The translations under genes were made by a program, and so were the position numbers. Source: Leptolyngbya sp. BL-A-14 (lineage in GTDB: Bacteria > Cyanobacteriota > Cyanobacteriia > Leptolyngbyales > Leptolyngbyaceae). From it: DNA of 64,000 bases. How positions within the stretch are numbered: position 1 is the first letter of the stretch; every line of letters starts with the position of its first letter. Of this stretch, positions 1-64,000 are shown in pieces. The notes beneath the pieces are model-generated. The model made no database searches and was not told where the DNA came from. It saw only the letters and a list, made by a program, of their open reading frames with translations. The stretch is from the NCBI GenBank assembly GCA_041937185.1, contig CP166621.1, positions 2,324,571-2,388,570 of the forward strand. Direction: 5' to 3'.

Positions 1-579
1 CCGGGAATGGTGGCGCTGTCATCAATGGTGATTAGCTTTGGCGGCACAACGTTTTCGATTTGCGGCGATCGCCTCTTCACCAAAACCTTTGAAGAAATGC
101 TGTTGATGCCCGTGCATCCCTTGGCGCTGCATATTGGCAAGATGATGGCAGGCATTGTACGAGGCATGCTCACCGCTGGTTCTGTCATTCTGGTTGCGAT
201 TGTTTGCACAGGCAAAGTATGGAGCTTTCTAAACCCGCTGTTTTTGCTGGTGCTGCTGCTCAACTGTGCCGTTTTTTCAGCGTTGGGCGTAATTGTCGGG
301 CTCAACGTCAAATCGTTAGAAAGCGTCGGTATCTACAACAACTTTGTGATTGTGCCGATGTCGTTCCTGGGCGCGACCTTCTTTGACCCAGTGACGCTGC
401 CGATCGCGCTGAAAGTCATCGTTTATCTACTGCCATTGACCTATACCAGCCTGGGACTACGCGCAGCAGCGTATCTGCCCCTAACTCAGTTTCCCTGGTA
501 CGTCATTCCAGTGCTGCTGTTAGCGGCGATCGTCCTCTCGGCGATCGGGGCGCGTCAGTTTTCTCATCAGCAAGACTGA
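1..579 (+). CDS. ABC-2 family transporter permease, 5'-partial (frame continues off window start)
   Basis: Multi-TM hydrophobic ORF with ABC-2 permease-like composition; frame open back to position 1. Confidence 0.6.
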   Translation, partial: PGMVALSSMVISFGGTTFSICGDRLFTKTFEEMLLMPVHPLALHIGKMMAGIVRGMLTAGSVILVAIVCTGKVWSFLNPLFLLVLLLNCAVFSALGVIVGLNVKSLESVGIYNNFVIVPMSFLGATFFDPVTLPIALKVIVYLLPLTYTSLGLRAAAYLPLTQFPWYVIPVLLLAAIVLSAIGARQFSHQQD

Positions 580-591
580 GAAGAGGCAAAG

Positions 592-700
592 GGATGAGGG
601 ATGAAGGCTGAGGGATGAATTAGCTTTGAAGATTGGAGAGTGGAGACTACTCCCCACTCCCTATTCCCCACTCCCCACTCTCTACTTACTTCCGCGACTG
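592..700. repeat. STRR-like heptamer tracts (GGGATGA units, then CCCCACT units)
   Basis: Tandem 7-mers visible directly downstream of dnaA. Confidence 0.7.
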
Positions 701-2086
701 ACTGGCAAGGTTAATGCGATCGCCCAATTGCCGCAACGTCTGCGCCATGCTGGGATCATTCTCCTTAAGCTGAGCAATCTTGTCGCAGCTATACATGACG
801 GTGGTATGGTCTTTGCCGCCGAATTCTTCACCAATTTTGGGCAAGCTCAAGTCGGTGTGGTGCCGCATGAGATACATGCCAATCTGACGGGCAACGCTAA
901 TTTCGCGTCGGCGAGAACTCCCTTTCAGATCATCAACCGACACATCAAAGGCTTCCGCGATCGCCAGGATCACGACTTCTGGGGTGGCTTCCACCTTCTC
1001 CACAGGGGGATTGAGAACGGGTGAAATGTTCTCGACCGTCATGGGCAACCCCGAAATGGAAATGTAGGCAACGGCTCGAATCAGCGCTCCTTCCAGTTCA
1101 CGAATGTTGTTGGTGTAGCTGGAGGCGATGTACTCAATCACTTCGCGCGGCAGGCGCATATTTTCGTATTCGGCCTTCTTTTGCAGAATTGCCATGCGTG
1201 TTTCCAAGTCGGGCGGCTGAATGTCAGCAATCAAGCCCATTGAAAAGCGCGAGCAGAGCCGTTCTTGCAGGCGAGGAATCTGGTTAGGTGGGCGATCGGA
1301 TGCCAGCACCACCTGCTTTCCTGTCTCGTGCAAGGTGTTGAAGGTATGAAAAAACTCTTCCTGGGTATACTCCTTGCCCTCAATGAACTGAATATCGTCC
1401 ACCAGCAGCACATCCACCGCCCGATAGCGCTCTTGAAAGCTCTGCCGACTATCTTTGCGAATGGCCGTAATGAGATCGTTGGTGAACTGTTCAGTAGACA
1501 CATAGACAATGCGAGAGGTCGAACAGATTTCTAGCCGATAGTGCCCGATCGCCTGCATCAAATGCGTCTTGCCCAGCCCAACCCCACCGCACAGAAAAAG
1601 TGGGTTAAACTCCCGTCCAGGCGATTCTGCGACGGCGAGAGAGGCTGCATGGGCCATGCGGTTATTGGAACCCACAACCAGCCGCGAAAACACGTATTTG
1701 GAATTTAACTCACTGCGCGCACTGTTGACAGTTGCAGGAGCCGCTGCCTGGGGAGAAGACGGAGGCTCAGCAAGGGTCTCGTGGGATGGCAATGGCCAAA
1801 ACATTTCAGCATTGTCGGTTGTCGCATCGTCACCCTGCGCGATCGTGATATGGATGTCGATCGAATGGCCCATCACCTCTTGGACAACCTCAGCAATGGT
1901 TTTGATGTAGTACTTTTGCAGCCAATTGCGCGCAAAGGGATTGGGCGTACGTATGACCAGGCAATTGCCATCCAATTGCTCCGCCACGGCAGTTTTGATC
2001 CAGGTTTCAAAGGTCGGGCGACTAAGCTGTACTTGCAAGCGTTCCAGCACTTGTGTCCAAAGATTTTCGAGCGTAATTTCGACCAC
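686..2086 (-). CDS. dnaA: chromosomal replication initiator protein DnaA
   Basis: 466 aa; Walker [10 protein letters not shown] in an AAA+ core; C-terminal DnaA DNA-binding domain (…[18 protein letters not shown]…). Confidence 0.95.
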
Positions 2087-2546
2087 GAATCCTTACCCCT
2101 TACCAATGAATGGCGACATGAACCAGAGTGAACCAGAGATCCCGACTCCCTTGCGGGAAGCAATCTCTACCTCGCCCCAAAAGCACTGCGTTGCCCTCAA
2201 AAGATGCACCGAAATCAATCTAATCGCAAGCCCAAGGTGAGCAAATTTACAATGGGTTAGCCGTCCAAATTAAGCGATATAGCTCTACATATAGCGTTTA
2301 ATCTATTTAGGTAGTTTACTAGTAGCGTATCAGATCTTGCTGGAGATGTTCATTCCTAAGTGCAGCCATCCTGAGGTTTTAACCAGGACTGTACAGGCAG
2401 AGTGATGAGTTTGGACAATGCGATCGATGGCAAAATGACTTGCTCATTCACTAGCAGAAGAGAAGTCTACCCGATTTTCACCAGCAAGCGACAGCACTTA
2501 GACCATCTTTAGATTTCGTGAGGATAGAGGGCAGGAGGAAGGAGAG

Positions 2547-2604
2547 TTTTGAGTTTTGAGTTTTGAGTTTTAGTTGATTGCGCGGTCAGCAGGGAGTTTT
2601 GAGT
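2547..2604. repeat. STRR-like heptamer tract (GAGTTTT)n; continues as GTTTTTAG units at 3566-3585 on the other side of the IS
   Basis: gagttttgagttttgagttttag…gggagttttgagttttgggtttag. Confidence 0.8.
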
Positions 2605-3522
2605 TTTGGGTTTAGAGGCTGTTTGAAAAGTCGTCTAGACCGTAAAAAAGCTCACACGGTAGGCTGTCAGTAGTGAAGTCCAGCCCCGTGAGAGCGATGG
2701 TTAAATTCTACTCAAGCAACCTGACCCGCGCCCAATTTGACTTAATCCAGCCGCTGCTGCCGCCTGCCAAACCCGGTGGTCGCCCGCGCAGTACCAATCT
2801 GTGGGCAGTGCTGAACGCCATTTTTTACGTGGTCACGCAGGGCTGTAAATGGCGAGACATTCCTGGCGACTTTCCCGCGTGGCAAACGGTGTACACCTAC
2901 TTCCGCAACTGGCGCAAGGACGGCACCTGGCAAGCGCTCCATGAGCGGTTACGAGCGTGGACACGGGTCGCGACTGGACGCCCCGAAAGTCCTTCCGAGG
3001 TGATTCTCGATAGTCAAACGGTACCCACGGTGGCGATGGTGCAACAGGCCGTGGGGTTTGACTGCTTCAAAGCCACCAAAGGGCGTAAACGGCATACCGT
3101 CGTGGATACACTGGGTTTAGTGATGGTTGTATTGGTGACCGCAGCGAGTCTACCGGAACGCGAGGGCGGCAAACGGGTGCTGCAACGACTGTCTGAGCTG
3201 GGTGCGAAAGTCTGTCGCCTCTACCTCGTCTGGGTCGATGGTGGCTATAGTGGTCAACCCTTTGTGCAATGGGTGATGGATCGCTTCCGCTGGGTCATTT
3301 ACCCCGTGCTGCGCCCTGAACAGACTAAAGGCTTTGTGCTCCTGAAAAAGCGTTGGATTGTCGAACGGACGTTTGGCTGGTGGCAATGGTATCGGCGGCT
3401 CAATTGTGATTATGAACTACTTCCAGAAACCGCTGAAACCATGATTTATCTCGCGATGATCCGACTCATGGTGCGACGGTTGGCGTAATTTGTCACACCC
3501 CTCCCCCTTTTCAAACAGCCTC
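2605..3522 (+). mobile_element. IS5-family (IS427/IS1031-like) insertion sequence, about 918 bp, with 16-19 bp terminal inverted repeats and a TTA flanking direct repeat
   Basis: Left end gaggctgtttgaaaag (2605-2620); right end cttttcaaacagcctc (3507-3522) is its exact reverse complement; one transposase ORF inside; TTA on both flanks. Confidence 0.8.
2673..3488 (+). CDS. IS5-family DDE transposase
   Basis: 271 aa; typical IS5/IS4-superfamily motifs (…VDTLGL…DGGYSG…KRWIVERTFGW…). Confidence 0.85.
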   Translation: MKSSPVRAMVKFYSSNLTRAQFDLIQPLLPPAKPGGRPRSTNLWAVLNAIFYVVTQGCKWRDIPGDFPAWQTVYTYFRNWRKDGTWQALHERLRAWTRVATGRPESPSEVILDSQTVPTVAMVQQAVGFDCFKATKGRKRHTVVDTLGLVMVVLVTAASLPEREGGKRVLQRLSELGAKVCRLYLVWVDGGYSGQPFVQWVMDRFRWVIYPVLRPEQTKGFVLLKKRWIVERTFGWWQWYRRLNCDYELLPETAETMIYLAMIRLMVRRLA

Positions 3523-3637
3523 TTAGTCAGTTTTAAAGCCTTCGGCATGGCTTCGCTAGAGGAGTTGGTTTTTAGTTTTTAGCTAGAACAAGCGCTGCCT
3601 TTTCTCTCCTTCTAACAACTAACAACCAAAAACCCTC

Positions 3638-3676
3638 CTGCCCTCTGCCTTCTGCCCTCTGCCTTCTGCCTTCCTC
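3638..3676. repeat. STRR-like heptamer tract CTGCC(T/C)T; reverse complement of the GGCAGAR tracts at 54.8 and 57.4 kb
   Basis: ctgccctctgccttctgccctctgccttctgccttc. Confidence 0.7.
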
Positions 3677-4109
3677 ACGCAGGTTGTGCTGGTTCTGGCA
3701 GACTGGCTTCCATTTTGAGGCAGTTGAGACCATCCACTTGCAGTTGATATTCAACACGATCCATCAGGCGATTGAGGATGAGCCAACCATAACCACCTTC
3801 TTGCAGAAGCTCTGGAGTGGGCTCCGTGTAGGCTGTCACATCGTAGCCAACGCCATGATCCCAGATTTCAAGCGCAATATCACGATCGTGCAGCTCCAGG
3901 CGAATTAACACTGGCAGCGCAGGCTGATCTTTGTGTGCATGGCGGACAACATTTGAATAGGCTTCAACCAGGACTAGCCGCAAGCGATTGGACTGCCGTG
4001 TCCAATCGACATGATTGCCCAGTTCTACCTCCAGGCTACCCAGAAGCCAGTTTTCGACAATGGATAAAAACTTTAGGTCACTGGGTACGTGTAGCTCAGT
4101 TCTCATCAA
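3675..4109 (-). CDS. anti-sigma regulatory factor / serine protein kinase (RsbW/SpoIIAB-like HATPase_c)
   Basis: 144 aa; GHKL ATPase-like motifs (…VEAYSNVVRHAH…DHGVGYD…GYGW…); directly follows a PP2C gene. Confidence 0.75.
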   Translation of the reverse strand: MMRTELHVPSDLKFLSIVENWLLGSLEVELGNHVDWTRQSNRLRLVLVEAYSNVVRHAHKDQPALPVLIRLELHDRDIALEIWDHGVGYDVTAYTEPTPELLQEGGYGWLILNRLMDRVEYQLQVDGLNCLKMEASLPEPAQPA

Positions 4110-5837
4110 CTACAGAACCTCCAGAGAGAGTATAGTCTGGTCGTCTTCTTGAATTGTATTGTGTGCTCGAATCCGTGAAAGCAAGTGGCTGAGGTCAAGG
4201 GGAGCATGTTCTTGCATCAGCATTCGCCACAAGCCAGCCTGTTGCAGCATCGCCGTTACGGTTTGCGGCGTTTTCATTGTCCCGTTGTCAGCCGTCGCGA
4301 CTGTCGCCTCCGTAATGCCATCGCTGGTTAGAAGCATCACCTCACCAGAGTTAAGCTCCACACGACCGGAAGCAGCCTTCCAGATCGGTAGAATGCCCAG
4401 CGGCACACCCCGTACTTTCAGGTACTGGGGTTCTACCACCGCTGTTCCCTGCGCGGCGACTTGGGCAGCAACCTTACGGCTAGACCACACCAGCGGATAG
4501 ATGTGTCCGGCATTTGCATAGACCAGTTGCCGAGTGGAAGGGCTGTAGCGTGCCAGCACCATCGTGATGAAGCAGTTAGTACTAACCAGATCCTCGGAAA
4601 GGCTACGGTTTAGGTTTTGCATCACAAGATGCGGTTCAGGCGGTGATTCTTGAGACAATTCCCGCCGAAGTACAGAAATAGCGCTTGCCATAAACAGCGC
4701 TGCGGGTACGCCCTTACCAGACACATCACCCACGGCTAACCAAATGTCGCCTTGAGGATGGGCATAAACTTCAAAAAAGTCGCCGCCAACTTCGCGGGCG
4801 GGAAAGCAGCACGCCTGGACTTTCATCCCATCTAGGTCAGGAAGAGTTTGGCGTAACAAATTGCCTTGGATCTGGCGAGCGACGGCGAGTTCTGCCCGCA
4901 TCTGTTCTGCTTGTTCCTGAGTGCGCTGGTAGAGTTTTGCCTGCGAAAGCGCAAGGGCCGCTTGATCTGCCACTCCTTGAAGCAATTCGATGTCTTCTGC
5001 TAGCCAGGGTGGGTCGATCGGCTCGCGATACAGCGACAGGATCGCCAGAAACTCTTGCTGATAAAGAAGGGGCACAACCAACTGAAACTCTTTTTCAGCC
5101 ACCCCTTGCGCGACCTGTAGCTGACGGGTCTGGAGAACCGTTTGAAGAAGAGCATCCTCATCAGTCGTCATTGCAAGCGGCTGTATGCCATCAGGTTGTG
5201 GCTGTTGGGATAGATTGCTGTAGGTCAACGCCGTTGGCTCCAGGCAATCATTAAGGATCGGTCGTAAAACACATCGACTGGCCGCAAACGTTCGCCCTAA
5301 CGTCTCGGCAATGGTTTGTAGCATGCTGCTGTAGTCCAGCGATTCACGAATTGCTGTTGTCATCGTGTTGAACAGCGACTCGCGCCGCAGTGCTCGCCGC
5401 AGTTCGTTTGTGCGCTGCTTTAAAACTTGATACGTCTCAGCCGCCTGTTCTACCACACTTCTCAGTTGGTCAGGATTCCAGGGCTTAGTGATGTATTTGA
5501 ACACCTTACCTGCGTTAATGGCTTCGACCAAATCTTCTACGTCCGTGTAGCCAGTGAGCACAATCCGAATCGTGTCAGGGTAGCGATCGACGGTCTTGCT
5601 CAGAAATTCCGTCCCCAGCATTTCAGGCATTCGCTGGTCTGAAATAATGATCGCCATTTCTCCTTGCTGTTCCAGGATTTGTAGCGCGTCGATCGCACTT
5701 TCCGCCGTGATCACCTCAAAGTTGCGGCGAAACGTCCGATAAAGCAAATCCAGGTTGTCAGGTTCATCATCGACAACCATCAATTTGAGCTTTGTAACCA
5801 TTCCCTGAGCCATGCCAATACTCCATGTTAGGCACAA
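4110..5837 (-). CDS. response-regulator receiver-GAF-PP2C (SpoIIE/RsbU-like) serine phosphatase
   Basis: N-terminal REC (MVVDDEPDN…ISDQRMP…); C-terminal PP2C motifs (GGDFFEV…GDVSGKGVPAALFMA…); listed ORF starts at TTG, with ATG alternatives at 5813 and 5801. Confidence 0.85.
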   Translation of the reverse strand: MCLTWSIGMAQGMVTKLKLMVVDDEPDNLDLLYRTFRRNFEVITAESAIDALQILEQQGEMAIIISDQRMPEMLGTEFLSKTVDRYPDTIRIVLTGYTDVEDLVEAINAGKVFKYITKPWNPDQLRSVVEQAAETYQVLKQRTNELRRALRRESLFNTMTTAIRESLDYSSMLQTIAETLGRTFAASRCVLRPILNDCLEPTALTYSNLSQQPQPDGIQPLAMTTDEDALLQTVLQTRQLQVAQGVAEKEFQLVVPLLYQQEFLAILSLYREPIDPPWLAEDIELLQGVADQAALALSQAKLYQRTQEQAEQMRAELAVARQIQGNLLRQTLPDLDGMKVQACCFPAREVGGDFFEVYAHPQGDIWLAVGDVSGKGVPAALFMASAISVLRRELSQESPPEPHLVMQNLNRSLSEDLVSTNCFITMVLARYSPSTRQLVYANAGHIYPLVWSSRKVAAQVAAQGTAVVEPQYLKVRGVPLGILPIWKAASGRVELNSGEVMLLTSDGITEATVATADNGTMKTPQTVTAMLQQAGLWRMLMQEHAPLDLSHLLSRIRAHNTIQEDDQTILSLEVL

Positions 5838-5862
5838 AAGTGCCCTGCTGCTGAACTCTAGC

Positions 5863-5897
5863 CACCACTACGCTTTATTTACGCTTTATTTACGCTT
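5863..5897. repeat. Tandem 11-mer CGCTTTATTTA x3
   Basis: cgctttatttacgctttatttacgctttatt. Confidence 0.7.
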
Positions 5898-6069
5898 TAT
5901 TAAAGTAAAGTACCCCATACAGATGGGGCGTGAACAATGTGGCAAGAGAGGGATGAGTGGTAAGGAGGGCGGTAAGGGAGAAGCGATGAAGGGAAAGGGC
6001 TTTCTGTCGGTCGTGACGACCTTTAGCTATCAGCTATTAACCACCAGCTATCAGCATAATTTACCGCTG

Positions 6070-6130
6070 GTTCCTGCCTTCGGGTTCCTGCCTTCGGGCT
6101 CCTGCCTTCTGCCCTACTCCCCACTCCCTC
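6070..6130. repeat. Tandem 14-mer (GGTTCCTGCCTTCG) x3 followed by CCCCACTCC
   Basis: ggttcctgccttcgggttcctgccttcgggctcctgccttctgccc. Confidence 0.7.
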
Positions 6131-6133
6131 ATT

Positions 6134-6433
6134 TCAAAGTTCCGGTTTGGGCAACAACCGCAGAAATTTGACAATCTGTCCGGTAATTTCGAGGCTGATG
6201 AAGTAGCGATCGAGGGTGAAGCGGTAAAAAATCTCGCTGTTGCCGAGTGGACGAAAGGCTGGTAGTGCGTAGAGCTGATGAATGCTGGTGAACTCTTCAA
6301 AGACAAATTGCTGAATCTGCTGACGATCGGAGGGTTCCAGATGCTTGAGATCCAGCAGAAACGATCGCTCATACCGAACTTCTAGTCCCTTAAGACCGGG
6401 TATCTTGCGGGTTGTGAAAGGCTTAGCGTTCAT
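6134..6433 (-). CDS. RelE/ParE-family type II toxin (putative)
   Basis: 99 aa; C-terminal …GNSEIFYRFTLDRYFISLEITGQIVKFLRL fits the RelE/ParE pattern (YR…GdYRiiY…v-ilrv-HR); lies 18 bp downstream of a small antitoxin-like ORF. Confidence 0.5.
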   Translation of the reverse strand: MNAKPFTTRKIPGLKGLEVRYERSFLLDLKHLEPSDRQQIQQFVFEEFTSIHQLYALPAFRPLGNSEIFYRFTLDRYFISLEITGQIVKFLRLLPKPEL

Positions 6434-6451
6434 AAGTGTTTCAGCGCCTCG

Positions 6452-6649
6452 CTATAACAGCGATAGAAAACGAAGGGCTTCTTCACGGGTTAAGGTATCT
6501 CCTGGCCTCAACGTCTGTTTAGAGGCTTGCGTGGCTCTCAGCACGTAGCAGTCGCAATAGAGTTCAGCTAGCACAGCCCAAATGTCCTGCAATTCGTCGT
6601 CTGACAGGTGCTCAACCAGGCGATGGATTCGTTCTTTTAGAAGACTCAT
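6452..6649 (-). CDS. putative antitoxin (65 aa) paired with the RelE/ParE-like toxin
   Basis: In-frame ATG at 6649 gives MSLLKERIHRLVEHLSDDELQDIWAVLAELY…; small, acidic, immediately upstream of the toxin; the longer 138-aa listed ORF is probably over-extended. Confidence 0.45.
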   Translation of the reverse strand: MSLLKERIHRLVEHLSDDELQDIWAVLAELYCDCYVLRATQASKQTLRPGDTLTREEALRFLSLL

Positions 6650-6878
6650 GACGGCTCCAACAGAGGAATGTGAAACCAGAGCACGATCGTATGGTCTCAA
6701 TCGCATAGGCTTAAAATGCCCCGAAAGCTGGCTAAAATCGCGTGGGTCAGACAATCCGAAGTGACGATCGTGGTTTGAAGCAGCAGTCTGTGTGATAGCC
6801 GTCTGAGTGTGATGGCTCGTATAAGATCGATCGCTACGGGTGCAAATAGCCTGATACGATACGTCCAATTGCCTCTAG

Positions 6879-8081
6879 TTGCCATTGCTCATGCTCGATC
6901 TCAGCGGCATTCTGCTGTTTTTTACGCCCGGTTATCTTGTCTCGCTCATCATCTTCACGGCGACCTTTGCGTTGTTTAGCCTGGGGTTGAATTTGCAGTG
7001 GGGCTTTACGGGACTGATTAACTTTGGGCATATCGCCTTTATGACCGTTGGGGCCTATGCCACTGTGCTATTAAGCATGAAGGGAGTGCCGCTGGTGCTG
7101 GCGGTGTTGATTGGAGCGGGACTAGCGGCTGGGCTGGGTTTGCTAATTGGGCTGTCTACGCTGCGGTTGCGAGAAGACTATTTGGCGATCGTCACCATTG
7201 GTGTATCAGAGGTCATTCGCCTGGTGGCCCTTAACGAAGAATGGCTGACACAAGGCGCACGCGGCGTTTACAGCTATCCCCTACCCCTGGAAGCGCTCAC
7301 CAGACCGACCTTCATCAGCAAAATTGGGATGATTGGCATCTGGACGGCCATTTTTGCACTGGCTGGCTGGCAGTTGTGGCGCTGGACGTGGAAACGGCTC
7401 GATCGCTTGGGGCAAAGAGATACCCGTGAGGGCACGCAACCAGGACAAATCGGTAAGCTCTCCCTGGGCATCGCAACGGCTCTTTTGGGGCTGCTGCTGT
7501 ACTGGGCTGGCGCAGTTTCACTCTACAACTATTCCTATAAAGCAGGTCTCATGCTGGTGCTGGTCATCGTGCTGGCGTTAGTCTACTGGCGCTTAGAAGC
7601 ACTGGTGCGATCGCCGTGGGGTCGGGTGCTCAAAGCCATTCGTGAAGATGAGGAAATCGCGAAAGCATTGGGCAAGAATGTGTTCTGGTACAAGCTGCAA
7701 TCGCTCATGCTGGGCGGGGCGATCGCTGGCATTGCGGGAGCCTTTTATGCGTGGCAGCTCAGCTTCATTAATCCGGATGGCTTTATTCCGCTGATTACGT
7801 TTCAGGCATGGACGATCGTGGTTCTCGGTGGGGCTGGCAACAATGCGGGAACGCTGCTGGGAGCCACCATCTTTTGGGCCTACAACTCAGTCACGCGGTT
7901 TCTGCTGCCTGCGATCGCCCCCGCGCTACACGCGATCGTCCCTGCCATTCCGCCTCAGCTTGATGAAGGCAGAGCTGGAGCCTTTCGGATTATGATTATT
8001 GGCTTGCTGTTGATTGTGATGATGATGGCGCGACCGCAAGGCATTTTAGGCAAGAAGGAGGAACTCTCTCTTGGTCGATGA
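6879..8081 (+). CDS. branched-chain/neutral amino-acid ABC transporter permease (LivM/NatC-like)
   Basis: 400 aa multi-TM permease with a LivM-like central loop; overlaps the following LivG-like ATPase. Confidence 0.85.
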   Translation: MPLLMLDLSGILLFFTPGYLVSLIIFTATFALFSLGLNLQWGFTGLINFGHIAFMTVGAYATVLLSMKGVPLVLAVLIGAGLAAGLGLLIGLSTLRLREDYLAIVTIGVSEVIRLVALNEEWLTQGARGVYSYPLPLEALTRPTFISKIGMIGIWTAIFALAGWQLWRWTWKRLDRLGQRDTREGTQPGQIGKLSLGIATALLGLLLYWAGAVSLYNYSYKAGLMLVLVIVLALVYWRLEALVRSPWGRVLKAIREDEEIAKALGKNVFWYKLQSLMLGGAIAGIAGAFYAWQLSFINPDGFIPLITFQAWTIVVLGGAGNNAGTLLGATIFWAYNSVTRFLLPAIAPALHAIVPAIPPQLDEGRAGAFRIMIIGLLLIVMMMARPQGILGKKEELSLGR

Positions 8082-8946
8082 ACCACCCAATGACGTTGAT
8101 CCGCTCGAACACGTGACCCATCCTGATAGTGAGGATCTAGCAGACATTTTGGCAGACGTGGAACCGATTGATCGTCCTGCTAAGTTACAACTCCCCCTTC
8201 TGGCAGCAAGTGGGCTGATCAAAAGTTTTGGCGGGCTGATAGCGGTCGATCAAGTATCGATCGAAGTCGCCAAAGGCAGCATCACGGGACTCATTGGCCC
8301 CAACGGCGCGGGCAAAACCACGCTATTTAATCTGCTTTCCAACTTTATCCATCCCGACCAGGGGCGTGTGCTGTTCGATGGCGAACCGGTTCACCAACTC
8401 CAGTCCTACCAGATCGCTCAACAAGGCATGATTCGCACGTTTCAGGTGGCACGGGTGTTGTCTCGTCTCTCGGTGCTGGAAAACATGCTGCTGGCAACCC
8501 AACATCAGACGGGCGAAAATTTTTGGTTCACTTGGTTTAAGCAAAAGCAGATTGCGGCTGAAGAACGCCAGCAGCGCGATCGCGCTATGACCATTCTGGA
8601 GTCGATCGGGCTAGCGCACATGGCACACGAATACGCAGGAGCCTTATCGGGCGGTCAGCGGAAGCTACTGGAAATGGGACGAGCGCTCATGAGCCAACCC
8701 AAGCTGATCCTGCTCGATGAACCTGCTGCTGGCGTGAATCCCACATTAATCAACCAGATTTGCGATCGCATCCTCACCTGGAACCGCGAAGGACTTACCT
8801 TTCTCATCATCGAACACAATATGGATGTGATTATGTCCCTGTGCGATCGGGTTTGGGTGCTGGCAGAAGGTCGTAACCTCGCCGTTGGCACCCCCACCGA
8901 AATTCAAACGAACCCTCAGGTTCTAGAAGCTTATCTCGGACAGTAA
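8071..8946 (+). CDS. amino-acid ABC transporter ATP-binding protein (LivG/NatA-like)
   Basis: Walker A GPNGAGKTT, ABC signature LSGGQRK, Walker B ILLDEPAAG. Confidence 0.85.
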   Translation: MVDEPPNDVDPLEHVTHPDSEDLADILADVEPIDRPAKLQLPLLAASGLIKSFGGLIAVDQVSIEVAKGSITGLIGPNGAGKTTLFNLLSNFIHPDQGRVLFDGEPVHQLQSYQIAQQGMIRTFQVARVLSRLSVLENMLLATQHQTGENFWFTWFKQKQIAAEERQQRDRAMTILESIGLAHMAHEYAGALSGGQRKLLEMGRALMSQPKLILLDEPAAGVNPTLINQICDRILTWNREGLTFLIIEHNMDVIMSLCDRVWVLAEGRNLAVGTPTEIQTNPQVLEAYLGQ

Positions 8947-9673
8947 ATCTACACACTTTTTACGCCTGAGTTACCCCTGCTACTTTACATAAAAGGCAAT
9001 TCTCTAGGAGAGAAAGGGAATCGACTGCCCCCCCTTACACCCGTTGAGCGTATCTGCTGAGGGTCGCGTTGAAGATTAAAAAGGCTAAGGTTTCGTTCTT
9101 GAAACTAGTACAACGCAAGAGTCTACGGGCTGTTTGCGGTAGCGGGATAGCCTGCCCCTAACTGCTGCTCGTAGATCTGGCGCGATCGCACCTACTACGA
9201 TTCTGTTTTGGCGTAGCGTCCTTGCGAACGGTACAACCCCACCAAATCATTCAGGCTAGCCCTTATGGGTCACAGTAGAGAGAGGGCTATAGAGTTGGGA
9301 AGAACCTTTGAGACGGCGCTCAGTGTCCTCTGCCAGCTGCGAGAGCGGCTCGACCAACGCTTTGGTTTGTTGATGTGTATACCCAACGGTATGGTGGTTG
9401 ATGGTCAGACGTGCGTAGCTTTGCCGCCTTTGAGGACTTCATTTGTTCCCATACAGCTCGGCAAGATTTTTGAGTTTTACGGGCATGGTTCCCCATTTGG
9501 CGATCGCAAACTGTATTCTAAAAATGGGTCTTATAAAGCCGCCCTGTGAGTCTGAACCGCACTTGAAGTTGTTGCCTGATTTACAACCAGCAAGTGCATA
9601 CAAGAGTTTTTTTCACTTGAGAGATCCCTAAGCGGGTGGGAATACTGAAGGAAAGTTTGGCAATGTTAGACGC

Positions 9674-10099
9674 ATGTGGCGAAGGCTCAGGAACATTTTT
9701 GATAGTTTGAGGACTTACGCCGATCTCAGCCCTGATCTGCGCACGCGTCAACGGGTCAATCAGTGCTTGCGCGATCGTCCTGCCCTTAGCGCAGAGGAAT
9801 GGTTTCAAGCCTTTTGGCAGCCGCAGGGAATCGCCCAACCGATCGCTGATTTTGTGTACACCTACCTACCAAAGTATTCGGGTCTGGATGTTGCCAGGGT
9901 ACGCCCCCACGATCGCCTGAATGAAGACCTGTATTTGCCACTCGTCTGCTGGTTCGACTGGAATCTTTCCCTGTGCGAGGACTTTCTGGCACGTTTTGGC
10001 ATTGACCTAAGCGAGCACTTTGATCCCTATCAGCATGGGACGATCGAGGACTTGATGGTTTTTCTCAATCATCAGCTACTCTCGGTCAACCGTTCTTAA
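9674..10099 (+). CDS. hypothetical protein
   Basis: 141-aa ORF with ordinary composition and no recognisable motifs. Confidence 0.35.
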   Translation: MWRRLRNIFDSLRTYADLSPDLRTRQRVNQCLRDRPALSAEEWFQAFWQPQGIAQPIADFVYTYLPKYSGLDVARVRPHDRLNEDLYLPLVCWFDWNLSLCEDFLARFGIDLSEHFDPYQHGTIEDLMVFLNHQLLSVNRS

Positions 10100-10231
10100 C
10101 CCATTCCTCAAAGCAGTTCTGAGATGGTGAACAAGCTGAACATTAGGAATGGCTGCAGTCGCCGATAAACTTAACCATCCTGCTTGACACGTTCCACACT
10201 TAAGCTGTTATGATAAACGCTGGTAACGCAT

Positions 10232-10303
10232 TGGGGCGTCGCCAAGTGGTAAGGCAGCGGGTTTTGGTCTCGCCATCCCTAGGTTCGAATCCTAGCGCCC
10301 CAG
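10232..10303 (+). tRNA. tRNA-Gln (anticodon TTG)
   Basis: Cloverleaf readable: acceptor TGGGGCG/CGCCCCA, D-arm GCCAAGTGGTAAGGC, anticodon loop tTTTGGt, T-arm GGTTCGAATCC. Confidence 0.85.
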
Positions 10304-10587
10304 TTTTTTCGAATATTCGGTGGGTTCAGTTCTCTTTCGCTGTTTGAAAGCTAGCTCGGCTGGACTGATCGCTCATCTTACTGCTCCAGCCAATCCCTAA
10401 ACTTAGCGAATAGAGGACTGGGGTTCGCCTTAGGGTAATCGTCTAGCGGCAAAGATCCTGACAAAACCCGTTCCGTATCAAATGATACATCTTTCTCGGA
10501 GATCTCTTGAAAGCTTTCAAGCAGCTTTCACATGTTGGGGGCGATCGCGCTATTCAGGGCGCTGCTATCGATCAAGCTTTGAGCTGA

Positions 10588-13452
10588 TTATCTCTTTACT
10601 CCATCGTAATTAGTGCCTCGTGAAGCCTGCGATTGAGTCGAACACTCTAGGGGCAATTGAACGTTGTTGTACAGTTTCGTTCCACTAGTTACCTTATTAA
10701 AGTAAATCTTAGGGTTCTTTCCTTTGAGTCCAAAATTCAAACTGATTGTCCCCCCAGGAGCTAAGTGCCGTGGCTTTAAGAACGTAGAGGGTTGGTTCGA
10801 TTTCCTCGGAGGCTGTGGTTTTCCGGACCTGCTCGAGGGCCGTAGTTTTTGGAGCATGCTTAAAGGGTTGCCGAGAACCCAGCTCCGTTGCGAGGAGGAC
10901 ACATTGTTCTCCCCGTCTTTCCTCAAGGTAGAAGATGAGGTTGGAGCTAGTTGCTTCGAAGAAGACTGATCTTTTGGTGAAGACGAATCACGCATCGGAA
11001 CACGGCAAATATCGTTCTGATAGATTCGATTAATCATCATCAATTTGCTCAAATCATAATAGTGTTTTGAACCATTAAATAGAGTAAAAAACTGCTCGTC
11101 TTTTGGTCTTTTCTTAAGGTCAAGCGTTAGATTTGTAATGTCTTCTCCAGTTGGAAGATCTTTTAAGGTAATGATGTAGCCGGATCTTTTCGTGTTTTTA
11201 GTGTCATCATTCTTAGTATCGTCTATCGCCAGTAGAATATTTTCGAACGTTTGATCTTGGTTGGCCACAAAGTCGATACCCAAAGACTTAATCAGACTTC
11301 GATCTGATTGATTACCTTTATTTTGATCAACCTCAATCTGTTCATCTTTATCAAAATGAATCTTCAGCCCCTTAGATGGCACACTGCCATCCTTTGGTTG
11401 AATACCTTCTACACTTGCTTTTGGTCGAATATCTTCTACACTTAACAAAAAGCCTGAGCCAGTCAAAAAGAAGGTAGAAGTATTTTTTTCTGTAGGGTTC
11501 GAAGATTTGCTAGTGATAGCATTGATGACAATCTTTTCATGCAAAGTGGTTTGCTCTTTATTGCTAGAGGTCTCGTTATTGCCAGCTATCTCATCAAGAG
11601 AAAAGTCCTTAACTAAATCATCTTGAGGGATAGAAGCAGTCGTTTTTGATTCTATATACTCCCGCAGTTCCTCAGTCCTATCTCTAAAAGCTTTTTTAAC
11701 TTTATTAGCTGTCTTTTGGTCTAGTTTTTTGAATTTTACGTCTTTTTCCAGCGCAGTCTGATATTCCAGCACAGTTGGGTATTCGTCTAGAGAAGTCTTC
11801 TTAAGGTCATTTCTTGCAGTTACTATCATCTCCGCAATCTTACCAGATATTTCTTCAAAGTCGGGGATATGATCGTTTGAGTCGTGATATTTGGTACTAT
11901 CTTTTAGTTGTGGAATCGACGGAGTCTTTTTTTGTAAATCTAAAGCATCTGTAATTTGTTTTTTATAATTCTCCTCAACCTGTTTTATATCTTCTCTAGC
12001 TTGTGATATGCCTGGTCTTGATGGAATTCTCATTACTATTTCAGCAATCTCTTTGTTAGTCTCGCCGAGCTTTTTTAAATCGATTCCAGTTTTAGGGACG
12101 CTAGTTTCAGGGTCTTTTATGCTATTTTGTCTATCGACTAATGCCTGAACTAACGAATCAAAAAGTCCCCCTATCCTTGAGTTATCACTATCGACTTTCT
12201 CTAGGTTACTTTCACGTGGCTCTGACGAAATTTGAAGTTGTCCTTCGGTTATATTGAATTCAACAGTATCTGAGTCTTGGCGCAAGGGGAATTTGAAGTA
12301 TTGCCCTTTAGGAAGGTCACGAAGAGAGAGTGGAAGCAGATCAATTTTGTCACCCTTTATACCACTATAAGTAATAGAGGAATCAGGAATACCTCCAGGT
12401 GTGTATGTCCATTCATAGTCGCTGGGTTCTGAAGTTGGAGAAGATGAAGGTGTTGCGGCAGTTGGAGAAGATGAAGGTGTTGCGGCAGTTGGAGACGATG
12501 AGGGTGTTGCTAGAGGTTGAGACTGTTTAGGCGTAGAAGATTTTGGCGATGCTGCAGTTGGAGAAGATGAAGGTGTTGCTGGAGGTTGGGATTGTTTAAG
12601 CGTAAACGTCACATAGCCTACTGTTTTAGGAGAATTGCTATCGTACACAGCTACCTGGTATGAACGATTCCACCACATTGGGCCCTTAATCGCTGTTGGC
12701 ACGAGAGTATGTCCGTCGGTAAGGCGACCTGTGTCATCAACTTTATAAACGCCCATCGTGTAGTACTCTTTGCGCTTTTGCATCGATTCAATGAGCAGTC
12801 CCAAAATCTCACCTGGCGACTGCTTGCGGATGGCTTTTGCCTCCTCTGATAGTTCATCCAGGCTTTGCAACGCAGAGTAGTAGGCAATATAGTTTTGTAT
12901 CGCACGGTTATTGTCAATTTCAACCGCCTTGGTTGCTCCCGGTTGAAAGGCTGCCGGAATCGATCTTCCCTTAAATGGTTGCCCTAAGAAGAGGCGTAAA
13001 CTGGCGATCGCCATCCCCTCGCATGCGCCCTCCTGGGTAATACTGTTTAGCTGCTTTGTTCGCCATGCGAGGGCGCTAGCGGTTAGAACACAAGTGTGGG
13101 GATTATCCACAATGAAGGTTCCCGGAAAGCAAACCGCGTCGGGCCCAAACATTTGAATCATATCCTCTGCTGTCAGAGAACCGTCTTCGAACTCTAGTTG
13201 CACCTCTTTTTTTTGATTTTGCTCCGTTGCGTTTTGAATCGCTTTCACTACATCGCCATTGTGAAACTTGAAGCCGTTTACGTTAGGATCAAAACCAATG
13301 TTGTATGTCGGATGATGCCACCATAAAACACTAAAAAACACCAAAAGACTGAGCAACACAGCACCAATCATTTGTTTGTGGGGAAGCAACCAAGTGGCAA
13401 CTAAATGTTTGCGACGATTCATAGCACCAACTAGCTGTTTGTAAGGATTCAT
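10588..13452 (-). CDS. large hypothetical membrane-anchored protein: N-terminal TM, Cys-containing domain, Pro/Thr/Ser-rich linker, and a Lys/Asp/Glu-rich C-terminal region encoded by AT-rich DNA
   Basis: 954-aa uninterrupted ORF; PT-repeat linker (…ATPSSSPTAATPSSSPTAATPSSSPT…); GC drops sharply from about 12.4 kb to the stop codon. Confidence 0.7.
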   Translation of the reverse strand: MNPYKQLVGAMNRRKHLVATWLLPHKQMIGAVLLSLLVFFSVLWWHHPTYNIGFDPNVNGFKFHNGDVVKAIQNATEQNQKKEVQLEFEDGSLTAEDMIQMFGPDAVCFPGTFIVDNPHTCVLTASALAWRTKQLNSITQEGACEGMAIASLRLFLGQPFKGRSIPAAFQPGATKAVEIDNNRAIQNYIAYYSALQSLDELSEEAKAIRKQSPGEILGLLIESMQKRKEYYTMGVYKVDDTGRLTDGHTLVPTAIKGPMWWNRSYQVAVYDSNSPKTVGYVTFTLKQSQPPATPSSSPTAASPKSSTPKQSQPLATPSSSPTAATPSSSPTAATPSSSPTSEPSDYEWTYTPGGIPDSSITYSGIKGDKIDLLPLSLRDLPKGQYFKFPLRQDSDTVEFNITEGQLQISSEPRESNLEKVDSDNSRIGGLFDSLVQALVDRQNSIKDPETSVPKTGIDLKKLGETNKEIAEIVMRIPSRPGISQAREDIKQVEENYKKQITDALDLQKKTPSIPQLKDSTKYHDSNDHIPDFEEISGKIAEMIVTARNDLKKTSLDEYPTVLEYQTALEKDVKFKKLDQKTANKVKKAFRDRTEELREYIESKTTASIPQDDLVKDFSLDEIAGNNETSSNKEQTTLHEKIVINAITSKSSNPTEKNTSTFFLTGSGFLLSVEDIRPKASVEGIQPKDGSVPSKGLKIHFDKDEQIEVDQNKGNQSDRSLIKSLGIDFVANQDQTFENILLAIDDTKNDDTKNTKRSGYIITLKDLPTGEDITNLTLDLKKRPKDEQFFTLFNGSKHYYDLSKLMMINRIYQNDICRVPMRDSSSPKDQSSSKQLAPTSSSTLRKDGENNVSSSQRSWVLGNPLSMLQKLRPSSRSGKPQPPRKSNQPSTFLKPRHLAPGGTISLNFGLKGKNPKIYFNKVTSGTKLYNNVQLPLECSTQSQASRGTNYDGVKR

Positions 13453-13540
13453 ATCGTCTCCACGAGCGTATTTTATTGCCAGTCTAAAGAGCCATTACGA
13501 CCTAAAAGTGAATCGTGCTTAGAGTCTATTTTCTTGTTAG

Positions 13541-16414
13541 TTATTTCTTGTTGACTATCGTTTTGATGTCATTGCAGAACTTACCCTCTGCTGAGTGCGG
13601 GTTGGCGACGAAATAGTCTTGTAGCCAATGGCAGCTACGCGCAAGCAAGAGATCAGGGTCTAGTTCCCATAGGATGAGGGTTTTATCATTACTAGCTGAG
13701 ACGATCGCTTCACCATTGGGGCTAAAGCCGATACTCTGCACGACGTCGCGATGCCCTTTGTATGTGCTGAGGAGTTGTCCATTCTGGCGACTCCAAAAGC
13801 GTACTGTACCGTCTACCCCTGCAGAGGCAAGGATTTGACCATCGGGGCTAAAACTGACATCAAGCACCTGTCCGAAATGTCCTCTCAAGATCTGTAACTC
13901 TCGCCCATCAGAGACCTTCCAGAGTTTGATTGTGCTGTCCTCACTACTAGAAGCAAGGGTTTGACCATCCGGGCTAAAACTGAGGTTCCAAATCTCACCC
14001 CTGTGCCCTTTAAAGGTGCGAATCTCGTGTCCATTCAACTGCCACAGCTTGATTGTGGTGTCATCGCTGGCTGAAGCCAACATTGTGCCATCGGGGCTAA
14101 AGCGAACACCCTCAACCTGGGCAGTGTGTCCTTTAAAGGTGCTCAGTACCTGTCCTTCTAAGTTCCAAAGTTTGACCGTTTTATCTTCCCCCCCGGAGGC
14201 GATCTTCTTTCCGTCTGGACTAAAGCTCACGCTCCAAACACCTCCCTTGTGCCCCTTCAAGGTTTTTAATACCTGGCCATCACTACTCCAAAGTTTAATG
14301 GTGCCATCGCCACTGGCAGATGCCATCGTTTGACTATTTGGGCTAAAGCTCACAGAGACAACCCGTTCTTGGTGCCCCTTCAGGGTCTTCAGAGCTTGAC
14401 CGCGAGCGTTCCACAGTTTAAGCGTCTTATCCTTACTGGCTGAAGCAATCAGCCTACTATCAGGGCTAAAGCTGACGCTGCGAACTTCGTCGCTATGCCC
14501 TTTAAGCATTTGGAGCGCTTGCTGATGCAAATTCCAAACTTGCACATTGCCATCGGTGCCAACCGATGTCAACGTTCGTCCATCGGGGCTAAAACTGGCA
14601 CTCTTCGCCGCATTGCTATGACCTCTAAAGGTTCCCAGCATCTTTCCATCCAGCGCTTGTAATCGAATGGTGCCGTCATCTCCTGTGGCAGCAATCACTT
14701 TGCTGTCGGGACTAAAATTCACCCCCTCAATTGGAGCCATGAATCCTATCAGCGTTCTCAACGGGACTCCATTTACGCTCCAAAGCTTGACGGTTTTATC
14801 CTTGCTGCCAGAAGCAATCCATTTGCCATCGGGGCTAAAGCAGACGGTGTAAACAGCATCACTGTGAGCCGGGATTATTTTCAAGACCTTTCCGTTTAAC
14901 CGCCATAGACGGATGGTTCTGTCATCACTGCCAGAAACTAGCGTTTGCCCGTTGGGGCTAAAGCTGACACTTTCAACTAAATCACGATGCCCTTTCAAAG
15001 TGCGGATTGGCTGCCCAAAGGACTGAGGTGATCCCGTACGCTCGACTGCCCAGAGACGGATGGTGTGATCGGCACTGGCCGATGCAAGGGTTTTACCGTT
15101 GGGGCTAAAACTCACGCTATATACTGTATCGGTATGCCCCTTCAGCGTTTTCAGCAAGGTGCCATCCGCCCTCCAGAGTTTGATGGTATTGTCCTTGCTT
15201 CCCGAGGCCAGCATCTGTCCGTTGGGGCTGAAGCTCACACTGCGAATTTCATCGCGATGCCCTGGTAGCGATCGTAGTTTTTGACCCTTACGGTTCCATA
15301 GTTCGATCGTTTGATCGCCAGCTACTGCCAGCGTTTGCCCATCGGGGCTCAAGCTAACGCTATACAAACGAGCGTTTTGCCCTGTGAAGGAGTTCTGTTG
15401 ATGTACGCCATACACCACCTGCTGTAGGGCACTAATGGCTCGCATGCGGGTGTCTGGGGTGATCTTGTCTTCCCATTGTTTGAGCTGTTGCCCCATGCGG
15501 ATGCTACCCAACAGCGCTTCGATGTCTAACCCTGACTTCAGGTTGCTTTCCACAATTAAGCTTTGGGCAGTAATCGTTTCATTGGCAGACTGTTTTTCGG
15601 CAATGGCCTTCGCTTCAATGGCTTCGTGTCGTTGTTGCAACGCCATGATGGTTGAGCCAATGGCCATTAGCAAGCCAGCCGAAACACAGACCAGTGCAGT
15701 TCTCTGTAGCCTATTTCTGGCTTTTTGCCGTGCCGTTTCAGCTTGACGGCTGGCACTGATGTAAGCGCCATGCAGTTTCGTCGGTTCCGGTTGTTTAGCC
15801 GTCTGTTGAAACATCCATTGCGCGGCTTCCTCCAGGTCGTCACCCTGCAGCAAACAGCTCTCATTGCGCTGCTTCTTCTCCCACTCGATCGCCCGCATCA
15901 GTAATCGAGCATGCTTACGGGCATGATCCAGGTCGGTTTCGATCGCCTTCAACAGCTTTTGGAATGCTTGATTGAAATCGTCCGTCTCCCGAAAAAACAG
16001 CCAGTTATGACGGCTAATCGCAGGATGGATATCTGCCGCACTAAACCCTTCTCGCCAGACCAGCGGCACCAACCGCTTCTGGTGGGCAACAGCATAATCC
16101 ACCTCCTGACGGCACACCTCCGAGGCGATCGAATCAGGACTGATCACAAAGACAAAGGTACTGGCGGCTTCAATGCCTGCTTTAATGGCTTCCCACCAAT
16201 CCTCAGTGGGTTGAATATCGTCCCAATCAATCCACGGATCATGGTTGTGTTTGCGAAACGTCGCATCCAGGATACGCACGAAGTCTATGTCTCTACGACA
16301 GTAAGAGATAAAGATTTCATTGACTTGTTCGCCTACTCTTTGATCGTCTACGCCAGTGGCAGATGCTGTAGCTCGATCGTTGTTAGTCACAGAGGAACCA
16401 TCTGTAACCGTCAT
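13541..16414 (-). CDS. TIR domain-TM helix-WD40 repeat (about 14 repeats) protein
   Basis: N-terminal TIR (FISYCRRD…FVISPDSIASEVCRQEV, conserved Glu present); hydrophobic segment RTALVCVSAGLLMAIGSTIMAL; many GH…WD units; ATG at 16414 preceded by GAGGGG. Confidence 0.85.
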   Translation of the reverse strand: MTVTDGSSVTNNDRATASATGVDDQRVGEQVNEIFISYCRRDIDFVRILDATFRKHNHDPWIDWDDIQPTEDWWEAIKAGIEAASTFVFVISPDSIASEVCRQEVDYAVAHQKRLVPLVWREGFSAADIHPAISRHNWLFFRETDDFNQAFQKLLKAIETDLDHARKHARLLMRAIEWEKKQRNESCLLQGDDLEEAAQWMFQQTAKQPEPTKLHGAYISASRQAETARQKARNRLQRTALVCVSAGLLMAIGSTIMALQQRHEAIEAKAIAEKQSANETITAQSLIVESNLKSGLDIEALLGSIRMGQQLKQWEDKITPDTRMRAISALQQVVYGVHQQNSFTGQNARLYSVSLSPDGQTLAVAGDQTIELWNRKGQKLRSLPGHRDEIRSVSFSPNGQMLASGSKDNTIKLWRADGTLLKTLKGHTDTVYSVSFSPNGKTLASASADHTIRLWAVERTGSPQSFGQPIRTLKGHRDLVESVSFSPNGQTLVSGSDDRTIRLWRLNGKVLKIIPAHSDAVYTVCFSPDGKWIASGSKDKTVKLWSVNGVPLRTLIGFMAPIEGVNFSPDSKVIAATGDDGTIRLQALDGKMLGTFRGHSNAAKSASFSPDGRTLTSVGTDGNVQVWNLHQQALQMLKGHSDEVRSVSFSPDSRLIASASKDKTLKLWNARGQALKTLKGHQERVVSVSFSPNSQTMASASGDGTIKLWSSDGQVLKTLKGHKGGVWSVSFSPDGKKIASGGEDKTVKLWNLEGQVLSTFKGHTAQVEGVRFSPDGTMLASASDDTTIKLWQLNGHEIRTFKGHRGEIWNLSFSPDGQTLASSSEDSTIKLWKVSDGRELQILRGHFGQVLDVSFSPDGQILASAGVDGTVRFWSRQNGQLLSTYKGHRDVVQSIGFSPNGEAIVSASNDKTLILWELDPDLLLARSCHWLQDYFVANPHSAEGKFCNDIKTIVNKK

Positions 16415-16678
16415 AGCGTCACCCCTCAAGCAGCACAAACGTGATTTCAGCGGATTCTAGTCGAGTACACCCTGATCTTGTAGGGAAGGGTGTCGAGTAT
16501 CAAGTATGGTGAATGCAAATGAAATTAACAGAGTGTTTTGGGACGGTGCTAATGTTCGACGTTGGGATCGTGGTTTTAACTGTCACACAAACTTACCTAA
16601 GCAATTTACTTTACTTAGAATATATCTGACAAGTTAAAATTGTTATCCGAATCCTTGAGCTTTACGGGCTTGACACTC

Positions 16679-17077
16679 TTACCGAACGCGATTGGAGCGC
16701 ACCATCAGGTTAAGCAGATGTTCGGTGACATCCGGTAGATGCTTGCACAAGCCTGTATGCACTCGTGATGTTTGAATGATGGTGCTACGGGGTGCAACCA
16801 GCCAATGGAAGCGTTCTCGCATGGGTAGCTGACCGATCGCACCAGCCGCTTTACCACCAGCACACACCACTGGAATCACAGCCAGATAGTCTCGAATGAG
16901 GTCTAGATCCAGCGTGGCGTCGAGTGCTAGCAAGCGTGCCTCATCAAGCTCAATGCGAGCCTCAAGAAAGCGGTTGCTGGCACAGGAAACAATCACGCCC
17001 ACATTGATAAACTCTTCACGCTCAACCTTGGGGACGACGCGAATGATGGCGTAGTCATAGGTGAAGTGATCGGGCAC
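16679..17077 (-). CDS. DUF3037-family protein
   Basis: 132 aa; start overlaps the upstream kinase-like gene by 23 nt. Confidence 0.65.
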   Translation of the reverse strand: MPDHFTYDYAIIRVVPKVEREEFINVGVIVSCASNRFLEARIELDEARLLALDATLDLDLIRDYLAVIPVVCAGGKAAGAIGQLPMRERFHWLVAPRSTIIQTSRVHTGLCKHLPDVTEHLLNLMVRSNRVR

Positions 17078-17837
17078 GCAGGGCTTCCTCCAGAAACGCG
17101 TGGGGTGTTTCTAATCGTCTCACCAAATATTCAATGAAAGCGTCCCGGTATTGGTTTGCGTCAGCAAAGGGAGTGCTGTCTAGCAGCCAGCTATCAGGAA
17201 TCAGTTGCACAATCTGGTCGATGAGAGTGGGCGTCAGTTTTGCGGTGAGCGTTTCATCGGCTGCTGGCAGTTCAGTTGCAAAGCGAAGCAACACGTGATC
17301 TTTAATGGCCGCAAAAGCTACCTGGCTACGATCGCGGTAGTTTTGCCAGGTGTGATGGAAGTACAGCGCGGCTCCGTGGTCGATCAGCCACAGGTTTCGG
17401 TGCCAGACCAGCATATTGGCATTGCGGGGAGTGCGATCGATGTTGGTGACGTAGGCATCAAACCAGACGATCGCAGACGCAAGATGCGCTTCAGCCTGCC
17501 CTGCGATCGGGTCAAAGGTCACTGAGCCAGGGAGGTAATCCAACGCAAGGTTCAGTCCCGCACTGGCCCGGATCAGGTCTTGAATTTCGGGGTCTGGTTC
17601 CGTACGAGCCAGGTCAGGGTCGAGCAGCACAAAAACAATTTCGGGAACGGGCAACCCGACTGCACGCGCAATTTCTCCGGCGACCAGTTCGGCAATCAGT
17701 GCCTTGGCTCCCTGTCCCGCGCCCCGAAACTTCAGCACATACATCCCATCGTCGTCAGCTTCAATAATGGCAGGCAGGGAGCCACCTTCACGCAGTGGGG
17801 TTACATATCTCGTCGCTACGACTGTTCGCAAGTTCAT
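17055..17837 (-). CDS. HipA-like / PI3-4-kinase-like atypical kinase (HipA_2-type, partner of DUF3037)
   Basis: 260 aa; catalytic-loop-like IDRTPRNANML and metal-binding-like LIDHG. Confidence 0.65.
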   Translation of the reverse strand: MNLRTVVATRYVTPLREGGSLPAIIEADDDGMYVLKFRGAGQGAKALIAELVAGEIARAVGLPVPEIVFVLLDPDLARTEPDPEIQDLIRASAGLNLALDYLPGSVTFDPIAGQAEAHLASAIVWFDAYVTNIDRTPRNANMLVWHRNLWLIDHGAALYFHHTWQNYRDRSQVAFAAIKDHVLLRFATELPAADETLTAKLTPTLIDQIVQLIPDSWLLDSTPFADANQYRDAFIEYLVRRLETPHAFLEEALRARSLHL

Positions 17838-17927
17838 TGAGTAGAGCGGCTCCGTAGCTTTGTTTAAATGAAGAGCGTTGCTTGATCAAAGGCTAGCGCT
17901 TCTTATGCGTACTGTTGGAGTGATTGG

Positions 17928-18701
17928 TTAGTAATCACTGAGATTGCCGTGGCGTTTGGTTTGGCGTTCTGCCCAACGGAAGAGCAGTAGACCGATCGCA
18001 AAATACACGCCTCCATTCACCACAGCCACACCCATCTGAGAGAGATCCAACGGGTGCTGTCGCGCCATCACATCTCGCAATAGTCCTGCACCGGGACTCA
18101 TCGGCAAAAGGTTGCCTAAAAGGCGCATACGGCCTGTCCATTCTTCGGTGGGTACACTCAGCAGAAACAGGAGTGCAAACTGAAAGATCCCCAGCACCTG
18201 TTGAATCCGCTTGACGATGAGTGCTAAAGACCCGATCGCAAACGACAGCCCATAAGCGCCCAGCAGCACTGTCAGCAGCGGGAACCAGAGGCTGAGGGGA
18301 AAGGCAAGCCAGCGGCCGGTCAACGCCATGATGATCACGACGATCGCGGCAATCAACCCCGATTGCAAGAGTAAATCAGCAACTGCCCGCAAAAGAAACA
18401 CCTGCGAGGCACTGAAAGGCGAGATGAAGAGCTGTTCTAGTGTCCCTGTCTGAGCTTCGCGCTGTAGCGTGCCAGAAATGTTCGCCATGATGAACAGCAC
18501 CAGCGTCCAAAGCACGTAACCTACGATGATGGCATCCAATCGACTGCCAAATTGCAACCCCGGCCCCGCAATATAGTTGGCGCTAAGAAAGAGACCGTAA
18601 AACACTGAAGTTGAAATGACAATGCCGCCGATCGACTCAAAGAGGTAACGCTTTAATTGAATGCTTGCTCGCGTTAATTCTGCAAAAAAAAGTTCAAGCA
18701 T
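17928..18701 (-). CDS. ABC-2 type transporter permease
   Basis: 257-aa six-TM protein; overlaps the upstream ABC ATPase. Confidence 0.75.
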   Translation of the reverse strand: MLELFFAELTRASIQLKRYLFESIGGIVISTSVFYGLFLSANYIAGPGLQFGSRLDAIIVGYVLWTLVLFIMANISGTLQREAQTGTLEQLFISPFSASQVFLLRAVADLLLQSGLIAAIVVIIMALTGRWLAFPLSLWFPLLTVLLGAYGLSFAIGSLALIVKRIQQVLGIFQFALLFLLSVPTEEWTGRMRLLGNLLPMSPGAGLLRDVMARQHPLDLSQMGVAVVNGGVYFAIGLLLFRWAERQTKRHGNLSDY

Positions 18702-19650
18702 GGAGGTCTCCGATCGCCTGGTTTGGGGAAGCAGTTGTTTGGGTCAACTTCAAGAAAATGTCCGTTAGGGTGGCTCGCTCCGTTTCAAGCCGCGCGATCG
18801 GCAGAGGGTCCAAAATCGCCAGTGCCGGATAGAGCAACGTCGGATCGGAAATGTGGATCGTTGCACCTTCAACCAGCACACCGAGATTGCTCAACTTCAT
18901 GCGGCGATCGTCTGGCAACTCCGGCAGTTCTACCCGGTACACCGCTCTAGAAAACTGCTGAATCAATGCTTCGGTCGCTTGCTCTGTGACAATGCTCCCC
19001 TGATTGATAATGGCAACGCGATCCGATAGTTCCTCCGCAATATCAAGCTGGTGCGTCGTCAAGAGAATTGCTCGTCCTTCGCTGGCGATCTCACGGACTA
19101 AGCGTTTAACGGTTTGCGTCGCTTCTACATCTAAACCCAGAGTGGGCTCATCTAAGAGCAGCAGTGGTGGTTCGTGGATGAGTGCCACTGCGATCGCCAC
19201 TTTTTGCTGCATCCCTCGCGACAGCTTTTGCACTCTCGTTGTACTTTTGTGGCTTAGCTCAAAGCGATCGAGCAAAACCCGCGATCGCTGTCGTGCGACC
19301 CGTTGCGACAAACCTCGCAGAACGCCGAAGTACTCCAGATTTTCCGCTGGAGTGAGTCGCCAGTAAAGATTACGGCTCCCTTCTAAAACAGCCCCGACCG
19401 ATCGTAGAGCCTGGGCATCTCGGTGTGGGTCGCGTCCGGCAATGCTGACAGTCCCGCGATCGGGCAACACCAAGCCCGCAATCATTTTAATGGTCGTCGT
19501 TTTACCCGCCCCATTGGGTCCCAGGAATGCAAGCACCTGGTTTGCATCAATTTGAAGCGATACATCCTGCACAGCCTGCGTAGTCTTTCCCTGAGCGCGG
19601 TAGGACTTATGCAAATGCCGGACTTCAAGCAAAGACATCACCCACCCCAA
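18694..19650 (-). CDS. ABC transporter ATP-binding protein (ABC-2/DrrA-like)
   Basis: Walker A GPNGAGKTT, signature LSRGMQQK, Walker B LLLLDEPT. Confidence 0.85.
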   Translation of the reverse strand: MGWVMSLLEVRHLHKSYRAQGKTTQAVQDVSLQIDANQVLAFLGPNGAGKTTTIKMIAGLVLPDRGTVSIAGRDPHRDAQALRSVGAVLEGSRNLYWRLTPAENLEYFGVLRGLSQRVARQRSRVLLDRFELSHKSTTRVQKLSRGMQQKVAIAVALIHEPPLLLLDEPTLGLDVEATQTVKRLVREIASEGRAILLTTHQLDIAEELSDRVAIINQGSIVTEQATEALIQQFSRAVYRVELPELPDDRRMKLSNLGVLVEGATIHISDPTLLYPALAILDPLPIARLETERATLTDIFLKLTQTTASPNQAIGDLHA

Positions 19651-19707
19651 AAACAGCCTTGTTACAAAAGCGTAACAAATAAGCTGGTGCGATCGTCGTC
19701 AGCGGTC

Positions 19708-19767
19708 GCTAGAGGCTGTCATCAATTAAAGCTACATGTACTTGCAGGAAGGGTTCCAGCCTCTAGC
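19708..19767. repeat. 60-bp miniature inverted-repeat element with 11-bp termini GCTAGAGGCTG/CAGCCTCTAGC
   Basis: Perfect 11-bp inverted repeats; the termini share TAGAGGCTG with the IS5-family IS ends at 2603-2611. Confidence 0.45.
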
Positions 19768-19833
19768 CTGATGGGTTGGAGCGGGCGCGACACTGCTGAT
19801 ACCAAAGGTTTCAGAGCTAATTGATGACGCGCC

Positions 19834-21081
19834 CTAAAGACGACTGAGATCCTGCGGCTGCCCGCATTGCTTACAGTGGGGCAAATGTTTGTACGTCAGT
19901 TCGTGACAGTTCTGACATTCCATATACTGGTCATAGCCACAGTGCGGGCAGTAGTGGTCGTGGTGTCGAATGCTTTTGGCACAGCGAAGGCAGCGCGATC
20001 GCTGGACTCGGACAGAGGCTTGCCCCTTGGGGTTAAAAACAAAGCGCTGAAAGAACTTAATCATGCCAAACCCAATGACGGGAATCAGCAAGATGTAGAG
20101 ATAGCTAACCAGAAACAGGAGACCACTAAAAAGAGCCGTAAGGACATCGACAAGCAGTCGAAAGAGTACGCCAACCTGAAGAAACTCAAAGACCTTGAAG
20201 ACCAGCGGAATCAGAAAGATGACCAGTAAATGCCAGCTAATCAGCGCAACAAGTCCATACCCCTTGCGTTGAGCAAATTGGTGCACCACAAAAGCGATGA
20301 AGAGGAGTGGCAAGAGGAAAAGGGCTTGAAACGCAAATTGAATGCTGGGATACCAAAAAGAAGCTTGTTGATAGCCTTTTTCAACCGTATTAAATTGATC
20401 ATTATTGTTCAGAAGCGCCAGCCAGGCGGCTACTTCTGGTCGTGGAAAAAGCTCTTTTTTCAGTGTGGAAACGTCGCTTTCCAGTGTAGAAATCAGGCGT
20501 TTGTTTTGTTCTAATGTTTGTTTTGCTTTCTCCGCCCCAACCGTATTGATGGATTGATCACGTGGCTGACCCGCAATCTTTTCGAGCAGCGTAGAGTCGT
20601 ATTGAGTGCGGATGGTTTGATTGGATTGCTCAAGCTGATCAATCTTTGTTTCTTTTTGCCTGATGGTCGTTAAAAGCTGTTGATTAGCAGGAGTGATCAA
20701 GGCATCTTTAGACGTGGCATAAGCTAAACACGCTTCAGAAACCTTGCTCAGATGCCCTTGCTCAACCCGTTGATAAGACTGTCGAAACCCAGATCCGGTA
20801 AAACGATCGCCCGACACAGCCATACGAACAGATTCGTAGTCTTTAGCATTCGTTGTCTGGGTGCGATAGCTTTGCCATTCGGCATAACAAGGGTACGTCT
20901 GGGATGGACCAAGATGCCACTGACCAATGTCATCTAGCCCTATAAAAACATTAACCAGGATAAAAATATCAATCAGAATCAGAACAATCAGACTGACTTT
21001 ATTCAGTGGTTCATTCTTAATCGTTCCCGATTTACTAAAGAAGCGATTTAAGAGTCGTCGAAACCTGGAAAACATTATCAT
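19834..21081 (-). CDS. hypothetical multi-TM protein with a central coiled-coil region and a C-terminal double zinc-ribbon
   Basis: 415 aa; C-terminal CLRC…CPHCGYDQYMECQNCHE…CKQCG; somewhat AT-rich. Confidence 0.6.
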   Translation of the reverse strand: MIMFSRFRRLLNRFFSKSGTIKNEPLNKVSLIVLILIDIFILVNVFIGLDDIGQWHLGPSQTYPCYAEWQSYRTQTTNAKDYESVRMAVSGDRFTGSGFRQSYQRVEQGHLSKVSEACLAYATSKDALITPANQQLLTTIRQKETKIDQLEQSNQTIRTQYDSTLLEKIAGQPRDQSINTVGAEKAKQTLEQNKRLISTLESDVSTLKKELFPRPEVAAWLALLNNNDQFNTVEKGYQQASFWYPSIQFAFQALFLLPLLFIAFVVHQFAQRKGYGLVALISWHLLVIFLIPLVFKVFEFLQVGVLFRLLVDVLTALFSGLLFLVSYLYILLIPVIGFGMIKFFQRFVFNPKGQASVRVQRSRCLRCAKSIRHHDHYCPHCGYDQYMECQNCHELTYKHLPHCKQCGQPQDLSRL

Positions 21082-21613
21082 CTATCCTTCTGACAAGTGA
21101 ATGCATCGAGCTGAGGAAGCATGTGATAGTTTGCCCACTATCCTTGCTCAAATTTGATTGGGAATCTTTCGATCGCACGAATTCAAGCACAAGGATTTTA
21201 ACTCCATCGTCGGAAGCAACCGAAACGACTAACGTTCCTCCGCAATAGCTGACCGGTGCCCTAACATCAATAAGCCCCGATCGCAGCCGCACTCTCCCCA
21301 GCATGACCGATGCCGCTAGACGCGAGAGGGCGCTCTTAGCACGATCGAGTTAAGGGCGATCAAGCAAAGCTGTAATTATCCTCATTACAGCTCCAGAGTG
21401 GGCTAGCGGGTTTCCGAGAAGCGGTGTGAAAAATTTACACTTGGTGTACGGGCAACACACAGCTACAGCCTTTTCATCTAAAATCAAGCTGAAAGCACGA
21501 TTATCCTCCAAGCCTGTCCCATGCTTACGTCTACAGATTTCAGCGGGCTGATCAATCAGCGATTTGTGCAAAATTTCCTTCCCATTCCCGCGACGAACTC
21601 GTTAGCGAAGGGG

Positions 21614-22063
21614 ATGATCACACCCAATTTTGAGTTGACCGACATCACCAATGGGCGAACAGTAAACCTGGCTGATTTTCGTCGCCGCCGGCCTGTAGTG
21701 CTTGCCTTTACGCGCATCTTTACCGAAAAGCAGTACTGTCCATTTTGCTTTCCGCACATTAAAGCGCTGAACGAGCAATACGAAGAGTTTCTCGATCGCG
21801 ACGTGGAACTCCTGATGATTACCAGCACTGATCCACGGCAGAGCAAAAAGGTGATTCAAGATCTTGGCTTAAAAATGCCGCTCTTAAGTGACCCAAGCTG
21901 CACCACCTTTCGGGCATATCAGACGGGACAAGCACTTGGGGCACCGCTTCCGGCTCAGTTTGTGCTGAACAAGGTCGGGCAATTGCGCTACAAGCACCTC
22001 TTTTCATTTCTCGATCACAATGCCAGTATTGAGACGATGTTGAAGGCTGTCGATCGACTCTAG
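21614..22063 (+). CDS. peroxiredoxin / redoxin (AhpC/TSA-Bcp-like)
   Basis: CPFC active-site motif in a thioredoxin-fold context; ATG at 21614 preceded by GAAGGGG; the listed ORF starts earlier at 21521. Confidence 0.75.
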   Translation: MITPNFELTDITNGRTVNLADFRRRRPVVLAFTRIFTEKQYCPFCFPHIKALNEQYEEFLDRDVELLMITSTDPRQSKKVIQDLGLKMPLLSDPSCTTFRAYQTGQALGAPLPAQFVLNKVGQLRYKHLFSFLDHNASIETMLKAVDRL

Positions 22064-22126
22064 AACGTAACCCATTGAAAACAGATTGTGCGTTGAGCGA
22101 TCGTTGCAATCAGGGCTTTAAGCAGC

Positions 22127-23101
22127 TTATTTGGGTGGCTTTTGCCAGATCACAATAATGCCTCCTTCTTTATCTTTGGTTGGCACAACGTTGATATAAA
22201 ACGAAGCATTGCCCTTCGTTGCCACATAAACGGCTCCGCCCCCATAGGGTTGGCTCTCTTCTGGAACATCAAATTGGCTGCTTTGCAAGTTGCCTTTGAT
22301 AAAGGCATCAAAAAACGTTTCAGCGGTTGTGGATGCATCTAAATTTTTTACAAACCGCGCATCAATAATATCGGAACGAAGTTGTCCCCCGGTATAAAAC
22401 AATTCGGGTTGAGTAAAACTATCCGCCGCGACTTCTTGGGCATCAACCCCCGCAAAAATTGCATCGATTTCGGGTGGTACGGCCTTAGCTTTCGTTAATT
22501 CTGCAAGCGTTAACTCTTTAGGGGAAAGCACATACAATGTCGTTCCCTTAAAAATAAAGAGATTGAGATATTGAGTCAGATTATTTCTAGAAACCTGATA
22601 AATCTTACGATCGGGTTCATCTTTTGTTAAAGCAGCCTCGTACTTTTTCGCTTTCAGCTCGGTGTTAAAAAACGTAGAAACAAGCTTGATATCATCGCTT
22701 GATTGCACACAGGCCGTTAAGTTAAAACAACCTGGCACCCCTCCCGGATATTTGGGAAAGTCTTGCCACGGGTTAGCCGTTGAATCTGGTTTTGATTCCT
22801 GGGATGGCTTTGATGGCGGTGCTGGTGGACTCACTGGCTTCGCTTGAGACGGACGAGCAAGCTTAGGCTTTTGAGGACGCAGAACTTTTGGCAGTTGCCG
22901 TGGAGCAGGCTTAGACAATTTTGACAGTTGCGTGATGCGGACACTTTTCTCTGTTGGCTTAACAGGCGGTGTTTTGTGATCAGGGGCGATCGGCAGCAAC
23001 AGCAGAAAGCCATGCAGTCCTAGCGATACGACTGTTGCTAACCAGGCCGATTTCAAAAAACGACTCGATCGCCGCCTGGATCGCTCACATTCATCAGCCA
23101 T
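22127..23101 (-). CDS. hypothetical secreted/membrane-anchored protein with a Pro/Lys-rich spacer
   Basis: TM segment then PAPRQLPKVLRPQKPKLARPSQAKPVSPPAPPSKP; the maximal ORF to 23224 starts at TTG; ATG at 23101. Confidence 0.5.
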   Translation of the reverse strand: MADECERSRRRSSRFLKSAWLATVVSLGLHGFLLLLPIAPDHKTPPVKPTEKSVRITQLSKLSKPAPRQLPKVLRPQKPKLARPSQAKPVSPPAPPSKPSQESKPDSTANPWQDFPKYPGGVPGCFNLTACVQSSDDIKLVSTFFNTELKAKKYEAALTKDEPDRKIYQVSRNNLTQYLNLFIFKGTTLYVLSPKELTLAELTKAKAVPPEIDAIFAGVDAQEVAADSFTQPELFYTGGQLRSDIIDARFVKNLDASTTAETFFDAFIKGNLQSSQFDVPEESQPYGGGAVYVATKGNASFYINVVPTKDKEGGIIVIWQKPPK

Positions 23102-23513
23102 AGCCGGATAAGGCACAGTTTCAAGCGAAACTATTTTCTCGTCTGGTGTTGATGGACGATCACGATCGCAAGAGGCTACCGAGTCAGATATAGAATCAGG
23201 TAAGGACAACTTAATTACTAGCAAAGAAACAGCAGAAAGGTTTTTGGATTAAGCGGTTAATCCTCTAGAGAGCAGTGCAGTAATTTGCTTGCAGGCCTTA
23301 AAGAATGAGAATTAAATAACATCGGTTTTGCAGGTTGAGTTGAGGCACGAAACCTAACATCTCCAGGGTGTATAGCCTACTCTCCAAGAAGTAAGTTACA
23401 GCATGGCTATGCTAAAGGTTTCGCCAAGCTCAATCCAATCGATCCAGGTGATTTAATTGACGATCCTAAGTTGCACTGCTCTTAGATAGAAGAATGGTAG
23501 AGATTACGCGTGA

Positions 23514-24683
23514 TTAACGAGGGCTACTTTGAATTTGGTCAAAGATACCACCGTCATCAAAAAACTTTTTCTGAATCGTGTCCCAACCGCCAAAATCCTT
23601 CACGGTATAAAGCTTATTCACTTTGGGAAACTTTTTATCCACTTCCTTGGTGACTGTATTTGTAACGGGACGAAACCCAACTTTGGCATATTCGCGCTGG
23701 GCTTCTGGAGTGAACAGAAACTGAGCAAATGCTTCAGCAATTTTGCGAGTGCCGTGCTTGTCCACATTTTTATCAACAACTGCAACGGGGTTATCGATCG
23801 AGACGTTGCTTTGAGGCACGACGTAGAAGGAATTTGTGTTGCCTTTCTGCCCTTCTAAAATCACTTCATTTTCGTAATTGAGCAGCACATCACCCTGGCC
23901 TTTCGTAAAGAAGACATCGCTTGATTCGCGTGCATCTTTGGGCAATACGGGTGCATTTTTGTAGACCTTGGTGACAAATTCACGTGCTTGTTCCTCGGTT
24001 CCACCTGTTTGCGTGATTGCACCCCACAGCCCTAAAAAGTTCCAGCGAGCGCCACCAGATGTTTTCGGGTTTGCCGTAATCACAGTCACTCCGGGCTTCA
24101 CCAGATCTGCCCAGGTACGAATTTGTTTGGGATTTCCCTGGCGGGTCACAAGCGCAACGACTGATTTTGTGACGATCGCATCATTGGGCAGTTCCTTTTC
24201 CCACCCGGGTTGAATTAAACCCGCTTTTTCAAGCTTTTTGGTGTCTAAAGCCAGGGATAGTGTGGCGATATCGGCCTCTAAACCATCCAAAATGGCGCGA
24301 GTTTGGCTACCAGAACCACCATAGCTCGTGTTGATTGTCACGTCTTGCCCTGTCTTCTTTTTCCAGTCTGCTTCAAACAGGGGAATAATCTTGTCATAAG
24401 CTGCTTTCGTGACGGCGTAAGAAACGAGCAGCAGCTCAGCCTTCTTGGGATTTTGACTCAGTCGTTGCGTATTTGGTCGTGCCTCAGTCAATGGAGCGAC
24501 GTTTTTGCCTGCTGCAAACGCAGGAATCGTTGCACTCAAACCAATGCCGATCGTTAGCAACATTGCTGTCGCGCTGCTTAAGCCTCGCTGTAGGGGGTAA
24601 TGACTCAGTGCTAGGGTGCTCAAACGGCGTGGGGCTGTACTTGGTGCGAATGTATCGTTTGCTTTCGGCGAATGCTGTCTCAT
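23514..24683 (-). CDS. sbpA: sulfate/thiosulfate ABC transporter substrate-binding protein
   Basis: 389 aa with signal peptide; Sbp/CysP-family motifs (…TSYGGSGSQTRAI…GARWNFLGLWG…). Confidence 0.8.
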   Translation of the reverse strand: MRQHSPKANDTFAPSTAPRRLSTLALSHYPLQRGLSSATAMLLTIGIGLSATIPAFAAGKNVAPLTEARPNTQRLSQNPKKAELLLVSYAVTKAAYDKIIPLFEADWKKKTGQDVTINTSYGGSGSQTRAILDGLEADIATLSLALDTKKLEKAGLIQPGWEKELPNDAIVTKSVVALVTRQGNPKQIRTWADLVKPGVTVITANPKTSGGARWNFLGLWGAITQTGGTEEQAREFVTKVYKNAPVLPKDARESSDVFFTKGQGDVLLNYENEVILEGQKGNTNSFYVVPQSNVSIDNPVAVVDKNVDKHGTRKIAEAFAQFLFTPEAQREYAKVGFRPVTNTVTKEVDKKFPKVNKLYTVKDFGGWDTIQKKFFDDGGIFDQIQSSPR

Positions 24684-24953
24684 GGATCAAAAAGCTCCTT
24701 GCTCTCACTTGATTGAAATACAGTAAGTTGATCGAATTACCGTATTTAACTCGCGTCAAATAAGAGAATGTCATGCCGTGGGAGGAAAATCAAGCCTTAA
24801 TGGCTAAAAAGATCTAAAAATCCATCGACATAGTGGAGTATAAGTGTAAAGCCGCACTCAATCAAGCCTCGATCGCCTATGCGACTGGCTTTTTGCGGTT
24901 ATGCAAGAGGCAAGGTAGTATCGCCAGCGAAAAAGCGCTAAATCCCATGTCGG

Positions 24954-25478
24954 TTAGACGGGTGAATAGCGTCGGTGTAGTCTCAGCCAGCGCAACAACC
25001 GCATCCAAAGTCTTGCAGGTTGGTCAAAAAAGGTAAAAATATCACCAAACCCCAGGTTAGTTTTTTGATGGTGTAGCCAGTGTTGCTCTGGTGTCGTGAT
25101 GAAGAGCATTTGACACAGCCACACGATCGGCCTGGGTGTTTGCCAGCCCAAGGCGCTAACGTGTCGCCACCACACATGAAACTGCCCGAACAGGAGGCCA
25201 CCAATGACGCCGATCGGTGAGCAAGACCACAACGCTACAGCAACCAATAAATACGGCAATGCTCCCAAAAGACCGTCCAGTAGCACCTGCCAGCTAAGCG
25301 TCAAAATGGCGTAGTGACGAAACGTTTTTTTAGCAGAATGGTGGGTTTTGAGATGAAGGCGACCAAAAACGTGCTCTGGGACGTGATAGCAGAAAGTCGA
25401 TAAAAAATCGCCAAGCACCAGCAACAACCAGGCAACTAATAGTTGACCCAAGAGCATACGCGCGATCGCCTCAAGCAT
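24954..25478 (-). CDS. fatty-acid hydroxylase / sterol desaturase superfamily membrane protein
   Basis: His boxes HVPEH, HHSAKK, HWLHH; ATG at 25478 with AAGGAG 6 nt upstream; the listed ORF is over-extended. Confidence 0.7.
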   Translation of the reverse strand: MLEAIARMLLGQLLVAWLLLVLGDFLSTFCYHVPEHVFGRLHLKTHHSAKKTFRHYAILTLSWQVLLDGLLGALPYLLVAVALWSCSPIGVIGGLLFGQFHVWWRHVSALGWQTPRPIVWLCQMLFITTPEQHWLHHQKTNLGFGDIFTFFDQPARLWMRLLRWLRLHRRYSPV

Positions 25479-25794
25479 GGAAAACTCCTTCCACCGATGT
25501 AAAGTAGCGTGGTCAAATTTGGAACATTTGCGTGTCCGTAGTTGGCTTGAAAAGCATACGGTTTCTAGCCCATCAAGCTTTAGTTTGATGAGAGCTAGCT
25601 TGCTTCCAAGCCCATCTCTTGTTAACACCTCTGATCCAAATTCGCGTGTAGCCTACAGCACGCACCCTCAGCACGACAATTTCTTTTTAATGCTCTAAAG
25701 CAGGCAGATCACGGCGTTGCGCGTACAGTTGCATTGCAGATATTCTCATTCTCCGGTAGATAAACTGTAGATTAAACGTTTTCGTTATATCTCT

Positions 25795-26523
25795 TTACGA
25801 AATAAACGATAGAAGGGCTTCAGCCGTTGCGTGAGGTTGCTCCAGGTGCGGCACATGCCCTGCTTGCTTGATCCAAAACAGTTGGCTACGAGCGATCGCC
25901 TGCTGAAACTTGCTGGCATCTTCAAGACCCAGCACATCATCCTGTTCGCCCCAAAGGATCAACGTCGGTGGGTGAAGCTGGGCAATGCGTTGGTTCAAGT
26001 TGGCGTAACCACCGCATTTTGTGAAGCTGATGATGGATTCGTGCCAACCCGGCATTGTCTGGTGCAGTAGGGAACAACGCACGGTATCAATCAGCTTTAA
26101 GTCGGGATTCTTACTTGCCATTAACACCTGTAACGCCACCTGCTTGCGCACAGCCAACCACCGTGCTGCAACGTAATCGATCGGTGGGAACAGCCATTGT
26201 CCAATGGGAAAACTACCTGAGAACCCAACGCTGTCAATCAAAACCAGTTTGCTAACACACTGGGGGTAAGCCAACGCAAAGTCGATCGCAACCGCGCCTC
26301 CCAAAGAGGCACCCACGAGAATCATCGGCTGATGCATCAATTGCTGCCAGGTTGCATAAAGATGCTGTCGAATGGTGATCGGGTTCACAGCCACATTGGG
26401 TGGTCGTTCTGTGAACCCAAACCCTAGCCAATCGACTGCCCATACCTCATGCTGCCCTGCTAATAGCGGCAAGAAGGAACGAAACTCCAGCAGCGAACTG
26501 TCAAAGCCGTGCAGCAGTAGCAT
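25795..26523 (-). CDS. alpha/beta hydrolase; the true N-terminus probably extends upstream of the first ATG
   Basis: …MLLLHGF…GASLGGAV… nucleophile elbow; the in-frame upstream codons QAIQTAYWSQGDGPP look like native hydrolase sequence but contain no ATG/GTG/TTG before the stop at 26629-26631. Confidence 0.7.
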   Translation of the reverse strand: MLLLHGFDSSLLEFRSFLPLLAGQHEVWAVDWLGFGFTERPPNVAVNPITIRQHLYATWQQLMHQPMILVGASLGGAVAIDFALAYPQCVSKLVLIDSVGFSGSFPIGQWLFPPIDYVAARWLAVRKQVALQVLMASKNPDLKLIDTVRCSLLHQTMPGWHESIISFTKCGGYANLNQRIAQLHPPTLILWGEQDDVLGLEDASKFQQAIARSQLFWIKQAGHVPHLEQPHATAEALLSFIS

Positions 26524-26736
26524 TGGCGGCCCATCGCCTTGAGACCAATACGCTGTTTGGATGGCCTGTTGCGCGAGTGGCGTGGAAATCGCTGCACGTC
26601 TAGCTTTGCAACGGCGATCGAGGCAGGTTCAGTCAGCAACTCCGCTTCAGGCGGCATAAAATCAAGAGACATACACCAAATTCTGGCACCAAATTCTGGA
26701 TGTACACGGTTTGCGACCAGGAGTGTGAAGGGCACG

Positions 26737-27963
26737 ATGACAACAGTACCAGACGTAATTCGACAAAGCGACTTGCTCAACCAATTGGTTCTCGATCGCA
26801 CCACGATGGAAGAGTTGGGGCGAGTCGAAGTGATGTGGATGTATCCTTCTGCTCACAAAGTATTGGGGTTTGTCTGCAAAGCAGGCGCGTTTGGCGCGAA
26901 AAAAACGGCGTTCAAACTGACGCAAATCAGCACCTTAGGCGCAAACGGCATTTTGACGCATAACCAGCCTGAAGAGACGGATGCAACCAAAGTACGCCAA
27001 TTGGAAACATTGCTTCAGTGTGAAGTGTGGAGCGATACGGGCAACAAAATTGGCAAAATTACGGATTACCTCTTTAATCTCAAGACGGGCGCGATAACTC
27101 ACTATTTACTGGCGTCTAGCGGTTGGGCAGGTATTGCAGGCGATTTCTACCAGCTACCACCGACGCAGATTCTGAGCATTGGGCGTAAGCGAGTGCTTGT
27201 GACTGAGGCAGCCGGTCAAGCCCTGGAAATGTATCAAAGCGGCATCAAGCAGGTTCTTACGAAAGCAACATCGGTACTCAAAGAAGATTATAGTCAGGCA
27301 ACCGAAGAGCTGCGATCGCTCTCCAAACAAGCCCAAACCGTTACAGAGCAAGCAAAAGGCCGCTTTCAAAGCTTAACGGGTCAGCTAAAAGAACGTGCGC
27401 GATCGCTCTCTCAGCAAGCCCAGGAAACCATTCAAAGCATCAACGAGCAGCTTCAGGAAGAAGCCCAAACGATCGCGGAACAGGCGAAGGAACGCAGCCA
27501 GGTTATTGCCGAACGGATGAAAGAACGCAGCCAGACCTTTGGCGAACACTTTGAAGATGGCATTTACAGCCTGGGTGAGCAGGTTGAAGACGGTATCCAA
27601 ACATTAACGGTTCAGGCAAAAGAGATCCTTGAGCCTGCCATAACTGACCATTCTGCGACATCAACGTCTGTGCAGCCACCTACAGCTTCGCCCCTTCAAC
27701 CCACAGATCCTTCAGATTCGGCCAAGCCACCAACAAGTCCTGAAGCCTCTTCTGCTGAAGCCTCTTATATGGATGACGTAGAGTTTGACGAAACAGACTT
27801 AACCGACGACGAACCCTGGATTGACGATGAGCCCTGGATAGAGGAGACGATCGCCCCTCCGACAGCGGTAAGCGAACTACCCAAACGTGACCCCATTCAT
27901 CACCCCAAGCCTGAGGCGAAAGCCGTTCAGCCTGATGATGACGATGATGAACCCTGGATTTAG
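26737..27963 (+). CDS. PRC-barrel domain protein with a coiled-coil and an acidic C-terminal tail carrying repeated DDEPWI motifs
   Basis: MTTVPDVIRQSDLLNQLVLDRTTMEELGRVEV… is PRC-barrel-like; ATG at 26737 with GGAG upstream; …DDEPWIDDEPWIEE…DDDDDEPWI. Confidence 0.7.
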   Translation: MTTVPDVIRQSDLLNQLVLDRTTMEELGRVEVMWMYPSAHKVLGFVCKAGAFGAKKTAFKLTQISTLGANGILTHNQPEETDATKVRQLETLLQCEVWSDTGNKIGKITDYLFNLKTGAITHYLLASSGWAGIAGDFYQLPPTQILSIGRKRVLVTEAAGQALEMYQSGIKQVLTKATSVLKEDYSQATEELRSLSKQAQTVTEQAKGRFQSLTGQLKERARSLSQQAQETIQSINEQLQEEAQTIAEQAKERSQVIAERMKERSQTFGEHFEDGIYSLGEQVEDGIQTLTVQAKEILEPAITDHSATSTSVQPPTASPLQPTDPSDSAKPPTSPEASSAEASYMDDVEFDETDLTDDEPWIDDEPWIEETIAPPTAVSELPKRDPIHHPKPEAKAVQPDDDDDEPWI

Positions 27964-27984
27964 CCTATAGCCAGGTTTCGCCCG

Positions 27985-29805
27985 TTGAATCTACTTCTTT
28001 GGGTAGATGACAGCCAAATTGTATTCCCTTTCGACAAAACTTATAATGAAGATTATGTCTTAGGCAAAATCATGCGTTTTGCCATCTTTAATCGTGAACG
28101 AATGAACGAACGTGCTGCTGACCAGATTGAGACTGATCGCGTTGAAAAGGATGTTTTAAAGGATCTCTTTGCCAGTAGCGGAGAAATGGGCAGACGCATA
28201 CAGGCATTCAACTGGGCGGACACTGCAATCGGGCCAGCCGAAACCTGGTCTCAAAGCCTTCAAATCGCATTACAGATTTTGCTGCTCTCCAAGTTCCCCA
28301 TGCAGATCTTGTGGGGTAAGGAGTATGTTCAGTTTTATAACGATGCTTATATTGCGATCGCAGGTAATAAGCACCCCACCGCACTGGGACAGCGAGGCGA
28401 GGACTGTTGGCGAGAAGTGTGGGACTTTGCTGGGCCACTGCTTGATCAGGTGATGACGACTGGGACGGCAACGTGGTCTGAAGACCAACTTCTGGTTTTA
28501 AATCGCTATGGCTCTCCAGAGGAATGTTATTTCACCTTTTCCTACACCCCAATTTGGGAAAAATCTGGCAAAGTTGGGGGCATTTTTATTGCCGTCAATG
28601 AAACGACCCAGAAGATTTTGAGTGCACGTCGTGAACGAGAATTACGGCTGGAAACCCAAGCCGCAATGGAAGCTGCCGAGAGAGCAAACCATCTCAAGGA
28701 TCAGTTTCTCGCAGTCCTTTCCCACGAATTGCGATCGCCCTTAAATCCCATCTTAGGCTGGACTTCGTTGCTATTGAACCGTGAGCTTGATGCCGATACA
28801 ACCCGGCGTGGACTAGAGGCGATCGAGCGTAATGCTCGTTTGCAAGCACAAATGATTGATGACTTGCTGGATGTTTCGCGTATCTTGCGAGAGAAGCTTG
28901 CCCTGACGATCGCGCCTGTCTACCTTATTCCCATCATTGAAGATGCGATTGAAACGGTGCAGGCGACGGCAACGTCCAAAGGCATTCCAATTCACACTCA
29001 GTTCGATCGTGCTCCACTGCAAATGATGGGAGATGCCAATCGTCTTAAGCAATTGATCTGGAATTTACTCTCCAACGCTGTTAAGTTTACGCCTTCGGGT
29101 GGGCAAGTAACCGTTCGGTTAACCTACACGGATACGTCTGCTTTACTGCAAGTCAGTGATACAGGTAAGGGCATTTCCGCTGACTTTCTGCCGCACGTTT
29201 TTGATCATTTTCGGCAGGAAGACAGTACAACGACGCGAGTGTTTGGTGGGCTGGGCTTAGGGTTGGCGATCGCGAAACAGATCGCAGACATGCATGAAGG
29301 CAGCATCCAGGCAGAAAGCCTTGGTGAAGGAGCGGGCGCTACGTTTACAGTTAAGCTGCCTCTCCCGACTCACGCTGCAGTAGCGATTGAACAAGCAAAG
29401 GAGTCTCCTCACAGCGAAGGGCTCCAAGCTTTGCAGGTGTTAGTGGTTGAAGATGAAGTAGACAATCGTGAACTGCTTGTCTTCACGCTGAAAATGTATG
29501 GCGCAACTGTTACAGCCGTTGCATCAGCCGCCGACGCGATCAAGCAGCTTTCGCAATGCCAGCCGGATGTGATTATTAGCGACATTGGCATGGCTGAAAT
29601 CGACGGCTATACGCTCATACAATCCCTTCGGGAAAACCCTCAAACGAACCACATCCCTGCGATCGCGCTCACGGCCTATGTGGGTGAGGCCGACCAGCAG
29701 CAGGCATTGAAAGCAGGTTTTCAAGCCCATCTGCCCAAGCCAATGGATCCCATACAGTTGGTGGAAACGATCTTGAAAGTCATGTCATCCAGCCGAGCAA
29801 CCTGA
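27985..29805 (+). CDS. hybrid sensor histidine kinase (PAS/GAF-like sensor, HisKA, HATPase_c, C-terminal receiver)
   Basis: H-box SHELRSPLNPI; G-boxes GGLGLGLAI; C-terminal REC (…VVEDEVDN…ISDIGMAEIDGY…). Confidence 0.85.
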   Translation: MNLLLWVDDSQIVFPFDKTYNEDYVLGKIMRFAIFNRERMNERAADQIETDRVEKDVLKDLFASSGEMGRRIQAFNWADTAIGPAETWSQSLQIALQILLLSKFPMQILWGKEYVQFYNDAYIAIAGNKHPTALGQRGEDCWREVWDFAGPLLDQVMTTGTATWSEDQLLVLNRYGSPEECYFTFSYTPIWEKSGKVGGIFIAVNETTQKILSARRERELRLETQAAMEAAERANHLKDQFLAVLSHELRSPLNPILGWTSLLLNRELDADTTRRGLEAIERNARLQAQMIDDLLDVSRILREKLALTIAPVYLIPIIEDAIETVQATATSKGIPIHTQFDRAPLQMMGDANRLKQLIWNLLSNAVKFTPSGGQVTVRLTYTDTSALLQVSDTGKGISADFLPHVFDHFRQEDSTTTRVFGGLGLGLAIAKQIADMHEGSIQAESLGEGAGATFTVKLPLPTHAAVAIEQAKESPHSEGLQALQVLVVEDEVDNRELLVFTLKMYGATVTAVASAADAIKQLSQCQPDVIISDIGMAEIDGYTLIQSLRENPQTNHIPAIALTAYVGEADQQQALKAGFQAHLPKPMDPIQLVETILKVMSSSRAT

Positions 29806-29848
29806 ACCTTCGTGAGCGTGATTGGCAGGAATCAATAGCGTTCAACAA

Positions 29849-30862
29849 TCAATACACTTGAGGAACAAAGAATTGCTCGTTAAGCGGTGGACGCACGTAA
29901 TCAAGGGGAGCGCTGCGACGGGGTTTTAGTTCTAGCGGTTCAGGGGTCATATCAACGTAGGAAATTTTGCTCAAAATATGGCTGATGCAATTGAGGCGAG
30001 CACGCTTTTTGTCATCGGCTTCGACTGTAAACCAGGGTGCTTCGGGAATATTGGTGTGGGAAAACATGGCGTCTTTAGCTTGAGAATATTCCACCCAGCG
30101 ATCGCGCGATTCTAAATCCATGGGGCTGAGCTTCCAACGACGAGCTGGATCGGTGAGGCGCGATTGAAACCGTCGCTCTTGCTCATCGTCACTCACCGAA
30201 AACCAATATTTCAACAAGATGATGCCTGAGCGAACGAGCATTCGTTCAAACTCCGGGCAGGTTTGCATAAATTCCTGGTACTGCTCATCGGTACAAAACC
30301 CCATGACATGCTCTACGCCTGCACGGTTGTACCAACTGCGATCGAAGCACACGATTTCACCCGCTGCGGGCAGATGAGCAATATACCGTTGAAAGTACCA
30401 TTCAGTCTTTTCGCGATCGCTGGGTGTTCCCAAGGCCACCACACGACAGCCACGCGGATTGAGGGGTTCTGTAATGCGCTTGATGGTACCGCCCTTGCCT
30501 GCGGCATCTCGCCCTTCAAACAAAATGACAATGCGGGTACCCGTTTGCTTGACCCAGTACTGCATTTTCACCAGTTCCACCTGGAGATTAGCAAGCTCTT
30601 TTTCATACACTTTGCTGGATAGTTTAGAGCTACCTTCTGATTCAGAGATGTGATGAAAAATCCGCCGCTCTCGAAGCCGAAGTTTGGCTTTTGTTGGCGT
30701 TTCCGATAGTGGTTCTTGTTTCTGCTCTTTCTTGTGGTGCTTCTTCTTATGTTTGAGCTTCTTATCTTTCTTTTTAGCTTTTTCCTTAAGGTCTGTTTCT
30801 GGTAAGGCGATATCTCCGTTTTCAGATGTGGAATGGTTGCCACGAGACGATTTCGTTTTCAT
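29849..30862 (-). CDS. ppk2: polyphosphate kinase 2 (PPK2) with a polybasic Lys/His N-terminal extension
   Basis: PPK2 Walker A EGRDAAGKGG and the conserved FDRSWYNRAGVE; N-terminal KKKDKKLKHKKKHHKKEQK. Confidence 0.85.
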   Translation of the reverse strand: MKTKSSRGNHSTSENGDIALPETDLKEKAKKKDKKLKHKKKHHKKEQKQEPLSETPTKAKLRLRERRIFHHISESEGSSKLSSKVYEKELANLQVELVKMQYWVKQTGTRIVILFEGRDAAGKGGTIKRITEPLNPRGCRVVALGTPSDREKTEWYFQRYIAHLPAAGEIVCFDRSWYNRAGVEHVMGFCTDEQYQEFMQTCPEFERMLVRSGIILLKYWFSVSDDEQERRFQSRLTDPARRWKLSPMDLESRDRWVEYSQAKDAMFSHTNIPEAPWFTVEADDKKRARLNCISHILSKISYVDMTPEPLELKPRRSAPLDYVRPPLNEQFFVPQVY

Positions 30863-31158
30863 AGTACAAGGTGGATAGATGATTTTTTTCTTTAAAGTAA
30901 ACGTTGAACGTGTAGAAGAAAAAGCTGGTTAATGTGTATTGAATGGTACTTGAAAGATTGAAAAGGCGACCCATCCTGTAGAGGCAACGCATTGCTTCGC
31001 CCCTAACTCAGCGATTGATCGATAGCCGTCATGCTTTCAATTAGTCTAACGAGCTGACTCCTAGTTTAAATCGATCGCATAACGTTGGTTGCCCTAAACC
31101 GAGCACCTGAATTTTCGTTAAAAAGAAGAAGGTTTAAGCAGGAGCAGCAGGTAGGACT

Positions 31159-31743
31159 TTAGCTAATGACGCGAAACGTCAGGTTGATGCGTGGAAGCAC
31201 TGGCCGTTTGGTTTTGGGCACTTGATGTTGCCAGTAATGCTGAGTTGTGCCCTTCATGAGTAAGCAACTGCCTGTGATGAGTTCCAACTGATGCGTCCAT
31301 TCTTTTTTAAGGCGATGCCGAAGCAGAAAGCGTCGCGTTCCACCCAGGCTGAGAGAGGCGATCACGGGATTGTGTCCCAGTTCGGGTTCATCATCGCTGT
31401 GCCATCCCATACTGTCATTGCCATCGCGATAGAGATTCAGCAACACGCTATTGAACACAACGCCTGAAACCGCGTCCACTTTCGCTTTGAGGTCGAGTAG
31501 GGTAGGAGTCCAGGGGGTTGGCTGCATGGTGATGCCAGAGTAGGTATAGGCTTTGCCAGGATCACCCACCCAGGCTGTGAGTCTAGGTTGGGGGAGCGAT
31601 CGCCCGTAGATCGTTAGCCAGTCTTGCCGCCAATCGATCGTTTGGGTCAAGGTGGTGAGCAGGCGATCGCTGGCCTGACGATCGAGAAAGGATGGATAAA
31701 AAATAATCTCTGCGTCAGGCAATGGCAGGAGGGCTTTCAGCAT
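31159..31743 (-). CDS. alkB: alpha-ketoglutarate-dependent dioxygenase AlkB
   Basis: 2OG-Fe(II) oxygenase motifs HSDDE…, RRFLLRH. Confidence 0.8.
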   Translation of the reverse strand: MLKALLPLPDAEIIFYPSFLDRQASDRLLTTLTQTIDWRQDWLTIYGRSLPQPRLTAWVGDPGKAYTYSGITMQPTPWTPTLLDLKAKVDAVSGVVFNSVLLNLYRDGNDSMGWHSDDEPELGHNPVIASLSLGGTRRFLLRHRLKKEWTHQLELITGSCLLMKGTTQHYWQHQVPKTKRPVLPRINLTFRVIS

Positions 31744-31781
31744 GGCTTACAGCGACGCTCGGTTGAGTCAGCCGCAGTTTT

Positions 31782-31846
31782 GGGAGTAGGGGGATGGGGG
31801 ATAGGAGATGGGAGTAAGGGGAGGGGGTGGGGGATGGCAGGTGCAG
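31782..31846. repeat. STRR-like G-rich heptamer tract (GGGGATR family)
   Basis: gggagtagggggatgggggataggagatgggagtaaggggagggggtgggggatgg. Confidence 0.7.
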
Positions 31847-31877
31847 CGTGCCACTATTTGAAGCAGGCAGAAAGGTA

Positions 31878-32480
31878 TCAAGAGGGGGGCTCTGTTCCTC
31901 CGTTGACAAGACCTGCCAGTAACAAACGCCAAACCTGGGCAAAGTCAGCATCGATCGTTGGACTGCTCCATTCGTTAGCATGAGCGGGATGATGGAAGCG
32001 AGTTGTGGCGTAAAAAACGGCCTTCGCTGCGGTATGGGCATCTGTAACCGCAAACTCCTGGCTGGCAATACCGCTTGCAATGATTTGAGTGAGTTGTTGT
32101 ACCAGTTCGTCGATGTGAGCTTGCACGACGTCTCGCGCTTCTTCCACGATCGCTGCATAGGTCGCGAACAATTCGGGATCATCCAGTACTTTTTGCCGTT
32201 TGAGTTTGATGAGGTGTTCCAACCAACGGTGTAACCGCTCCACAGCGGAACCTTGATCGGCCGCAATAATAGCCAACGGCGCGGCAACTCGGTGCAACCA
32301 CCGTTCTGCCACGGCATCGCGCAACGCTGCTTTACTAGCAAAGTGTCGGTAAAGCGTGCCGTGGCTCACCTCTAGAAAGCGAGCCACATCCACAACCGTT
32401 GTCTTTGCGGGTCCATACCGTCGCAAAACTTCTTCTGCGGCATCAAGAATCCGCTCTGGTGTCAACGCTGAATCACTCAA
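31878..32480 (-). CDS. TetR/AcrR family transcriptional regulator
   Basis: N-terminal HTH …TTVVDVARFLEVSHGTLYRHFASK…. Confidence 0.85.
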   Translation of the reverse strand: MSDSALTPERILDAAEEVLRRYGPAKTTVVDVARFLEVSHGTLYRHFASKAALRDAVAERWLHRVAAPLAIIAADQGSAVERLHRWLEHLIKLKRQKVLDDPELFATYAAIVEEARDVVQAHIDELVQQLTQIIASGIASQEFAVTDAHTAAKAVFYATTRFHHPAHANEWSSPTIDADFAQVWRLLLAGLVNGGTEPPS

Positions 32481-32543
32481 CGGGGCTGTTTACCTCTGGG
32501 ATACGCTTCAATGGTGGGATACGTTCTGATAGGGGACAGGTTT

Positions 32544-33548
32544 TTATACTGACGTACGCTCGCTATTGAGCATGGCCATTTGCTCTGCATTGTAGCGATC
32601 GCCTGCCACGGCATCGGGTGGAATCGCCGCTTCAATTTGGGCAAGGTCGGCCTGACTTAATTGTAGATTCAACGCGCCCAACGCTTCCTGCAACTGATCG
32701 CGTCGCCGTGAGCCGATGAGTGGAATGATGTCGGTGCCTTGTGCAAGTACCCAGGCGATCGCAACCTGAGCGACAGTAGCCTCTTTTGCTTGAGCAATCT
32801 GGCGCAGTGCTTCTACCAGTAACAGGTTGCGATCGAGATTCTCGCCCGCAAAACGCGGTAGGTGTCCGCGAAAATCCTGCGTCGTTGTTGACCGATCTTT
32901 TGACCAGTGGCCGCTCAACAGTCCTCGTGATAGGACGCCATACGCAGTGATTGCGATGCCTAGCTCACGCACAGCAGGCAGAATCTCAGCTTCAATGCCC
33001 CGACTCAGCAGCGAATATTCAATTTGCAGCCAGGAAATGGGATGCACGGCATGAGCCCGTCGAATGACCTCTACTCCCACTTCTGATAGCCCAATATGCC
33101 GGATGTACCCAGCCTGCACCATTTCGCCGATCGTCCCGATCGTGTCTTCGATTGGCACAGTAGGGTCAAGGCGGGCTGGTTGATACAGGTCGATATAGTC
33201 GGTGCCCAGGCGCTTAAGAGTGTAGGCGAGAAAGGTCTTTACGGCTGCTGGACGACCATCAAAGCCAATGAAATGACCTTCCGGCGATCGCAAGGCTCCA
33301 AATTTGACGGCAATGAAGACATCTTCCCGTCGTCGTCCTGCCAGCGCTTCGTGCAAGAGCAACTCGTTGTGCCCCATGCCATAGAAATCACCCGTATCAA
33401 GCAAGTTAATACCGGCATCAAGCGCTGCATGCACCGTCGCAATACTTTCGCTTCGATCGGCAGGACCATAAACGTCCGACATGCCCATACAGCCCAGCCC
33501 AATGGCTGAGACGGTTGCTTCAGTCGTACCCAGTTTGCTTAATAGCAT
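32544..33548 (-). CDS. aldo/keto reductase
   Basis: 334 aa; AKR signature …LGCMGMS…[11 protein letters not shown]…. Confidence 0.9.
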
Positions 33549-33879
33549 TGTGCGTCCTCCACGCTGGTGATGACATTACCCTAACGAATTGAATGACAAA
33601 AATCAATATCTGTTACTCAAATTTTGTTAGAGCGTTTGTGCTTTTGCTATATGCCTTGGAGGGCGCGTTCGTTCTGCGCGTTCAAGCCGAAGGACGTCTA
33701 ACCGAACGGTGGTTGAATGCGGCAGAAAACGGCTTTGTCTGGAGCGGTAGATCGTACGACAAGGTGAAGTTTGCCTGCCTTGTTCCCTGTAACATGCAGG
33801 CACGCGTCAAGCGCTTGTCTCAATGAACCTCCTCCCAACGCGATCGTCGGGAAGAACACGAACGGCAATCACAGCCAGC

Positions 33880-34449
33880 ATGAAACACCCTTCTCGACCC
33901 ATCCAACTCCTGGCGATTTCAGGCAGCCTGCGGGAACGATCGTCGAATACCGCCCTCTTGCAAGCGGCGATCGCACTGGCACCCAAGCATGTAGAAATTC
34001 GGCTCTATAAGGGACTGGGCGATTTACCGCACTTCAATCCTGACCTTGAACCGTACGAACCGGCGGCTGTCACAGATTTACGCCAGCAACTGCATATCTG
34101 TGACGGGTTAATCATTTCAAGCCCAGAGTATGCCCATAGCATCCCTGGTGTCTTAAAAAACGCACTGGATTGGCTGGTAAGTGGAGAAGAGTTTGTAGGT
34201 AAACCCGTTGCCCTCTTGAATGCATCACCGCGAGCAACCTATGCTCAAGCAACCCTTAGAGAGGTCGTCACGGTGATGTCGGGGCACCTGGTTGCTGAAG
34301 CATCGATCGATATCCCATTACTGGGTAGAAATCTCGATGCAGCAGGCATTGTAGCTGATCCAGACTTCTCTACTGCCATTAACGGCGCGATCGTGGCCTT
34401 TGTAGCCGCGATTGAAAAGAGGGTAGTAGAGCAATCCCCAAGCCCATGA
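33880..34449 (+). CDS. NAD(P)H-dependent FMN reductase
   Basis: …LLAISGSLRERSSNTALL…LIISSPEYAHSIPGVLKNALDWL…; ATG at 33880; the listed ORF starts earlier. Confidence 0.8.
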   Translation: MKHPSRPIQLLAISGSLRERSSNTALLQAAIALAPKHVEIRLYKGLGDLPHFNPDLEPYEPAAVTDLRQQLHICDGLIISSPEYAHSIPGVLKNALDWLVSGEEFVGKPVALLNASPRATYAQATLREVVTVMSGHLVAEASIDIPLLGRNLDAAGIVADPDFSTAINGAIVAFVAAIEKRVVEQSPSP

Positions 34450-35323
34450 AGGGTCGTGCCGTAAAGGGAAGGATTGTGAGAGGGTGAGAGCGTGCGAAAG
34501 CCCCTACTCACATGTTCTCATCCGCCTACTATTCATCTCTAGTCGTTCCTCAATAAGACTACCCTCTGAAGGCTGTCTAAAAGTTTAGAGAATGTCTGAA
34601 AAGGAGTCGTTGATAGCACTCACCCGCCCTGCACTGAAATGCAGGCTGACAGCAGGAAGTCCGTTGAAACGGACTCTAGTCATCGCAAGGGTGCCAAATC
34701 CTCTCAAGAGAACTGCAAGAGCGTTTCAACGGGTTTCGTACCATGAGCCCGGATTTTAATCACCAGCGGTGAACGACGGAGCGAGTAGCCTTTCAAGACG
34801 TTTGTCAGTCAATTAGATTTAAACCTCTTCCACGTTGAAATCACTTTTGAGCTTAAGGTTTGCTTGAGACCACCATTGTACTGAAGAAAAAATTGTTGAA
34901 ATCTATCTAAGAACAGAGTGCAAAAGTTTATTGCTAAGGAATATAGTGAGCAAGATTGCTACCCTATCGGATGAGGCGATTTTTTTATACATGTACAACA
35001 ATCAATGCTGTCGTCTCTTTCTCACTGGTTCATCTTGCCCGCCACATCTGGTATTGCTGTTTAGGCAGCAGAAATAGCTTCTCTAGCTTTAAGTACGTTC
35101 AAAATTAATTTAAATGCGTTCACAACCTAAACTTCCTTAAGTTCTTCGGCAACATTGAAGTTAAGCAAGTTAAGCATATTAGGAAAGTTAGCCTGCTGGT
35201 ATAGCGCCAGGTTTAAATCGATTTATATCAGTCAATGAGCGATCGCCACGGTTACGCTTTCTAACCCTGTGGTGATTGATTTCGATCAACATCTGACAAG
35301 CTTTCTCATATTCGGAGGTTGGA

Positions 35324-36586
35324 GTGCAACGATACTCGTTCCTTATTGCGTTACTTCTGTTATCTCTGGGTGCTAGCGCTTGTAGTAAAAATGACAGTGC
35401 CGCTAAAGCCAGCGGGCCACCCCCTTCTCAAGTAAAGGTGCAAACTTTGCAGAATGGCACTCTGCAAGACAGCATTGAATACGTCGGTACGTTGCAAGCA
35501 GAAAAAACGGTTCAGCTTGTACCCCAAATTCAGGGACGCATTGGAGAAATTTTGGTTCAGCCAGGGGCGCGAGTCGAAAAGGGTGATCCGATTTTTCTGC
35601 TCAATCCAGACGATACGCTTTCGCAGGTTAGAAGTGCCCAGTCCACGATCGGCGTTAATCTTGCGGCTCGTAATACCGCAGCCAAGCAACTCCAGGCATC
35701 AAAGTCGGCCCTAGCCTCAGCGCAAGCACAGTATGAATTGGCACGGGTGAATAACCTCCGCTATCAGCAGCTCTATCGAGAGGGCGCGGTCGGTGCAGCA
35801 ACTGCCGATCAATATGCCACGGCTGAAAAAACAGCTCTCGCAACGGTCAGACAAAATCAAGACGAGGTTAGCGCTCAGCAGGCAGCGGTTGACCAGGCAG
35901 ACGCCACTGTGCGCAAATCGCAATCTGATTTGGATACGGCACAGGTCAGCTTGAACTACAAACGGGTTGTTGCACCCATTTCAGGCTCGGTTGGTAATAT
36001 CACGCTCAAACCAGGAGATTACGTGACAGCGGGGCAAACCCTGACGACGATCAACCAGAATGACTATTTTGATCTGCAAATTCCCGTGCCCTTAAGTAAG
36101 GCTGGACTGGTGAAAACAGGGCTGACGGTGGAACTGCTCGACCCGAATAGTGGAAACCAGGTCGGCACTGGCAAAATCTATTTTGTTTCCTCGCAGGCAA
36201 GCGCAACGGATCAATCCATTTTGACGCGGGCGCGGTTTGTCAACGAAGGCAGTAAGCTACGGGATGCGCAGTACGTAAGAGCGCGAGTGATCTGGTCAAC
36301 CAAGCCAGGCGTCATGGTGCCGACGACCGCTGTTACCCCGATCGGGGGACAGAACTTTGTGTTTGTGGCTGAAGATAAAACGGATGACCAGGGCAAAACC
36401 CAAACCGTAGCGCATCAATTGCCGGTGACGTTGGGCAATATTCAAGGGCAATCTTATCAGGTGTTGAAAGGTCTGAAACCGGGCGATCGCGTCATTGTGT
36501 CTGGAGTGGCTCGCTTGCGTGATGGTGCGCCTGTTAAACCTGAGGCGGCTGATGTCAGCGCATCGCCAGCGAATGCCGCTAGTTAG
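35324..36586 (+). CDS. efflux RND transporter periplasmic adaptor subunit (HlyD/MFP family)
   Basis: Lipoprotein-like N-terminus, coiled-coil hairpin region, beta-barrel C-terminus; precedes the RND permease. Confidence 0.85.
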   Translation: MQRYSFLIALLLLSLGASACSKNDSAAKASGPPPSQVKVQTLQNGTLQDSIEYVGTLQAEKTVQLVPQIQGRIGEILVQPGARVEKGDPIFLLNPDDTLSQVRSAQSTIGVNLAARNTAAKQLQASKSALASAQAQYELARVNNLRYQQLYREGAVGAATADQYATAEKTALATVRQNQDEVSAQQAAVDQADATVRKSQSDLDTAQVSLNYKRVVAPISGSVGNITLKPGDYVTAGQTLTTINQNDYFDLQIPVPLSKAGLVKTGLTVELLDPNSGNQVGTGKIYFVSSQASATDQSILTRARFVNEGSKLRDAQYVRARVIWSTKPGVMVPTTAVTPIGGQNFVFVAEDKTDDQGKTQTVAHQLPVTLGNIQGQSYQVLKGLKPGDRVIVSGVARLRDGAPVKPEAADVSASPANAAS

Positions 36587-36629
36587 TTGAACCGAGTTCG
36601 TTGATCTCAGTTGTTAAGAGGCTGCCGCC

Positions 36630-39600
36630 GTGATTTTATCCATTGCGGATACGTTTATTAAGCGCCCGGTACTGACAACGGTCTGTACGATCGTGATTTT
36701 GTTGCTGGGGGCCGTGAGTCTACCGCTTTTGCCGATTGAATATGTGCCTCAAATTGCACCGATTCAGGTTCAGGTGACGGCTAGCTATGTAGGAGCCGAT
36801 CCAGAAACGATCGAAACCACCGTTACAACGCCGATTGAGCGGAAGCTGAACGGCACCCGTGATATGCAGTATTTCACCTCAACCAGTGTGGCAGGCTCTA
36901 GCAATATTGCTGCCTTCTTTGGGGTGAATACAAAGCCGAATGAAGACCAGGTGAACGTTCAAAATAACCTGCAACAGGCCACGCCGCTTCTGCCTTCATC
37001 GGTGCAACAGCAGGGCATTGTGGTGAAAACGGCGTCTCCCAGTATTCTGGTCGTCTATGGCTTCTTTTCACCGAACGATGAGTACGACGCTACCTTCATC
37101 AGTAACTATGTTGACCTGTACGTAACGGATGAAGTGGCACGGATTCCAGGGGTGGGTCAAACCAACGTGTTTGGACAGTTGCAATACGCTATGCGGTTTT
37201 GGCTTGACCCCAATGCCCTCGCTAGCCGCAAGATTGCGGTGAATGATGTCGTCAGCGCTATCCAAGCCCAGAATGTGGTTGTGGGAGGTGGATCGATCGG
37301 TTCCGAACCCGCACCCAAAGGGCAACAATACCAAATTCCACTCAAGCTGCAAGGGCAATTTAAGAGTGTTGCGGATGCAGAAAATATTGTCATCAAAGTG
37401 GGAAGTGATGGCACCCAGACCAAGCTCAAGGATGTGGGACGGGTTGAATTGGGGGCACAGTCCTACAGTAGTTCTGCCAAAATTAACGGCAAACCGGGTG
37501 TCGCATTAGGGGTTTACCAGTTACCAGGCAGTAATGCGCTGGATGTGGCAAAGCAAGTTGCGACGAAGATGGAAGAGCTGAAGCAAAGCTTTCCACCGGG
37601 TATTGAAACCGAATTGGTCTATGACACGGTGAGCTTTATTGAAGAGTCAAACAAGGAAGTCATCATCACCCTGGTAGAGGCGATCGTGCTGGTGATTCTG
37701 GTGATTTTCGTCTTCTTGCAAGACTGGCGGGCGACAATTATTCCAACAATCGCCATTCCCGTCTCCTTAATTGGGGCGATGATCTTTGCCAAGCTGTTTG
37801 GCTTTTCCATCAACAGTTTGACCATGTTTGGACTGGTACTGGCTACGGGACTGGTGGTGGACGATGCCATTCTAGTGGTGGAGGCGATCGCAGCCAAAAT
37901 TCAAAATGAGGGAATGACGGCCCGACAGGCCAGCTATGAGGCTATGAATGAACTCACAGGAGCCATTCTTTCGACCTCACTGGTGTTGATGGCGGTGTTT
38001 GTGCCAGTGGCATTTTTCCCTGGTGCGACAGGCTTACTGTATCGGCAGTTTGCGCTAATTATTGCGTTTTCGATCGCCGTCTCCACGTTCAATGCCTTGA
38101 GCTTTAGTCCCAGTATTGCCGCCATTTTGCTGCGTCCACCCCAGGAGGCCAGCGGACCGTTAGGCTGGTTTTTTGACAAATTTAACCGGGGCTTTAGCTG
38201 GTCACGCGATCGCTATCTCAGCGCGACAGAGTTTCTCATCAAACTGCGCTACCTGGTGATTGGCATTTTTGTGGTGGGATTGGTCGCCACTGTCTTTATG
38301 TTCAAGGTGGTACCTGCTGGGTTTGTCCCTGCCGAAGATCAGGGATCTGTGCTGGGGTTTGTGCAGGGTCCGAACATTGCATCACTGCAGTACACCCGCA
38401 ACATTTTGGATCAGGTGCATCAATCGGTAGTCAGTGTGCCAGAGATTGAATCTACGGCAGAAATCAGCGGTGCCGGCTTTAACGGTAATGCCGCCAATCA
38501 GGGGATCTTTTTTGCCCACTTCAAGCCCTGGAGCGATCGCCCCAAAGCCAATCAAACCGTTGCAGCCATCCTGAAAAAGTTGAATGGAGAACTGGCTGGC
38601 AAAATTACGGGTGCAACAGCGGTTGGCTCCAGTCCGCCTGCCATTCCTGGGTTTAGCCCGTTGGGTGGTTTTAACATGCAGGTGGAGGACACCACAAACG
38701 GTCGCCTGTCGTTTCAAGAATTTGCTGGCAATGCTCAGGATATTTTGAAGGAAGCCAATCAAAGCGGCATCTTTCAGCCACCAGGCGCTTTTACCCAATT
38801 TACAGCGAATACGCCGCAGTATGAGATTGACATCAACCGTGATCAGTTGAATGCCCTCAATGTAAATTTCGATGATGCGTTGACGGCACTGAGCACCAGC
38901 ATCGGTTCAACCTACGTGAACCAGTTTGTGTTGGGACCGCGCTTTTACCAGGTGTATGTGCAGTTAGACGCGCAATACCGCAGCAAACCGGAGGATCTGA
39001 AGCAAATTTATGTGCGATCGAGCAGTACCAATGGCACCAGTAATATGGTGTCGCTGGATCAGTTAGTGACGATTAAGCCATTTACAGGACCCGCCGTCAT
39101 TTCGCACTTCAATGGTTATCGTTCCATCTTGCTGCAAGGGACTCAGACCTCGGAGCACAGTAGTGGTGAAGCGATCGATGTCATCAGCAACGCATTCAAA
39201 AAGATTGCGTTGCCGGGGATCAAGTTTGAGTGGGCAGATTTAACCCGACAGGAAGTCGCCGCCGGAAGTTTGGGTCCGTTAATCTTCCTGTTTGGCATCA
39301 TCATGGTGTTTCTGGTATTAGCCGCTCAGTATGAGAGCTACATCGACCCCATGATTATTTTGCTGACGGTGCCATTAGCGATTTTGGGTGCCCTTAGTGC
39401 GATCGCCCTGCGACGGTTGATTGATCCCACCCTGGCAAATGACGTTTACGCTAATATTGCGCTGGTCATGCTGATTGGTCTTGCCAGTAAAAACGCCATC
39501 CTGATTGTAGAATTTGCCAATCAGGCGCGTGAGCAGGGGAAGTCGATCGTTCAGGCAGCGCTAACGGCGGCAGAAGAACGGTTGCGCCCCATTCTCATGA

Positions 39601-39911
39601 CGGCCTTTGCCGCACTGGTAGGATTCTTTCCGCTTGTTGTAGCAACGGGCGCAGGGGCAAACTCACGACACTCGCTAGGTACAGCCGTCTTTGGAGGACT
39701 GCTGGTAGCAACGTTTCTCAGCCTCTTGTTTGTGCCCGTGCTCTATGTCGTGATCAAAACCCTGGAAGCTCAATTCCTCGACAAAGCGCGACCTAACCGA
39801 CCCTCTGGTGGAACCCCTACCCATACGGAACCTGATTCTTCCCACGATGGTGCGAGTGAAACACCTCAACCAGAAGCCACTCGGAGAATTCAGGGTGAGC
39901 CGTTGGGTTAG
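36630..39911 (+). CDS. efflux RND transporter permease (AcrB/AcrD/AcrF family)
   Basis: 1093 aa, 12-TM RND architecture with two large periplasmic loops. Confidence 0.9.
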   Translation: MILSIADTFIKRPVLTTVCTIVILLLGAVSLPLLPIEYVPQIAPIQVQVTASYVGADPETIETTVTTPIERKLNGTRDMQYFTSTSVAGSSNIAAFFGVNTKPNEDQVNVQNNLQQATPLLPSSVQQQGIVVKTASPSILVVYGFFSPNDEYDATFISNYVDLYVTDEVARIPGVGQTNVFGQLQYAMRFWLDPNALASRKIAVNDVVSAIQAQNVVVGGGSIGSEPAPKGQQYQIPLKLQGQFKSVADAENIVIKVGSDGTQTKLKDVGRVELGAQSYSSSAKINGKPGVALGVYQLPGSNALDVAKQVATKMEELKQSFPPGIETELVYDTVSFIEESNKEVIITLVEAIVLVILVIFVFLQDWRATIIPTIAIPVSLIGAMIFAKLFGFSINSLTMFGLVLATGLVVDDAILVVEAIAAKIQNEGMTARQASYEAMNELTGAILSTSLVLMAVFVPVAFFPGATGLLYRQFALIIAFSIAVSTFNALSFSPSIAAILLRPPQEASGPLGWFFDKFNRGFSWSRDRYLSATEFLIKLRYLVIGIFVVGLVATVFMFKVVPAGFVPAEDQGSVLGFVQGPNIASLQYTRNILDQVHQSVVSVPEIESTAEISGAGFNGNAANQGIFFAHFKPWSDRPKANQTVAAILKKLNGELAGKITGATAVGSSPPAIPGFSPLGGFNMQVEDTTNGRLSFQEFAGNAQDILKEANQSGIFQPPGAFTQFTANTPQYEIDINRDQLNALNVNFDDALTALSTSIGSTYVNQFVLGPRFYQVYVQLDAQYRSKPEDLKQIYVRSSSTNGTSNMVSLDQLVTIKPFTGPAVISHFNGYRSILLQGTQTSEHSSGEAIDVISNAFKKIALPGIKFEWADLTRQEVAAGSLGPLIFLFGIIMVFLVLAAQYESYIDPMIILLTVPLAILGALSAIALRRLIDPTLANDVYANIALVMLIGLASKNAILIVEFANQAREQGKSIVQAALTAAEERLRPILMTAFAALVGFFPLVVATGAGANSRHSLGTAVFGGLLVATFLSLLFVPVLYVVIKTLEAQFLDKARPNRPSGGTPTHTEPDSSHDGASETPQPEATRRIQGEPLG

Positions 39912-40251
39912 TCCAGGTTGCCGTTCTAGCTTTGTCAACTTCTAGTTTTGCCACCAATGAGTTACCTGAAGACCGCGATCGCGGTCTTCATTTTTTTGCT
40001 TTGTACTCTTTTGGGTGTTGTCAAAGTTGTATGGATGTCTTTAACGATGAAGCCCAGTGACTATGCCAAAACTCACCGTAAAACAGAAAACCTGGTTGCC
40101 TTCGGGACATGTTGCCTTTGGTGGGGTCTGATTTGGCACTTCATTGTGCATGGTGCTAATCGCTTTAAACAGCCAAAACATGGCAACCGGAGACGAACTG
40201 TATCGCATTTGCCAGACTTGGAAGAGAGGTTCGCTTTACCAATCCACGTCG

Positions 40252-40767
40252 TCACAGTTGATCGCGGGTTGGGGGATCGAATTCTACTAACAGTTCGATC
40301 GTGCTGGGACGAAAACCACACGATTGGAATAGCTGTCGTGCCGTTTCATTTGCCATAGCAGTATCCAGTCGAACCTGTTGAACGCCTTTTTGTGCGAAGA
40401 TTTGCAGTGCTCGCTCGGTCAGTTGTCGCCCTAAGCCCGCCTTGCGCTCGCCTGGTTCTACCCACAGGTCATGAATGAAGCCAAATTCTTGCAGGCGATA
40501 GATGGGAATCTCCGTTTCGATCGTGCCCACCAGAAAAGCAGCCAACGTTCCAGGTTGCTGATTGGTAGACGGCTTGCGTTCGGCCACTAAAAAGACGCTA
40601 TCATCGCTCGTTGCCCGCTCTACAAGCCAACGCTCATACCGCTCGGCAGGATTGGGCACAAACCCATACTTGGCAGCATCCCAGGTCTCGTGCAGAGCAC
40701 AGATCTTGGCGACCATCGGCAGCACAGCAGGCACATCGGCAGGCGTAGCAAGGCGAATTTGCATCAC
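40252..40767 (-). CDS. GNAT family N-acetyltransferase
   Basis: Acetyl-CoA-binding region …HDLWVEPGERKAGLGRQL…. Confidence 0.8.
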   Translation of the reverse strand: MMQIRLATPADVPAVLPMVAKICALHETWDAAKYGFVPNPAERYERWLVERATSDDSVFLVAERKPSTNQQPGTLAAFLVGTIETEIPIYRLQEFGFIHDLWVEPGERKAGLGRQLTERALQIFAQKGVQQVRLDTAMANETARQLFQSCGFRPSTIELLVEFDPPTRDQL

Positions 40768-40769
40768 AG

Positions 40770-41075
40770 TTACGATCGTCGTTTCAGCACTTGTTCAATG
40801 GCCACTTCAAGCTGTTCTTGCGATAGAAGCGTCAAAATGAACACTTCCTGCACCGTTTTCCCTTGCCGAGCAATCACTTTGAACCCACCTCGAATGGGAA
40901 CCGAAATTTTCAGCACCATTTTAGGCGCATGGGAACGAACAGGGCCAATGACACCTGGTGTAATCGTTTGAATGCCGACTTGATGAGTCAAGCGCTCTAG
41001 TAGTGGAATCAGACCTGGAAGATGAGTGGAATGGTTAAGAACAAGCCTGCCACTGGGAGAGTTACTCATGCGCAA
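40770..41075 (-). CDS. hypothetical protein
   Basis: 101-aa ORF ending 3 nt before the GNAT gene start; no recognisable motif. Confidence 0.35.
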   Translation of the reverse strand: MRMSNSPSGRLVLNHSTHLPGLIPLLERLTHQVGIQTITPGVIGPVRSHAPKMVLKISVPIRGGFKVIARQGKTVQEVFILTLLSQEQLEVAIEQVLKRRS

Positions 41076-41163
41076 AAAAGGCGAGATGAAAGGATTGTAG
41101 CCTGTAGCGTTGGCATGTGCTTAAACAGCATCCACTGCCTAAATTGCGCTGCTATCGTCAGGG

Positions 41164-41490
41164 CTAAGCAGCTTCTAAAGGGGCCATGGTTAAGCCTTCC
41201 ATGCCAAGCTGCATATGGTAAAGCTCTGCTTGTTCTTGAGGCCCCACCCAGACGATCGCCTGCCCCTCGTAGTGAATTTGGTTGGTGAGTTCGGAGGCGC
41301 GATCGAGGGTCATACCTGGAATATGCTCTAGCAAGCTCTCTGTAACGTGCTGAAAAGTGTTGAAATCATCGTTAAGCACAATGATCTTGAAGTTGGGATA
41401 ATGCTGGCGGGTCACTTGGCTAGACCGCGAAGGAGCTACCGTTGGTGCAGCAGTTGAGGCAGAGGAAACCAGCGGAAGTGTCGTTGTCAT
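41164..41490 (-). CDS. clpS: ATP-dependent Clp protease adaptor ClpS
   Basis: …YPNFKIIVLNDDFNTFQHVTESL… is a classic ClpS core. Confidence 0.85.
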   Translation of the reverse strand: MTTTLPLVSSASTAAPTVAPSRSSQVTRQHYPNFKIIVLNDDFNTFQHVTESLLEHIPGMTLDRASELTNQIHYEGQAIVWVGPQEQAELYHMQLGMEGLTMAPLEAA

Positions 41491-41599
41491 AGAAATTCAC
41501 CAAAAAAGCACTAGTCGATAGACGTTGGTTAGTCACTTATCGTAACTCACTCACTTTCAGCAGTGTAGAAGATTAAGCAGCCATCAAAAGCAAAAAGCC

Positions 41600-41637
41600 G
41601 ACGAGAAGGGAACAGCCTTCTTAGTCTCCTTTTTTAT
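41600..41637 (+). terminator. intrinsic-terminator-like hairpin plus T-run (also T-rich on the opposite strand); no annotated gene upstream on the + strand
   Basis: gacgagaagg gaacag ccttcttagtc followed by tcc tttttatt. Confidence 0.45.
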
Positions 41638-42421
41638 TAAGGCAACTGAAACATTCGATCGAGGCTTCTTCTTGCATAGAACGCCTGTCCATAATCTAAA
41701 AAATGGTTCTTTATCTATTGATACGGCGGCATACGTCTAAACAAGTTTTAATATATTTAGTTGACCTACCAAAGTAGTGTATTGATATGGAGTCATAAGC
41801 TTTTACTTTGCTGTTCACTCTGCACTGAACCAATGTAAAAATGGGTTAACTAAAAGTGGTTTAACTGGTCTTTTAACGTCACGTATCGTCCTTGAGACGA
41901 TACGTGACGAAATTACTAGACAAAACCACTTGTAGAGTCAATAAAATCTTACTTTAGGAAGATTTGGTGGTTCGATAGGACTCTACCGGAGGTATAGTCG
42001 CACCGCTCACAATCCTGAGACAGTAAGAGTTGGGTTGACTAAACATGTTTGAGACGACAGTGCTTGAAAAGCAAAGTGTAGCAGGGCTACTCTAATGCTG
42101 ACCGATGGTCAAAACGGCTTTATCATCGTCAGCGATCTGAACTTTATTCCTGTCTGCTCAACTCGATTGATAACGCTATAGCAATAAGAAGGCTGTCTTT
42201 ATATCAGTCCTTTTGCGTTTTTAAGCTGCAAGTGAGTTGGCTTTTTTAGAGTAGCGAATTACAGCAATACGCTGCTCATTGCTTGTAAGTTTGGTGCCAT
42301 GAATTCATTACACCAATTACAGCAGGCATCACGCTGAGAATCATTGCAGATGCATAAGCATTCTGGTGAATCTTGAGCAATGTTTTGTTTGAGCATTTAA
42401 CATTTTGTGTGAGGTTTTAAC

Positions 42422-44215
42422 GTGAAATACTTAGTTAAAAACATGGGGCGTTCGTTGATCTTCGTAAGTCCTGTCCTGTTAGCCATTGAGCTGATAGGCA
42501 TCTTACCGGCGATCGCGGTTCCGTCATCATCTGCGATGACAGAATCTCGTTCAACAGAGTCTCCGTCAAATGCCTTGCCCCAGCGTCAATTCAACTCCTT
42601 AACCAGTCAAGCTGCCGTTCCGTCATTCAGTCAAGCAACCACTCCGCAACGCCTCGCCCAGACTTCTGCACCTAAAAGCCTAGCCACTTCAGACTTGGCG
42701 GATGGCGATCCCATGGATCAGGTAACATCCATCTCCCAACTAACGGACGTAAAACCAACAGATTGGGCTTTTCAGGCGCTACAGTCGATGGTGGAACGAT
42801 ATGGCTGCCTCGTGGGTTATCCCGATCGTACCTATCGCGGTAACCGCGCCCTGAGCCGCTATGAGTTTGCAGCGGGGTTAAGCGCCTGTATGGATCGAGT
42901 CAATGAACTCATCAATGCGGGGACGGCGGATCTCGTCAAACGAGAAGACGTGCTGACATTACAACGATTGCAAGAAGAATTTGCGACTGAGTTGGCAACG
43001 GTGCGAGGACGGGTCGGTGAACTAGAGGCCCGATCGGCAACATTGGAGAAGCAACAGTTCTCGACCACTATCAAGCTTGTGGGCCAACTGATTACAAGCG
43101 TGAGTGATACCTTTGGCAATCGTGTGGGTGGTCGCTCAGATCAATCGCAAACCTATTTTGCTGATCGCGCCCGACTGAATCTAGAAGGGAGCTTCACAGG
43201 CAGAGATTTTCTGCGTGTGCGGTTGGAGTTTGGCAACTTTTTGCGATCGGATTTCTCCAGCGCGATTGCATCCGTTACTGGCACAAACAATACGCGGTTG
43301 AACTTTGATACCGATACAGGCAATCGACTTGCGATCCCGCATTTGCTCTATCGCTTTCCCGTGGGAGACAGTGTTTCGATTACGGTAGGCCCAACCGGTG
43401 TTGGCTTTACGGATATTACGAGTACCATCACCCCCCCTTCGATCGCAGATGACGGTATGGGCATTCCTTCTGTATTTGGGGAATATAGCCCCTTCTATCG
43501 TCAAGGTGGCGGTGGTGGTGCCATTAACTGGAATATTACGAACGATTTGGTGCTGACAGTCGGCTACCTGGCTATAGATGCCAATGTCCCTAACAGTAAA
43601 AACGGGCTTTTTAATGGTGGCTACAGCGCGATGGCGCAACTTGCTTACACGGGCAATTGGGGGGGGATCGGTGTCAGCTATGCTCACCTCTACAATCGGG
43701 CAGGGAGGATTGGTCTTAGCGGCGGTGCCGGTAGCTTTCTAGCCGAGCAACCCTTTGGTGACGGCATTGCTACCAGCGGCGACTCGTTTGGGCTGTCAGG
43801 TTTTTATAAAGCGGCGCGCCATTTCAACATTCATGGATGGGGTGGCTATATCAAGGCGTCCGCTGAAAATTCTGCCTTTAGCAATGTTTCCAACGGTCGC
43901 GGCGGCACCAATACGTTTTTTGTAAGTGACAATGCGAATGCCGATATTTTCTATGGTGCGCTTGGCCTCACCTTTCCAGATGTAGGCGGAACAGGCAACC
44001 TACCAGGAATTTTGGTCGGTATTCCACCCAAAGTGACCAGTGGCAGTGTTCGCAGCGATCGCAGCACACCAGTTCACGTGGAAGCGTTCTATCGCTGGCA
44101 AATTACCGATAACATCGGTATCACACCTGGTTTTTGGGTCATCTTCAATCCTGAGAATGATAGTCGGAATGATACTCAGTTTGTAGGGGTTCTACGCACC
44201 TATTTCAGCTTTTGA
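42422..44215 (+). CDS. SLH-domain / OprB-type outer-membrane porin (cyanobacterial Som-like)
   Basis: Signal peptide, N-terminal SLH motif (…GYPDRTYRGNRALSRYEFAAGL…), coiled-coil linker, Gly/aromatic-rich beta-barrel ending in F. Confidence 0.85.
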   Translation: MKYLVKNMGRSLIFVSPVLLAIELIGILPAIAVPSSSAMTESRSTESPSNALPQRQFNSLTSQAAVPSFSQATTPQRLAQTSAPKSLATSDLADGDPMDQVTSISQLTDVKPTDWAFQALQSMVERYGCLVGYPDRTYRGNRALSRYEFAAGLSACMDRVNELINAGTADLVKREDVLTLQRLQEEFATELATVRGRVGELEARSATLEKQQFSTTIKLVGQLITSVSDTFGNRVGGRSDQSQTYFADRARLNLEGSFTGRDFLRVRLEFGNFLRSDFSSAIASVTGTNNTRLNFDTDTGNRLAIPHLLYRFPVGDSVSITVGPTGVGFTDITSTITPPSIADDGMGIPSVFGEYSPFYRQGGGGGAINWNITNDLVLTVGYLAIDANVPNSKNGLFNGGYSAMAQLAYTGNWGGIGVSYAHLYNRAGRIGLSGGAGSFLAEQPFGDGIATSGDSFGLSGFYKAARHFNIHGWGGYIKASAENSAFSNVSNGRGGTNTFFVSDNANADIFYGALGLTFPDVGGTGNLPGILVGIPPKVTSGSVRSDRSTPVHVEAFYRWQITDNIGITPGFWVIFNPENDSRNDTQFVGVLRTYFSF

Positions 44216-44244
44216 TATCTCTGAGTACGATCGCTGGATGATAC

Positions 44245-45966
44245 TTAACTCAATCGAAGTGAGCACACAACTGCAAGCACTCCGACTCCTAACAGCACGG
44301 GGATGAGCCAATCGCCCCAGCGCACGTAGAGTGTTTGAGTTTGGCGACGGAAAATGGTGCCGACATGAGTTTGATACTGGTTTGGTTGCGATCGCCACTC
44401 GATGTTGCCGTGGGGAGTCACAATGCCGGAATAGCCTGTATTGGTTGCACGCACTGCCCAACGATCGGTTTCAATGGCTCGCATAATATCCTGTGCCTGA
44501 TGCTGTGCCATCAGCACTTCGCTGTACGGATCTAAATTCGATGCGGTAAGAATAAACTGCCCGCCTGCTGCAGCTTGTGACCGAAACACTTCAGGAAACG
44601 CAGAATCGTAGCAAATGCTGGCGATCGCTCGTCCAAACGGTGTTTCAAACTCCTGATGCAAGCCTCCTGGCGACCCGTTTTCAGAAATTGGGGAGAGAAT
44701 GTTGATGATGCCGCCTAAAGCCCTTTGAAAGGGAATGTATTCGCCTAAGGGCACGAGCTTAATCTTGTTGTACCGGCTGACAGTCGCACCATCACTCGCG
44801 ATCGTCAGCAAGCTGCGAGCGATGCCATCCTCCTGTGAAGTAAACGTTCCCAGCCAAAGCACAATGCCTTTTTTCTGTACCGCTTGATAGAGAGGGCTGC
44901 GGAGCTTAGTGGGTTCATTCCACAAGATGGGTAGCGCTCCCTCTGGCGTCAGCACGGCTTCTACACCCTGATCCGCCAGAGCTTCATAGCCTTGGGTATA
45001 GCCGTCGGTTGCTCTCTGAATACCCTCGCTTCCTAACTTGATGCGCGTCGGAATATTCCCTTGCACAATGCCAACTTTGAGAGCCGCCCCACTATTCGAG
45101 GTTAGCGGTTGGGCGTAAAGGGCGTATCCCACCCCATGCACTACAAGGAAGAAAACGGCCGCAAAAGCCAGTAGAGCCGCAGGTCTAAACGGTATAGCGG
45201 CTGATGATTGTAGTGCGCTGCCGCCGTGCGATCGACTGAGCACCCACTGACGATAGCTCATCCAGGCTTCTGCCAGTAGCCCATTAACCGCGACGATCGC
45301 CGCCGTCACACCTGATGTGCCGGAGAGTTGTCCAATGTGAAGTACAGCTAAATTGCCTGGACTTTGAGTGTAAGCCAGGACTGTCCAATCAAGCGGCCCT
45401 AAGCTCCAAAGCCATTCCAGACTGCACCAGAGTGCAACACCTGATAAGACTCGACGGGTTATAGACCAGAGAGATTGGGGTTGCGTCCTATTGCTTAAGC
45501 GCTCAATGCTGTGCATCAGCCAGGCCCAAAGTGCAACAAGTGCCGCTCCCCAGGCGGTGATAAACCCCCAACAAAAGAACACGATCGCCACACTCGCCAA
45601 CCACGGAATGCCCAGCCAGGTCAGAGGATGCAAGCCTCTAATCCAGGAAAGCGCTAACCCGTGATAGCCGATCCCCCAGGCAATGCTGAGACCAACGGCA
45701 ACCAGTGAACGGCTACCCAACGCTTGCGAACGCTCTTGCTTGAGGGAATGATTTTTGAAAGCGCCGGACTCAAACAGCAGCACCCACAACGGGACTAACG
45801 CTACCCAGGCCAGCGGAAACAGGTTGAGTGGAGCAGGTGCCAAGCCCATGAGCAAACCGCTGATGATGGCGATCGTCACAGCCCGCAATCGGCTTGAACG
45901 CAAGGAACGGCTGCCCTGCAAGAAGTGCCCTAATTTGGTCATGCTACCGCCACGTTCATTTGCCAC
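44245..45966 (-). CDS. lnt: apolipoprotein N-acyltransferase
   Basis: N-terminal multi-TM region plus C-terminal CN-hydrolase domain; ATG alternative at 45942. Confidence 0.85.
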   Translation of the reverse strand: MANERGGSMTKLGHFLQGSRSLRSSRLRAVTIAIISGLLMGLAPAPLNLFPLAWVALVPLWVLLFESGAFKNHSLKQERSQALGSRSLVAVGLSIAWGIGYHGLALSWIRGLHPLTWLGIPWLASVAIVFFCWGFITAWGAALVALWAWLMHSIERLSNRTQPQSLWSITRRVLSGVALWCSLEWLWSLGPLDWTVLAYTQSPGNLAVLHIGQLSGTSGVTAAIVAVNGLLAEAWMSYRQWVLSRSHGGSALQSSAAIPFRPAALLAFAAVFFLVVHGVGYALYAQPLTSNSGAALKVGIVQGNIPTRIKLGSEGIQRATDGYTQGYEALADQGVEAVLTPEGALPILWNEPTKLRSPLYQAVQKKGIVLWLGTFTSQEDGIARSLLTIASDGATVSRYNKIKLVPLGEYIPFQRALGGIINILSPISENGSPGGLHQEFETPFGRAIASICYDSAFPEVFRSQAAAGGQFILTASNLDPYSEVLMAQHQAQDIMRAIETDRWAVRATNTGYSGIVTPHGNIEWRSQPNQYQTHVGTIFRRQTQTLYVRWGDWLIPVLLGVGVLAVVCSLRLS

Positions 45967-46145
45967 CTTCCTTTCCCTTTCACCTCACTCCTCCTGCAAG
46001 AAGTTAATTCTTCTAAAAATCGCTACAGGCATCGTCCCCACCATACCAAGCCACCGAAATTTCGCGATCGATTGCAGCCGATACCGTGTTTATCTAGAAT
46101 GAATGCCCTAGAATAGAAAAGCTGTCAAAATAACCATCCACCGTC

Positions 46146-46325
46146 ATGGCTGTTCCAAAGAAGAAGACTTCCAGTTCCAAGCGCGATCAACGCAAAGCAA
46201 CTTGGAAGCGGAAGGCAAATCTGCAAGCGCAACGAGCACTGTCGCTCGGCAAATCGATCCTGACTGGACGCGCTGAGGGCTTTATTTACCCGCAAGCTGA
46301 TGCGGAAGAAGACGAAGAGTCGTAA
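46146..46325 (+). CDS. rpmF: 50S ribosomal protein L32
   Basis: 59-aa [26 protein letters not shown]…, below the track's 60-aa cutoff. Confidence 0.85.
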
Positions 46326-46349
46326 CCCACCCCTACCCAACAACACACC

Positions 46350-46940
46350 ATGCTGGGAAAGTTTTTTCAGAAACCAGATCCGGAGTTGCAAGATCGCGTC
46401 CCACCAGGGCAGCATCTAGCAAAAGGCTTTCCCGTTTTGACGTATGGCGATACCCCGATCGTTAATGTAGAAAGCTGGCAGCTTCGGGTATGGGGGTTGG
46501 CAAAGGAAGCCACCTTTAGCTGGAGCGACATCATGGCGATGCCGCAGAGCAACTTTACGGCCGATTTTCATTGCGTTACAACCTGGTCAAAATTGGATGT
46601 GCAGTGGACAGGCGTCAAAGTGGCTGATTTCATGCGTCATGTGGAGCTTGATCCCAAAGCAGTGCATTTGATGGAGCATTGTTACGGTGGCTACACCACG
46701 AACCTTGCGATCGATGATTTTCTGCGCGAGGAAAACTTTTTTGCTCACACGCTGTTTGGTGAGCCGCTCCCGGCTGAGCATGGCGGCCCTTTGAGACTGG
46801 TCGTCCCCCATCTGTATGCCTGGAAAAGCGCGAAGTGGCTCAATGGCCTAGAGTTTCTCGATCACGAAGCGCTGGGCTTCTGGGAACGAAACGGTTACCA
46901 CCGCCGCGGCGAGCCCTGGGCAGAGGAACGCTACAGCTGA
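46350..46940 (+). CDS. sulfite-oxidase-like molybdopterin-binding oxidoreductase
   Basis: 196 aa; oxidoreductase molybdopterin-binding fold motifs …HCVTTWS…, …GGPLRLVVP…. Confidence 0.75.
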   Translation: MLGKFFQKPDPELQDRVPPGQHLAKGFPVLTYGDTPIVNVESWQLRVWGLAKEATFSWSDIMAMPQSNFTADFHCVTTWSKLDVQWTGVKVADFMRHVELDPKAVHLMEHCYGGYTTNLAIDDFLREENFFAHTLFGEPLPAEHGGPLRLVVPHLYAWKSAKWLNGLEFLDHEALGFWERNGYHRRGEPWAEERYS

Positions 46941-46981
46941 CGCTAAGGCAAAAAAGCGTCAGCCTTAACTACTTTATGCAC

Positions 46982-48142
46982 TTACGCTTGTAGCGGCAAG
47001 TAAACGGTAAACACGCTGCCTTTGCCAACGTCTGACTTGACGGTAATCTGGCCCTGGTGCGCTTCGACAATTTGACGTGAAAGGTGAAGACCTAAACCGC
47101 TGCCAGAGCGCCGATGACTGCCTGTGATAAAACTTTCAAAAAGTTTGGGCTGATCGGCGATCGGAATACCAGGCCCCGTATCTTCAATCTCTAGCACCAT
47201 CATCGCGCGCGTTGGGTTCGTTTGGTCAACGCTCAGCCGCGCTGTAATCGAACCATTGTCTGTAAATTTGAGCGCGTTGCCAAGCAGGTTGGTAATCACA
47301 CGCCGTAGCTCGATGCGATCGCCCGTTACAGTCCCTGACGACTGATTCACCTGAAGCGCTGTCTGGTCTAGCGTTAGCGTCAGGTGCTTTTCGATCGCCA
47401 GCGACTGTAGTTCAGCAATGACCGTTTCTACAAGCTCCGGCAAGTTGACTGCCGTAAAGTTAAGCGTTTTACGTCCGGCTTCGTAGCGGTAGACCTCCAG
47501 CAGCAAATTAACCATCGTGAGCAAATTCTGGTTGCTGCGAATCATTGTGCTAATGGCTTCGCCCATTGCTGGTGGCGGCTCACCCAATGCGCCCTGTTGA
47601 AACAGCGTCAACATGCGGTCTGCGGCAACCAGTGGCGTGCGTAAGTCATGCGTCAGACGAGAGACAAAATCTTCCCGCTGACGTGCAATCAGATCCCGTT
47701 CATCAACGCTGTGTTTCAGGCGCAGCAACGATCGCACCCGTGCCACTAACTCATCAAATTCAATCGGCTTGCGAATAAATTCATCTGCCCCCATATCAAG
47801 CCCGCGCACAACACTGGGTTGATCGTGGGCTGTAATTAATAAGATTGGTAGAAACGGCAATCCTTTGTTGTGGCGAATGCGACGTGTTACTTCATACCCA
47901 TCCATGTTGGGCATCATCACATCTAGCAGCAGCAAATCAGGCGGATTGGCCTCAATGTAGCTCAGTGCTTCGCGGCCGCTATTAGCAATATCAATGTGAT
48001 ATCCTTCCTGCTGCAATAGGGTTTGAATTAAAAAGCAGTTGTCGGGTAAATCGTCCACAACCAGGATGCGATCGACTCTATTAGGTCGAGTCAAGGGCGA
48101 CTGGCTCATATTAATTGGCTGGGGCGAAAGGGACGGACTCAT
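46982..48142 (-). CDS. response regulator receiver-histidine kinase hybrid protein
   Basis: N-terminal REC (…VVDDLPDN…LDVMMPNMDGY…) followed by H-box (LTHDLRTPL) and HATPase_c. Confidence 0.8.
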   Translation of the reverse strand: MSPSLSPQPINMSQSPLTRPNRVDRILVVDDLPDNCFLIQTLLQQEGYHIDIANSGREALSYIEANPPDLLLLDVMMPNMDGYEVTRRIRHNKGLPFLPILLITAHDQPSVVRGLDMGADEFIRKPIEFDELVARVRSLLRLKHSVDERDLIARQREDFVSRLTHDLRTPLVAADRMLTLFQQGALGEPPPAMGEAISTMIRSNQNLLTMVNLLLEVYRYEAGRKTLNFTAVNLPELVETVIAELQSLAIEKHLTLTLDQTALQVNQSSGTVTGDRIELRRVITNLLGNALKFTDNGSITARLSVDQTNPTRAMMVLEIEDTGPGIPIADQPKLFESFITGSHRRSGSGLGLHLSRQIVEAHQGQITVKSDVGKGSVFTVYLPLQA

Positions 48143-48487
48143 TGGTGCAATACAAAACTGTGGTCAAAAACAAATAAATTTCTAGCTGAAAATTTGACAC
48201 CAGAAAGCTGAGATCGATCGCGATCACCATTAAGTTTTATTAAACGATCAGACGCAGTCTCAATGTGCAATTTTATACGTCACCACTATCTTGTGCTTCT
48301 TTCTTAAGAGAGATTTCCCGATCTTTACGACCCTGTCAATGGGCTGAATTCCGCCATAAGCATCTGTTGGTCAATCAAAAATCCCGTTAAGATAGGTAGA
48401 CTGACTAAATGCAAATCAAAGCATTCGCTTGGCGCATGCTCCAGCTTGTGCCTGTGCCGGATTTAATGCCTGCTTTAACTGAGCGGT

Positions 48488-48997
48488 TTGGTGGTGAATG
48501 AAACAAACATTAGACATGAGGTAGCGCTTACGGAGACAGAGAACGATGGCGACTGCTTTTATTCCAGCGCTGACATAGCATCGTTTCCAAACCTTCAGAC
48601 AATTTTGCCCACGGTCCCCTTACCAAAGGGAGACATGCAGCAACTCACCCCTGCCGCTCTAGCGTATTTGGGAGACGCTGTTTACGAGCTCTATGTGCGT
48701 CGCTTTTACCTGCTCCCTCCCAAACGGCTTCAGTCTTACCACGGTCAGGTTGTGGCACAAGTAAGGGCAGAGCGTCAGGCTGAGCATCTGCGATCGCTCA
48801 TCCCATTTTTGACGGTTTCGGAGGTGGAGCTTGTCAAGCGGGGGCGTAATGCGGCAACTGGACACCCCAAACGCATTGATCCCAGCATTTATCAGCAAGC
48901 AACCAGTCTGGAAACGCTGATTGGCTATCTCTATCTTACGAATCCTCAGCGGTTGGCACAATTGCTGGCACACCTAGAACTCGACTCGCCTACCTAG
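48488..48997 (+). CDS. mrnC: Mini-ribonuclease 3 (Mini-III)
   Basis: RNase III catalytic signature …LAYLGDAVYELYVR… in a short protein with no dsRBD. Confidence 0.8.
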   Translation: MVVNETNIRHEVALTETENDGDCFYSSADIASFPNLQTILPTVPLPKGDMQQLTPAALAYLGDAVYELYVRRFYLLPPKRLQSYHGQVVAQVRAERQAEHLRSLIPFLTVSEVELVKRGRNAATGHPKRIDPSIYQQATSLETLIGYLYLTNPQRLAQLLAHLELDSPT

Positions 48998-49079
48998 CGA
49001 CATAGCGTTCCCCACCGGTTCTTCCTGAGTTTATAGACTCAGAAATTTCGGACTTTTATCCGCCTACTTCCGTAACATC

Positions 49080-50420
49080 ATGGCTGCCAAAAAATATCAC
49101 GATGATCCTCAGGAGCGCTCATTGCCGAGCCGCTCTGCTAAAGCCCGCATTAAACCAGCCGCATCAAAAGGGCGATCCCAACCGTTAAAAGCTGGCAAGC
49201 CAAGGCTGTCACGCGAAGCAAGTACGGATGATTTTCACGTGGATAAACCGCGCCCAGCCCGTAGAGCAAAGGCTGACGGTAGAGCGTCTGAATTTAAATC
49301 TGACCGGGATACCTCTAGACCCCGGATCAGAAGAGGTACGAGCGATCGACCTAACCGCGATCGACCTATAAGAAGTAATGGCGATCAACCCACCGATGAT
49401 CGGCCTATGGGCACCCCGCATGCCTCCCGTGAACCAAGAACCGATTGGAAACCCGATCGCGCCCGTCCCTCTCGCGATGGCGATTCGGTGCAGCCAAGAC
49501 GGCGCTCAGGGCACTCCTCCCGACACGAAGGTTCATCTCATTCGCGCGGCCAGCGCTCCTTGCCACCCGTAGCATCAAGACCACCGGCTGATGCAGGGTC
49601 TGATCCCGCGAATGCAGTACCCACGTCTTTTGAAGAAGCTGATTTAATCTACGGTCGTCATCCTGTTTTGGCAGCATTGGAGAGTCAGCGATCGCTCAAC
49701 CGCATCTGGATTACCGCCAAGCTCCGCTACGATCACCGCTTTCACGATTTGCTGGGTCAGGCAAAAGCCAATGGCACCGTCATTGATGAAGTGGAGCCAC
49801 AGCGGCTCGACCAATTGACCTTTCGGGCGAATCACCAGGGTGTGGTGGCTCAAGTCGCACCGCATGAGTACATGGAGCTAGCAGATTTGATCGAGCAGGC
49901 CAAAGCGGCTTCTGATCAACCGGTGTTAGTCGTGGCGGACAGCATTACTGATCCCCATAATTTGGGAGCCATCATCCGTAGTGCCGAAGCGCTTGGAGCA
50001 CAGGGTTTGGTGATCCCGCAACGCAGAGCCGTTGGGGTTACCTCTACCGTTGTCAAAGTTGCTGCCGGAGCACTGGAGACCTTCTCCGTCGCGCGCGTGG
50101 TTAACCTGGGCCGTGCATTAGAAGAACTTAAGAGCGCTGGTTTTTGGATTTACGGCACCGCTAGCAACGGCAGTCAGGCACTGCATACCGTCCAGTTTTC
50201 GGGCCCTGTCGTACTGGTCGTAGGAGCAGAAGGGGATGGGCTCAGTATGCTGACCCAACGCGCTTGCGATAGCCTGGTTTCCATACCCTTGGCCGGGCAT
50301 ACACCCAGCTTAAATGCGTCTGTAGCAACAGGTATGGCGCTGTATGAAATCTTCCGTCAACGGTGGTCGAACACCTTACATCTGGATAAGGTGGAGAAGG
50401 CCGTGCGGTTGAAAAAGTAA
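49080..50420 (+). CDS. rlmB: 23S rRNA (guanosine-2'-O)-methyltransferase RlmB (SpoU/TrmH family) with a long Arg/Asp/Pro-rich N-terminal extension
   Basis: C-terminal SpoU methylase motifs (…[16 protein letters not shown]…, …[11 protein letters not shown]…); the N-terminal 190 aa are low-complexity. Confidence 0.85.
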
Positions 50421-50521
50421 GCTATAGGTAGTATACAAAGTGTAAAGAACACGTCGCGACAACAGTGATTGATGCCGCGACATTCTTTTGATAAACCACT
50501 GTCAAATCAGCAGAGACCTGA

Positions 50522-50806
50522 ATGAAAGACCTTTTGACAAATCTATTCAATTTGTTAGGGCTCGCTTGGTGGGTTGAAGTTGTTACGGAAACACCTGCGT
50601 GTACCTATTACTTTGGCCCGTTTCTAAGCGCAAAAGCCGCTTCTGCTTCTAGGAGTGGCTATGTGGAAGATTTAGAACAAGAGGGTGCCCAAGGGATTAA
50701 GGTAACGTTAAAACGGTTTAAACCCACTAAGCTGACGGTTGGTGATGACCTGGGGGAGAAGTCTAGCCAGGGAGTTGCGCGCACACTGCGTGGACAGTTT
50801 CAGTAA
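50522..50806 (+). CDS. DUF1816 domain protein
   Basis: …WWVEVVTETPACTYYFGPF… matches the DUF1816 core. Confidence 0.6.
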   Translation: MKDLLTNLFNLLGLAWWVEVVTETPACTYYFGPFLSAKAASASRSGYVEDLEQEGAQGIKVTLKRFKPTKLTVGDDLGEKSSQGVARTLRGQFQ

Positions 50807-50882
50807 CCTCTCTGGCTTGTGCTCTTTTAGCCGTTCTTGTCTGGCTCGTAGAGGACGATCGCGGATTTTGACGGCTCATTGC

Positions 50883-52732
50883 TTAATCTTCGATTGTCTC
50901 AACTAGAAACCAATTTCCCGCACTATTTAGCTGCCCTGACACAGTCAGAGTTTGATTAGAATCTTTTGTCGCGAGATAGGCGTTGATGGCTGAGTCAAGA
51001 GTGACCAGATGAACGATCAGCGTTTTGAGTGTGAACGGTTCCACGATTTCTATCGTGTATGTTTGCTCGTCTAAGCGCTGAAAGATCCCAGTCACGGCTG
51101 GTTGAAGGGTGCTATCGCCCTTTGTAGAGACCAAAGGACTCTGGGAGCGATCGCGCTTAAGTTGCCGCGTGGGGCAATTGCCATCCACTGGGTAGGCTTC
51201 TGGATGATCAAGGTAGTAGTGCTGCCAGTAAAGCCAATCGGGGTCATGTAGGGGAGAATTCAGCAAGGGAATGACCGCAGCAGGGGCGATCGTATCGCTC
51301 AGGAGTGCTTCCTGGAGCGATCGCACGTCTAGCTCCCGTGGCTGGCAACCTTGTTCTATACAAAGTGCTGCTGCCATCCCCGCTGCCTGCCCGATTCCCA
51401 AAACAAGTGGCTGTAACCGTGTGGCACCGTTCGCCATGTGGGACACAGAGATATTCTTTTCACACGCCAAAAGTCCATCTGTTTTAACGGGTACGAGCGA
51501 TCGATAGGGGATCGTGAACGGCGTACCTGTCCAGCGTCCACCCCAGCGCATTGACTTCGGCTTGAGTGTGATGTCTCCACTGGGGTAGTGATGGTCATTA
51601 GCGTAGTTGCCGATCGCGATCGCGTCACAAACATTTTCTGCTTGCAGGCAGCCCTGACCCGAGATGACGATCGGCAGCGACGCAACACATCCATTGTGAA
51701 TTGGCAGAATGTCTTGCTCGCGCACAGTCGTTAGCCCACGCAACCGCCGACTTTCCCGGTAATACGGGTGCAGCGCATACGCCCCACCCCCAGCTTTTCC
51801 CTAGCCCCTGTCCCCTGTCCCCCATCCCCTTCAGGAAACACGTCCTCTGCCAACCCATACCGCTGACCAAGCTGCTGCTGAATCAGGCGTGCAAAACTTT
51901 GTGTATGCCACCGCGCTTCTTGCAAAAATTCTCTCCGTTTTTTCTTAGAGAGAAGACGGTCAACCCCTTCGCCATAATCATTACCGTGGATCGGCCAGTT
52001 GATCATGAAGCGGTTGCCGGGTAAGCGTCCGTAGTTAAGAAAGCGATCGCCCCCGTACTGATCCCAGGCTCCTTGAAAGCGATCGGGCGCATCGTTGGGT
52101 GGTGCGGGGATCTCAGGCGCTGTTTCACCTTCACCGTAGTCCTGCATCACAACGACCCATGTTGGAGCTTGCACTGGGTACTGCTGGGTCAGTTGGTTGG
52201 CACTAACGGGCGCGCTGGGTTCGTTAAACTCTGACTGCAACTCCCAACCCCAACGGTGTGGCACTTCGCCAAGAGCTAATAGGTCGCCCAGTTCTGTCCC
52301 ATCGATTGTTATTTGAGCGCTGATCGTTACCGTTTGGAAGCGAACACCACGAATACGATCCCCAGTCCAAAGAACCTCTTCTGGTGTTTGTCCAGCAATC
52401 CACTGAAGATTTGGCAGTGCGGCCACCCAATCTGCAAAAATCTGCGCGCCAACACGTGGATCGTAGGTGAAGAAGCTGACCCAGCCGTGATCCAATCCTT
52501 CTAGCTGTCGTTGTCTGAGTTCTCGCAGAAACGCTCCCCAAAGACCAGTCTGAAAGGCAAGTAACTCATTGCCATCGGGTGCAGAGACGCCTGCACTCGT
52601 CAACATGCCACCCAACCAGCTAAATTCGCTAACGAGGATTGTCTTTGCCCCCCGTCGGGCTGCTTGAATGGCAGCGGCAGTGCCCCCCGTGCCGCCACCC
52701 ACCACCAAAACATCGGCTTTTAGTTCTTGCAT
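50883..52732 (-). pseudogene. FAD-dependent oxidoreductase split into two ORFs (52732-51731 and 51743-50883) by a short G-rich STRR-like insertion that shifts the frame
   Basis: N-terminal ORF has GGGTGG dinucleotide-binding motif and ends in a repeat-encoded tail (…EGDGGQGTGAREKLGVGR…*); the C-terminal ORF resumes in another frame with native-looking …ALHPYYRESRRLRGLTTVREQ…; repeat at 51784-51830. Confidence 0.6.
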
Positions 52733-52907
52733 TGCATCGTCACCTTAAGAAAGCTGCGGTTGCAAGCATTCGCTCGCCCGCTTCCGTAAGCAATAGGGTA
52801 ATGGTTTGTCGGGTACGATCGCGCAAATAGCGATCGTGCAAACTTTCGGGCACTCCACCGCCATAATGGAAACAACCCATCAGAATCAACGTTGTGAGAC
52901 GAAACCA

Positions 52908-53795
52908 ATGGTATTCACCGCTCAAGAGCTAGAAGCCATGATGCCTGATGCTACCCAGCTTTTGAGCGACGAGCCAGAGATGGAAAGCTCCCTTCACTAT
53001 GCTCAACTGGCGCTCCTGGTTGCTTGTCTGGAGTGGCTATGGCGTGACCAAACGGACTTTTTTATTGGTGCAAACCTTACCATCTACTTCAGCCGCCAGC
53101 AACTCCGCAACCGAGATTTTCGTGGGCCAGACTTCTTCCTTGTCAAACATACCGAGCCACGACCACGCAATGCCTGGGTGGTGTGGGAGGAAGATGGACG
53201 CTATCCTGATTTGATCATTGAGTTGCTCTCTACATCAACCGCCACTGTCGATCGCACCCTGAAGAAAGACCTGTATCAAAACCGTTTTCGGACACCAGAG
53301 TACTTTTGGTTTTCACCAGAAACGCTTGAATTCCAGGGCTTTCGACTGATAGGGCACGAATATGAAGCGATTGCTCCCAACGAGCATGGCTGGCGCTGGA
53401 GTGAAGAACTTGAACTTTACCTGGGTATAGACGCGAATCAGTTACGCTACTTCAGCGCTCAGGGTGAGAAGGTGCCAACATTAGCGGAAGCGATCGCGCA
53501 ATCAAAGTCAGAGACAGAGCAAGCAAGGGCAGAAACAGAGCAGGCAATCGCCCAGGCACTACAGGCACAACAACAACTTGAACGTGAGCGCCAAACTTTA
53601 GCACAAGCGGAGGGACAGCTCGAACAAGCTGAACAACAGCTCGAACAAACTGAGCAACAGCTCGAACAAACTGAGCAACAGCTCGAACAAACTGAGCAAC
53701 AGCTTGAGCAGGAACGGCTACAACGGCTTGAGGCTCAGCAGCGTGCCGAACGGTTGGCAGCCCGTTTAAAAGCGATGGGCATTGATCTCGATTAA
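52908..53795 (+). CDS. Uma2-family (DUF820) putative endonuclease with a C-terminal heptad coiled-coil
   Basis: PD-(D/E)xK-like Uma2 core (…DFFIGANLTIYF…PDFFLV…PDLIIELLS…); C-terminus carries (QQLEQTE)n encoded by 21-bp tandem repeats. Confidence 0.75.
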   Translation: MVFTAQELEAMMPDATQLLSDEPEMESSLHYAQLALLVACLEWLWRDQTDFFIGANLTIYFSRQQLRNRDFRGPDFFLVKHTEPRPRNAWVVWEEDGRYPDLIIELLSTSTATVDRTLKKDLYQNRFRTPEYFWFSPETLEFQGFRLIGHEYEAIAPNEHGWRWSEELELYLGIDANQLRYFSAQGEKVPTLAEAIAQSKSETEQARAETEQAIAQALQAQQQLERERQTLAQAEGQLEQAEQQLEQTEQQLEQTEQQLEQTEQQLEQERLQRLEAQQRAERLAARLKAMGIDLD

Positions 53796-53817
53796 GTTCG
53801 GATTGAGCACAACCGCG

Positions 53818-54405
53818 CTATTTTTCTTGCCCGATCGGCTCATCAATGGCGGCACTTTTCATCGAGGCAGCTGGAAGCGTTGGGTTCGTCCCCGCATTCA
53901 AGTGATTTCCTTGCGGTTCCACATTGATGCCCTTCACCTGCTGCATCAGACTTGCCATTTCTAACGCACTCATTGCGTAGTTCCAGCCCAGGTTGCTCTT
54001 GATACCTGCTCGCTCCAGGGCTTGCTGCATTGTGTCAGTCGTCAGCACTCCAAAAATGACGGGCACTCCTGTCTGGAAGCCGACGGCTGCAATACCCTTG
54101 GAGACTTCTGCTGCCACATAGTCAAAATGGGGTGTTTGACCTTTGATGATGGCACCGAGACAGATAATAGCGTCGTAACGATTGGTCAGCGCTAGCTGCC
54201 GGGCCACTAAAGGCACTTCAAAGCTACCAGGCACCCAGGCGTAGTCGACCTGTGTCCCGTTTGGATCGGTATTAACCCCGTGCCGCTTAAGACAATCCTG
54301 GCAGCCTTCTAAAAGCTTTGTGGTGACCAGGTCATTAAACCGACCAATCACGATCGCAAACCGCATGCGGTCTGTTTGAGTGAACGTTCCTTCAAAAACT
54401 GCCAT
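53818..54405 (-). CDS. ribH: 6,7-dimethyl-8-ribityllumazine synthase
   Basis: …[13 protein letters not shown]…, …[20 protein letters not shown]…. Confidence 0.9.
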
Positions 54406-54533
54406 GTGCTTCTCAATTTAAAGACCTTCCCCACCAGCGCAGGACTTATAGAATGGACGTCTCTTGCTGATGGGGCATACGTTGATCTTAAGCGAGTGTT
54501 CTTATCGCGGAGTAATCTGTAGACCAGATACGA

Positions 54534-54722
54534 TTAAACAACCAGGTAATTCAGTCCTCCTACCAGCAGAACCAGCACTGTCCACACAATCGAACCGAGA
54601 AAGATAAGACGCTTGGACTGATCCCAATTTTGTGGGGTTGCGAGAGCGACTGGCGCACCAACAACCATCACAAACGACAAAATAACTAGAGCCGCCAGGG
54701 AAATCTGGAAGACGATGGTCAT
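54534..54722 (-). CDS. psbZ: photosystem II reaction-center protein Z (PsbZ/Ycf9)
   Basis: 62 aa [62 protein letters not shown]; GGAGAAG RBS upstream of the ATG at 54722. Confidence 0.85.
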
Positions 54723-54845
54723 AATTTCCGCTTCTCCAATACAGCGATAGATTAGGCATAGGACATCAATGCGGACGATCGCACACAGCCCCACTTAAGT
54801 AAGCTATCAGAAAACTGTACCTATCTTATGGAGGGATTTGGGATT

Positions 54846-55012
54846 GGAGGAGAAGGCAGAGGGCGGAGGGCAGAAGGCAGAGGGCAGGAGGCAGGAGGCA
54901 GGGGGAGCAGGGGGAGCAGGGGGAGCAGGGGGCTAAAGGCTAAAAGGCTGGACTACTGACTCATGCATGGTTAACTCATAACTCATAACTCATAACTCAT
55001 AACTCATAACTC
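54846..55012. repeat. composite STRR-like tract: GGCAGAR heptamers, GGGGGAGCA units, GGCTAAA units, then (AACTCAT)x5-6
   Basis: Divergent promoter region between psbZ and the CCA enzyme gene is composed almost entirely of tandem short units. Confidence 0.8.
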
Positions 55013-55025
55013 TCTCTTCCCTCCC

Positions 55026-58010
55026 ATGCATCTCATCCTCTGCCACACGACTGCTGATTTCGACACATTGGGTGCGGCTGTTGGGCTGACGCGCTTACAG
55101 GCGGGTGCGCGTATTGTGCTGGCGGGTGGGACGCATGCTGCTGTAGGCGATTTTTTAGCCCTGCATCGGGATGAGTATGGTTTGATCGAGCGTCGATCGG
55201 TGAAGGCAGCCCAAATTCAAGCGATCGCTGTTGTGGATACGCAGTTTCGCGATCGGCTAGGCAAGGTTGCAGAATGGCTTGATTTACCAGATGTCGAAAT
55301 TTCGGTTTATGACCATCACCTCGGTGTGGAGTCTGACATTCAAGCAACCAAACGCCAGATTGAAGCTGTTGGGGCAACGACAACCCTGATTGTAGAGAGC
55401 CTTCAGGCGCAACAGGTAACGCTCACGATCGCCGAAGCGACCGTCATGGCATTGGGCATTCACGTGGATACGGGTTCGCTAACCTTTGACCAGACGACGG
55501 CACGGGATGCCAAAGCCTTGGCATGGTTGCTGGAGCAAGGAGCCAATTTGAGAACGATCGCTCATTATGCCGATCCAGGTCTTCCAACGGAGCTGCAGCC
55601 GTTGTTGACGACAGCCCTCAAGGCAATGCAAACCGAAACTGTGCACGGTAGAACAGTCAGTTGGGTGATGTTGACGCTGGATAGTTTTGTCCCAGCTTTA
55701 TCCAGTTTGGCATCGCACCTGATGAGCCTGACAGATAGTGATGCGTTGCTGCTGGCGGCAAACTACTGCAAGAATGCTGCCTGCCGTTCCAACCCTGAGG
55801 AGAACGACGATCGTGCCTTAACTGTCATTGGGCGATCGCGCATTGATGGCACTGATTTGAACGCCCTGTTTAGCGCGAGTGGTGGCGGCGGACACCCCCT
55901 TGCTGCGTCAGTGAATCTTCGTGCCGTTGACCCACAGGAGACCCTTGCCGAATTGGTGGCTCAATTCAAAGCACAAATTCCCCAGCCGCCAACAGCGCGA
56001 GACCTGATGTCCTCACCTGTCCGTACCATTCGGCCCGAAACTACGATCGAAGAGGCACAGCGATTGCTCCTACGCTACGGGCACTCTGGCTTGTCGGTGG
56101 TAGAAGCCAATGGGCAGCTCGTCGGTATGATTTCGCGCCGTGACCTGGATATTGCCCTCCATCATGGGTTTAGCCATGCCCCTGTTAAGGGCTACATGGC
56201 CACCAACCTCAAAACCATCACGCCCGACACCTCTCTGCCTGAAATTGAAGCGCTGATGGTGACCTATGACATCGGTCGCTTACCCGTGCTGGATCAGGAT
56301 CAGCTTGTGGGGATTGTGTCTCGTACAGACGTATTGCGCCATTTGCATCAGGCAATCAAGAGGCAGGGGACAGTGGACGGGGCGCAGGGGACAGGGAGCA
56401 GGGACACACGTGCCTTTACTTCTGACTCCACCGCAAGGGGGAAGCACGCGACACTCTTAGCTTCTGACTCCTTGCTCCTGACAACTCTGCGTCAGTGTCT
56501 TACCCCTGAACTCTGGCAGGTCTTAGCAGCAGCAGCGGCAGAAGCGGAACAGCGAGGATGGCATCTTTATCTGGTGGGGGGAGCCGTGCGAGACCTCTTG
56601 CTGGCGATCGCGGCTGGCACCGCTACAACTGGCAACCTTTTGCTGGAAGATGTGGATCTAGTGGTAGATGGGTTTCATCGGGCAGCGGATGTGGGGGCAG
56701 GGGTTGAAATGGCGCGATCACTCCAAACCCTTTATTCCGAAGCGCGTCTGGAGGTTCACGGCAAATTTCAGACGGCAGCGTTGCTGTGGCATAACGATCC
56801 GATACTCAAATCGCTCTGGGTTGATTTTGCGACGGCCCGCACAGAGTTTTATCCTTACCCAGCCGCCAACCCGGAAGTAGAAGCCAGTTCAATTCGGCAG
56901 GATCTGTATCGTCGCGATTTCACCATTAACGCGATGGCAATCCGCCTGACCCAGCCCCATGCAGGCGAACTGCTTGATTTTTTTGGTGGAATACTTGACC
57001 TGCAAGCAAAGCAGATTCGTGTTCTCCATGCCAACAGTTTTATTGAAGATCCCACGCGGATCTACCGGGCCGTGCGCTTTGCGGTGCGTCTGGGCTTCCA
57101 ATTAGACAGCCAAACAGAAGGGTACATTCGTTATGCGATCGCCAGTGGCGTTTACGCTCAGGCACATCAAAGCCACGATCGACCACCCAACAAGTCACCC
57201 ATAACCGCACCGGCTCTGCAAACTCGACTCAAGGCGGAACTCAAATACATTCTGCAATCGCCTTACTGGAAGCCTGCGCTGAAGTATCTGGCTGAGCTAG
57301 GGGCGCTGCAATGCATTCACCCAACCTTGGCGATGGATAGGGACTTGTGGCGGCAACTGCGGTTGGTTGATCGATGGTTGAGGAGGCAGGAGGCAGGAGG
57401 CAGAGGGCAAGAGGCAGAAGGCAGAAGGCAGAAGGCAGGAGTTGGGGAAGCAGGGGGAGCGGAGGGGGCAGAAGGCAGAGGGCAGAAGGCAGCTTTTATC
57501 CTTTATCCTTTATCCTTCAGCCTTCCCCCTTCATGGTTAGTGCTGCTGGAAGTGCTGCTCGCTCATCTTGCCGCCGAGTATCGCGGTCTTGTCGCAGAGA
57601 GGCTTCAGCTACCACTGGATAGTATCGAACGGTTGCAGCAGTTAGAAGTGGCTCAAACCAACCTGATGAATGCCCTGCCAACCTGTCAGCGTCCGAGCGA
57701 ACAAATTCAGCTGCTGAAGCCGTATGACCCACTGCTTTTAGCGTTGATTGCGGTGCATAGTGGACGATCGACGTCGAAGGCCGCCAACGATGTATCACCC
57801 CGTCGCAAAATCTGGCAGTATCTCACCTGCTGGAGCAACCTTAAGCCGCTCTTAGATGGGAACGATCTCAAAACAATGGGCTACAAACCCGGCCCACAAT
57901 TCAAGGCAATTCTGGATGCACTCCTAGCCGCTACCGCAGACGGCGTCATTTGTACCCGTGCTGAAGCAGAACAATACGTTGCAAAAAACTTCCCTATACG
58001 AGACAAATAG
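55026..58010 (+). CDS. multidomain CCA tRNA nucleotidyltransferase / poly(A) polymerase family protein with N-terminal DHH-DHHA1 and a CBS pair
   Basis: DHH (…VYDHH…); DHHA1 (…GGGGHPLAAS…); two CBS domains; Pol-beta NTase head (…LYLVGGAVRDLLL…RRDFTINAMAI…); two in-frame repeat-derived low-complexity insertions. Confidence 0.8.
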   Translation: MHLILCHTTADFDTLGAAVGLTRLQAGARIVLAGGTHAAVGDFLALHRDEYGLIERRSVKAAQIQAIAVVDTQFRDRLGKVAEWLDLPDVEISVYDHHLGVESDIQATKRQIEAVGATTTLIVESLQAQQVTLTIAEATVMALGIHVDTGSLTFDQTTARDAKALAWLLEQGANLRTIAHYADPGLPTELQPLLTTALKAMQTETVHGRTVSWVMLTLDSFVPALSSLASHLMSLTDSDALLLAANYCKNAACRSNPEENDDRALTVIGRSRIDGTDLNALFSASGGGGHPLAASVNLRAVDPQETLAELVAQFKAQIPQPPTARDLMSSPVRTIRPETTIEEAQRLLLRYGHSGLSVVEANGQLVGMISRRDLDIALHHGFSHAPVKGYMATNLKTITPDTSLPEIEALMVTYDIGRLPVLDQDQLVGIVSRTDVLRHLHQAIKRQGTVDGAQGTGSRDTRAFTSDSTARGKHATLLASDSLLLTTLRQCLTPELWQVLAAAAAEAEQRGWHLYLVGGAVRDLLLAIAAGTATTGNLLLEDVDLVVDGFHRAADVGAGVEMARSLQTLYSEARLEVHGKFQTAALLWHNDPILKSLWVDFATARTEFYPYPAANPEVEASSIRQDLYRRDFTINAMAIRLTQPHAGELLDFFGGILDLQAKQIRVLHANSFIEDPTRIYRAVRFAVRLGFQLDSQTEGYIRYAIASGVYAQAHQSHDRPPNKSPITAPALQTRLKAELKYILQSPYWKPALKYLAELGALQCIHPTLAMDRDLWRQLRLVDRWLRRQEAGGRGQEAEGRRQKAGVGEAGGAEGAEGRGQKAAFILYPLSFSLPPSWLVLLEVLLAHLAAEYRGLVAERLQLPLDSIERLQQLEVAQTNLMNALPTCQRPSEQIQLLKPYDPLLLALIAVHSGRSTSKAANDVSPRRKIWQYLTCWSNLKPLLDGNDLKTMGYKPGPQFKAILDALLAATADGVICTRAEAEQYVAKNFPIRDK

Positions 58011-58020
58011 CGCTTAAAAG

Positions 58021-58090
58021 CTACCACCCCATCCCCTATCCCCCATCCCCTATCCCCCATCCCCTATCCCCCATCCCTCCACCCATTCCC
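58021..58090. repeat. STRR-like heptamer tract (CCCCTAT/CCCCCAT)
   Basis: ccccatcccctatcccccatcccctatcccccatcccctatcccccatccc. Confidence 0.8.
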
Positions 58091-58156
58091 CTCCCGATCT
58101 AGCCTTTGGTGACGGCGAGACGTTAGCATGGTCACGACCTTTGGGAGCGATCGCCC

Positions 58157-59653
58157 ATGAACTTAACGGCTGGCACAGCGCTGCAACAGGGCAAATATGT
58201 CCTTGGTAACTCTTTGGCTCAAAGTGCGTTAGGGCTTACCTTTAGAGCGACTCAAGCGCGATCGCAACAGCCAGTTGTGCTGCAAACACTACGGGTTCAG
58301 CCGCAAACCGATATTGCCCATCTAAAGCGTCGGTTTATCGAGGAGGCACAGCGTTTGGCGCAATGTCAGCACCCCGGTTTAGTGCGCGTGCTGGATGTGT
58401 TTGAGGAAGGTGGGCTACCGTTTGCAGTACTGGATGATGTGGCAGGGCAGACGTTGGCGGAACGAGTACGATCGCGGGGACCGTTACCAGAAGCGGAGGC
58501 CGTACAGTATATTCGGCAGGCTGGTTCGGCGCTCAGTGTCATGCACCGCCAGGGCTTGCTTCATCGGGAGGTTAACCCAGAACACCTGATCCGTCCCAAA
58601 GGAGCGTCGTTTGTGGTGCTAGTCGGTCTTGGCATTGCCCATTATGCGGTGCTGGGTGTACCAGACAGTGCAGAAACGATATCTCCCTATGCCGCGCTTG
58701 AGCTACAGCAGCGACAGATCAATCTCACCCCTGCGGTTGACCTCTATGCGCTTGCGGGAACGCTGTACTTTTTAGTCACAGGGCAGGAACCGATCGCAGC
58801 CTTGCGCCGTACACAAACGCCTTTACGTTCGCCGCGTCAATTACAACCGCAGTTAAGCAGCGCGATCGAACAGGCCATCCTCAACGGTATGGCACTTAAC
58901 CCCTCAGAGCGACCACAAACCGTTGCAGCCTGGTTCTCGCTCCTGCCAAATCATCAACCAACGGTGCCAGGAGGAGTTCATGGCGCAGGACAACCGCGTG
59001 CGATCGACTTACCCAATCCAGTAGCATCCAACGGCTCTAGTCGCACAACTGCCCCTCCCGCACCCCCTTTAATTCCCGTAGTGGCAAGCACTCCCGTTGC
59101 ACCCACTCATGCTCCAGAAACTTATAGCCCAAACACTCATACGGTCGCAGCATCCAATCGCCCATCTCTCCCCACGCCGATGATTGCCAAAAGCCGCTTG
59201 CCTAAAGCACTGCTGCTAACCGGTGCTGTAGCGATCGCAGGGGGGGCTGGCTTGGGATTGGCACTGCGCCTGAGTGCGGCTCATGGCATTGGTCCGACGC
59301 TCTTTCAAACCCGGCAAGACTTTCCACCCGTGCAGAATTGGCCGTTACAAGCCGCTCCTGAGGAATTGTCAACCGCTCCACCACCGCCCGTAGACCCCTT
59401 GCCTATGCGCAGCTTTGCGCCTGCTCCCTTGCCCAAAGTGAGATACTCGCCCAGCCCATCACCCCAACCCGTCACGCCTGAACCTCTACCAAGCGCGACG
59501 ATCGAAGCCAGTCCCTTGCCCACGGCTAGCCCGACTATCCCTAGCGTTCAACCTTCACCCCAACCCAGTCCCGTCCCTTCGGCAGTCTTGTCTCCGCGCC
59601 CCCTTCCTTCTGTACAAACGCCTGCTAATGCTCCTGGCTTACAGCGTTTGTAG
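58157..59653 (+). CDS. Ser/Thr protein kinase-like pseudokinase with a Pro-rich C-terminal region and a predicted TM segment
   Basis: Kinase-fold order is recognisable, but the Gly-loop, VAIK Lys (here VVLQ), HRD/K (here HREVNPEH), DFG (here GLG) and APE (here ALE) positions are all substituted. Confidence 0.65.
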   Translation: MNLTAGTALQQGKYVLGNSLAQSALGLTFRATQARSQQPVVLQTLRVQPQTDIAHLKRRFIEEAQRLAQCQHPGLVRVLDVFEEGGLPFAVLDDVAGQTLAERVRSRGPLPEAEAVQYIRQAGSALSVMHRQGLLHREVNPEHLIRPKGASFVVLVGLGIAHYAVLGVPDSAETISPYAALELQQRQINLTPAVDLYALAGTLYFLVTGQEPIAALRRTQTPLRSPRQLQPQLSSAIEQAILNGMALNPSERPQTVAAWFSLLPNHQPTVPGGVHGAGQPRAIDLPNPVASNGSSRTTAPPAPPLIPVVASTPVAPTHAPETYSPNTHTVAASNRPSLPTPMIAKSRLPKALLLTGAVAIAGGAGLGLALRLSAAHGIGPTLFQTRQDFPPVQNWPLQAAPEELSTAPPPPVDPLPMRSFAPAPLPKVRYSPSPSPQPVTPEPLPSATIEASPLPTASPTIPSVQPSPQPSPVPSAVLSPRPLPSVQTPANAPGLQRL

Positions 59654-59803
59654 TCCTTACCCCTCTGAGGTTTGCCAAACGGTGAGTGACGCAGAGCAAC
59701 TGGATGATGCCCCTCCTTGCTAGCGTTGTTCCATCCCCGACGAATCGCCATCTCCAGTAAGATAGACACAGCGCCATCGTTGGATAGGACGGTTAGAGCA
59801 ACC

Positions 59804-60538
59804 ATGATTGAAACGCTGCAAACCCAGCTTTATGAGTTAGAACACTTTGCAACCACGCTGGTGGGAACGCAACTGGCTCATCTAACGCCAGCCAGTGTCG
59901 GCATCATTTTTGTGGCAGGACTGCTGACCAGTCTCACGCCCTGCATGCTGTCCATGCTGCCCATTACGATCGGCTACATTGGCGGCTACGAAACTCAAAC
60001 ACGGCTACAGGCAGCAGCACAGTCCACCTGGTTTGCATTGGGATTGGCGACGACGCTGGCTGGGTTGGGCATTGTGGCGGCAGTAGTCGGCAAGATTTAT
60101 GGTCAGATTGGGTTAGGGCTACCGATCGTCGTGAGCGCGATCGCGATTCTAATGGGGCTAAACCTGCTGGAAGCGTTACCTTTGCGGCTCCCCTCCGTCG
60201 GTGGTTTGGAATGGATTTCTAAGGATTTGCCGTCTGGTGTGCGTGCCTATCTGATTGGGCTAACGTTTGGCCTAGTGGCGTCCCCCTGTAGCACGCCTGT
60301 CTTGGCTAGCATTCTGGCCTGGATTTCGGCAACAAAAGATCCGGTCTTGGGCAGTGTGCTGTTGCTGTCCTATACCGTTGGCTACGCGGCACCACTGGTG
60401 TTGGCAGGAACGTTCACAGCCTCAATCAAAAAACTGTTGGAGCTTCGTCGCTGGTCCGGTTGGATTACGCCAGCGAGTGGCGTTTTGCTCGTAGGCTTTG
60501 GCGTCTTCTCCCTACTTTCGAGAGTTGCTAGTTTTTAG
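59804..60538 (+). CDS. ccdA: cytochrome c-type biogenesis protein CcdA
   Basis: Two conserved Cys in TM regions (…LTPCMLSMLP…, …ASPCSTPVL…); ATG at 59804. Confidence 0.85.
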   Translation: MIETLQTQLYELEHFATTLVGTQLAHLTPASVGIIFVAGLLTSLTPCMLSMLPITIGYIGGYETQTRLQAAAQSTWFALGLATTLAGLGIVAAVVGKIYGQIGLGLPIVVSAIAILMGLNLLEALPLRLPSVGGLEWISKDLPSGVRAYLIGLTFGLVASPCSTPVLASILAWISATKDPVLGSVLLLSYTVGYAAPLVLAGTFTASIKKLLELRRWSGWITPASGVLLVGFGVFSLLSRVASF

Positions 60539-60644
60539 TGGTTGGTTTTTAGACAGCGCTACAACTAACAACTTTTCTTGAATGCCCTTTCTTGTGTGCC
60601 TGAAAAGCTTTAGGGCTATATAACCAAAAACGAACAACTAACCA

Positions 60645-62042
60645 ATGGCTGCAAATTCTTCCCTCTTCACGCGTCTATCTGGGTTAGGAACGGCTTTCCA
60701 AAGCTTTTTCCGGCGTGAACTCCTGCCTGTCTTGTCTGATTTACGCTTGGCGATCGTCCTGCTGCTGGCGATCGCGCTGTTTAGCGTCACAGGGACGGTG
60801 GTTGAGCAAGGGCAGTCTGCCGCCTTTTATCAAGCCAACTATCCAGAGCATCCCGCCCTGTTTGGCTTCCTTACCTGGAAGGTGCTGCTGGCGTCGGGGC
60901 TAGATCATGTCTATCGGACGTGGTGGTTTCTGTCACTGCTGATTTTGTTTGGGTCGAGTCTGACAGCCTGCACCTTCACGCGACAACTTCCGGCCTTGCG
61001 TTGGTTTTCGCGCACATCGCGTAAGTTCTACAGTCAGCCACGACAGTTTCAAAAGTTTGCCCTCAGCGCTGAATTTAACCAAACGTCGCTGGATGATGTG
61101 TTGCCGTTGCTGGAACAAAAGCGATACAAGCTCTTTCGTCAAGATGATGCCGTGTACGCGCGTAAAGGCATTGTGGGGCGCATCGGACCAATCGTCGTTC
61201 ATGCCAGTATGCTGCTAATTTTGCTGGGCGCGATCGTCGGGGCGCTGATGGGGTTTGTGGGGCAAGAAATGGTGCCCAGTGGTCAGACATTTCAAATTAA
61301 AAACATTGTGGATGCGGGACCTTTTGCCGAGTCACAGATTCCCAAAGATTGGTCGGTAAAAGTGAATCGCTTTTGGATTGACTACACTCCCCAGGGCGCG
61401 ATCGATCAGTTTTACTCAGATATGTCGGTGCTGGACAGCGATGGCAAGGAAGTCAAGCGCAAAACCATTCATGTAAATGAACCGCTGCGGTACCGTGGCG
61501 TCACGCTTTATCAAGCCGATTGGGGCATTTCGGCAGTGCAGGTTCGCATCAACAACAGCCCGATTTTTCAACTCCCAATGGCACAGCTAGATACGGGCGG
61601 CAAAGGCGGACGCATCTGGGGCACCTGGATTCCCACAAAGCCAGATTTAAGTGCCGGCGTGTCTCTCATTGCCAAAGATTTACAGGGCATGCTGCTGGTC
61701 TACGATACCTCTGGCAAGCTGATTTCCACCGTTCGCGCTGGCATGTCTACCCCAGTGAATGGCGTCACGCTGGCAGTGAAAGAACTCATTGGCAGCACCG
61801 GATTGCAAATTAAAGCCGACCCCAGCATCCCGATCGTCTACGCTGGCTTTGGGCTGCTCATGTTGGGCGTCATGATGAGCTACGTCTCTCATTCCCAAAT
61901 CTGGGCACTTCAAAAAGATGGCAACCTCTACATCGGCGGGCTCACCAATCGTGCTCAAGTTGCCTTTGAACGCGAAATGTTGGAGATTTTGGAACGGTTG
62001 GATACGCAAAAACAAGAAACGAATGCGGTTGTGACGGTGTAG
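60645..62042 (+). CDS. ccsB: cytochrome c biogenesis protein CcsB (Ccs1/ResB family)
   Basis: 465 aa; N-terminal TM pair, large lumenal domain, C-terminal TM; lies adjacent to ccdA. Confidence 0.85.
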
Positions 62043-62164
62043 CGCGATCGGTTCTCAATTGTTATCAGTAAAAAGAAAATACAAAATTTACCGCACAGGT
62101 GCAAAGAGCGTAGAGGGTTTGCTCTGTGTTCTCTGCGTCTCGGCGGTATACCAGACGCAAAGCC

Positions 62165-63055
62165 ATGTTACCCTGCCTGCCACCACCACCACTACAAAGA
62201 GGTGATTTACTGCGAGTGATTGCCCCCAGCGGCACCTTGCGAGAATTTGAATCCTTTCAGCGTGGGGTTGAGATCTGGCGATCGCGCGGCTACCAGGTTG
62301 AACTCACTCCCAGTTATGACGATCGCTGGGGCTATCTGGCAGGGAAGGATGGCGATCGACGCCAGCAGTTGCTTACCGCACTCGACGATCCAGACTGTCG
62401 TGGTATTCTTTGCGCACGCGGTGGCTACGGTGGTGCACGTCTGCTCGAAGACTGGTCGTGGACAGGGCACGAGCCCAAATGGCTGATTGGGTTTTCGGAT
62501 ATTACGAGTCTGCTGATGAGCCTCAGTCTAGAGGGAATCTCCGGTGTGCATGGACCACTGTTGACCACGCTGGCCGCAGAACCGGAATGGTCTGTACAAC
62601 GCCTGTTTGATTGGGTAGAAGGACGATCGCTGGCACCGTTGCAAGGAACACCTTGGGGCGGTGGGCAAACGTCTGGGTTGTTGCTCCCGATCAACCTCAC
62701 AGTAGCAACAAATCTGCTGGGAACGCCTGTACAGCCTGATTTTGCCGACACGATTCTGGCATTGGAAGATGTCGGGGAAGCGCCCTATCGCATCGATCGT
62801 ATGTTGACCCAGTGGCGACTCAGTGGTGCGTTTAAGCAGGTGAAAGGCATTGCGATCGGTCGGTTCAGCCAGTGCGATCCACCTGCCCACATTCCCAGCT
62901 TTACGGTAGAAGAGGTACTGCGCGATCGCCTGGGCAAATTAAACATCCCGATCGTATCAGACTTGCCCTTTGGTCACGATGGCGTCAACGCGGCCTTACC
63001 AGTCGGCATCATGGCACAATTGGACGGCGATCGAGGGCTTCTAGCCATTGGTTAA
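62165..63055 (+). CDS. ldcA: LD-carboxypeptidase (peptidase S66, muramoyltetrapeptide carboxypeptidase)
   Basis: …LRVIAPSG…, …GFSDITSLL… nucleophile motif; ATG at 62165. Confidence 0.8.
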   Translation: MLPCLPPPPLQRGDLLRVIAPSGTLREFESFQRGVEIWRSRGYQVELTPSYDDRWGYLAGKDGDRRQQLLTALDDPDCRGILCARGGYGGARLLEDWSWTGHEPKWLIGFSDITSLLMSLSLEGISGVHGPLLTTLAAEPEWSVQRLFDWVEGRSLAPLQGTPWGGGQTSGLLLPINLTVATNLLGTPVQPDFADTILALEDVGEAPYRIDRMLTQWRLSGAFKQVKGIAIGRFSQCDPPAHIPSFTVEEVLRDRLGKLNIPIVSDLPFGHDGVNAALPVGIMAQLDGDRGLLAIG

Positions 63056-63095
63056 GCCACAACCGTTCGGTTTGTTAAACGCTGGCTAAACAGCA

Positions 63096-64000
63096 CTAAC
63101 GGCTGACTGCTGACCGCTGACCGCTGAGAGCCTCTAACCCCTTCCCCGACTGTAGTAGGCTCAGCGGCAAAGGCTCCTGGCTCAAATAGTTGGCATAAGC
63201 AGCGCTGAGATACAGGCGGTAAGTAGGCTGTTGGGCAATGTAAGTGGCAAAGAAGGCTAGACTGAGCGCATTTAAATAGCCACGCGCGATCTCCGGATCC
63301 GGTCCTGCCAAACCGGGGGGAATGTTCAGCACACCCGCATCGTTTGGCGCACCTCCCAGCATTGAAAAGTGCGTACCACGGGTGATCAGCGCAAGGTAAC
63401 GATCGGGCGTTGTCAGCCAGGTAAAGGGACGAATCTGCTCTGGTACCGCAGGCGTTACTGCATCATTGCTGCCCGCCATCAACATGACAGGCACTTGAAT
63501 CTGGCTCAAACTACTGCGCCCTAGTAGGCTACTGGTAATAGGGTTAACCGCCAGCACTGCCTTAATGCGGCTATCCTGCAAGCGTTCCGCCCTGGGTGGC
63601 AATGTTAGAGCCTGACACTGCACCAGCAGGGTGATATTGAACGTTTGTCCGCTCTGACAATCCTGTTGGAGTTGCGCGAGGTTGAGTGGTGCGCCTGCTA
63701 ATGCCAATGCCGCGTAGCCGCCCTGAGAGTGCCCCATCACGCCAACTTGCTGAAGATTGAGTGCTTGCAGACTGGTGTCGGTTCGCGATCGACGCTCAAG
63801 CTCATCCAACAAACGCGTCACATCCAACGGTTGATTGATCAGCTCAGCCACATCGGGCTCAAGTGCCCGTCCAGCCAGAAATTGTCGATATCGCTGAGCG
63901 CTATTGCCAGGGCTTTCGGGGATAGCAACTGCAAAGCCATAGGATGCCAGATGGGTTGCCAGATAAGCAAACGTGCTGCGATCGGAGGCGGCACCGTGCA
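63096..64000 (-). CDS. alpha/beta hydrolase (dienelactone-hydrolase/lipase-like), N-terminus runs off the window end
   Basis: GHSQGG nucleophile elbow; the reading frame stays open from 63851 to the window edge. Confidence 0.7.
   Translation of the reverse strand, partial: HGAASDRSTFAYLATHLASYGFAVAIPESPGNSAQRYRQFLAGRALEPDVAELINQPLDVTRLLDELERRSRTDTSLQALNLQQVGVMGHSQGGYAALALAGAPLNLAQLQQDCQSGQTFNITLLVQCQALTLPPRAERLQDSRIKAVLAVNPITSSLLGRSSLSQIQVPVMLMAGSNDAVTPAVPEQIRPFTWLTTPDRYLALITRGTHFSMLGGAPNDAGVLNIPPGLAGPDPEIARGYLNALSLAFFATYIAQQPTYRLYLSAAYANYLSQEPLPLSLLQSGKGLEALSGQRSAVSR

What the first reader, a model, noticed from the sequence alone, without database searches (positions are those of the whole stretch)
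10232..16414. TIR-TM-WD40 gene co-oriented with a 954-aa membrane-anchored protein of foreign composition, beside tRNA-Gln
Two minus-strand genes lie 88 bp apart and probably form an operon.

- The first encodes a TIR domain with the catalytic-type Glu retained (…SEVCRQEV…), then one hydrophobic helix, then about 14 WD40 repeats.
- The second encodes an N-terminal TM anchor, a Cys-containing domain of unknown fold, a Pro/Thr/Ser repeat linker and a Lys/Asp/Glu-rich C-terminal region of about 600 aa.
- The locus abuts a tRNA-Gln, which is a classic integration hot spot.

Bacterial TIR domains are known NAD-consuming effectors in antiphage systems (established knowledge). A TIR-TM-WD40 sensor with a dedicated large membrane partner is not a described system to my knowledge (inference).
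Basis: partly seen in the sequence, partly recalled or inferred. Interest (0 to 1): 0.7.

Follow-up and report, generated by a model that had tools for sequence, protein, structure and literature searches.

The report
Membrane TIR-WD40 gene beside orphan protease
Two neighbouring cyanobacterial genes, a membrane-anchored TIR-WD40 protein from a large uncharacterised family and a one-off surface cysteine-protease-like protein, are both real, but they are not found together anywhere else sampled, so there is no evidence that they form a new two-gene immune system.

Summary
Two intact minus-strand genes lie 88 bp apart next to tRNA-Gln, in Leptolyngbya sp. BL-A-14.

- **ORF A (13541-16414):** TIR, then a conserved helical segment, one transmembrane helix and 14 WD40 repeats. 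The catalytic-position Glu is kept. It belongs to a large cyanobacterial family: 440+ metagenome loci, with 36 complete TIR-TM-WD40 genes among the best 80. Flanking charges predict TIR inside the cell and WD40 outside.

The "dedicated pair" reading is not supported. None of 80 ORF B-family loci has a TIR neighbour. None of 80 metagenomic ORF A-family loci holds an ORF B-type gene, and none was seen in 5 further homologue loci inspected. No integrase or att repeat accompanies the tRNA.

Two leads remain: a PADLOC candidate defence pair (PDC-M66) lies directly upstream, and Chloroflexota ORF B relatives sit beside STAND-WD40 genes.

The parts
13541..16414 (-). ORF A, 957 aa from the ATG at 16414 (the ORF tool lists it from the TTG at 16438): a TIR / juxtamembrane helices / TM / 14xWD40 protein
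15950..16315 (-). TIR domain of ORF A (aa 34-155). The catalytic-position Glu104 is at 16103-16105, in the motif C-R-Q-E
   Evidence: Pfam TIR_2 3e-26. The Glu is conserved in at least 90% of 120 homologues. Coordinates.
15701..15949 (-). Conserved helical juxtamembrane segment of ORF A (aa 156-238; consensus TDL..VR.HTRLLVRA.EW...LLRG.DL..A..W...P.PT). It has no Pfam model
   Evidence: Conservation line. Pfam covers only the TIR domain in this region.
15635..15700 (-). Single transmembrane helix of ORF A (aa 239-260). There are six Arg/Lys just before it and a net-neutral stretch after it
   Evidence: Hydropathy 2.17. A TM helix is present in 117 of 120 homologues. K+R bias is 4.6 against 2.0, with the N-side greater in 108 of 115.
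13640..15412 (-). 14 WD40 repeats of ORF A (two seven-bladed propellers), followed by a short Cys-containing tail
   Evidence: Pfam WD40 gives 14 stretches, 3.6e-172. The DNA shows a 123-nt periodic repeat family. Mean identity between repeats is 44%.
10588..13452 (-). ORF B, 954 aa: a membrane-anchored papain-like protein. An identical protein is recorded as a hypothetical protein (ACAF41_11150) of Leptolyngbya sp. BL-A-14
13312..13380 (-). N-terminal signal-anchor helix of ORF B (aa 25-47), preceded by Lys/Arg residues
12592..13302 (-). Papain-like thiol peptidase domain of ORF B (aa 51-287). Key residues: Cys144 (13021-13023), His248 (12709-12711), Asp271 (12640-12642), Asn273 (12634-12636). 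Conserved Cys108 and Cys121 may form a disulphide
12418..12582 (-). Pro/Thr/Ser-rich insertion in ORF B (aa 291-345), encoded by tandem DNA repeats. It splits the conserved family module
   Evidence: Collinear continuation of the family module after the insert is shown.
12154..12417 (-). Continuation of the conserved family module in ORF B (aa 346-433; W-x-Y...Y-x-G...L-x-P-x-S-x-R-D-L). The similarity is weak but in register
   Evidence: hhalign E 0.0074. BLASTP against P0002 is in register.
11503..12150 (-). Low-GC (0.37) Lys/Asp/Glu-rich segment of ORF B (aa ~435-650) with no detectable relatives. Probably a lineage-specific insertion or expansion
   Evidence: There was no hit, but that negative is weak.
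11050..11490 (-). Beta-rich segment of ORF B (aa 655-801), weakly collinear with the C-terminal module of the family (GPGF...LDPGE...)
   Evidence: hmmsearch domains with conditional E 0.07 and 0.01, in the right order. BLASTP against P0002 gives E 0.32. Suggestive only.
10591..10965 (-). Ser/Pro/Lys-rich C-terminal tail of ORF B (aa 830-954), with GC3 0.52
10231..10304 (+). tRNA-Gln(UUG), convergent with ORF B. It is a neighbour, with no evidence that it served as an integration site
16679..17837 (-). Upstream, co-oriented HipA_2 kinase (17055-17837) and DUF3037 (16679-17077) pair, which matches PADLOC candidate defence system PDC-M66A/B. This is context, not shown to be part of one unit

Best explanation
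The locus holds two real genes that are neighbours but are not a conserved two-gene system.

**ORF A** is an ordinary member of a large family, so far seen only in cyanobacteria, of membrane-anchored TIR proteins.
- The constant N-terminal module is a TIR domain with the catalytic-position Glu, then about 80 conserved helical residues and one transmembrane helix. It is fused to variable C-termini; here these are two WD40 propellers.
- Predicted topology is TIR in the cytoplasm and WD40 outside the membrane.
- The most likely mechanism is inferred, not shown. Ligand binding or crowding of the WD40 propellers at the envelope clusters the cytoplasmic TIR domains. The clustered TIR domains then cleave NAD+, either depleting it or making a nucleotide signal, as in known bacterial TIR immune effectors. 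This would be a conflict or abortive-infection type sensor-effector in one polypeptide.

**ORF B** is a lineage-specific member of a large, unnamed family of secreted or surface proteins.
- The family's core is a papain-like Cys-His-Asp thiol peptidase, or a related acyl-transfer enzyme. In ORF B the core is anchored by an N-terminal helix and faces the periplasm or cell surface.
- ORF B has acquired a Pro/Thr linker insertion, a roughly 220-aa low-GC charged insertion and a Ser/Pro/Lys tail.
- Its closest relatives are in Acidobacteriota and Chloroflexota, so its core was probably acquired horizontally.

The two genes may be co-transcribed, but nothing shows that they work together.
For: **ORF A**
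- Pfam TIR_2 scores 3e-26 and WD40 gives 14 matches.
- More than 215 homologues of the TIR-TM module were found, and every one that carries an organism name is a cyanobacterium. Their C-termini are WD40, PF13355, CHASE2 or NACHT.
- The transmembrane helix is present in 117 of 120 homologues.
- The Glu of the C-x-x-E motif is conserved in at least 90%. That this is the catalytic position in TIR NADases, as in the plant TIR motif W-C-L-x-E-L, is established knowledge.
- The positive-inside bias is 4.6 against 2.0 K+R, with the N-side greater in 108 of 115.
- CHASE2 and ARC6-IMS-type domains occupy the same position after the helix. That they are extracytoplasmic is established knowledge.
- At least 440 metagenome loci exist, and 36 of the best 80 are complete TIR-TM-WD40 genes of about 830-1340 aa, most of them about 900-1000 aa.
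- The upstream HipA_2/DUF3037 pair matches candidate defence system PDC-M66.

**ORF B**
- Exhaustive HMMER found 1,397 representative clusters, 988 of them below 1e-10.
- Cys144, Gly146, His248, Asp271 and Asn273 are conserved in 97-100% of 145 sequences.
- The AF2 model has pLDDT 92.9 and pTM 0.90. Cys144 opens a helix, and His248 and Asp271 lie on successive strands.
- Other family members carry DUF11, beta-helix, Big_9 and cadherin-like domains, which mark surface proteins.
- Of 80 genome loci, 79 are non-cyanobacterial.

**No pairing**
- Searches show no co-occurrence.

**No island hallmarks**
- Searches show none.
Against: - The 88-bp gap without a terminator, the shared strand and a good ribosome-binding site are compatible with an operon.
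- Both proteins are predicted to expose their large domains on the same, outer side of the membrane, so physical interaction is conceivable.
- In Chloroflexota, ORF B-family genes sit divergently next to an orthologous BTAD-NB-ARC-WD40 gene. This is a second, independent case of this protease family beside a WD40 sensor protein.
- ORF B has no close relative at all: the nearest is 39% identical over 20% of its length. 'Never found together' therefore partly reflects that ORF B itself is unique.
- NADase activity, topology and protease activity are all untested.
- WD40 arrays of this type are otherwise typical of cytoplasmic STAND proteins, which argues against an external location.
Confidence: 0.68

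Rival explanations
1. ORF A and ORF B form a dedicated two-gene antiphage system: a TIR-TM-WD40 sensor/effector working with a specific large membrane partner.
For: - The genes are co-oriented, 88 bp apart, with no terminator-like site between them and a GGAG before the ORF B start.
- Both have N-in single-pass anchors with large outward-facing parts.
- A candidate defence pair, PDC-M66, lies immediately upstream.
- ORF B-family genes lie beside STAND-WD40 genes in Chloroflexota.
Against: - None of 80 ORF B-family loci has a TIR neighbour.
- None of 80 metagenomic TIR-TM loci has an ORF B-type gene, and none was seen in 5 further homologue loci inspected.
- Most complete TIR-TM-WD40 genes have no co-oriented ORF of 150 aa or more starting within 600 bp downstream, and the rest have unrelated ones.
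- GC3 differs, 0.39 for ORF B against 0.54 for ORF A, which suggests different histories.
- No PADLOC model matches ORF B.
Confidence: 0.1
2. The segment from tRNA-Gln to the HipA_2 gene (about 10.3-17.8 kb) is a horizontally acquired defence islet inserted at the tRNA. It would carry PDC-M66, the TIR-TM-WD40 gene and ORF B as independent cargo.
For: - tRNA-Gln sits at the edge of the segment.
- PDC-M66A and PDC-M66B hits score 3e-26 and 5.8e-08.
- TIR effectors are typical defence cargo (established knowledge).
- The relatives of the ORF B core are almost all non-cyanobacterial, and its middle part has GC3 of 0.30-0.33.
Against: - There is no copy of the tRNA 3' end elsewhere in the window, even allowing 3 mismatches.
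- No flanking direct repeats were found.
- No integrase or recombinase is among the adjacent genes.
- ORF A, DUF3037 and HipA_2 have host-like GC and GC3.
- Synteny in sister genomes could not be examined.
Confidence: 0.15
3. ORF A is not an immune effector. It would be a signalling or scaffolding membrane protein of filamentous cyanobacteria, acting in cell-cell communication, development or envelope surveillance, with the TIR domain serving as an oligomerisation module. ORF B would be an ordinary secreted protease or adhesin for nutrition or surface remodelling.
For: - The family is seen in cyanobacteria and is fused to sensor domains such as CHASE2.
- Neighbours of homologues are mostly housekeeping genes.
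- The best sequence matches of the TIR domain among solved structures are to the non-enzymatic adaptor MyD88.
- ORF B-family members carry adhesin-type domains.
Against: - The catalytic-position Glu is conserved in at least 90% of the family. MyD88 has Gln at that position in the alignment.
- Some homologues sit beside conflict-type genes: a CHAT protease in L083 and RyR/TPR-S/cyclase genes in L083, L086 and L103.
- A candidate defence pair lies adjacent in this window.
Confidence: 0.2

Closest known systems
Bacterial TIR-domain immune effectors (Thoeris ThsB, TIR-STAND/Avs-like and bNACHT proteins, SPARTA TIR-APAZ)
   Same: ORF A has a TIR domain with the catalytic-position Glu. PADLOC and NCBIfam give TIR-level hits to ThsB, to an Argonaute-associated TIR model (Aga_TIR) and to ThcB4 at 1e-6 to 4e-9. 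The C-terminal repeat array could act as a sensor, as WD40 or TPR arrays do in STAND proteins.
   Different: ORF A has no NTPase (STAND) domain. No SIR2, Macro, SLOG, Argonaute or SAVED gene turned up among the neighbours that were scanned. A conserved transmembrane helix lies between the TIR domain and the repeats. The hits to defence models cover only the TIR domain and fall far below the family cut-offs; for example NF058526 scores 27 bits against a cut-off of 220.
Animal Toll-like receptors (functional analogy only)
   Same: Both are single-pass membrane proteins with a repeat-built ectodomain and a cytoplasmic TIR domain.
   Different: The domain order is reversed, with the TIR domain at the N-terminus. 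The repeats are WD40 rather than LRR. This TIR keeps the catalytic Glu, whereas TLR and MyD88 TIR domains are scaffolds. No homology beyond the TIR fold is implied.
Membrane-proximal 'conflict systems' of multicellular bacteria, with a constant effector module and variable C-termini (Kaur et al., eLife 2020 PMC7159879; eLife 2021 PMC8195603)
   Same: The theme is the same: a constant N-terminal effector module is fused to highly variable C-termini. These include transmembrane helices with extracellular domains such as CHASE2, and repeat arrays that form large superstructures. TIR and peptidase effectors also appear, and the systems are enriched in filamentous bacteria.
   Different: In the passages read, those papers do not describe a TIR-TM-WD40 architecture. 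There is no MoxR/vWA, DO-GTPase, EACC1 or TRADD-N component in this locus.
Clan CA papain-like cysteine peptidases, closest to the secreted bacterial C10 family (streptopain, interpain) and to C47 (staphopain)

Membership tests
TIR-domain NADase (enzymatic TIR) | TIR fold detectable by a profile | tested here: met
   Pfam TIR_2 scores 3.1e-26 (92.7 bits against a cut-off of 28). TIR and ThsB_TIR also pass their cut-offs.
TIR-domain NADase (enzymatic TIR) | Catalytic Glu in the C-x-x-E / W-C-x-x-E-L motif | tested here: met
   E104 lies in S-E-V-C-R-Q-E-V and is conserved in at least 90% of 120 homologues. That this position is catalytic comes from established knowledge of plant and bacterial TIR domains. 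MyD88 has Gln there.
TIR-domain NADase (enzymatic TIR) | NAD+ cleavage activity | not testable with these tools
   This needs a biochemical assay.
Thoeris | A ThsB-type TIR protein together with a ThsA (SIR2 or Macro/SLOG) gene in the same locus | tested here: not met
   There are only weak ThsB-model hits on the TIR domain, at 1e-6 to 8e-3. The neighbours are DUF3037, HipA_2, ABC transporter genes and ORF B, and none is ThsA-like.
STAND / NLR-like (Avs, bNACHT, AP-ATPase) TIR-WD40 proteins | A central P-loop STAND NTPase domain between the effector and the repeats | tested here: not met
   Pfam finds only TIR and WD40. The 180 aa between them are the conserved helical segment, the transmembrane helix and a linker.
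Cyanobacterial TIR-TM-WD40 family (database family, unnamed) | TIR, conserved juxtamembrane segment, single transmembrane helix and WD40 array in one protein of about 900-1000 aa | tested here: met
   ORF A is 43-59% identical to the homologues over the N-module. The transmembrane helix is present in 117 of 120. 36 complete TIR-TM-WD40 genes are among the 80 best metagenome loci.
Papain-like (clan CA) thiol peptidase fold | Nucleophile Cys at the N-terminus of a helix, with His and Asp/Asn on following beta-strands, and fold similarity to known members | tested here: met
Peptidase family C10 (streptopain) | Sequence membership by the Pfam or MEROPS profile | tested here: not met
Unnamed ORF B-domain family (G-H-C-E-G-M-A / G-H / Y-D-N-N-x-P) | A significant match to the family profile that retains the invariant Cys, Gly, His, Asp and Asn | tested here: met
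   The family HMM matches ORF B at 1.7e-64, and hhalign gives 100% probability. All five residues are retained. ORF B has Ala where 86% of members have His before the Cys.
tRNA-anchored integrative genomic island | An integrase next to the tRNA and a direct repeat of the tRNA 3' end at the far border | tested here: not met
   There is no second copy of the 21-nt tRNA 3' end in 64 kb, allowing up to 3 mismatches. No flanking repeats were found. No integrase domain is present in the adjacent genes.
Conserved two-gene system (ORF A family + ORF B family) | Repeated co-occurrence of the two families in unrelated genomes | tested here: not met
   No co-occurrence was found in 80 genome loci of the ORF B family or in 80 metagenome loci of the ORF A family. 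None was seen in 5 further ORF A-family loci either.

The most novel reading that the evidence does not exclude
TIR-TM-WD40 proteins, and the wider TIR-TM-X family, would be bacterial 'outside-in' TIR receptors. An extracytoplasmic WD40 ectodomain would sense an envelope or extracellular cue and switch on a cytoplasmic TIR NADase, giving a Toll-like-receptor topology that arose independently in filamentous cyanobacteria. In this genome, the neighbouring surface papain-like protease ORF B would generate or process the ligand, or the receptor itself, in the way the protease cascade upstream of Drosophila Toll does. The independent adjacency of ORF B-family proteases to BTAD-NB-ARC-WD40 genes in Chloroflexota would then reflect a general link between this protease family and propeller-type sensors.
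Probability: 0.07. Interest if true: 0.8.

Novelty: new variant of a known kind. Interest (0 to 1): 0.4.

Why it matters
The proposed new two-gene defence system does not hold up, which removes a false lead. Checking it brought out two things that no paper turned up by my literature searches describes.

- **A membrane-anchored TIR family.** Cyanobacteria carry a large family of TIR proteins with a conserved catalytic Glu, a conserved juxtamembrane segment and interchangeable domains after the transmembrane helix (WD40, CHASE2, ARC6-IMS-like). If the predicted topology is right, these proteins signal across the membrane. That would extend bacterial TIR biology beyond the known cytoplasmic sensors.
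- **An unnamed peptidase-like family.** A papain-like thiol peptidase family with at least 1,397 sequence clusters has no Pfam or NCBIfam model. It is common in soil Acidobacteriota and in Chloroflexota and sits in surface proteins. It deserves a family definition and a biochemical test.

Tried and rejected
**Family libraries and sequence searches on ORF B**
- Pfam, NCBIfam and PADLOC scans of ORF B, whole and in three pieces, gave nothing.
- A word-indexed homology search of full-length ORF B returned only itself and one distant protein, P0002. This looked like an orphan, but it was an artefact of limited sensitivity. Exhaustive HMMER then found 1,397 clusters.
- A search with ORF B aa 346-830 returned nothing, not even the self hit, so it is a weak negative. 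The fragment search with ORF A likewise missed the self protein.
- PDB sequence searches with the single domain and with the 46-sequence profile gave no meaningful hit.
- tblastn of ORF B against the plasmid and phage collections found no match.

**Structure**
- The first AF2 run, with a 2-sequence alignment, was unusable at pLDDT 38. It was rerun with 46 sequences.
- Foldseek against PDB and against viral structures gave only weak hits, with E of 0.03 or higher. The afdb50 library was unavailable.

**Locus and synteny searches**
- The search for related loci with the 46-sequence alignment failed for lack of a conserved stretch. A 5-sequence alignment worked.
- Exact look-ups of P0052 and P0001 found no record.
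- The Ser/Thr-kinase-TPR-PD40 genes near ORF B-family genes in Pyrinomonadaceae were rejected as a real partner. Only the kinase domains align, at about 30% identity, and their positions vary.

**Literature**
- Searches for TIR with WD40, with 'transmembrane' and with CHASE2 found no description of this architecture.

Full report
**Observation**

The window carries two intact minus-strand ORFs. ORF A is listed at 13541-16438 from a TTG. The ATG at 16414, preceded by GAGG, is the likely start and gives 957 aa. ORF B lies at 10588-13452 and is 954 aa. They are separated by 88 bp. tRNA-Gln(UUG) lies at 10231-10304 on the plus strand, convergent with ORF B. An identical ORF B protein is on record as a hypothetical protein of the metagenome-assembled genome Leptolyngbya sp. 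BL-A-14. The descriptive part of the finding is therefore confirmed.

**ORF A**

- *Domains.* Pfam finds TIR_2 (3.1e-26) at aa 42-163 of the 965-aa ORF as listed from the TTG, which is aa 34-155 in 957-aa numbering, and 14 WD40 repeats. A single strongly hydrophobic helix lies at aa 239-260.
- *Homologues.* A homology search with the first 354 residues returned more than 215 proteins, and every one that carries an organism name is from a cyanobacterium. They share the TIR domain, a strongly conserved helical segment of about 80 residues (TDL..VR.HTRLLVRA.EW...LLRG.DL..A..W) and the transmembrane helix. Their C-termini differ: WD40 arrays, a PF13355 domain followed by a second helix, CHASE2, or NACHT. 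The helix is present in 117 of 120 homologues.
- *Catalytic residue.* The Glu of C-R-Q-E (E104) is conserved in at least 90% of them. From established knowledge of plant and bacterial TIR domains (W-C-x-x-E-L), this is the catalytic position. In the alignment to MyD88, a non-enzymatic TIR, the position is Gln.
- *Topology.* Lys+Arg counts in the 15 residues flanking the helix are 4.6 on the N-side against 2.0 on the C-side, with the N-side greater in 108 of 115 homologues. This predicts TIR inside and the C-terminal part outside. That fits CHASE2 and ARC6-IMS-type domains occupying the same position in paralogous architectures.
- *Abundance.* A metagenome scan found at least 440 loci. Of the best 80, 36 carry complete TIR-TM-WD40 genes of about 830-1340 aa, most of them about 900-1000 aa. 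ORF A is thus one member of a big family that databases hold but nobody has characterised.
- *Relation to known systems.* There is no STAND NTPase domain, and no ThsA-, SAVED- or Argonaute-type gene turned up among the neighbours scanned. ORF A is therefore not a member of Thoeris, Avs/bNACHT, CBASS or SPARTA. The PADLOC and NCBIfam hits cover only the TIR domain and are far below the family cut-offs.

**ORF B**

- *No known family.* No family library recognises it. The word-indexed search made it look like an orphan.
- *A large hidden family.* An exhaustive profile search with aa 45-290, aligned to the one distant hit, found 1,397 representative clusters (988 below 1e-10).
- *Conserved residues.* In 145 aligned domains, Cys144, Gly146, His248, Asp271, Asn273, Gln196, Trp130 and a Cys108/Cys121 pair are 94-100% conserved.
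- *Domain partners and taxonomy.* Other family members carry signal peptides, DUF11, beta-helix, Big_9 and cadherin-like domains, so they are surface or secreted proteins. Of 80 genome loci, 79 are from Acidobacteriota, Chloroflexota, Actinomycetota, Thiomargarita and other non-cyanobacteria. Only one, a Nodosilinea, is cyanobacterial.
- *How ORF B departs from the typical member.* The typical member is about 600 aa. ORF B has a signal-anchor instead of a signal peptide. A Pro/Thr/Ser insertion encoded by 27-nt tandem repeats splits the conserved module. A charged segment of about 220 aa has 37% GC. Weak but collinear traces of the family's C-terminal module follow at aa 655-801. The protein ends in a Ser/Pro/Lys tail.
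- *Composition.* GC3 is low (0.30-0.33) only in aa 346-830. The protease core (0.50) and the tail (0.52) are near the neighbours' 0.54-0.64.
- *Is the low-GC part coding?* An open frame of about 485 codons at this composition is very unlikely by chance. My own estimate from base frequencies is of the order of 1e-15. The segment is therefore coding.

**Are the two genes a system?**

- *From the ORF B side.* None of 80 family loci with flanks of up to 10 kb contains a TIR gene. The one distant full-length-like relative sits among unrelated genes.
- *From the ORF A side.* None of 80 metagenome loci with flanks of up to 8 kb contains an ORF B-family gene. This was an HMM search whose positive control on the window scored 1.4e-56. 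Five individually inspected homologue loci show none either.
- *Downstream genes.* Most complete TIR-TM-WD40 genes have no co-oriented ORF of 150 aa or more starting within 600 bp downstream. Where one exists it is unrelated: DUF4336-like, a second TIR-TM-WD40 paralogue, an MFS-HEAT-cNMP protein, or a RyR/TPR-S/cyclase-like protein.
One caveat applies: ORF B has no close orthologue anywhere, so the absence of the pair partly reflects its uniqueness.
- *Co-transcription.* It remains possible, because there is no terminator-like site in the gap and a GGAG precedes the ATG.

**The tRNA**

The window holds no second copy of the tRNA 3' end, allowing up to 3 mismatches. No flanking direct repeats were found. 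No integrase is present; the neighbours are LivM/LivG, DUF3037, HipA_2, ABC-2 transporter genes and a solute-binding protein, with dnaA and an IS4/5 transposase further away. The 'integration hot spot' remains only a positional remark.

**Leads that keep a little of the idea alive**

- *Candidate defence pair upstream.* The co-oriented pair directly upstream of ORF A, HipA_2 kinase plus DUF3037, matches PADLOC candidate defence system PDC-M66A/B (3e-26 and 5.8e-08). ORF A therefore sits in a defence-flavoured neighbourhood.
- *Chloroflexota pairing.* ORF B-family genes there are divergently adjacent to an orthologous BTAD-NB-ARC-WD40 gene of about 1,440 aa in four loci, and lie within a few kb of it in two more. 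This is an independent case of the protease family beside a WD40 sensor protein. My rough estimate is that one such case among about 30 independent synteny groups has a chance probability of about 0.2. It is a lead, not evidence.
- *Recurrent partner of ORF A homologues.* Three TIR-WD40 homologues sit beside a RyR/MAP3K_TRAF_bd/TPR-S/cyclase-like gene. If these proteins have a recurrent partner, it is that gene rather than ORF B.

**Mechanism (inferred)**

- ORF A most likely acts as a single-chain sensor-effector. The WD40 propellers, predicted to lie outside the membrane, bind a ligand or sense envelope perturbation. The conserved juxtamembrane helices and the transmembrane helix transmit clustering to the cytoplasmic TIR domains. 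The clustered TIR domains then hydrolyse NAD+ or make a nucleotide signal, as shown for other bacterial TIR effectors (established knowledge).
- ORF B most likely is an envelope- or surface-exposed thiol peptidase, or a related acyl-transfer enzyme, held away from the membrane by flexible low-complexity spacers.
- Shown here: domain identities, conservation of catalytic-type residues, family sizes, taxonomic spread and lack of co-occurrence.
- Inferred: topology, enzymatic activities and any role in defence.

**Literature**

Full-text searches found no description of a TIR-TM-WD40 architecture. The closest conceptual framework is the set of membrane-proximal conflict systems in multicellular bacteria, which have constant effector modules and variable C-termini, sometimes extracellular (PMC7159879, PMC8195603).

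**Verdict**

The genes are real and well described, and the proposed dedicated pair is not supported. ORF A is a new member of a large uncharacterised family. ORF B is a divergent, lineage-specific member of an unnamed papain-like family. Interest is moderate, and it comes from these two family-level by-products rather than from the locus itself.

Noticed in passing
window 16679-17837 (-): A HipA_2-type kinase (17055-17837) overlaps a DUF3037 gene (16679-17077). The pair lies directly upstream of ORF A and is co-oriented with it. It matches PADLOC candidate defence system PDC-M66A (3e-26) and PDC-M66B (5.8e-08).
   Followed up: partly
L083 3673-5910; L086 7591-9873; L103 2522-4813: Three TIR-TM-WD40 homologues, one from Calothrix sp. 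FACHB-156 and two from metagenomes, sit next to a gene of about 750 aa with RyR, MAP3K_TRAF_bd, TPR-S and weak guanylate-cyclase matches. This may be a recurrent partner of the family. It is absent from the window. L083 also has a CHAT protease with a TPR gene nearby.
   Followed up: partly
L042, L043 (4766-9094 and 9476-11995), L048, L074; looser in L045, L046: In Chloroflexota, the ORF B-family protease gene (signal peptide, DUF11, protease, C-terminal module) is divergently adjacent to an orthologous BTAD-NB-ARC-WD40 gene of about 1,440 aa. The STAND proteins are about 52% identical between loci.
   Followed up: partly
proteins P0004/P0008, P0121, P0122: The same TIR / juxtamembrane / TM module is fused to other C-termini: PF13355 (ARC6 IMS-like) plus a second transmembrane helix in the most common form of about 450 aa, CHASE2, and NACHT. 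This is a constant effector module with swappable sensor domains.
   Followed up: partly
L100 7968-10991 and 11041-14508: Two TIR-TM-WD40 paralogues lie in tandem, 50 bp apart. The second has additional C-terminal TPR-like repeats.
   Followed up: no
window 686-2086 (-) and 2673-3488 (+): dnaA lies about 8 kb from the locus, so the window may be near the replication origin region. An IS4/5-family DDE transposase sits beside it.
   Followed up: no
window 19834-21081 (-) and 22127-23224 (-): Two ORFs of 415 and 365 aa have no Pfam or PADLOC match. The first also lies in a stretch of lower GC (0.44-0.47 at 20000-21500).
   Followed up: no
window 13541-13640 (ORF A C-terminus) and L100: The tail after the last WD40 repeat (LD..LL...C.WL..Y...NP......C) is shared with the L100 paralogue and contains two conserved Cys. 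I could not tell whether this marks an extracytoplasmic disulphide.
   Followed up: no
Fragment queries to the word-indexed protein search did not return the window's own proteins, and the exact look-up of P0001 found no record. Negative results from those tools for this genome should be read with care.
   Followed up: no

Follow-up and report, generated by a model that had tools for sequence, protein, structure and literature searches.

An inverted doublet of a two-hairpin repeat, a candidate REPIN- or MITE-like element, downstream of an FMN-reductase gene in Leptolyngbya sp. BL-A-14

The spacer and its counterparts in related genomes

The candidate region is part of a spacer in Leptolyngbya sp. 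BL-A-14 that is bordered on one side by the gene for an NADPH-dependent FMN reductase and on the other by an RND efflux operon, which encodes a membrane-fusion protein (MFP) and an AcrB-type pump. Genes for an aldo/keto reductase (AKR) and a TetR regulator are located upstream of this spacer (Table 1). Throughout, the window refers to the whole 64,000-nt stretch of DNA that was analyzed. A sequence-only reading of the window had described the spacer as gene-free and had placed a structured-RNA candidate in it. All of the features listed in that reading are present in the sequence, with coordinates that had to be shifted by 1 to 4 nt, or by 10 nt in the case of the end of a small open reading frame (ORF). 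In agreement with it, 34450-35323 contains no complete ORF of at least 60 aa; an 88-aa antisense ORF (34245-34511) overlaps this region only at its left edge.

Syntenic loci from Lyngbya sp. HA4199-MV5 (L001) and Stenomitos rutilans (L009) were obtained from a genome scan with the reductase protein, and two further relatives, L016 (77% amino acid identity) and L015 (84%), were added by protein search and exact look-ups. The L015 contig stops 13 nt past the reductase stop codon. Exact look-ups of the AKR and MFP proteins returned only short Logan contigs ending before the element, an exact look-up of the window's FMN reductase returned no record, and the loci of P0007 (L023 and L024), P0124 (L018), and P0202 (L022) were not syntenic. 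The gene order AKR, FMN reductase, MFP, AcrB is kept in L016, L001, and L009, and the right-hand part of the spacer, 34808-35323, was matched in all three (nhmmer, 1e-73, 4e-23, and 2e-22, respectively), with homology beginning near 34808. In contrast, neither nhmmer nor MAFFT found a match to 34450-34807 in any of these three syntenic loci. This segment, which is bounded by the FMN-reductase stop codon on the left and by the conserved RND upstream region on the right, is therefore a lineage-specific insert of approximately 358 nt, and it is not present at the orthologous position in the relatives.

The spacer measures 874 nt in the window versus 685 nt in L016, approximately 520 nt in L001, and approximately 600 nt in L009. 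In these relatives, the reductase stop codon is followed by 75 to 175 nt of unrelated sequence, and the segment directly after the stop is different in every one of them; a short GC hairpin is found at this place in L001 (GCGGCGCTGCCGC) and in L009 (CGGTGTGACCCACCG). The GC profile of the window gave a gene-like value of approximately 0.50 in the insert versus approximately 0.37 in the remaining spacer. A BLAST search of 34450-34840 among plasmids and phages returned no match.

The approximately 500 nt directly upstream of the efflux operon (34808-35323), conserved in the syntenic L016, L001, and L009, were noted separately. They contain a near-invariant 22-mer, ATTGCTACCCTATCGGATGAGG, at 34955-34976, with one C/T difference in L016, as well as a conserved TATAGT and the block ATGTACAACAATC. 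This stretch is not conserved as an ORF, there being an in-frame stop in L016, and most of it is missing from L018, in which the operon has a different upstream neighbor. A conserved-leader fold was considered and rejected: RNAalifold proposes a helix between ATGTACAACAATC and the ribosome-binding and start region, but this helix is not recovered when the sequence is folded singly, and the single-sequence fold has a z score of only -1.0. The stretch may be a promoter/operator, at which the TetR protein might act, or a leader, and we offer this as a lead rather than as a result. Sequences that regulate the efflux operon are likely to be found in this block, with a TetR regulator encoded in the adjoining cluster.

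Table 1. Positions of genes and sequence features at the locus, in window coordinates
Feature	Position	Strand	Remarks
TetR regulator gene	31878-32480	-	
Aldo/keto reductase (AKR) gene	32544-33548	-	
NADPH-dependent FMN reductase gene	33823-34449	+	Stop codon 34447-34449
Lineage-specific insert, ~358 nt	34450-34807	.	nhmmer and MAFFT versus L016, L001, L009
Module 1, hairpin-rich segment with long G.U-containing stem	34449-34610	+	Homologous to L015 nt 1-145
55-aa ORF, judged spurious	34592-34759	+	Reads through units L and R
Unit L, intact two-hairpin repeat unit, ~60 nt	34617-34680	+	Matches L022 333-394 and the L014 units
Hairpin A of unit L	34628-34645		CCTGCA/TGCAGG
Linker of unit L, between hairpins A and B			GCTGACAGCAGG
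Hairpin B of unit L	34658-34675		AGTCCGTT/AACGGACT
Spacer between units L and R, 32 nt	34681-34712	.	Read from the sequence
Unit R, decayed inverted copy of unit L	34713-34776	-	Covariance-model matches, local alignment
Weak terminator-like site within unit R	34730-34760	+	CGGGTTTCGTACCATGAGCCCG then GATTTTAATC; consensus scan
MFP gene of the RND efflux operon	35324-36586		
AcrB-type pump gene of the RND efflux operon	36630-39911		

The inverted duplication and the recurrence of its unit

The first ~160 nt of the insert make up module 1, which matched the 84% identical relative L015 (nhmmer, E = 6e-9). It is the sole match of the L015 segment within the window, and no second copy of module 1 was found within these 64 kb. 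In L015, this copy is found past the TetR gene at its 3' end, that is, on the opposite side of the TetR/AKR/FMN-reductase cluster. Both copies fold into a long stem containing G.U pairs; the + strand is markedly more stable in the window copy (-51.3 versus -36.2 kcal/mol on the - strand), with a smaller strand difference in the L015 copy (-52.8 versus -46.7 kcal/mol). Separately, a G-rich, low-complexity run (GGGAGTAGGGGGATGGGGGATAGGAGATGGGAG...) was seen in the window directly downstream of the TetR gene (31780-31840), and the equivalent position in L015 carries module-1-like sequence in its place. A perfect 10-bp complement was also noted between the FMN-reductase coding sequence at 34418-34427 and the insert at 34558-34567.

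Beyond module 1, the insert contains two inverted units, L and R. Unit L is intact and forms both of the local hairpins that had been reported from the sequence, here termed A and B, while unit R has lost both. Local alignment of unit L with the reverse complement of unit R gave 30 identical positions out of 39 (arms 34637-34677 and 34718-34756) and a score of 26, versus a mean of 13.1 for shuffled sequences, and none of 2,000 shuffles scored as high. Unit R was also matched by covariance models, with E values of 0.069, 0.024, and 0.0017. The extended inverted duplication is thus real and significant. The bare 11-bp inverted repeat at its core is not unusual, with six such loci (at most 100 nt) in the window and approximately two hits in Markov simulations.

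The duplication accounts for the two long helices on which the structured-RNA proposal had drawn. The perfect long-range pairing is real, though TCCGTTGAAACGGA is situated at 34660-34673 rather than at 34664-34678: an 11-nt complement joins CCGTTGAAACG (34661-34671) with CGTTTCAACGG (34722-34732) across 50 nt and extends into 35-nt arms (34637-34671 and 34722-34756) with 74% complementarity. The possible closing helix, AGTCGTT at 34605-34611 with AACGAC at 34773-34778, is likewise present. Both helices exist because unit R is the reverse complement of unit L, unit R supplying the CGTTTCAACGG arm of the one and the AACGAC arm of the other, and they are not evidence for an RNA selected to fold in this way. 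Furthermore, hairpin B and the long-range helix are mutually exclusive, since the same bases are used in both. The spacer between the units holds a mini-palindrome, TCTCAAGAGA (34701-34710), which in an alignment by eye resembles a diverged hairpin B with two compensated pairs.

The two-hairpin unit was found on other contigs. A contig from ENA sample ERZ26165376 (L022), fetched for another reason, shares 46 of 58 nt with unit L (nhmmer, 7e-5) and carries its unit between a sigma-70-like gene and an unrelated gene. A pattern scan of metagenomes found a single contig (L014), in which covariance model R1 identified two different units (1374-1434 and 1464-1527), accompanied by mirror copies and adjoining an NTPase-like gene typical of filamentous cyanobacteria. 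In the four independent units, the stems of hairpin A differ yet stay paired (CCTGCA/TGCAGG, CCCGCAAT/ATTGCGGG, CCAGGGAAT/ATTCCCTGG, and GCTCGGAAAT/ATTTCCGAGC), the linker GCT.ACAG is retained, and hairpin B, AAGTC[C/G]GTT.AAAC[G/C]GACT, hardly varies, with a single C-G pair exchanged for G-C. In a MAFFT alignment, which was not fitted to structure, 95% of cells were paired and four pairs were changed on both sides. The covariation score was above those of all 500 shuffles and all slid controls, and a model-fitted alignment agreed. The unit therefore recurs elsewhere with compensated stems.

The family is drawn from three independent contigs, and the L014 units gain just ~6 to 9 bits beyond hairpin B, which is by itself generic: low-GC phage contigs in which neither stem A nor the linker is present use it as a terminator stem. 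Matches from scans of viral contigs shared stem B only, and two more specific patterns matched nothing in them. The repeat unit was not found in L016, L001, or L009 with covariance model R2, and blastn, nhmmer, and the covariance model detected no second copy of the doublet or unit in the 64-kb window of this 7.19-Mb genome.

Several neighboring observations were made in the course of these searches. The L022 unit is contained in a segment of its own of approximately 270 nt (306-578), in which 33-nt inverted arms, 76% complementary, form a long imperfect hairpin; the L022 spacer has no Rfam match. The end of the L014 contig (1370-1583) is a long perfect palindrome with several small hairpin units in mirror order, which could be a real repeat cluster or partly an assembly fold-back artifact. 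L020, a 60-kb low-GC viral contig, carries the AGTCCGTT..AACGGACT stem at least three times (3718, 6349, and 10253), apparently as its standard terminator and unrelated to the cyanobacterial unit. In the window, an intergenic stretch on the - strand (6003-6057) gave a weak R2 match (E = 0.09) and contains a direct repeat, GCTGATAGCT, as well as a short hairpin, GGTCGT/ACGACC; it does not resemble the unit and is unlikely to belong to the family.

Readings of the element

We favor, with a probability of roughly 0.6, the reading that the candidate consists of two inverted copies of a small, dispersed, palindromic two-hairpin repeat, that is, non-autonomous repeat DNA of a REPIN- or MITE-like kind. 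The ~358-nt insert would have been acquired by this Leptolyngbya lineage just past the FMN-reductase stop codon, and its units would have spread by transposition or recombination catalyzed in trans. If transcribed, the doublet would give the reductase mRNA a hairpin-rich 3' untranslated region (UTR), and this might slow exonucleases or lower read-through. Its role would be at most that of such a 3'-UTR hairpin, and it would have no dedicated part in regulation of the efflux operon. Should the unit prove abundant in Leptolyngbyaceae, a double-hairpin family would be added to the known cyanobacterial palindromic repeats, potentially useful as a marker of genome plasticity.

It is unlikely that the doublet is instead a local accident, namely, a small inverted duplication in fast-evolving, lineage-specific 3'-flanking DNA, belonging to no mobile family and having no function, with its similarity to L022, L014, and L015 due to chance or to an ancient remnant. 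The single doublet in the 64 kb, the variability of the sequence right after the reductase stop in every relative, the generic nature of hairpin B, and an 11-bp inverted repeat within chance would all be in keeping with this. However, the L022 match spans both hairpins and the linker and was obtained at E = 7e-5 in just 0.2 Mb of sequence fetched for other reasons, the L015 match is stronger still (E = 6e-9), and stems compensated across copies are unexpected by chance.

We give the same small chance to the unit representing a repeat or RNA family not yet described from filamentous cyanobacteria. It would then either be acted on by an unrecognized transposase or nuclease, with stem B and the linker as the recognized sequence, or be a modular RNA element that is active wherever it lands. 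Written as RNA, the unit combines a stem A that varies but stays compensated with the linker GCU.ACAG and a stem B, AAGUC[C/G]GUU.AAAC[G/C]GACU, that is nearly invariant. An identity of GTTGAAAC as an integron attC site or a CRISPR repeat was tried and rejected, as the core motifs did not fit and there was no array or integrase context.

That the element is a functional structured RNA, whether a 3'-UTR element or 3'-UTR-derived sRNA of the reductase transcript (+ strand) or an independent sRNA (- strand), strikes us as quite unlikely. A structured element is indeed present, and its hairpin pairings are kept with compensatory changes on other cyanobacterial contigs, so that this part of the structured-RNA proposal stands; conserved hairpins with covariation among copies fit a functional RNA equally well. 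The gene-like GC content of the insert also agrees with this reading. On folding, 34560-34800 was moderately unusual against dinucleotide shuffles (z of -2.2 on the + strand and -2.75 on the - strand), and the - strand gave the best-defined fold (minimum free energy, -82.4; centroid, -82.0). The best 200-nt window here, 34601-34800 on the - strand, had a composition-adjusted z of -3.3 and ranked approximately 22nd of 6,382 in the 64 kb, below several coding stretches and 41741-42060. This advantage vanishes when the whole of 34450-34850 is folded (z of -0.98 on the - strand and -1.77 on the + strand). The + strand offers one weak terminator-like site, a stem at 34730-34751 followed by GATTTTAATC, which is about what chance or shuffling would yield. 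No U-run comes after hairpin A or hairpin B, and the - strand has no promoter-like site. The segment is missing from the orthologous loci, the inverted duplication accounts for the long helices, and neither local hairpin survives in copy R. Judged from sequence, a young, lineage-specific sRNA is conceivable, but nothing specific speaks for one.

Searches for known RNAs were unproductive for the region. At Rfam 15 gathering thresholds, the scan that the sequence-only reading had suggested returned just one tRNA, elsewhere in the window, and a search of 34400-35400 at E values up to 10 gave three weak, unrelated matches, none of them meaningful. The earlier failure to recognize RNase P, tmRNA, 6S, or SRP RNA was borne out by covariance models, which matched none of these in or near the region, and ARAGORN found no tRNA or tmRNA in it.

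Two other parts of the window were conspicuous for their folds. Windows within 34181-34580, over the 3' end of the FMN-reductase gene, were unusually stable (z of -4.2 on the - strand at 34201 and -3.8 on the + strand at 34381). An AT-rich, gene-free stretch of approximately 930 nt at 41490-42422 has the most stable local fold of the window, with z down to -5.8 on both strands and nested helices of 14 bp (perfect; 41877-41890/41896-41909), 13 bp (41850-41862/41923-41935), and 13 bp (41805-41817/42065-42077); no Rfam match was found within 41400-42500.

A riboswitch or leader controlling the RND efflux operon, as had been proposed from the sequence, is very improbable. The element does occupy a long gene-free region upstream of the operon and can fold, but L016, L001, and L009 lack the segment and yet keep the operon and the conserved 500 nt upstream of it. 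We reject this reading because the comparison with relatives contradicts such a role. In addition, the segment lies 5' of the conserved block, it matches no Rfam family even at E values up to 10, and the repeat also occurs beside unrelated genes. With the long-range pairing recognized as a by-product of the inverted repeat, a false riboswitch or sRNA lead is removed.

A gene for a small basic protein with a duplicated PLKRT motif is scarcely credible. The ATG-started ORF exists and encodes PLKRT twice with different codons, as had been stated, but it spans 34592-34759 and 55 aa rather than 34593-34769 and 58 aa. A word-indexed search gave no candidate homologue. HMMER, run in full against 1.84 billion representatives, returned three large repeat proteins only, which are not real homologues because their E values come from summed weak tandem-repeat matches. 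Its codon score of -0.07 per codon is at the level of spurious small ORFs (mean, -0.06) and below that of real genes (mean, 0.21; minimum, 0.12). The ATG has no preceding Shine-Dalgarno sequence, the relatives do not have the ORF, and a repeated pentapeptide is also found in 7 of the 293 small ORFs of the window. The first PLKRT is encoded by stem B and the second by the mini-palindrome in the spacer between units L and R; the six nucleotide differences between the two 15-mers are all synonymous, but four of the six, read by eye, amount to two compensated base pairs of a palindrome.

Comparison with known repeat systems

The likeness of the doublet to REP sequences and REPINs is one of architecture, and membership in either class is not established by it. 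REP dimers are described with 20 to 100 bp between their members and, for the most part, in positions downstream of genes (PMC3733652, Di Nocera et al. 2013), and REPINs are REP doublets that form hairpins (PMC3116915, Bertels & Rainey 2011). Similarly, the window unit is a short, imperfect palindrome in extragenic DNA that can form stem-loops, the inverted units L (+) and R (-) are separated by a 32-nt spacer and fold as a pair into one long hairpin, the doublet is located directly downstream of a coding region, and its presence among related genomes is patchy. It differs in that the unit is approximately 60 nt long with two hairpins, whereas classic REPs have 20 to 40 nt and one hairpin, and in that the window copy has no flanking GTAG or CGTC tag: at the tag positions, CTGAC follows hairpin A and CTAG follows hairpin B. 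L022 has CTAC and GACG at these positions, and L014 has neither tag. Tens to hundreds of extragenic copies are a hallmark of REPs and REPINs, compared with one doublet in 64 kb here. A tblastn search for an IS200-type (RAYT-like) transposase found no match in the window or the loci, a weak test given its approximate IS200 TnpA query.

The hairpins also recall intrinsic terminators and 3'-UTR stabilizers, as they follow a stop codon, at the same place where relatives L001 and L009 have a GC hairpin, and hairpin B is a stem that some phages use as a terminator. Unlike intrinsic terminators, hairpins A and B have no U-run behind them, the one weak site being that in unit R.

Bacterial MITEs, such as the cyanobacterial Nezha (cited in PMC3733652), resemble the window doublet in overall size (approximately 170 nt) and lack of coding capacity, in inverted arms that give a rod-like fold, in insertion beside genes, and in presence/absence differences between relatives. 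The comparison with Nezha is by description only, and the doublet differs from MITEs in that neither a target-site duplication nor sharply defined terminal inverted repeats were found for it and no parent insertion sequence is known. MITEs have terminal inverted repeats of 15 to 30 bp flanked by a target-site duplication; the inverted arms of the doublet are 35 nt long and 74% complementary, and no flanking direct repeat was found.

Among cyanobacterial repeats, the unit may be likened, again by description only, to the small dispersed repeats (SDRs), very small hairpin-forming repeats of filamentous cyanobacteria that are clustered and nested in intergenic DNA in a manner comparable to the array in L014. 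The SDR units of Nostoc and its relatives are reportedly 21 to 27 nt long.

Follow-up and report, generated by a model that had tools for sequence, protein, structure and literature searches.

Classical STRR heptamers represent a class of G-rich heptamer repeats found in cyanobacteria. In Nostoc PCC 7120, G-quadruplex repeats of the type GGGGA(C/T)T have been described, with four units as the preferred number (Rehm et al. 2015, PMC4692102), and heptamer G-quadruplex repeats are reported to be under-represented inside ORFs on the coding strand (PMC4692102). The array studied here, located in a 64-kb window of Leptolyngbya sp. BL-A-14 (the window being the whole stretch of DNA that was analysed), resembles the Nostoc repeats by its 7-nt period, its G4 tracts, its number of exactly four units and the many related arrays present in the window. 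In contrast to the Nostoc repeats, its units are GGGGACA, GGGGATG and GGGGCTA, it is part of an ORF, on the coding strand, and is translated as the linker DGGQGTGA, and its register is conserved in a relative whose protein is 79% identical. The array belongs to the known cyanobacterial G-rich heptamer class; the sole unusual features are its translation and its conserved register.

The gene carrying this array encodes a FAD-dependent oxidoreductase of the PF12831 family and occupies positions 50883 to 52732 on the minus strand. It shares with the PF12831 FAD_oxidored proteins of filamentous cyanobacteria a collinear full length, the GxGxxG motif, the invariant motifs and the neighbouring genes, and differs from them in that the BL-A-14 record is frameshifted. 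A first-pass annotation had described an oxidoreductase gene split by a frameshift beside a G-rich heptamer repeat, with an N-terminal ORF containing a GGGTGG motif and a repeat-encoded tail, followed by a second ORF in another frame. All of these elements were found, on the minus strand, and the split is borne out by the PF12831 profile and by the ortholog family. As deposited, the gene has no uninterrupted reading frame, being 1 nt short in a G run at 51787-51791.

The N-terminal fragment (51731-52732, minus strand, 333 aa) starts with MQELKADVLVVGGGTGGTAAA and ends with ...FPEGDGGQGTGAREKLGVGRMRCTRITGKVGGCVG, also given as ...YGLAEDVFPEGDGGQGTGAREKLGVGRMRCTRITGKVGGCVG, followed by the stop codon. 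Its final 17 residues (VGRMRCTRITGKVGGCVG without the shared part) correspond to an out-of-frame read-through to the TAA at 51731-51733. The GGGTGG dinucleotide-binding motif (GxGxxG type) was read directly from the sequence at residues 12-17 (52682-52699, minus strand), and residues 1-50 gave Rossmann-type hits in Pfam, NCBIfam and the PDB. The C-terminal fragment (50883-51800, minus strand) is an open frame of 305 codons plus a stop, offset by one base from the N-terminal ORF; it runs without interruption from 51800 to its stop codon at 50883-50885. Its sequence is GKAGGGAYALHPYYRESRRLRGLTTVREQ..., the start being also written GKAGGGAYALHPYYRESRRLRGLTTVREQDILP..., and contains the motifs GGGAYALHPYYRESRRL, GNYANDHHYP, RWGGRWTGTPFTIPY and GIGQAAGMAAAL. 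A TAG of this frame inside the last heptamer unit (51801-51803, minus strand) is the upstream limit of the interval that must hold the frame change.

When searched against Pfam, the N-terminal piece matched PF12831 with 185 bits (E 3e-54) over profile positions 1-291 of 416 and the C-terminal piece with 153 bits (E 2e-44) over positions 284-416 of 416, the gathering cutoff being 27 bits. The two pieces together span the whole profile and, since their profile positions are complementary, they are the halves of one domain. The invariant motifs of the subfamily (GGGAY-HPYYRESRR, GNY-NDHHYP, RWGGR-TGTPF-IP and GQAAG-AAA), as well as GxGxxG, were all found across both fragments, and neither half contains any other stop.

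The joined fragments, used as query, recovered full-length cyanobacterial proteins by the thousand, about 585-630 aa long, for all of which "FAD-dependent oxidoreductase" is the only name given. The closest orthologs were P0001 (83% identity), the protein of Lyngbya sp. HA4199-MV5 (80%) and that of Stenomitos rutilans (79%), and the syntenic ortholog family has a length of 600-625 aa. A common gene order, comprising the DMRL synthase (ribH), a Uma2-family gene, the split gene, a DUF1816 gene, a SpoU-type methylase and RNase III, was observed in the window and in the Stenomitos locus (L081) and two further loci (L083 and L085). By its sequence, and with orthology supported by its neighbourhood, the gene is a conserved and ordinary cyanobacterial PF12831 flavoprotein gene. 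About 160 other orthologous loci all show one continuous frame. A copy from the same species, whether intact or broken in the same way, was looked for elsewhere: exact look-ups of three proteins of the window and a junction pattern scan of metagenomes gave no match, and a search with the N-terminal fragment alone found the source record only. The relatives present in genomes and metagenomes reach at most about 80-83% identity. Searches of NCBIfam and PDB sequences for a specific function yielded matches confined to the N-terminal Rossmann motif, and solved structures match this cyanobacterial subfamily no further than the Rossmann N-terminus. For the Stenomitos ortholog, AlphaFold gave a model of mediocre quality (mean pLDDT 64), with which Foldseek retrieved generic two-domain flavoproteins alone, with TM of 0.2-0.3.

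Alignments located the lesion precisely. In the protein alignment the two fragments meet at a linker between the conserved motifs ...RYGLAxxxFP and (G)GAYALHPYYRESRRL. Aligning both fragments to an intact ortholog had been proposed as a check in the first-pass annotation, and the global alignment with the Stenomitos gene (276 columns, 80% identity) contains one internal gap, of 1 nt, which falls in the G run at 51787-51791 (minus strand; CCCCC on the plus strand). The linker DNA of the window reads GAA GGG GAT GGG GGA CAG GGG ACA GGG GCT AGG GAA AAG CTG GGG G-T GGG GCG, the one of Stenomitos CTA GAG GAC AGG GGA CAG GGG GTG GGG GAC AGG GAA AAT TTG GGC GGT GGG GCG, and further relatives carry CTG GGG GGC GGT or CTG GGG GGA GGA at the position of the G run. 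It follows from this alignment and from the codons of the other relatives that the ancestral run had six Gs (CTG GGG GGT GGG GCG, with the translation L G G G A), where the one in the window has five. The run provides the codons of the conserved Leu-Gly-Gly-Gly-Ala-Tyr motif, directly 3' of the heptamer array. Adding one G generated an ORF of 1851 nt encoding 616 aa with zero internal stops, which reads ...AREKLGGGAYALHPYY where P0004 has RENLGGGAY, and ...GTGAREKLGGGAYALHPYY where Stenomitos has ...GVGDRENLGGGAY. A base missing from the neighbouring A4 run (GAAAAG) was also considered and rejected, since Ala would then stand in place of the conserved Leu before GGGAY and since the alignment gap sits in the G run; the loss of this conserved Leu is the reason for which the G run is retained as the site of the lesion. 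An indel in a homopolymeric G/C run, which the first-pass annotation had offered as its alternative, is thus what the alignments display, as one missing G. No kind of frameshift is more ordinary than this one, an indel of a single base in a homopolymer, and nothing in it is new in kind.

The array itself consists of four heptamer units, GGGGATG GGGGACA GGGGACA GGGGCTA in the sense orientation (51802-51829, minus strand), translated in frame as the linker ..EGDGGQGTGA... TRF reported a period of 7 with 3.7 copies at 51805-51830. With up to 3 mismatches allowed, the 18-mer GGGGACAGGGGACAGGGG matches the window 10 times, where 0.05 matches are expected, and related arrays lie at 31789-31837, 56364-56403 and 58027-58077. 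A G-rich repeat had been placed earlier at 51784-51830; the repeat is real, and its limits can be redrawn into the array on one side and the G run of the lesion on the other. Together, the array and the G run contain seven G tracts (51782-51829, minus strand; pattern scan for at least four G tracts of at least three), and constitute a textbook candidate G-quadruplex motif on the sense strand. The linker of 42 nt is collinear codon for codon with the one of the intact Stenomitos rutilans ortholog, both having 14 codons, and the linkers of L083 and of Lyngbya sp. HA4199-MV5 are similar, the latter with two to three heptamer units. Because an orthologous array is present in the intact Stenomitos gene, the array is older than the split of the lineages and is in frame. 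It is an ancestral in-frame Gly-rich linker, in a loop that accepts nearly any sequence, and not the cause of the break.

The origin of the missing G was considered in the light of how the genome had been obtained. BL-A-14 DNA was read on a Flongle R9.4.1 (Oxford Nanopore), with Guppy sup as the basecaller, and assembled with Flye in metagenome mode at 28x, followed by Medaka and then by Polypolish, for which Illumina reads of a xenic culture were used (PMC12341861). During polishing the chromosome grew from 7,179,432 to 7,183,421 and then to 7,186,627 bp (PMC12341861), and this lengthening implies that deletions dominate the errors. The CDS counts fell at the same time from 8,402 to 7,377 and to 6,233, the split CDS and the falling counts being ascribed by the authors to homopolymer errors corrected by polishing, and an Illumina-only draft of 7.01 Mb in 526 scaffolds had 5,853 CDS (PMC12341861). 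By our own arithmetic the final assembly lies about 200 or more CDS above the prediction from the Illumina draft, which suggests that some splits remain and speaks against a genuine mutation. The lesion is similar to the residual R9.4.1 homopolymer deletions, thousands of which were present before polishing (PMC12341861), and to the singletons detected by GeneTack, as it is a single-base deletion in a G homopolymer of an otherwise perfect gene and is not common to homologs; BLAST-validated singleton frameshifts are expected to be mostly sequencing errors (PMC3711429). It differs from the R9.4.1 deletions in having survived Medaka and Polypolish, so that the spot is either one which the Illumina reads did not resolve or real. 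Both the error class, a G-homopolymer deletion, and the context, a G-rich multi-copy repeat in which short reads are scarce or ambiguous, fit a residual error. Two unrelated public assemblies point in the same direction: L166 has the identical G6-to-G5 frameshift in the same Gly-run, and L167 has one extra G there together with a split in the neighbouring ABC-transporter gene, which marks the Gly-run as an indel hot spot in assemblies. We infer that the missing G is probably a residual homopolymer deletion of the deposited assembly rather than a mutation in the organism. The assembly would have dropped one G from a G6 run, the frame would be broken in the record only, and the cell would make a normal 616-aa enzyme. 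It is possible, although less likely, that strain BL-A-14 truly lost the G from the G6 run, in a loss-of-function mutation of very recent date, perhaps arisen in culture. This would leave a 333-aa N-terminal product devoid of the C-terminal third of the FAD_oxidored domain, that is, a young pseudogene. The persistence of the frameshift through short-read polishing speaks for a mutation, as a G5 surviving Polypolish could mean genuine Illumina support. The N-terminal fragment is moreover carried as a protein in GenBank (XGV99513.1 of Leptolyngbya sp. BL-A-14, 333 aa, 100% identical including the out-of-frame tail), and slippage of a homopolymer beside a structure-prone G-rich tract is plausible (PMC4692102). 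The absence of other split genes in the window also favours a mutation: 20 ORFs, from the more plausible of 38 same-strand ORF pairs, were tested with Pfam and all proved to be ordinary neighbouring genes, this being a weak argument either way. The 10 other G/C runs of at least 6 in the window were not seen as frameshift sites in the ORF-pair scan, and one of them, the G6 run at the GGGTGG motif of the same gene, reads in frame, so that polishing mostly worked in the window. Against a mutation, a deletion in a G homopolymer is the exact error signature of R9.4.1, about 160 relatives carry the gene intact, its synteny is conserved, and its 1.85 kb show no sign of relaxed constraint. The identity to orthologs of the C-terminal half relative to the N-terminal half gave ratios of 0.82-0.87, compared with 0.77-0.94 among intact orthologs, and the lack of further defects in both halves is consistent with a very recent event or with none.

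The remaining explanations give a role to the repeat, to the ribosome or to an instability of the tract. The first-pass annotation had favoured a frame-shifting STRR-like mini-insertion or expansion as the cause of the split, and an array of 4 x 7 = 28 nt, a length not divisible by three, no more than 11 nt away from the frame change, in a genome where heptamer arrays are abundant and in a loop where other lineages have different arrays, such as (ACCAATT)n in L018 and GAGAGGG in L001, would make such a cause attractive. This proposal did not withstand the comparison with Stenomitos, whose intact gene has a homologous linker of equal length, in frame and with four units. A change in heptamer copy number was rejected on the same ground, and also because the TAG at 51801-51803 would come into frame if one unit were gained, or two were lost, upstream of GGGGCTA. 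A MITE-like mini-element was rejected as well: neither terminal inverted repeats nor target-site duplications were found flanking the tract, and the orthologous site is occupied in L081. It is thus extremely improbable that the insertion of a heptamer element, or the gain or loss of array units, shifted the frame. A programmed or fortuitous -1 ribosomal frameshift at A_AAG (GAA AAG, 51793-51798), leading to a functional, full-length ...AREKAGGGAY... product, has an equally minimal likelihood. The locus has in common with the -1 sites of the dnaX and IS type (A AAA AAG with a downstream hairpin) the -1 direction of the required shift and an A_AAG Lys codon, here between the TAG of the C-terminal frame and the G run, with a hairpin predicted a few nt downstream (MFE -29.6 kcal/mol); there are also reports of -1 shifts induced by RNA G-quadruplexes (cited in PMC4692102). 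In contrast to these sites, it has no tandem slippery heptamer, as the zero frame is AGG GAA AAG and G GAA AAG departs from the canonical X XXY YYZ pattern, and no conservation among orthologs, none of which requires a frameshift (about 160 loci). The shift would moreover skip a CTG Leu codon conserved in orthologs, and the hairpin does not stand out clearly, 10 of 200 shuffled sequences being equally stable (z -1.9); it is built from the GGGAYALHP codons common to all orthologs. A phase-variable switch, in which the G run or the heptamer array would change length often and switch the gene between on and off in the population, appears highly improbable. A simple-sequence tract is indeed present at the frameshift site, the same Gly-run is frameshifted independently in L166 and L167, and the loss of the GGGGACA and GGGGCTA units would also restore the frame. 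However, G5 and G6 are far shorter than the known switching tracts (the GeneTack criterion is at least 7 nt, PMC3711429), the product is a flavoprotein of the cytoplasm and not of the cell surface, the array has kept its length since the divergence from Stenomitos, and the L167 assembly has other split genes, which points to errors. The independent frameshifts in L166 and L167 also support a related reading, which remains very unlikely: G5 would be genuine, the G-quadruplex-prone tract would make the adjacent G run hypermutable, and slippage of 1 nt would turn the gene off and on, or slippage at A_AAG would partly rescue it.

With a residual assembly error as the preferred reading, the consequences concern mainly the annotation. 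XGV99513.1 and the downstream fragment should be regarded as a single gene, to be either corrected or marked as frameshifted. The biological weight is small, and if the missing base is an artefact nothing biological happens at the site. The locus also illustrates that a conspicuous repeat beside a frameshift is not necessarily its cause, and that hybrid-polished nanopore assemblies can keep errors at G-rich heptamer tracts.

A weaker but real observation concerns the linker, as this one putative surface loop of the enzyme has been repeatedly colonised by genome-specific heptamer repeats, with selection keeping the frame. Between the FP and AY motifs, 95 distinct orthologous linkers have lengths that range from 2 to 51 residues. 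In the Stenomitos model the linker (residues 302-315) has a pLDDT below 50, and the conserved flanks are equally below 50, so that disorder of the loop is not distinguishable in this model. Several linkers carry perfect period-7 DNA: the one of Kamptonema (L018) has (ACCAATT)n, and ACCAATT recurs 8 times elsewhere in this 7.9-kb locus, and those of L001 and L088 have GAGAGGG units. The loop is a tolerant site, which takes up different heptamer repeats in different genomes and always keeps them in frame. This may be of use to those who study simple repeats in cyanobacteria, and it extends known facts without overturning any. A neighbouring gene of 994 aa shows the same feature, with two linkers which likewise absorb in-frame heptamer arrays.

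The linker of the oxidoreductase orthologs, located between the residues FP and AYALHPYY, was hypervariable across the orthologous loci L001-L165, where it ranged from 2 to 51 amino acids and occurred in 95 distinct versions. The in-frame tandem repeats found in this linker differ between lineages. In the Kamptonema locus L018, (ACCAATT)n units are read in frame as three copies of NYQLPIT, and the linkers of L001 and L088 contain in-frame GAGAGGG units. The linker of the Microcoleus anatoxicus ortholog P0136 contains a long SALFPSPQGED repeat, within which the contig ends.

The G-run encoding Gly-Gly-Gly in the oxidoreductase gene was also found frameshifted in two loci from unrelated public assemblies, L166 and L167 (Logan SRR23596770 and JGI 3300041964, respectively). 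L166 (~1880-1960) displayed a G6-to-G5 change, a pattern identical to that of the window, and L167 (~3560-3640) carried one additional G in the run. In L167, the ABC_tran gene adjoining the oxidoreductase was likewise split, into 237 and 57 amino acids.

Heptamer arrays were also present in a 994-amino-acid ORF with DHH, CBS and PolyA_pol domains (55026-58010, plus strand). Its two arrays (56364-56403 and 57381-57492) lie in frame within interdomain linkers, where they encode ...RQGTVDGAQGTGSRD... and ...RRQEAGGRGQEAEGRRQKAGVGEAGGAEGAEGRGQKA..., respectively. The GGGGACA unit of the oxidoreductase linker recurs in the first array, in the same reading (GQGTG). Dense clusters of differing short tandem repeats were observed directly upstream of this ORF (54851-55012) and between it and the ORF at 58157-59653 (58027-58095). 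These repeats include AGAGGGC (8 copies), GCAGGGGGA (4 copies), TAACTCA (6 copies) and CCCCATC/CCCTATC (7 copies), with several G4-type motifs among them.

The Uma2-family gene adjoining the oxidoreductase (52806-53795, plus strand) encodes a protein of 329 amino acids, as compared with 161-309 in its relatives, owing to a C-terminal extension bearing a near-perfect 21-nt tandem repeat (53615-53704; 4.3 copies) that encodes EQQLEQT heptads. This extension looks like a coiled coil enlarged through repeat expansion. The SpoU-type methylase (49080-50420, plus strand) possesses an N-terminal extension of about 180 amino acids ahead of the SpoU_sub_bind domain, of low complexity and rich in Arg, Pro, Ser and Asp, with Pfam matches beginning at residue 189. 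Since its orthologs are of similar length (435-439 amino acids), this extension seems to be conserved.

Elsewhere in the window, two neighbouring minus-strand ORFs of about 970 amino acids each, separated by about 49 nt, occupy 10591-16456; the downstream one had no Pfam match and the upstream one encodes a multi-WD40 protein. The window contains 61 HIP1 (GCGATCGC) sites.

Follow-up and report, generated by a model that had tools for sequence, protein, structure and literature searches.

STRR-type heptanucleotide arrays read in frame at two variable sites of a cyanobacterial tRNA nucleotidyltransferase gene

In the 64,000-nt stretch of Leptolyngbya sp. BL-A-14 DNA analysed here (the window), a gene predicted to encode a tRNA nucleotidyltransferase carries two tandem arrays of 7-nt units, which appear to be of the STRR type and would be translated as disordered, hydrophilic or proline-rich peptide. 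The arrays seem to occupy the two most permissive places of the protein, namely the linker between the CBS and nucleotidyltransferase (NTase) domains (site 1) and a C-terminal hairpin loop (site 2). We consider it probable that they are slippage-prone arrays tolerated, near-neutrally, in permissive disordered loops. STRR sequences, or short tandemly repeated repetitive heptanucleotides, have reportedly been described from cyanobacteria (Mazel et al., 1990); heptamers of this type serve as fingerprinting markers and are usually regarded as intergenic. The in-gene arrays are a new example of this known kind of repeat. One conserved housekeeping enzyme takes up such arrays repeatedly at the same two positions, always in frame, and the case is well controlled.

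The intact 994-aa ORF (55026..58010, + strand) encodes a DHH/DHHA1 phosphoesterase-like domain, two CBS domains and a class II tRNA nucleotidyltransferase with head, neck and helical body/tail, and its product is 100% identical to an NCBI protein of Leptolyngbya sp. BL-A-14. Pfam matches were found to CBS (3e-30), PolyA_pol (2e-26) and DHH, the PolyA_pol head (PF01743) scoring 93 bits against a cut-off of 23. All of the head-domain motifs that mark a class II tRNA nucleotidyltransferase (GGxVRD, DxD, RRD and EDPxR) are present, and G518 G519 R522 D523, D542 D544, R629 R630 D631 and E674 D675 P676 R678 are invariant in 22 orthologs. Its PDB matches are the CCA-adding enzyme of T. maritima and the A-adding enzyme of A. 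aeolicus. Foldseek comparison of the AlphaFold model, whose quality is moderate, returned T. maritima 5hc9 (E 4e-16, TM (target) 0.55, 516 columns) as well as A. aeolicus 4wby and 4wc2, consistent with a predicted head-neck-body-tail fold. These two long class II enzymes, with N-terminal DHH and CBS domains, resemble the cyanobacterial protein in head and neck sequence (E 2e-36 to 2e-34) and in fold over about 480-520 columns, the helical C-terminal part included, whereas the two variable segments are a feature of the cyanobacterial protein. The gene is intact and predicted to encode a functional nucleotidyltransferase. The name "CCA-adding" given to it in the initial annotation was not established: the best family match is an A-adding model (NF041569, NCBIfam, aa 1-782), but its 454.7 bits fall below the cut-off of 1440. 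Synechocystis has separate CC- and A-adding enzymes (Tomita and Weiner, 2002, as cited in PMC3925840).

Site 2 is the clearer of the two tracts. Its purine-rich part (57381..57494, +) consists of about 13 GGCAGAR/AGGAGGC heptamers with a AGCAGGGGGAGC block inside (57441-57466), as delineated by TRF, pattern search, unit register and collinearity with 54845-54940. It is followed by a pyrimidine-rich part (57495..57535, +) of TTTATCC x3.3 and then CCTTCAG CCTTCCC CCTTCA, translated as FILYPLSFSLPPS and delineated by TRF and an inverted-repeat listing; the CCTTCAG-type units approximate the reverse complement of the GGCAGAA family. TRF reported period 7/14/21 arrays at 57381-57492 (scores 80-101) and TTTATCC x3.3 at 57495-57517, the same units being found in Stenomitos L001. 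Over 57381-57530 the identity at lag 7 is 0.71, compared with a mean of 0.25 and a maximum of 0.31 in the rest of the CDS. Since 7 is not a multiple of 3, successive units fall in each of the three frames by turns, which gives a 7-aa (21-nt) peptide period, as seen in the purine-rich part (RRQEAGG RGQEAEG RRQKAGV ...); three-frame reading also means that only heptamers that are stop-free on that strand survive in the gene. Site 2 lies in the loop of a helix-loop-helix hairpin of the C-terminal helical (body/tail) region, and aa 794-830 have pLDDT <50 between confident helices. The model as a whole is mediocre (mean pLDDT 69, alignment of 22 sequences), so that low confidence alone is weak evidence of disorder. 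In 60/80 fetched orthologs the site is a 15-aa loop with the consensus RCLRRFDPQxTLIHW, the core of which is replaced in the window by a repeat-encoded segment of 49 aa; given this conserved loop, the segment is an expansion or insertion and not a conserved ancestral linker.

Site 1 is a weaker tract. Seven degenerate GGGRCAG heptamers (56360..56408, +), recognized by TRF, lag-7 identity and register in the linker from CBS2 to the NTase head, are translated as RQGTVDGAQGTGSRDT (aa 446-461, nt 56361-56408). They are followed by relic TSACTCC heptamers (56416..56485, +; TTACTTC TGACTCC ... TAGCTTC TGACTCC TTGCTCC TGACAAC) interrupted by 21 non-repeat bases. The tract had been placed at about 56380-56460, about 20 nt too late at its start, but it is real. 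TRF found 69-79% matches at 56364-56403 (score 38-46). At lag 7, identity within the tract is 0.70, whereas 40-nt windows of the remaining CDS reach at most 0.48; for the complete linker it is 0.45, the highest value in other parts of the CDS being 0.32. In Stenomitos rutilans L001 site 1 holds a homologous GGGGCAG/GGGGTAG array that is cleaner than that of the window, and the window's TSACTCC relics stand in the same register as seven TCACTCC-type units of that genome. The AlphaFold model gives pLDDT <50 for aa 445-482, a segment which, like that of site 2, is flanked by confidently modelled parts. A linker at site 1 is present in all orthologs (22-31 aa in most); what had been taken for an insertion is therefore an in-frame repeat array in a linker that was enlarged here, not inserted de novo. 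This ubiquity, together with the weak site 1 periodicity in the window, is what one would expect if both segments were ordinary ancestral linkers with an accidental repeat look and no repeat-derived expansion. We regard this as very improbable in view of the basal 15-aa loop conserved at site 2, lag-7 identities of 0.70-0.71 unmatched elsewhere in the CDS, the cleaner homologous arrays in L001 and the membership of the units in families that form intergenic arrays in the same window. In other respects the initial reading agrees with our analysis: both segments are heptamer arrays read in frame, both translations it quoted are correct, and both sites vary in length and sequence in the ortholog alignment. 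Both tracts are presumably translated into protein, and tolerance of the arrays as low-complexity linkers is supported by their position in variable, low-pLDDT segments with the frame kept.

The repeat families are dispersed in the window. A search for (GGCAGAR)x3 with at most 3 mismatches gave 20 matches in the 64 kb (0.01 expected), confined to 3636-3677(-), 6093-6113(-), 54848-54903(+) and 57385-57494(+). The GGCAGAR family thus occupies 4 loci, 3 of them non-coding, and the CAGGGGA family 2 loci: CAGGGGACAGGGGA with at most 2 mismatches matched only at 56364-56398(+) and 51804-51824(-), 4 matches versus 0.27 expected. Such dispersal over several loci, and head-to-tail 7-nt units at both sites (TRF period 7/14/21 and lag-7 identity), are what characterize STRR-type repeats. 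An intergenic GGCAGAR-family copy on the opposite strand (3634..3677, -) was found by TRF and pattern search. Upstream of the gene, in its leader or promoter, TRF, pattern search and collinearity with site 2 define an array (54846..54949, +) of GGCAGAR x8, GCAGGGGGA x4 and GGCTAAAA x2.5. Two further arrays were found by TRF: TAACTCA x5.9 (54972..55012, +) ends 14 nt before the start codon and can be non-coding only, because it has stop codons in both orientations, and CCCCATC/CCCCTAT heptamers (58027..58077, +) begin 17 nt past the stop codon. The proposed kinship of site 2 with the promoter-region tract and with that at 3638-3676 was borne out by the GGCAGAR pattern search, and the link to the upstream tract goes beyond membership of one family. 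An ACAGGGG tract of the site 1 family lies inside an FAD-type oxidoreductase gene (51804..51830, -; TRF and pattern search). Here the shared family proposed earlier holds (CAGGGGACAGGGGA matches at both places), but the repeat itself does not split the oxidoreductase gene: the Stenomitos ortholog has the same ACAGGGG tract in frame, and the adjacent G-run is 1 nt shorter in the window than in Stenomitos.

The segments 54845-54940 and 57381-57476 align collinearly over about 96 nt (score 93, shuffles <=41), and the 12-mer AGCAGGGGGAGC occurs in the 64 kb only in these upstream and site 2 tracts. Slippage by itself cannot explain this collinearity. One possible but less favoured explanation is that the site 2 tract arrived preassembled, copied from the upstream array through ectopic recombination or gene conversion (or that the copying ran the other way), instead of growing in place. 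The collinear stretch spans the switch from GGCAGAR to AGCAGGGGGAGC units, and the tracts, which share one orientation, are separated by 2.5 kb, as such copying would predict. However, GGCAGAA-type units stand at this edge of site 2 in Stenomitos too, and an array therefore existed there before recent copying, if any; homogenisation of two arrays already present would account for the data as well as insertion does; and in Chroococcidiopsis L010 the first unit, CGGGAGT, is close to CGAGAG in the codons of the ancestral loop, a hint that the array grew in place. We favour tolerated, slippage-prone arrays that would turn over as units are gained and lost (through replication slippage or unequal exchange), by the spreading of mutated units along the array and, probably, by sequence exchange with the gene's own upstream array, selection retaining only the length variants that preserve the frame. 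The slippage mechanism, the exchange with the upstream array and the neutrality are what we infer from these patterns.

The comparison with other cyanobacteria covered 80 fetched orthologs plus the window (81 genes). Period 7 is the commonest TRF period in the 81 CDSs, and 49/64 merged arrays fall at the two sites. This gene holds 0.240 arrays per kb and the other ORFs of 250 aa or more at the same loci 0.013, an enrichment of about 18-fold, from counts that are partly non-independent (10 Microcoleus). Site 2 is 34-131 aa long with clean heptamer arrays in three clades: the window with Stenomitos L001 and L015; Microcoleus with OTE_58 (AGGAAGA or GGCAGAA, then CCCCATT or CCCAATT); and Chroococcidiopsis L010 (CGGGAGT, GGCAGAG, CCTCACT). 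The sister taxa of each array-bearing clade have the basal site 2 loop, and by this comparison the site 2 arrays of Microcoleus and of a Chroococcidiopsis are independent gains. Stenomitos rutilans (L001, 83% identical protein) and Stenomitos JTS-RE299 have arrays at both sites, and the arrays are thus not private to this genome. Array edges and register at both sites are common to Stenomitos (L001 and L015) and the window, whereas interior units have been replaced, so the gain predates these genera and turnover has followed; the ancestor shared by this Leptolyngbya and Stenomitos already carried the arrays. The window protein is the one member of its 90% cluster, its next relative being 83% identical, and Microcoleus was used as a proxy for length polymorphism between close relatives. 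Microcoleus species are 95.5-97% identical outside site 2, and their site 2 (53-131 aa) differs in every species. Among the 16 closest Microcoleus pairs there are 0 indels outside site 2 except one 9-nt gap in L069 pairs, while site 2 differs by 9-207 nt in each pair, always in frame. In the array of the ortholog L059 the units are GGCAGAA where the nearest relatives have GGAAGAA; a mutated unit has spread along it. The comparison shows common descent with Stenomitos, independent gains in other lineages and fast turnover.

Phase-variable (contingency) loci, which turn off and on as single units come and go, are classically built on an in-ORF repeat whose unit length, like the 7 nt here, is not divisible by three, and repeat number clearly changes fast in this gene. 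We consider this reading highly improbable, since all 81 genes are open and in frame through both sites, with site 2 lengths always multiples of 3; no out-of-frame repeat-number variant was found among them. CCA addition activity is expected to be essential, and imperfect units such as these slip less readily. Less probable still is that the repeat-rich region was wrongly assembled or sequenced. The source is a metagenome-assembled genome and the neighbouring oxidoreductase gene has the 1-nt homopolymer difference, but same-site arrays are found in dozens of independent assemblies, isolates among them, with the frame kept and the flanks conserved.

The inserts are composed of 59-80% disorder-type residues and have a net charge of +1 to +7, compared with +1.8 for basal loops. 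They could in principle be selected functional modules, either as polyampholyte or proline-rich loops near the tRNA-binding body/tail that tune tRNA binding, partner binding or condensation, or as a G-rich mRNA tract that modulates translation, with repeat number as the tuning knob. At least three independent array gains at site 2, the persistence of arrays across Microcoleus species despite quick turnover, and a fixed order in which every expanded site 2 is purine-rich and then pyrimidine-rich (11:0 inside the gene) speak for selection of this kind; the order stands so far at 16:1, in numbers that are small and partly non-independent. We nevertheless think it unlikely: there is no constraint on sequence, length (34-131 aa) or unit type, net charge stays near the basal-loop value, and most cyanobacteria, sister taxa included, are without any insert. 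RNA folding of 57375-57545 was no more stable than that of shuffled sequences (z = +0.94), and no Rfam match was found at E <= 1 over 54400-58200. A hairpin or structured RNA in site 2 was rejected with the same results, its inverted repeats being just 74-89% complementary, and a strongly cationic RNA-binding extension was discarded as the modest net charge does not rise with length. Most likely, the inserts are neutral or nearly neutral passengers and not functional modules. Even so, the fact that three orders have repeatedly gained arrays at exactly one loop, and that the purine-then-pyrimidine order is constant, could mean more than tolerance. It is an improbable, more far-reaching reading that the gene is a preferred target, with STRR blocks actively copied between leader and permissive ORF sites (the 96-nt collinear composite being an example), a purine-then-pyrimidine assembly rule, and a repeat-number-tunable disordered loop on the tRNA-binding surface altering enzyme behaviour between close strains.

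Comparison with known repeats places the arrays in context. The named STRR units, which we take to be CCCCAGT (STRR1), TTGGTCA (STRR2) and CAACAGT (STRR3), are not those found here (GGCAGAR, GGGRCAG, TTTATCC, CCTTCAG), which are of the same kind and of other families. STRR heptamers and the G-rich heptamers (GGGGAYT) described from Nostoc PCC 7120 (Rehm et al., 2015; PMC4692102) resemble our arrays as tandem 7-nt units with many families per genome, clustered side by side, dispersed on both strands and often directly upstream of start codons or just past stop codons. In published surveys such heptamers are mainly intergenic and under-represented in coding regions (PMC4692102), whereas the arrays described here are in frame inside a conserved gene. 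The TAACTGA heptamers of Beggiatoaceae and some cyanobacteria lie mostly a few nt upstream of start codons (MacGregor, 2015; PMC4679880), and a few are intragenic, turned so that they contain no stop codon; one of these encodes part of a variable surface loop in a protein resembling RNA polymerase beta-prime (PMC4679880). The logic, tolerance at the fold periphery, is the same; those intragenic copies comprise 2-3 units and come from single genomes, while here there are 4-15 units per array (up to 131 aa), recurrence at one orthologous loop in three orders and species-level length variation. Simple-sequence-repeat contingency loci of host-adapted bacteria share the slippage-prone in-ORF tract with a unit that is not a multiple of three, but differ from this housekeeping gene, which has no off-state alleles in 81 genes and varies in multiples of 3 nt only.

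The gene family offers a natural system for measuring the rate of array turnover and a test case for how bacterial proteins acquire low-complexity loops, in which one can see what selection filters: frame, stop-free units and disorder-prone peptides. Annotators should note that length differences in this family are repeat-driven, and in Microcoleus the site 2 loop could be used to tell strains apart. A Microcoleus GTTCGGCAACGGAT module occurs, in the fetched loci, only inside site 2, where it is multiplied in tandem, and is absent from the flanks. Small dispersed repeats or miniature mobile elements of cyanobacteria reportedly have a unit of ~20-40 nt, many unrelated loci and a target site; a reading of the Microcoleus "GSSATDSVTDVTDV" module as such an element gained no support from the fetched loci, where it was found inside site 2 only. 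That the inserts mirror the local repeat repertoire of the genome holds for the window. In Microcoleus, by contrast, the 16-kb flanks lack AAGAAGG and AATGGGG arrays, so a comparison at this scale is uninformative. An origin of the arrays from purine-rich 5' and pyrimidine-rich 3' halves of the ancestral loop was likewise rejected, the basal purine fractions of 0.42 and 0.50 showing no asymmetry. Seeding in place is hinted at solely by the first unit of the Chroococcidiopsis L010 array and by the AGG AGG CAG start in the window.

The gene carrying the two tracts (55026..58010, + strand) encodes a 994-aa tRNA nucleotidyltransferase identical to the NCBI entry of Leptolyngbya sp. BL-A-14; its closest relatives are Stenomitos proteins with 83% identity and lower. 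Pfam detects a DHH domain, two CBS domains and a PolyA_pol head, and the top NCBIfam model is NF041569 ("A-adding tRNA nucleotidyltransferase"; 455 bits over aa 1-782, far under the cut-off of 1440). The nearest solved structures by sequence are the T. maritima CCA-adding and A. aeolicus A-adding enzymes, matching in head and neck. Because the AlphaFold model can be aligned with both enzymes across about 480-520 columns, the C-terminal half is predicted to be a complete head-neck-body-tail module; in the same type of comparison the N-terminal third is similar to NrnA/GdpP-type DHH phosphoesterases. The catalytic motifs are unchanged in 22/22 orthologs. Given these domains, the fold match and the invariant motifs, the gene is intact. 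The CC- and A-adding enzymes are split in Synechocystis, to go by the title of Tomita and Weiner (2002; cited in PMC3925840).

The initial annotation had described two in-frame heptamer tracts in this ORF, and both the tracts and the translations quoted for them were confirmed. At site 2 (57381-57535, in a C-terminal helix-hairpin loop), TRF reported arrays of period 7, 14, and 21 at 57381-57492 and TTTATCC x3.3 at 57495-57517. Lag-7 identity, a measure of period-7 repetition, is 0.71 at 57381-57530; over the remaining gene it averages 0.25 and never exceeds 0.31. With up to three mismatches allowed, GGCAGAR x3 has 20 matches in the window vs 0.01 expected, confined to four tracts: 3636-3677(-), 6093-6113(-), 54848-54903(+), and 57385-57494(+). 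The site 2 heptamer array is unambiguous. Site 1 (56360-56485, in the linker between CBS and NTase domains) is a decayed array: TRF and the heptamer register show seven GGGRCAG-like units at 56360-56408 (+), and relic TSACTCC units come after them up to 56485. The earlier location of the sites was right in its description, except that site 1 had been started about 20 nt late. Lag-7 identity in the 40-nt core of site 1 is 0.70, which no other part of the gene attains, and elsewhere in the window its unit family is found only at 51804-51824 on the opposite strand. STRR-type arrays are read in all three frames in the nucleotidyltransferase gene. The peptides encoded by the inserts contain 59-80% disorder-type residues, and their net charge (+1 to +7) is near the +1.8 of the basal 15-aa loop and does not scale with length. 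No support was found for RNA structure at the tracts.

We aligned 120 homologous proteins as well as 80 orthologous loci for which the DNA was fetched. The orthologs do not carry equivalent, conserved sequence at either position. A 15-aa loop between two helices, with the conserved consensus RCLRRFDPQxTLIHW, forms site 2 in 60/80 loci; in the window its nine central residues are replaced by 49 repeat-encoded residues (aa 788-836). The site 1 linker is variable in sequence in all lineages and is 22-31 aa long in most of them, and 48 aa long in the window. The AlphaFold model has pLDDT <50 at aa 445-482 and 794-830 with confident elements on either side; the arrays lie in frame within variable, low-confidence segments, and the reading of the tracts as repeat-derived low-complexity protein segments is supported with the corrections noted here. 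Site 1 of several Nostocales (for example L006, L007, L013, and L023) has period-8, not period-7, repetition, as in HQEEGHRSRGAEEQRSRGG (lag-8 identity 0.62), and TRF gave 19 period-8 rows in 81 CDSs, so octamer arrays apparently keep the frame at this linker. In two loci the tblastn match runs past the end of a normal-length ORF, by 0.5 kb in Trichormus NMC-1 (L051, 897 aa) and by 1.6 kb in Rhizonema PD37 (L057, 919 aa), which suggests that a further fragment or incomplete copy of the gene lies downstream.

On a gene tree computed after removal of the variable columns, the site 2 expansions that carry clean heptamer arrays group into three distinct clades, each with sisters that have the basal loop: the window plus Stenomitos; Microcoleus plus the MAG OTE_58 (AGGAAGA or GGCAGAA x4-15, then CCCCATT or CCCAATT x4-9; loop of 53-131 aa); and one Chroococcidiopsis MAG (CGGGAGT, GGCAGAG, CCTCACT). 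Non-periodic expansions occur in two more lineages, Hormoscilla SP12CHS1 and Phormidiaceae CTOTU46633. The most frequent TRF period in the 81 CDSs is 7 (76/191 rows), and at least one array is present in 36/81 orthologs. Among 64 merged heptamer-type arrays, 30 are at site 2 and 19 at site 1, and the two sites jointly make up about 10% of the protein; these counts include ten Microcoleus and are partly non-independent. With a single TRF setting throughout, the nucleotidyltransferase gene has 0.240 arrays per kb, other ORFs of 250 aa or more from the same loci have 0.013 per kb (8 arrays/598 kb), and the remaining, mainly intergenic sequence has 0.509 per kb. These sites are a cross-lineage hot spot for heptamer arrays.

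The arrays arose independently on several occasions, and their length changes far more rapidly than the remainder of the gene. Microcoleus species representatives share 95.5-97% identity over 2.7 kb outside site 2, where the 16 closest pairs have no indels apart from a single gap of 9 nt in the pairs that include L069, and every one of these pairs differs at site 2, by 9-207 nt. Since site 2 lengths are always multiples of three and both sites are read through in 81/81 genes, only frame-preserving variants survive. A contingency locus was also considered; with no out-of-frame alleles among the 81 genes, it fails the available test. In L059, GGCAGAA stands in place of the GGAAGAA of its nearest relatives; one mutated unit has spread through the array. 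Seven Microcoleus loci (L049, L054, L060, L065, L069, L072, and L075; e.g., L075:10300-10427) carry within site 2 one to three copies of a roughly 40-nt module (GTTCGGCAACGGATTCTGTAACGGATGTAACGGATGTC; GTTCGGCAACGGAT...) that encodes GSSATDSVTDVTDV and has an internal 9-nt GTAACGGAT repeat. It was multiplied jointly with adjacent AAGAAGG units as higher-order repeats, and the flanks of the fetched loci contained none. Units would be gained and lost by slippage or unequal exchange, and selection would then retain the frame, disorder-compatible peptides, and stop-free units, the last being needed where an array is read in all three frames. The inserts are probably near-neutral.

Arrays at both sites are also present in Stenomitos rutilans (L001) and Stenomitos JTS-RE299 (L015). 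At site 2 all three share the 5' edge TTGAGGAGGCAGRAG and, at the 3' end, TTTATCC units and a C-rich end before TGG; the interiors are unlike that of the window (TCAGCGG x3.9 in L001, GCCTTCA/GCCCTCA units in L015). At site 1 the GGGGCAG/GGGGTAG units of L001 are cleaner, and the seven TCACTCC-type units that come after them keep the register of the window's relics. From the shared edges and register and the differing interiors, the arrays predate the split of Leptolyngbya and Stenomitos and have turned over and decayed since.

The site 2 tract had also been assigned to the same family as the tract upstream of the gene, and the relation proved closer than that. The in-gene (57381-57476) and upstream (54845-54940) tracts, 2.5 kb apart in the same orientation, align collinearly with a score of 93 vs at most 41 in shuffled controls, across the change from GGCAGAR to AGCAGGGGGAGC units, and the 12-mer AGCAGGGGGAGC is confined to these two tracts within 64 kb. 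This suggests copying or homogenisation between the two arrays, and argues that array-to-array copying may also contribute to their change.

Cyanobacterial genomes are known to contain heptamer arrays, which are reported to be over-represented in intergenic and under-represented in coding sequence (PMC4692102). MacGregor (PMC4679880) described TAACTGA arrays directly upstream of start codons and rare copies inside ORFs, oriented so as to be stop-free; one of these rare copies lies in a variable surface loop of an RNA polymerase beta-prime-like protein. The nucleotidyltransferase arrays obey the same logic and add to it a hot spot that recurs among orthologs, holds long arrays and varies between species. 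No prior description of repeats in this gene was found in the literature searched; the inserts are a fresh instance of a known phenomenon, repeat-derived low-complexity loops. What merits follow-up is the hot spot shared across lineages and the collinear relation to the upstream tract.

In 31/78 orthologous loci a period-7 array is found no more than 200 nt ahead of the nucleotidyltransferase start codon, in most cases ending 0-20 nt before the ATG, with unit families that vary by lineage (ACTGACC, TGACTAA, CCAGTCC, CCAATGC, TAACTCA, and others); only 7/77 loci have one within 200 nt after the stop codon. Compared with about 0.5 per kb in intergenic sequence, the start-proximal arrays are only modestly in excess, but their position at the ribosome-binding region is striking. 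Adjacent skewed arrays run purine-rich then pyrimidine-rich, by 11:0 within the gene and 5:1 elsewhere (window 590-680, 54851-55012, 56360-56485, and 57381-57535; L010, L015, L040-L075, L048:4307-4568, L050:15186-15276, and L079:14960-15055). The order reads identically on both strands and is therefore a real asymmetry, in numbers that are small and partly non-independent. The second array is nearly the reverse complement of the first in the window and L015; in Microcoleus it is unlike.

The FAD-type oxidoreductase gene is a second conserved gene that holds a heptamer tract in frame; it is present in the window as two ORFs (50883-52732, minus strand). Its tract (51804-51830) is of the site 1 family, as initially annotated, but the split attributed to the repeat has another source. 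The Stenomitos rutilans ortholog (L001:3892-5760(-)) is one intact 623-aa ORF with the same ACAGGGG heptamer tract in frame, and the G-run just 3' of the window tract (about 51775-51790) is 1 nt shorter (CTGGGGGTGGGGCG vs TTGGGCGGTGGGGCG in Stenomitos rutilans). The split is therefore a -1 frameshift that reflects either a true pseudogene or a sequencing error in the homopolymer, and not a consequence of repeat number. The C-terminal end of the ORF at 52806..53795 (+, 329 aa) consists of EQQLEQT peptide repeats specified by a 21-nt repeat, ACAGCTCGAACAAACTGAGCA x4.3 (53498-53710); because the period of this repeat is a multiple of three, it is a coding repeat of another kind than the heptamers. 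At the window edge, a GCTGACC heptamer tract (63099-63127) lies in stop-free minus-strand frames (63099-63998) and may be another array overlapping a gene end.
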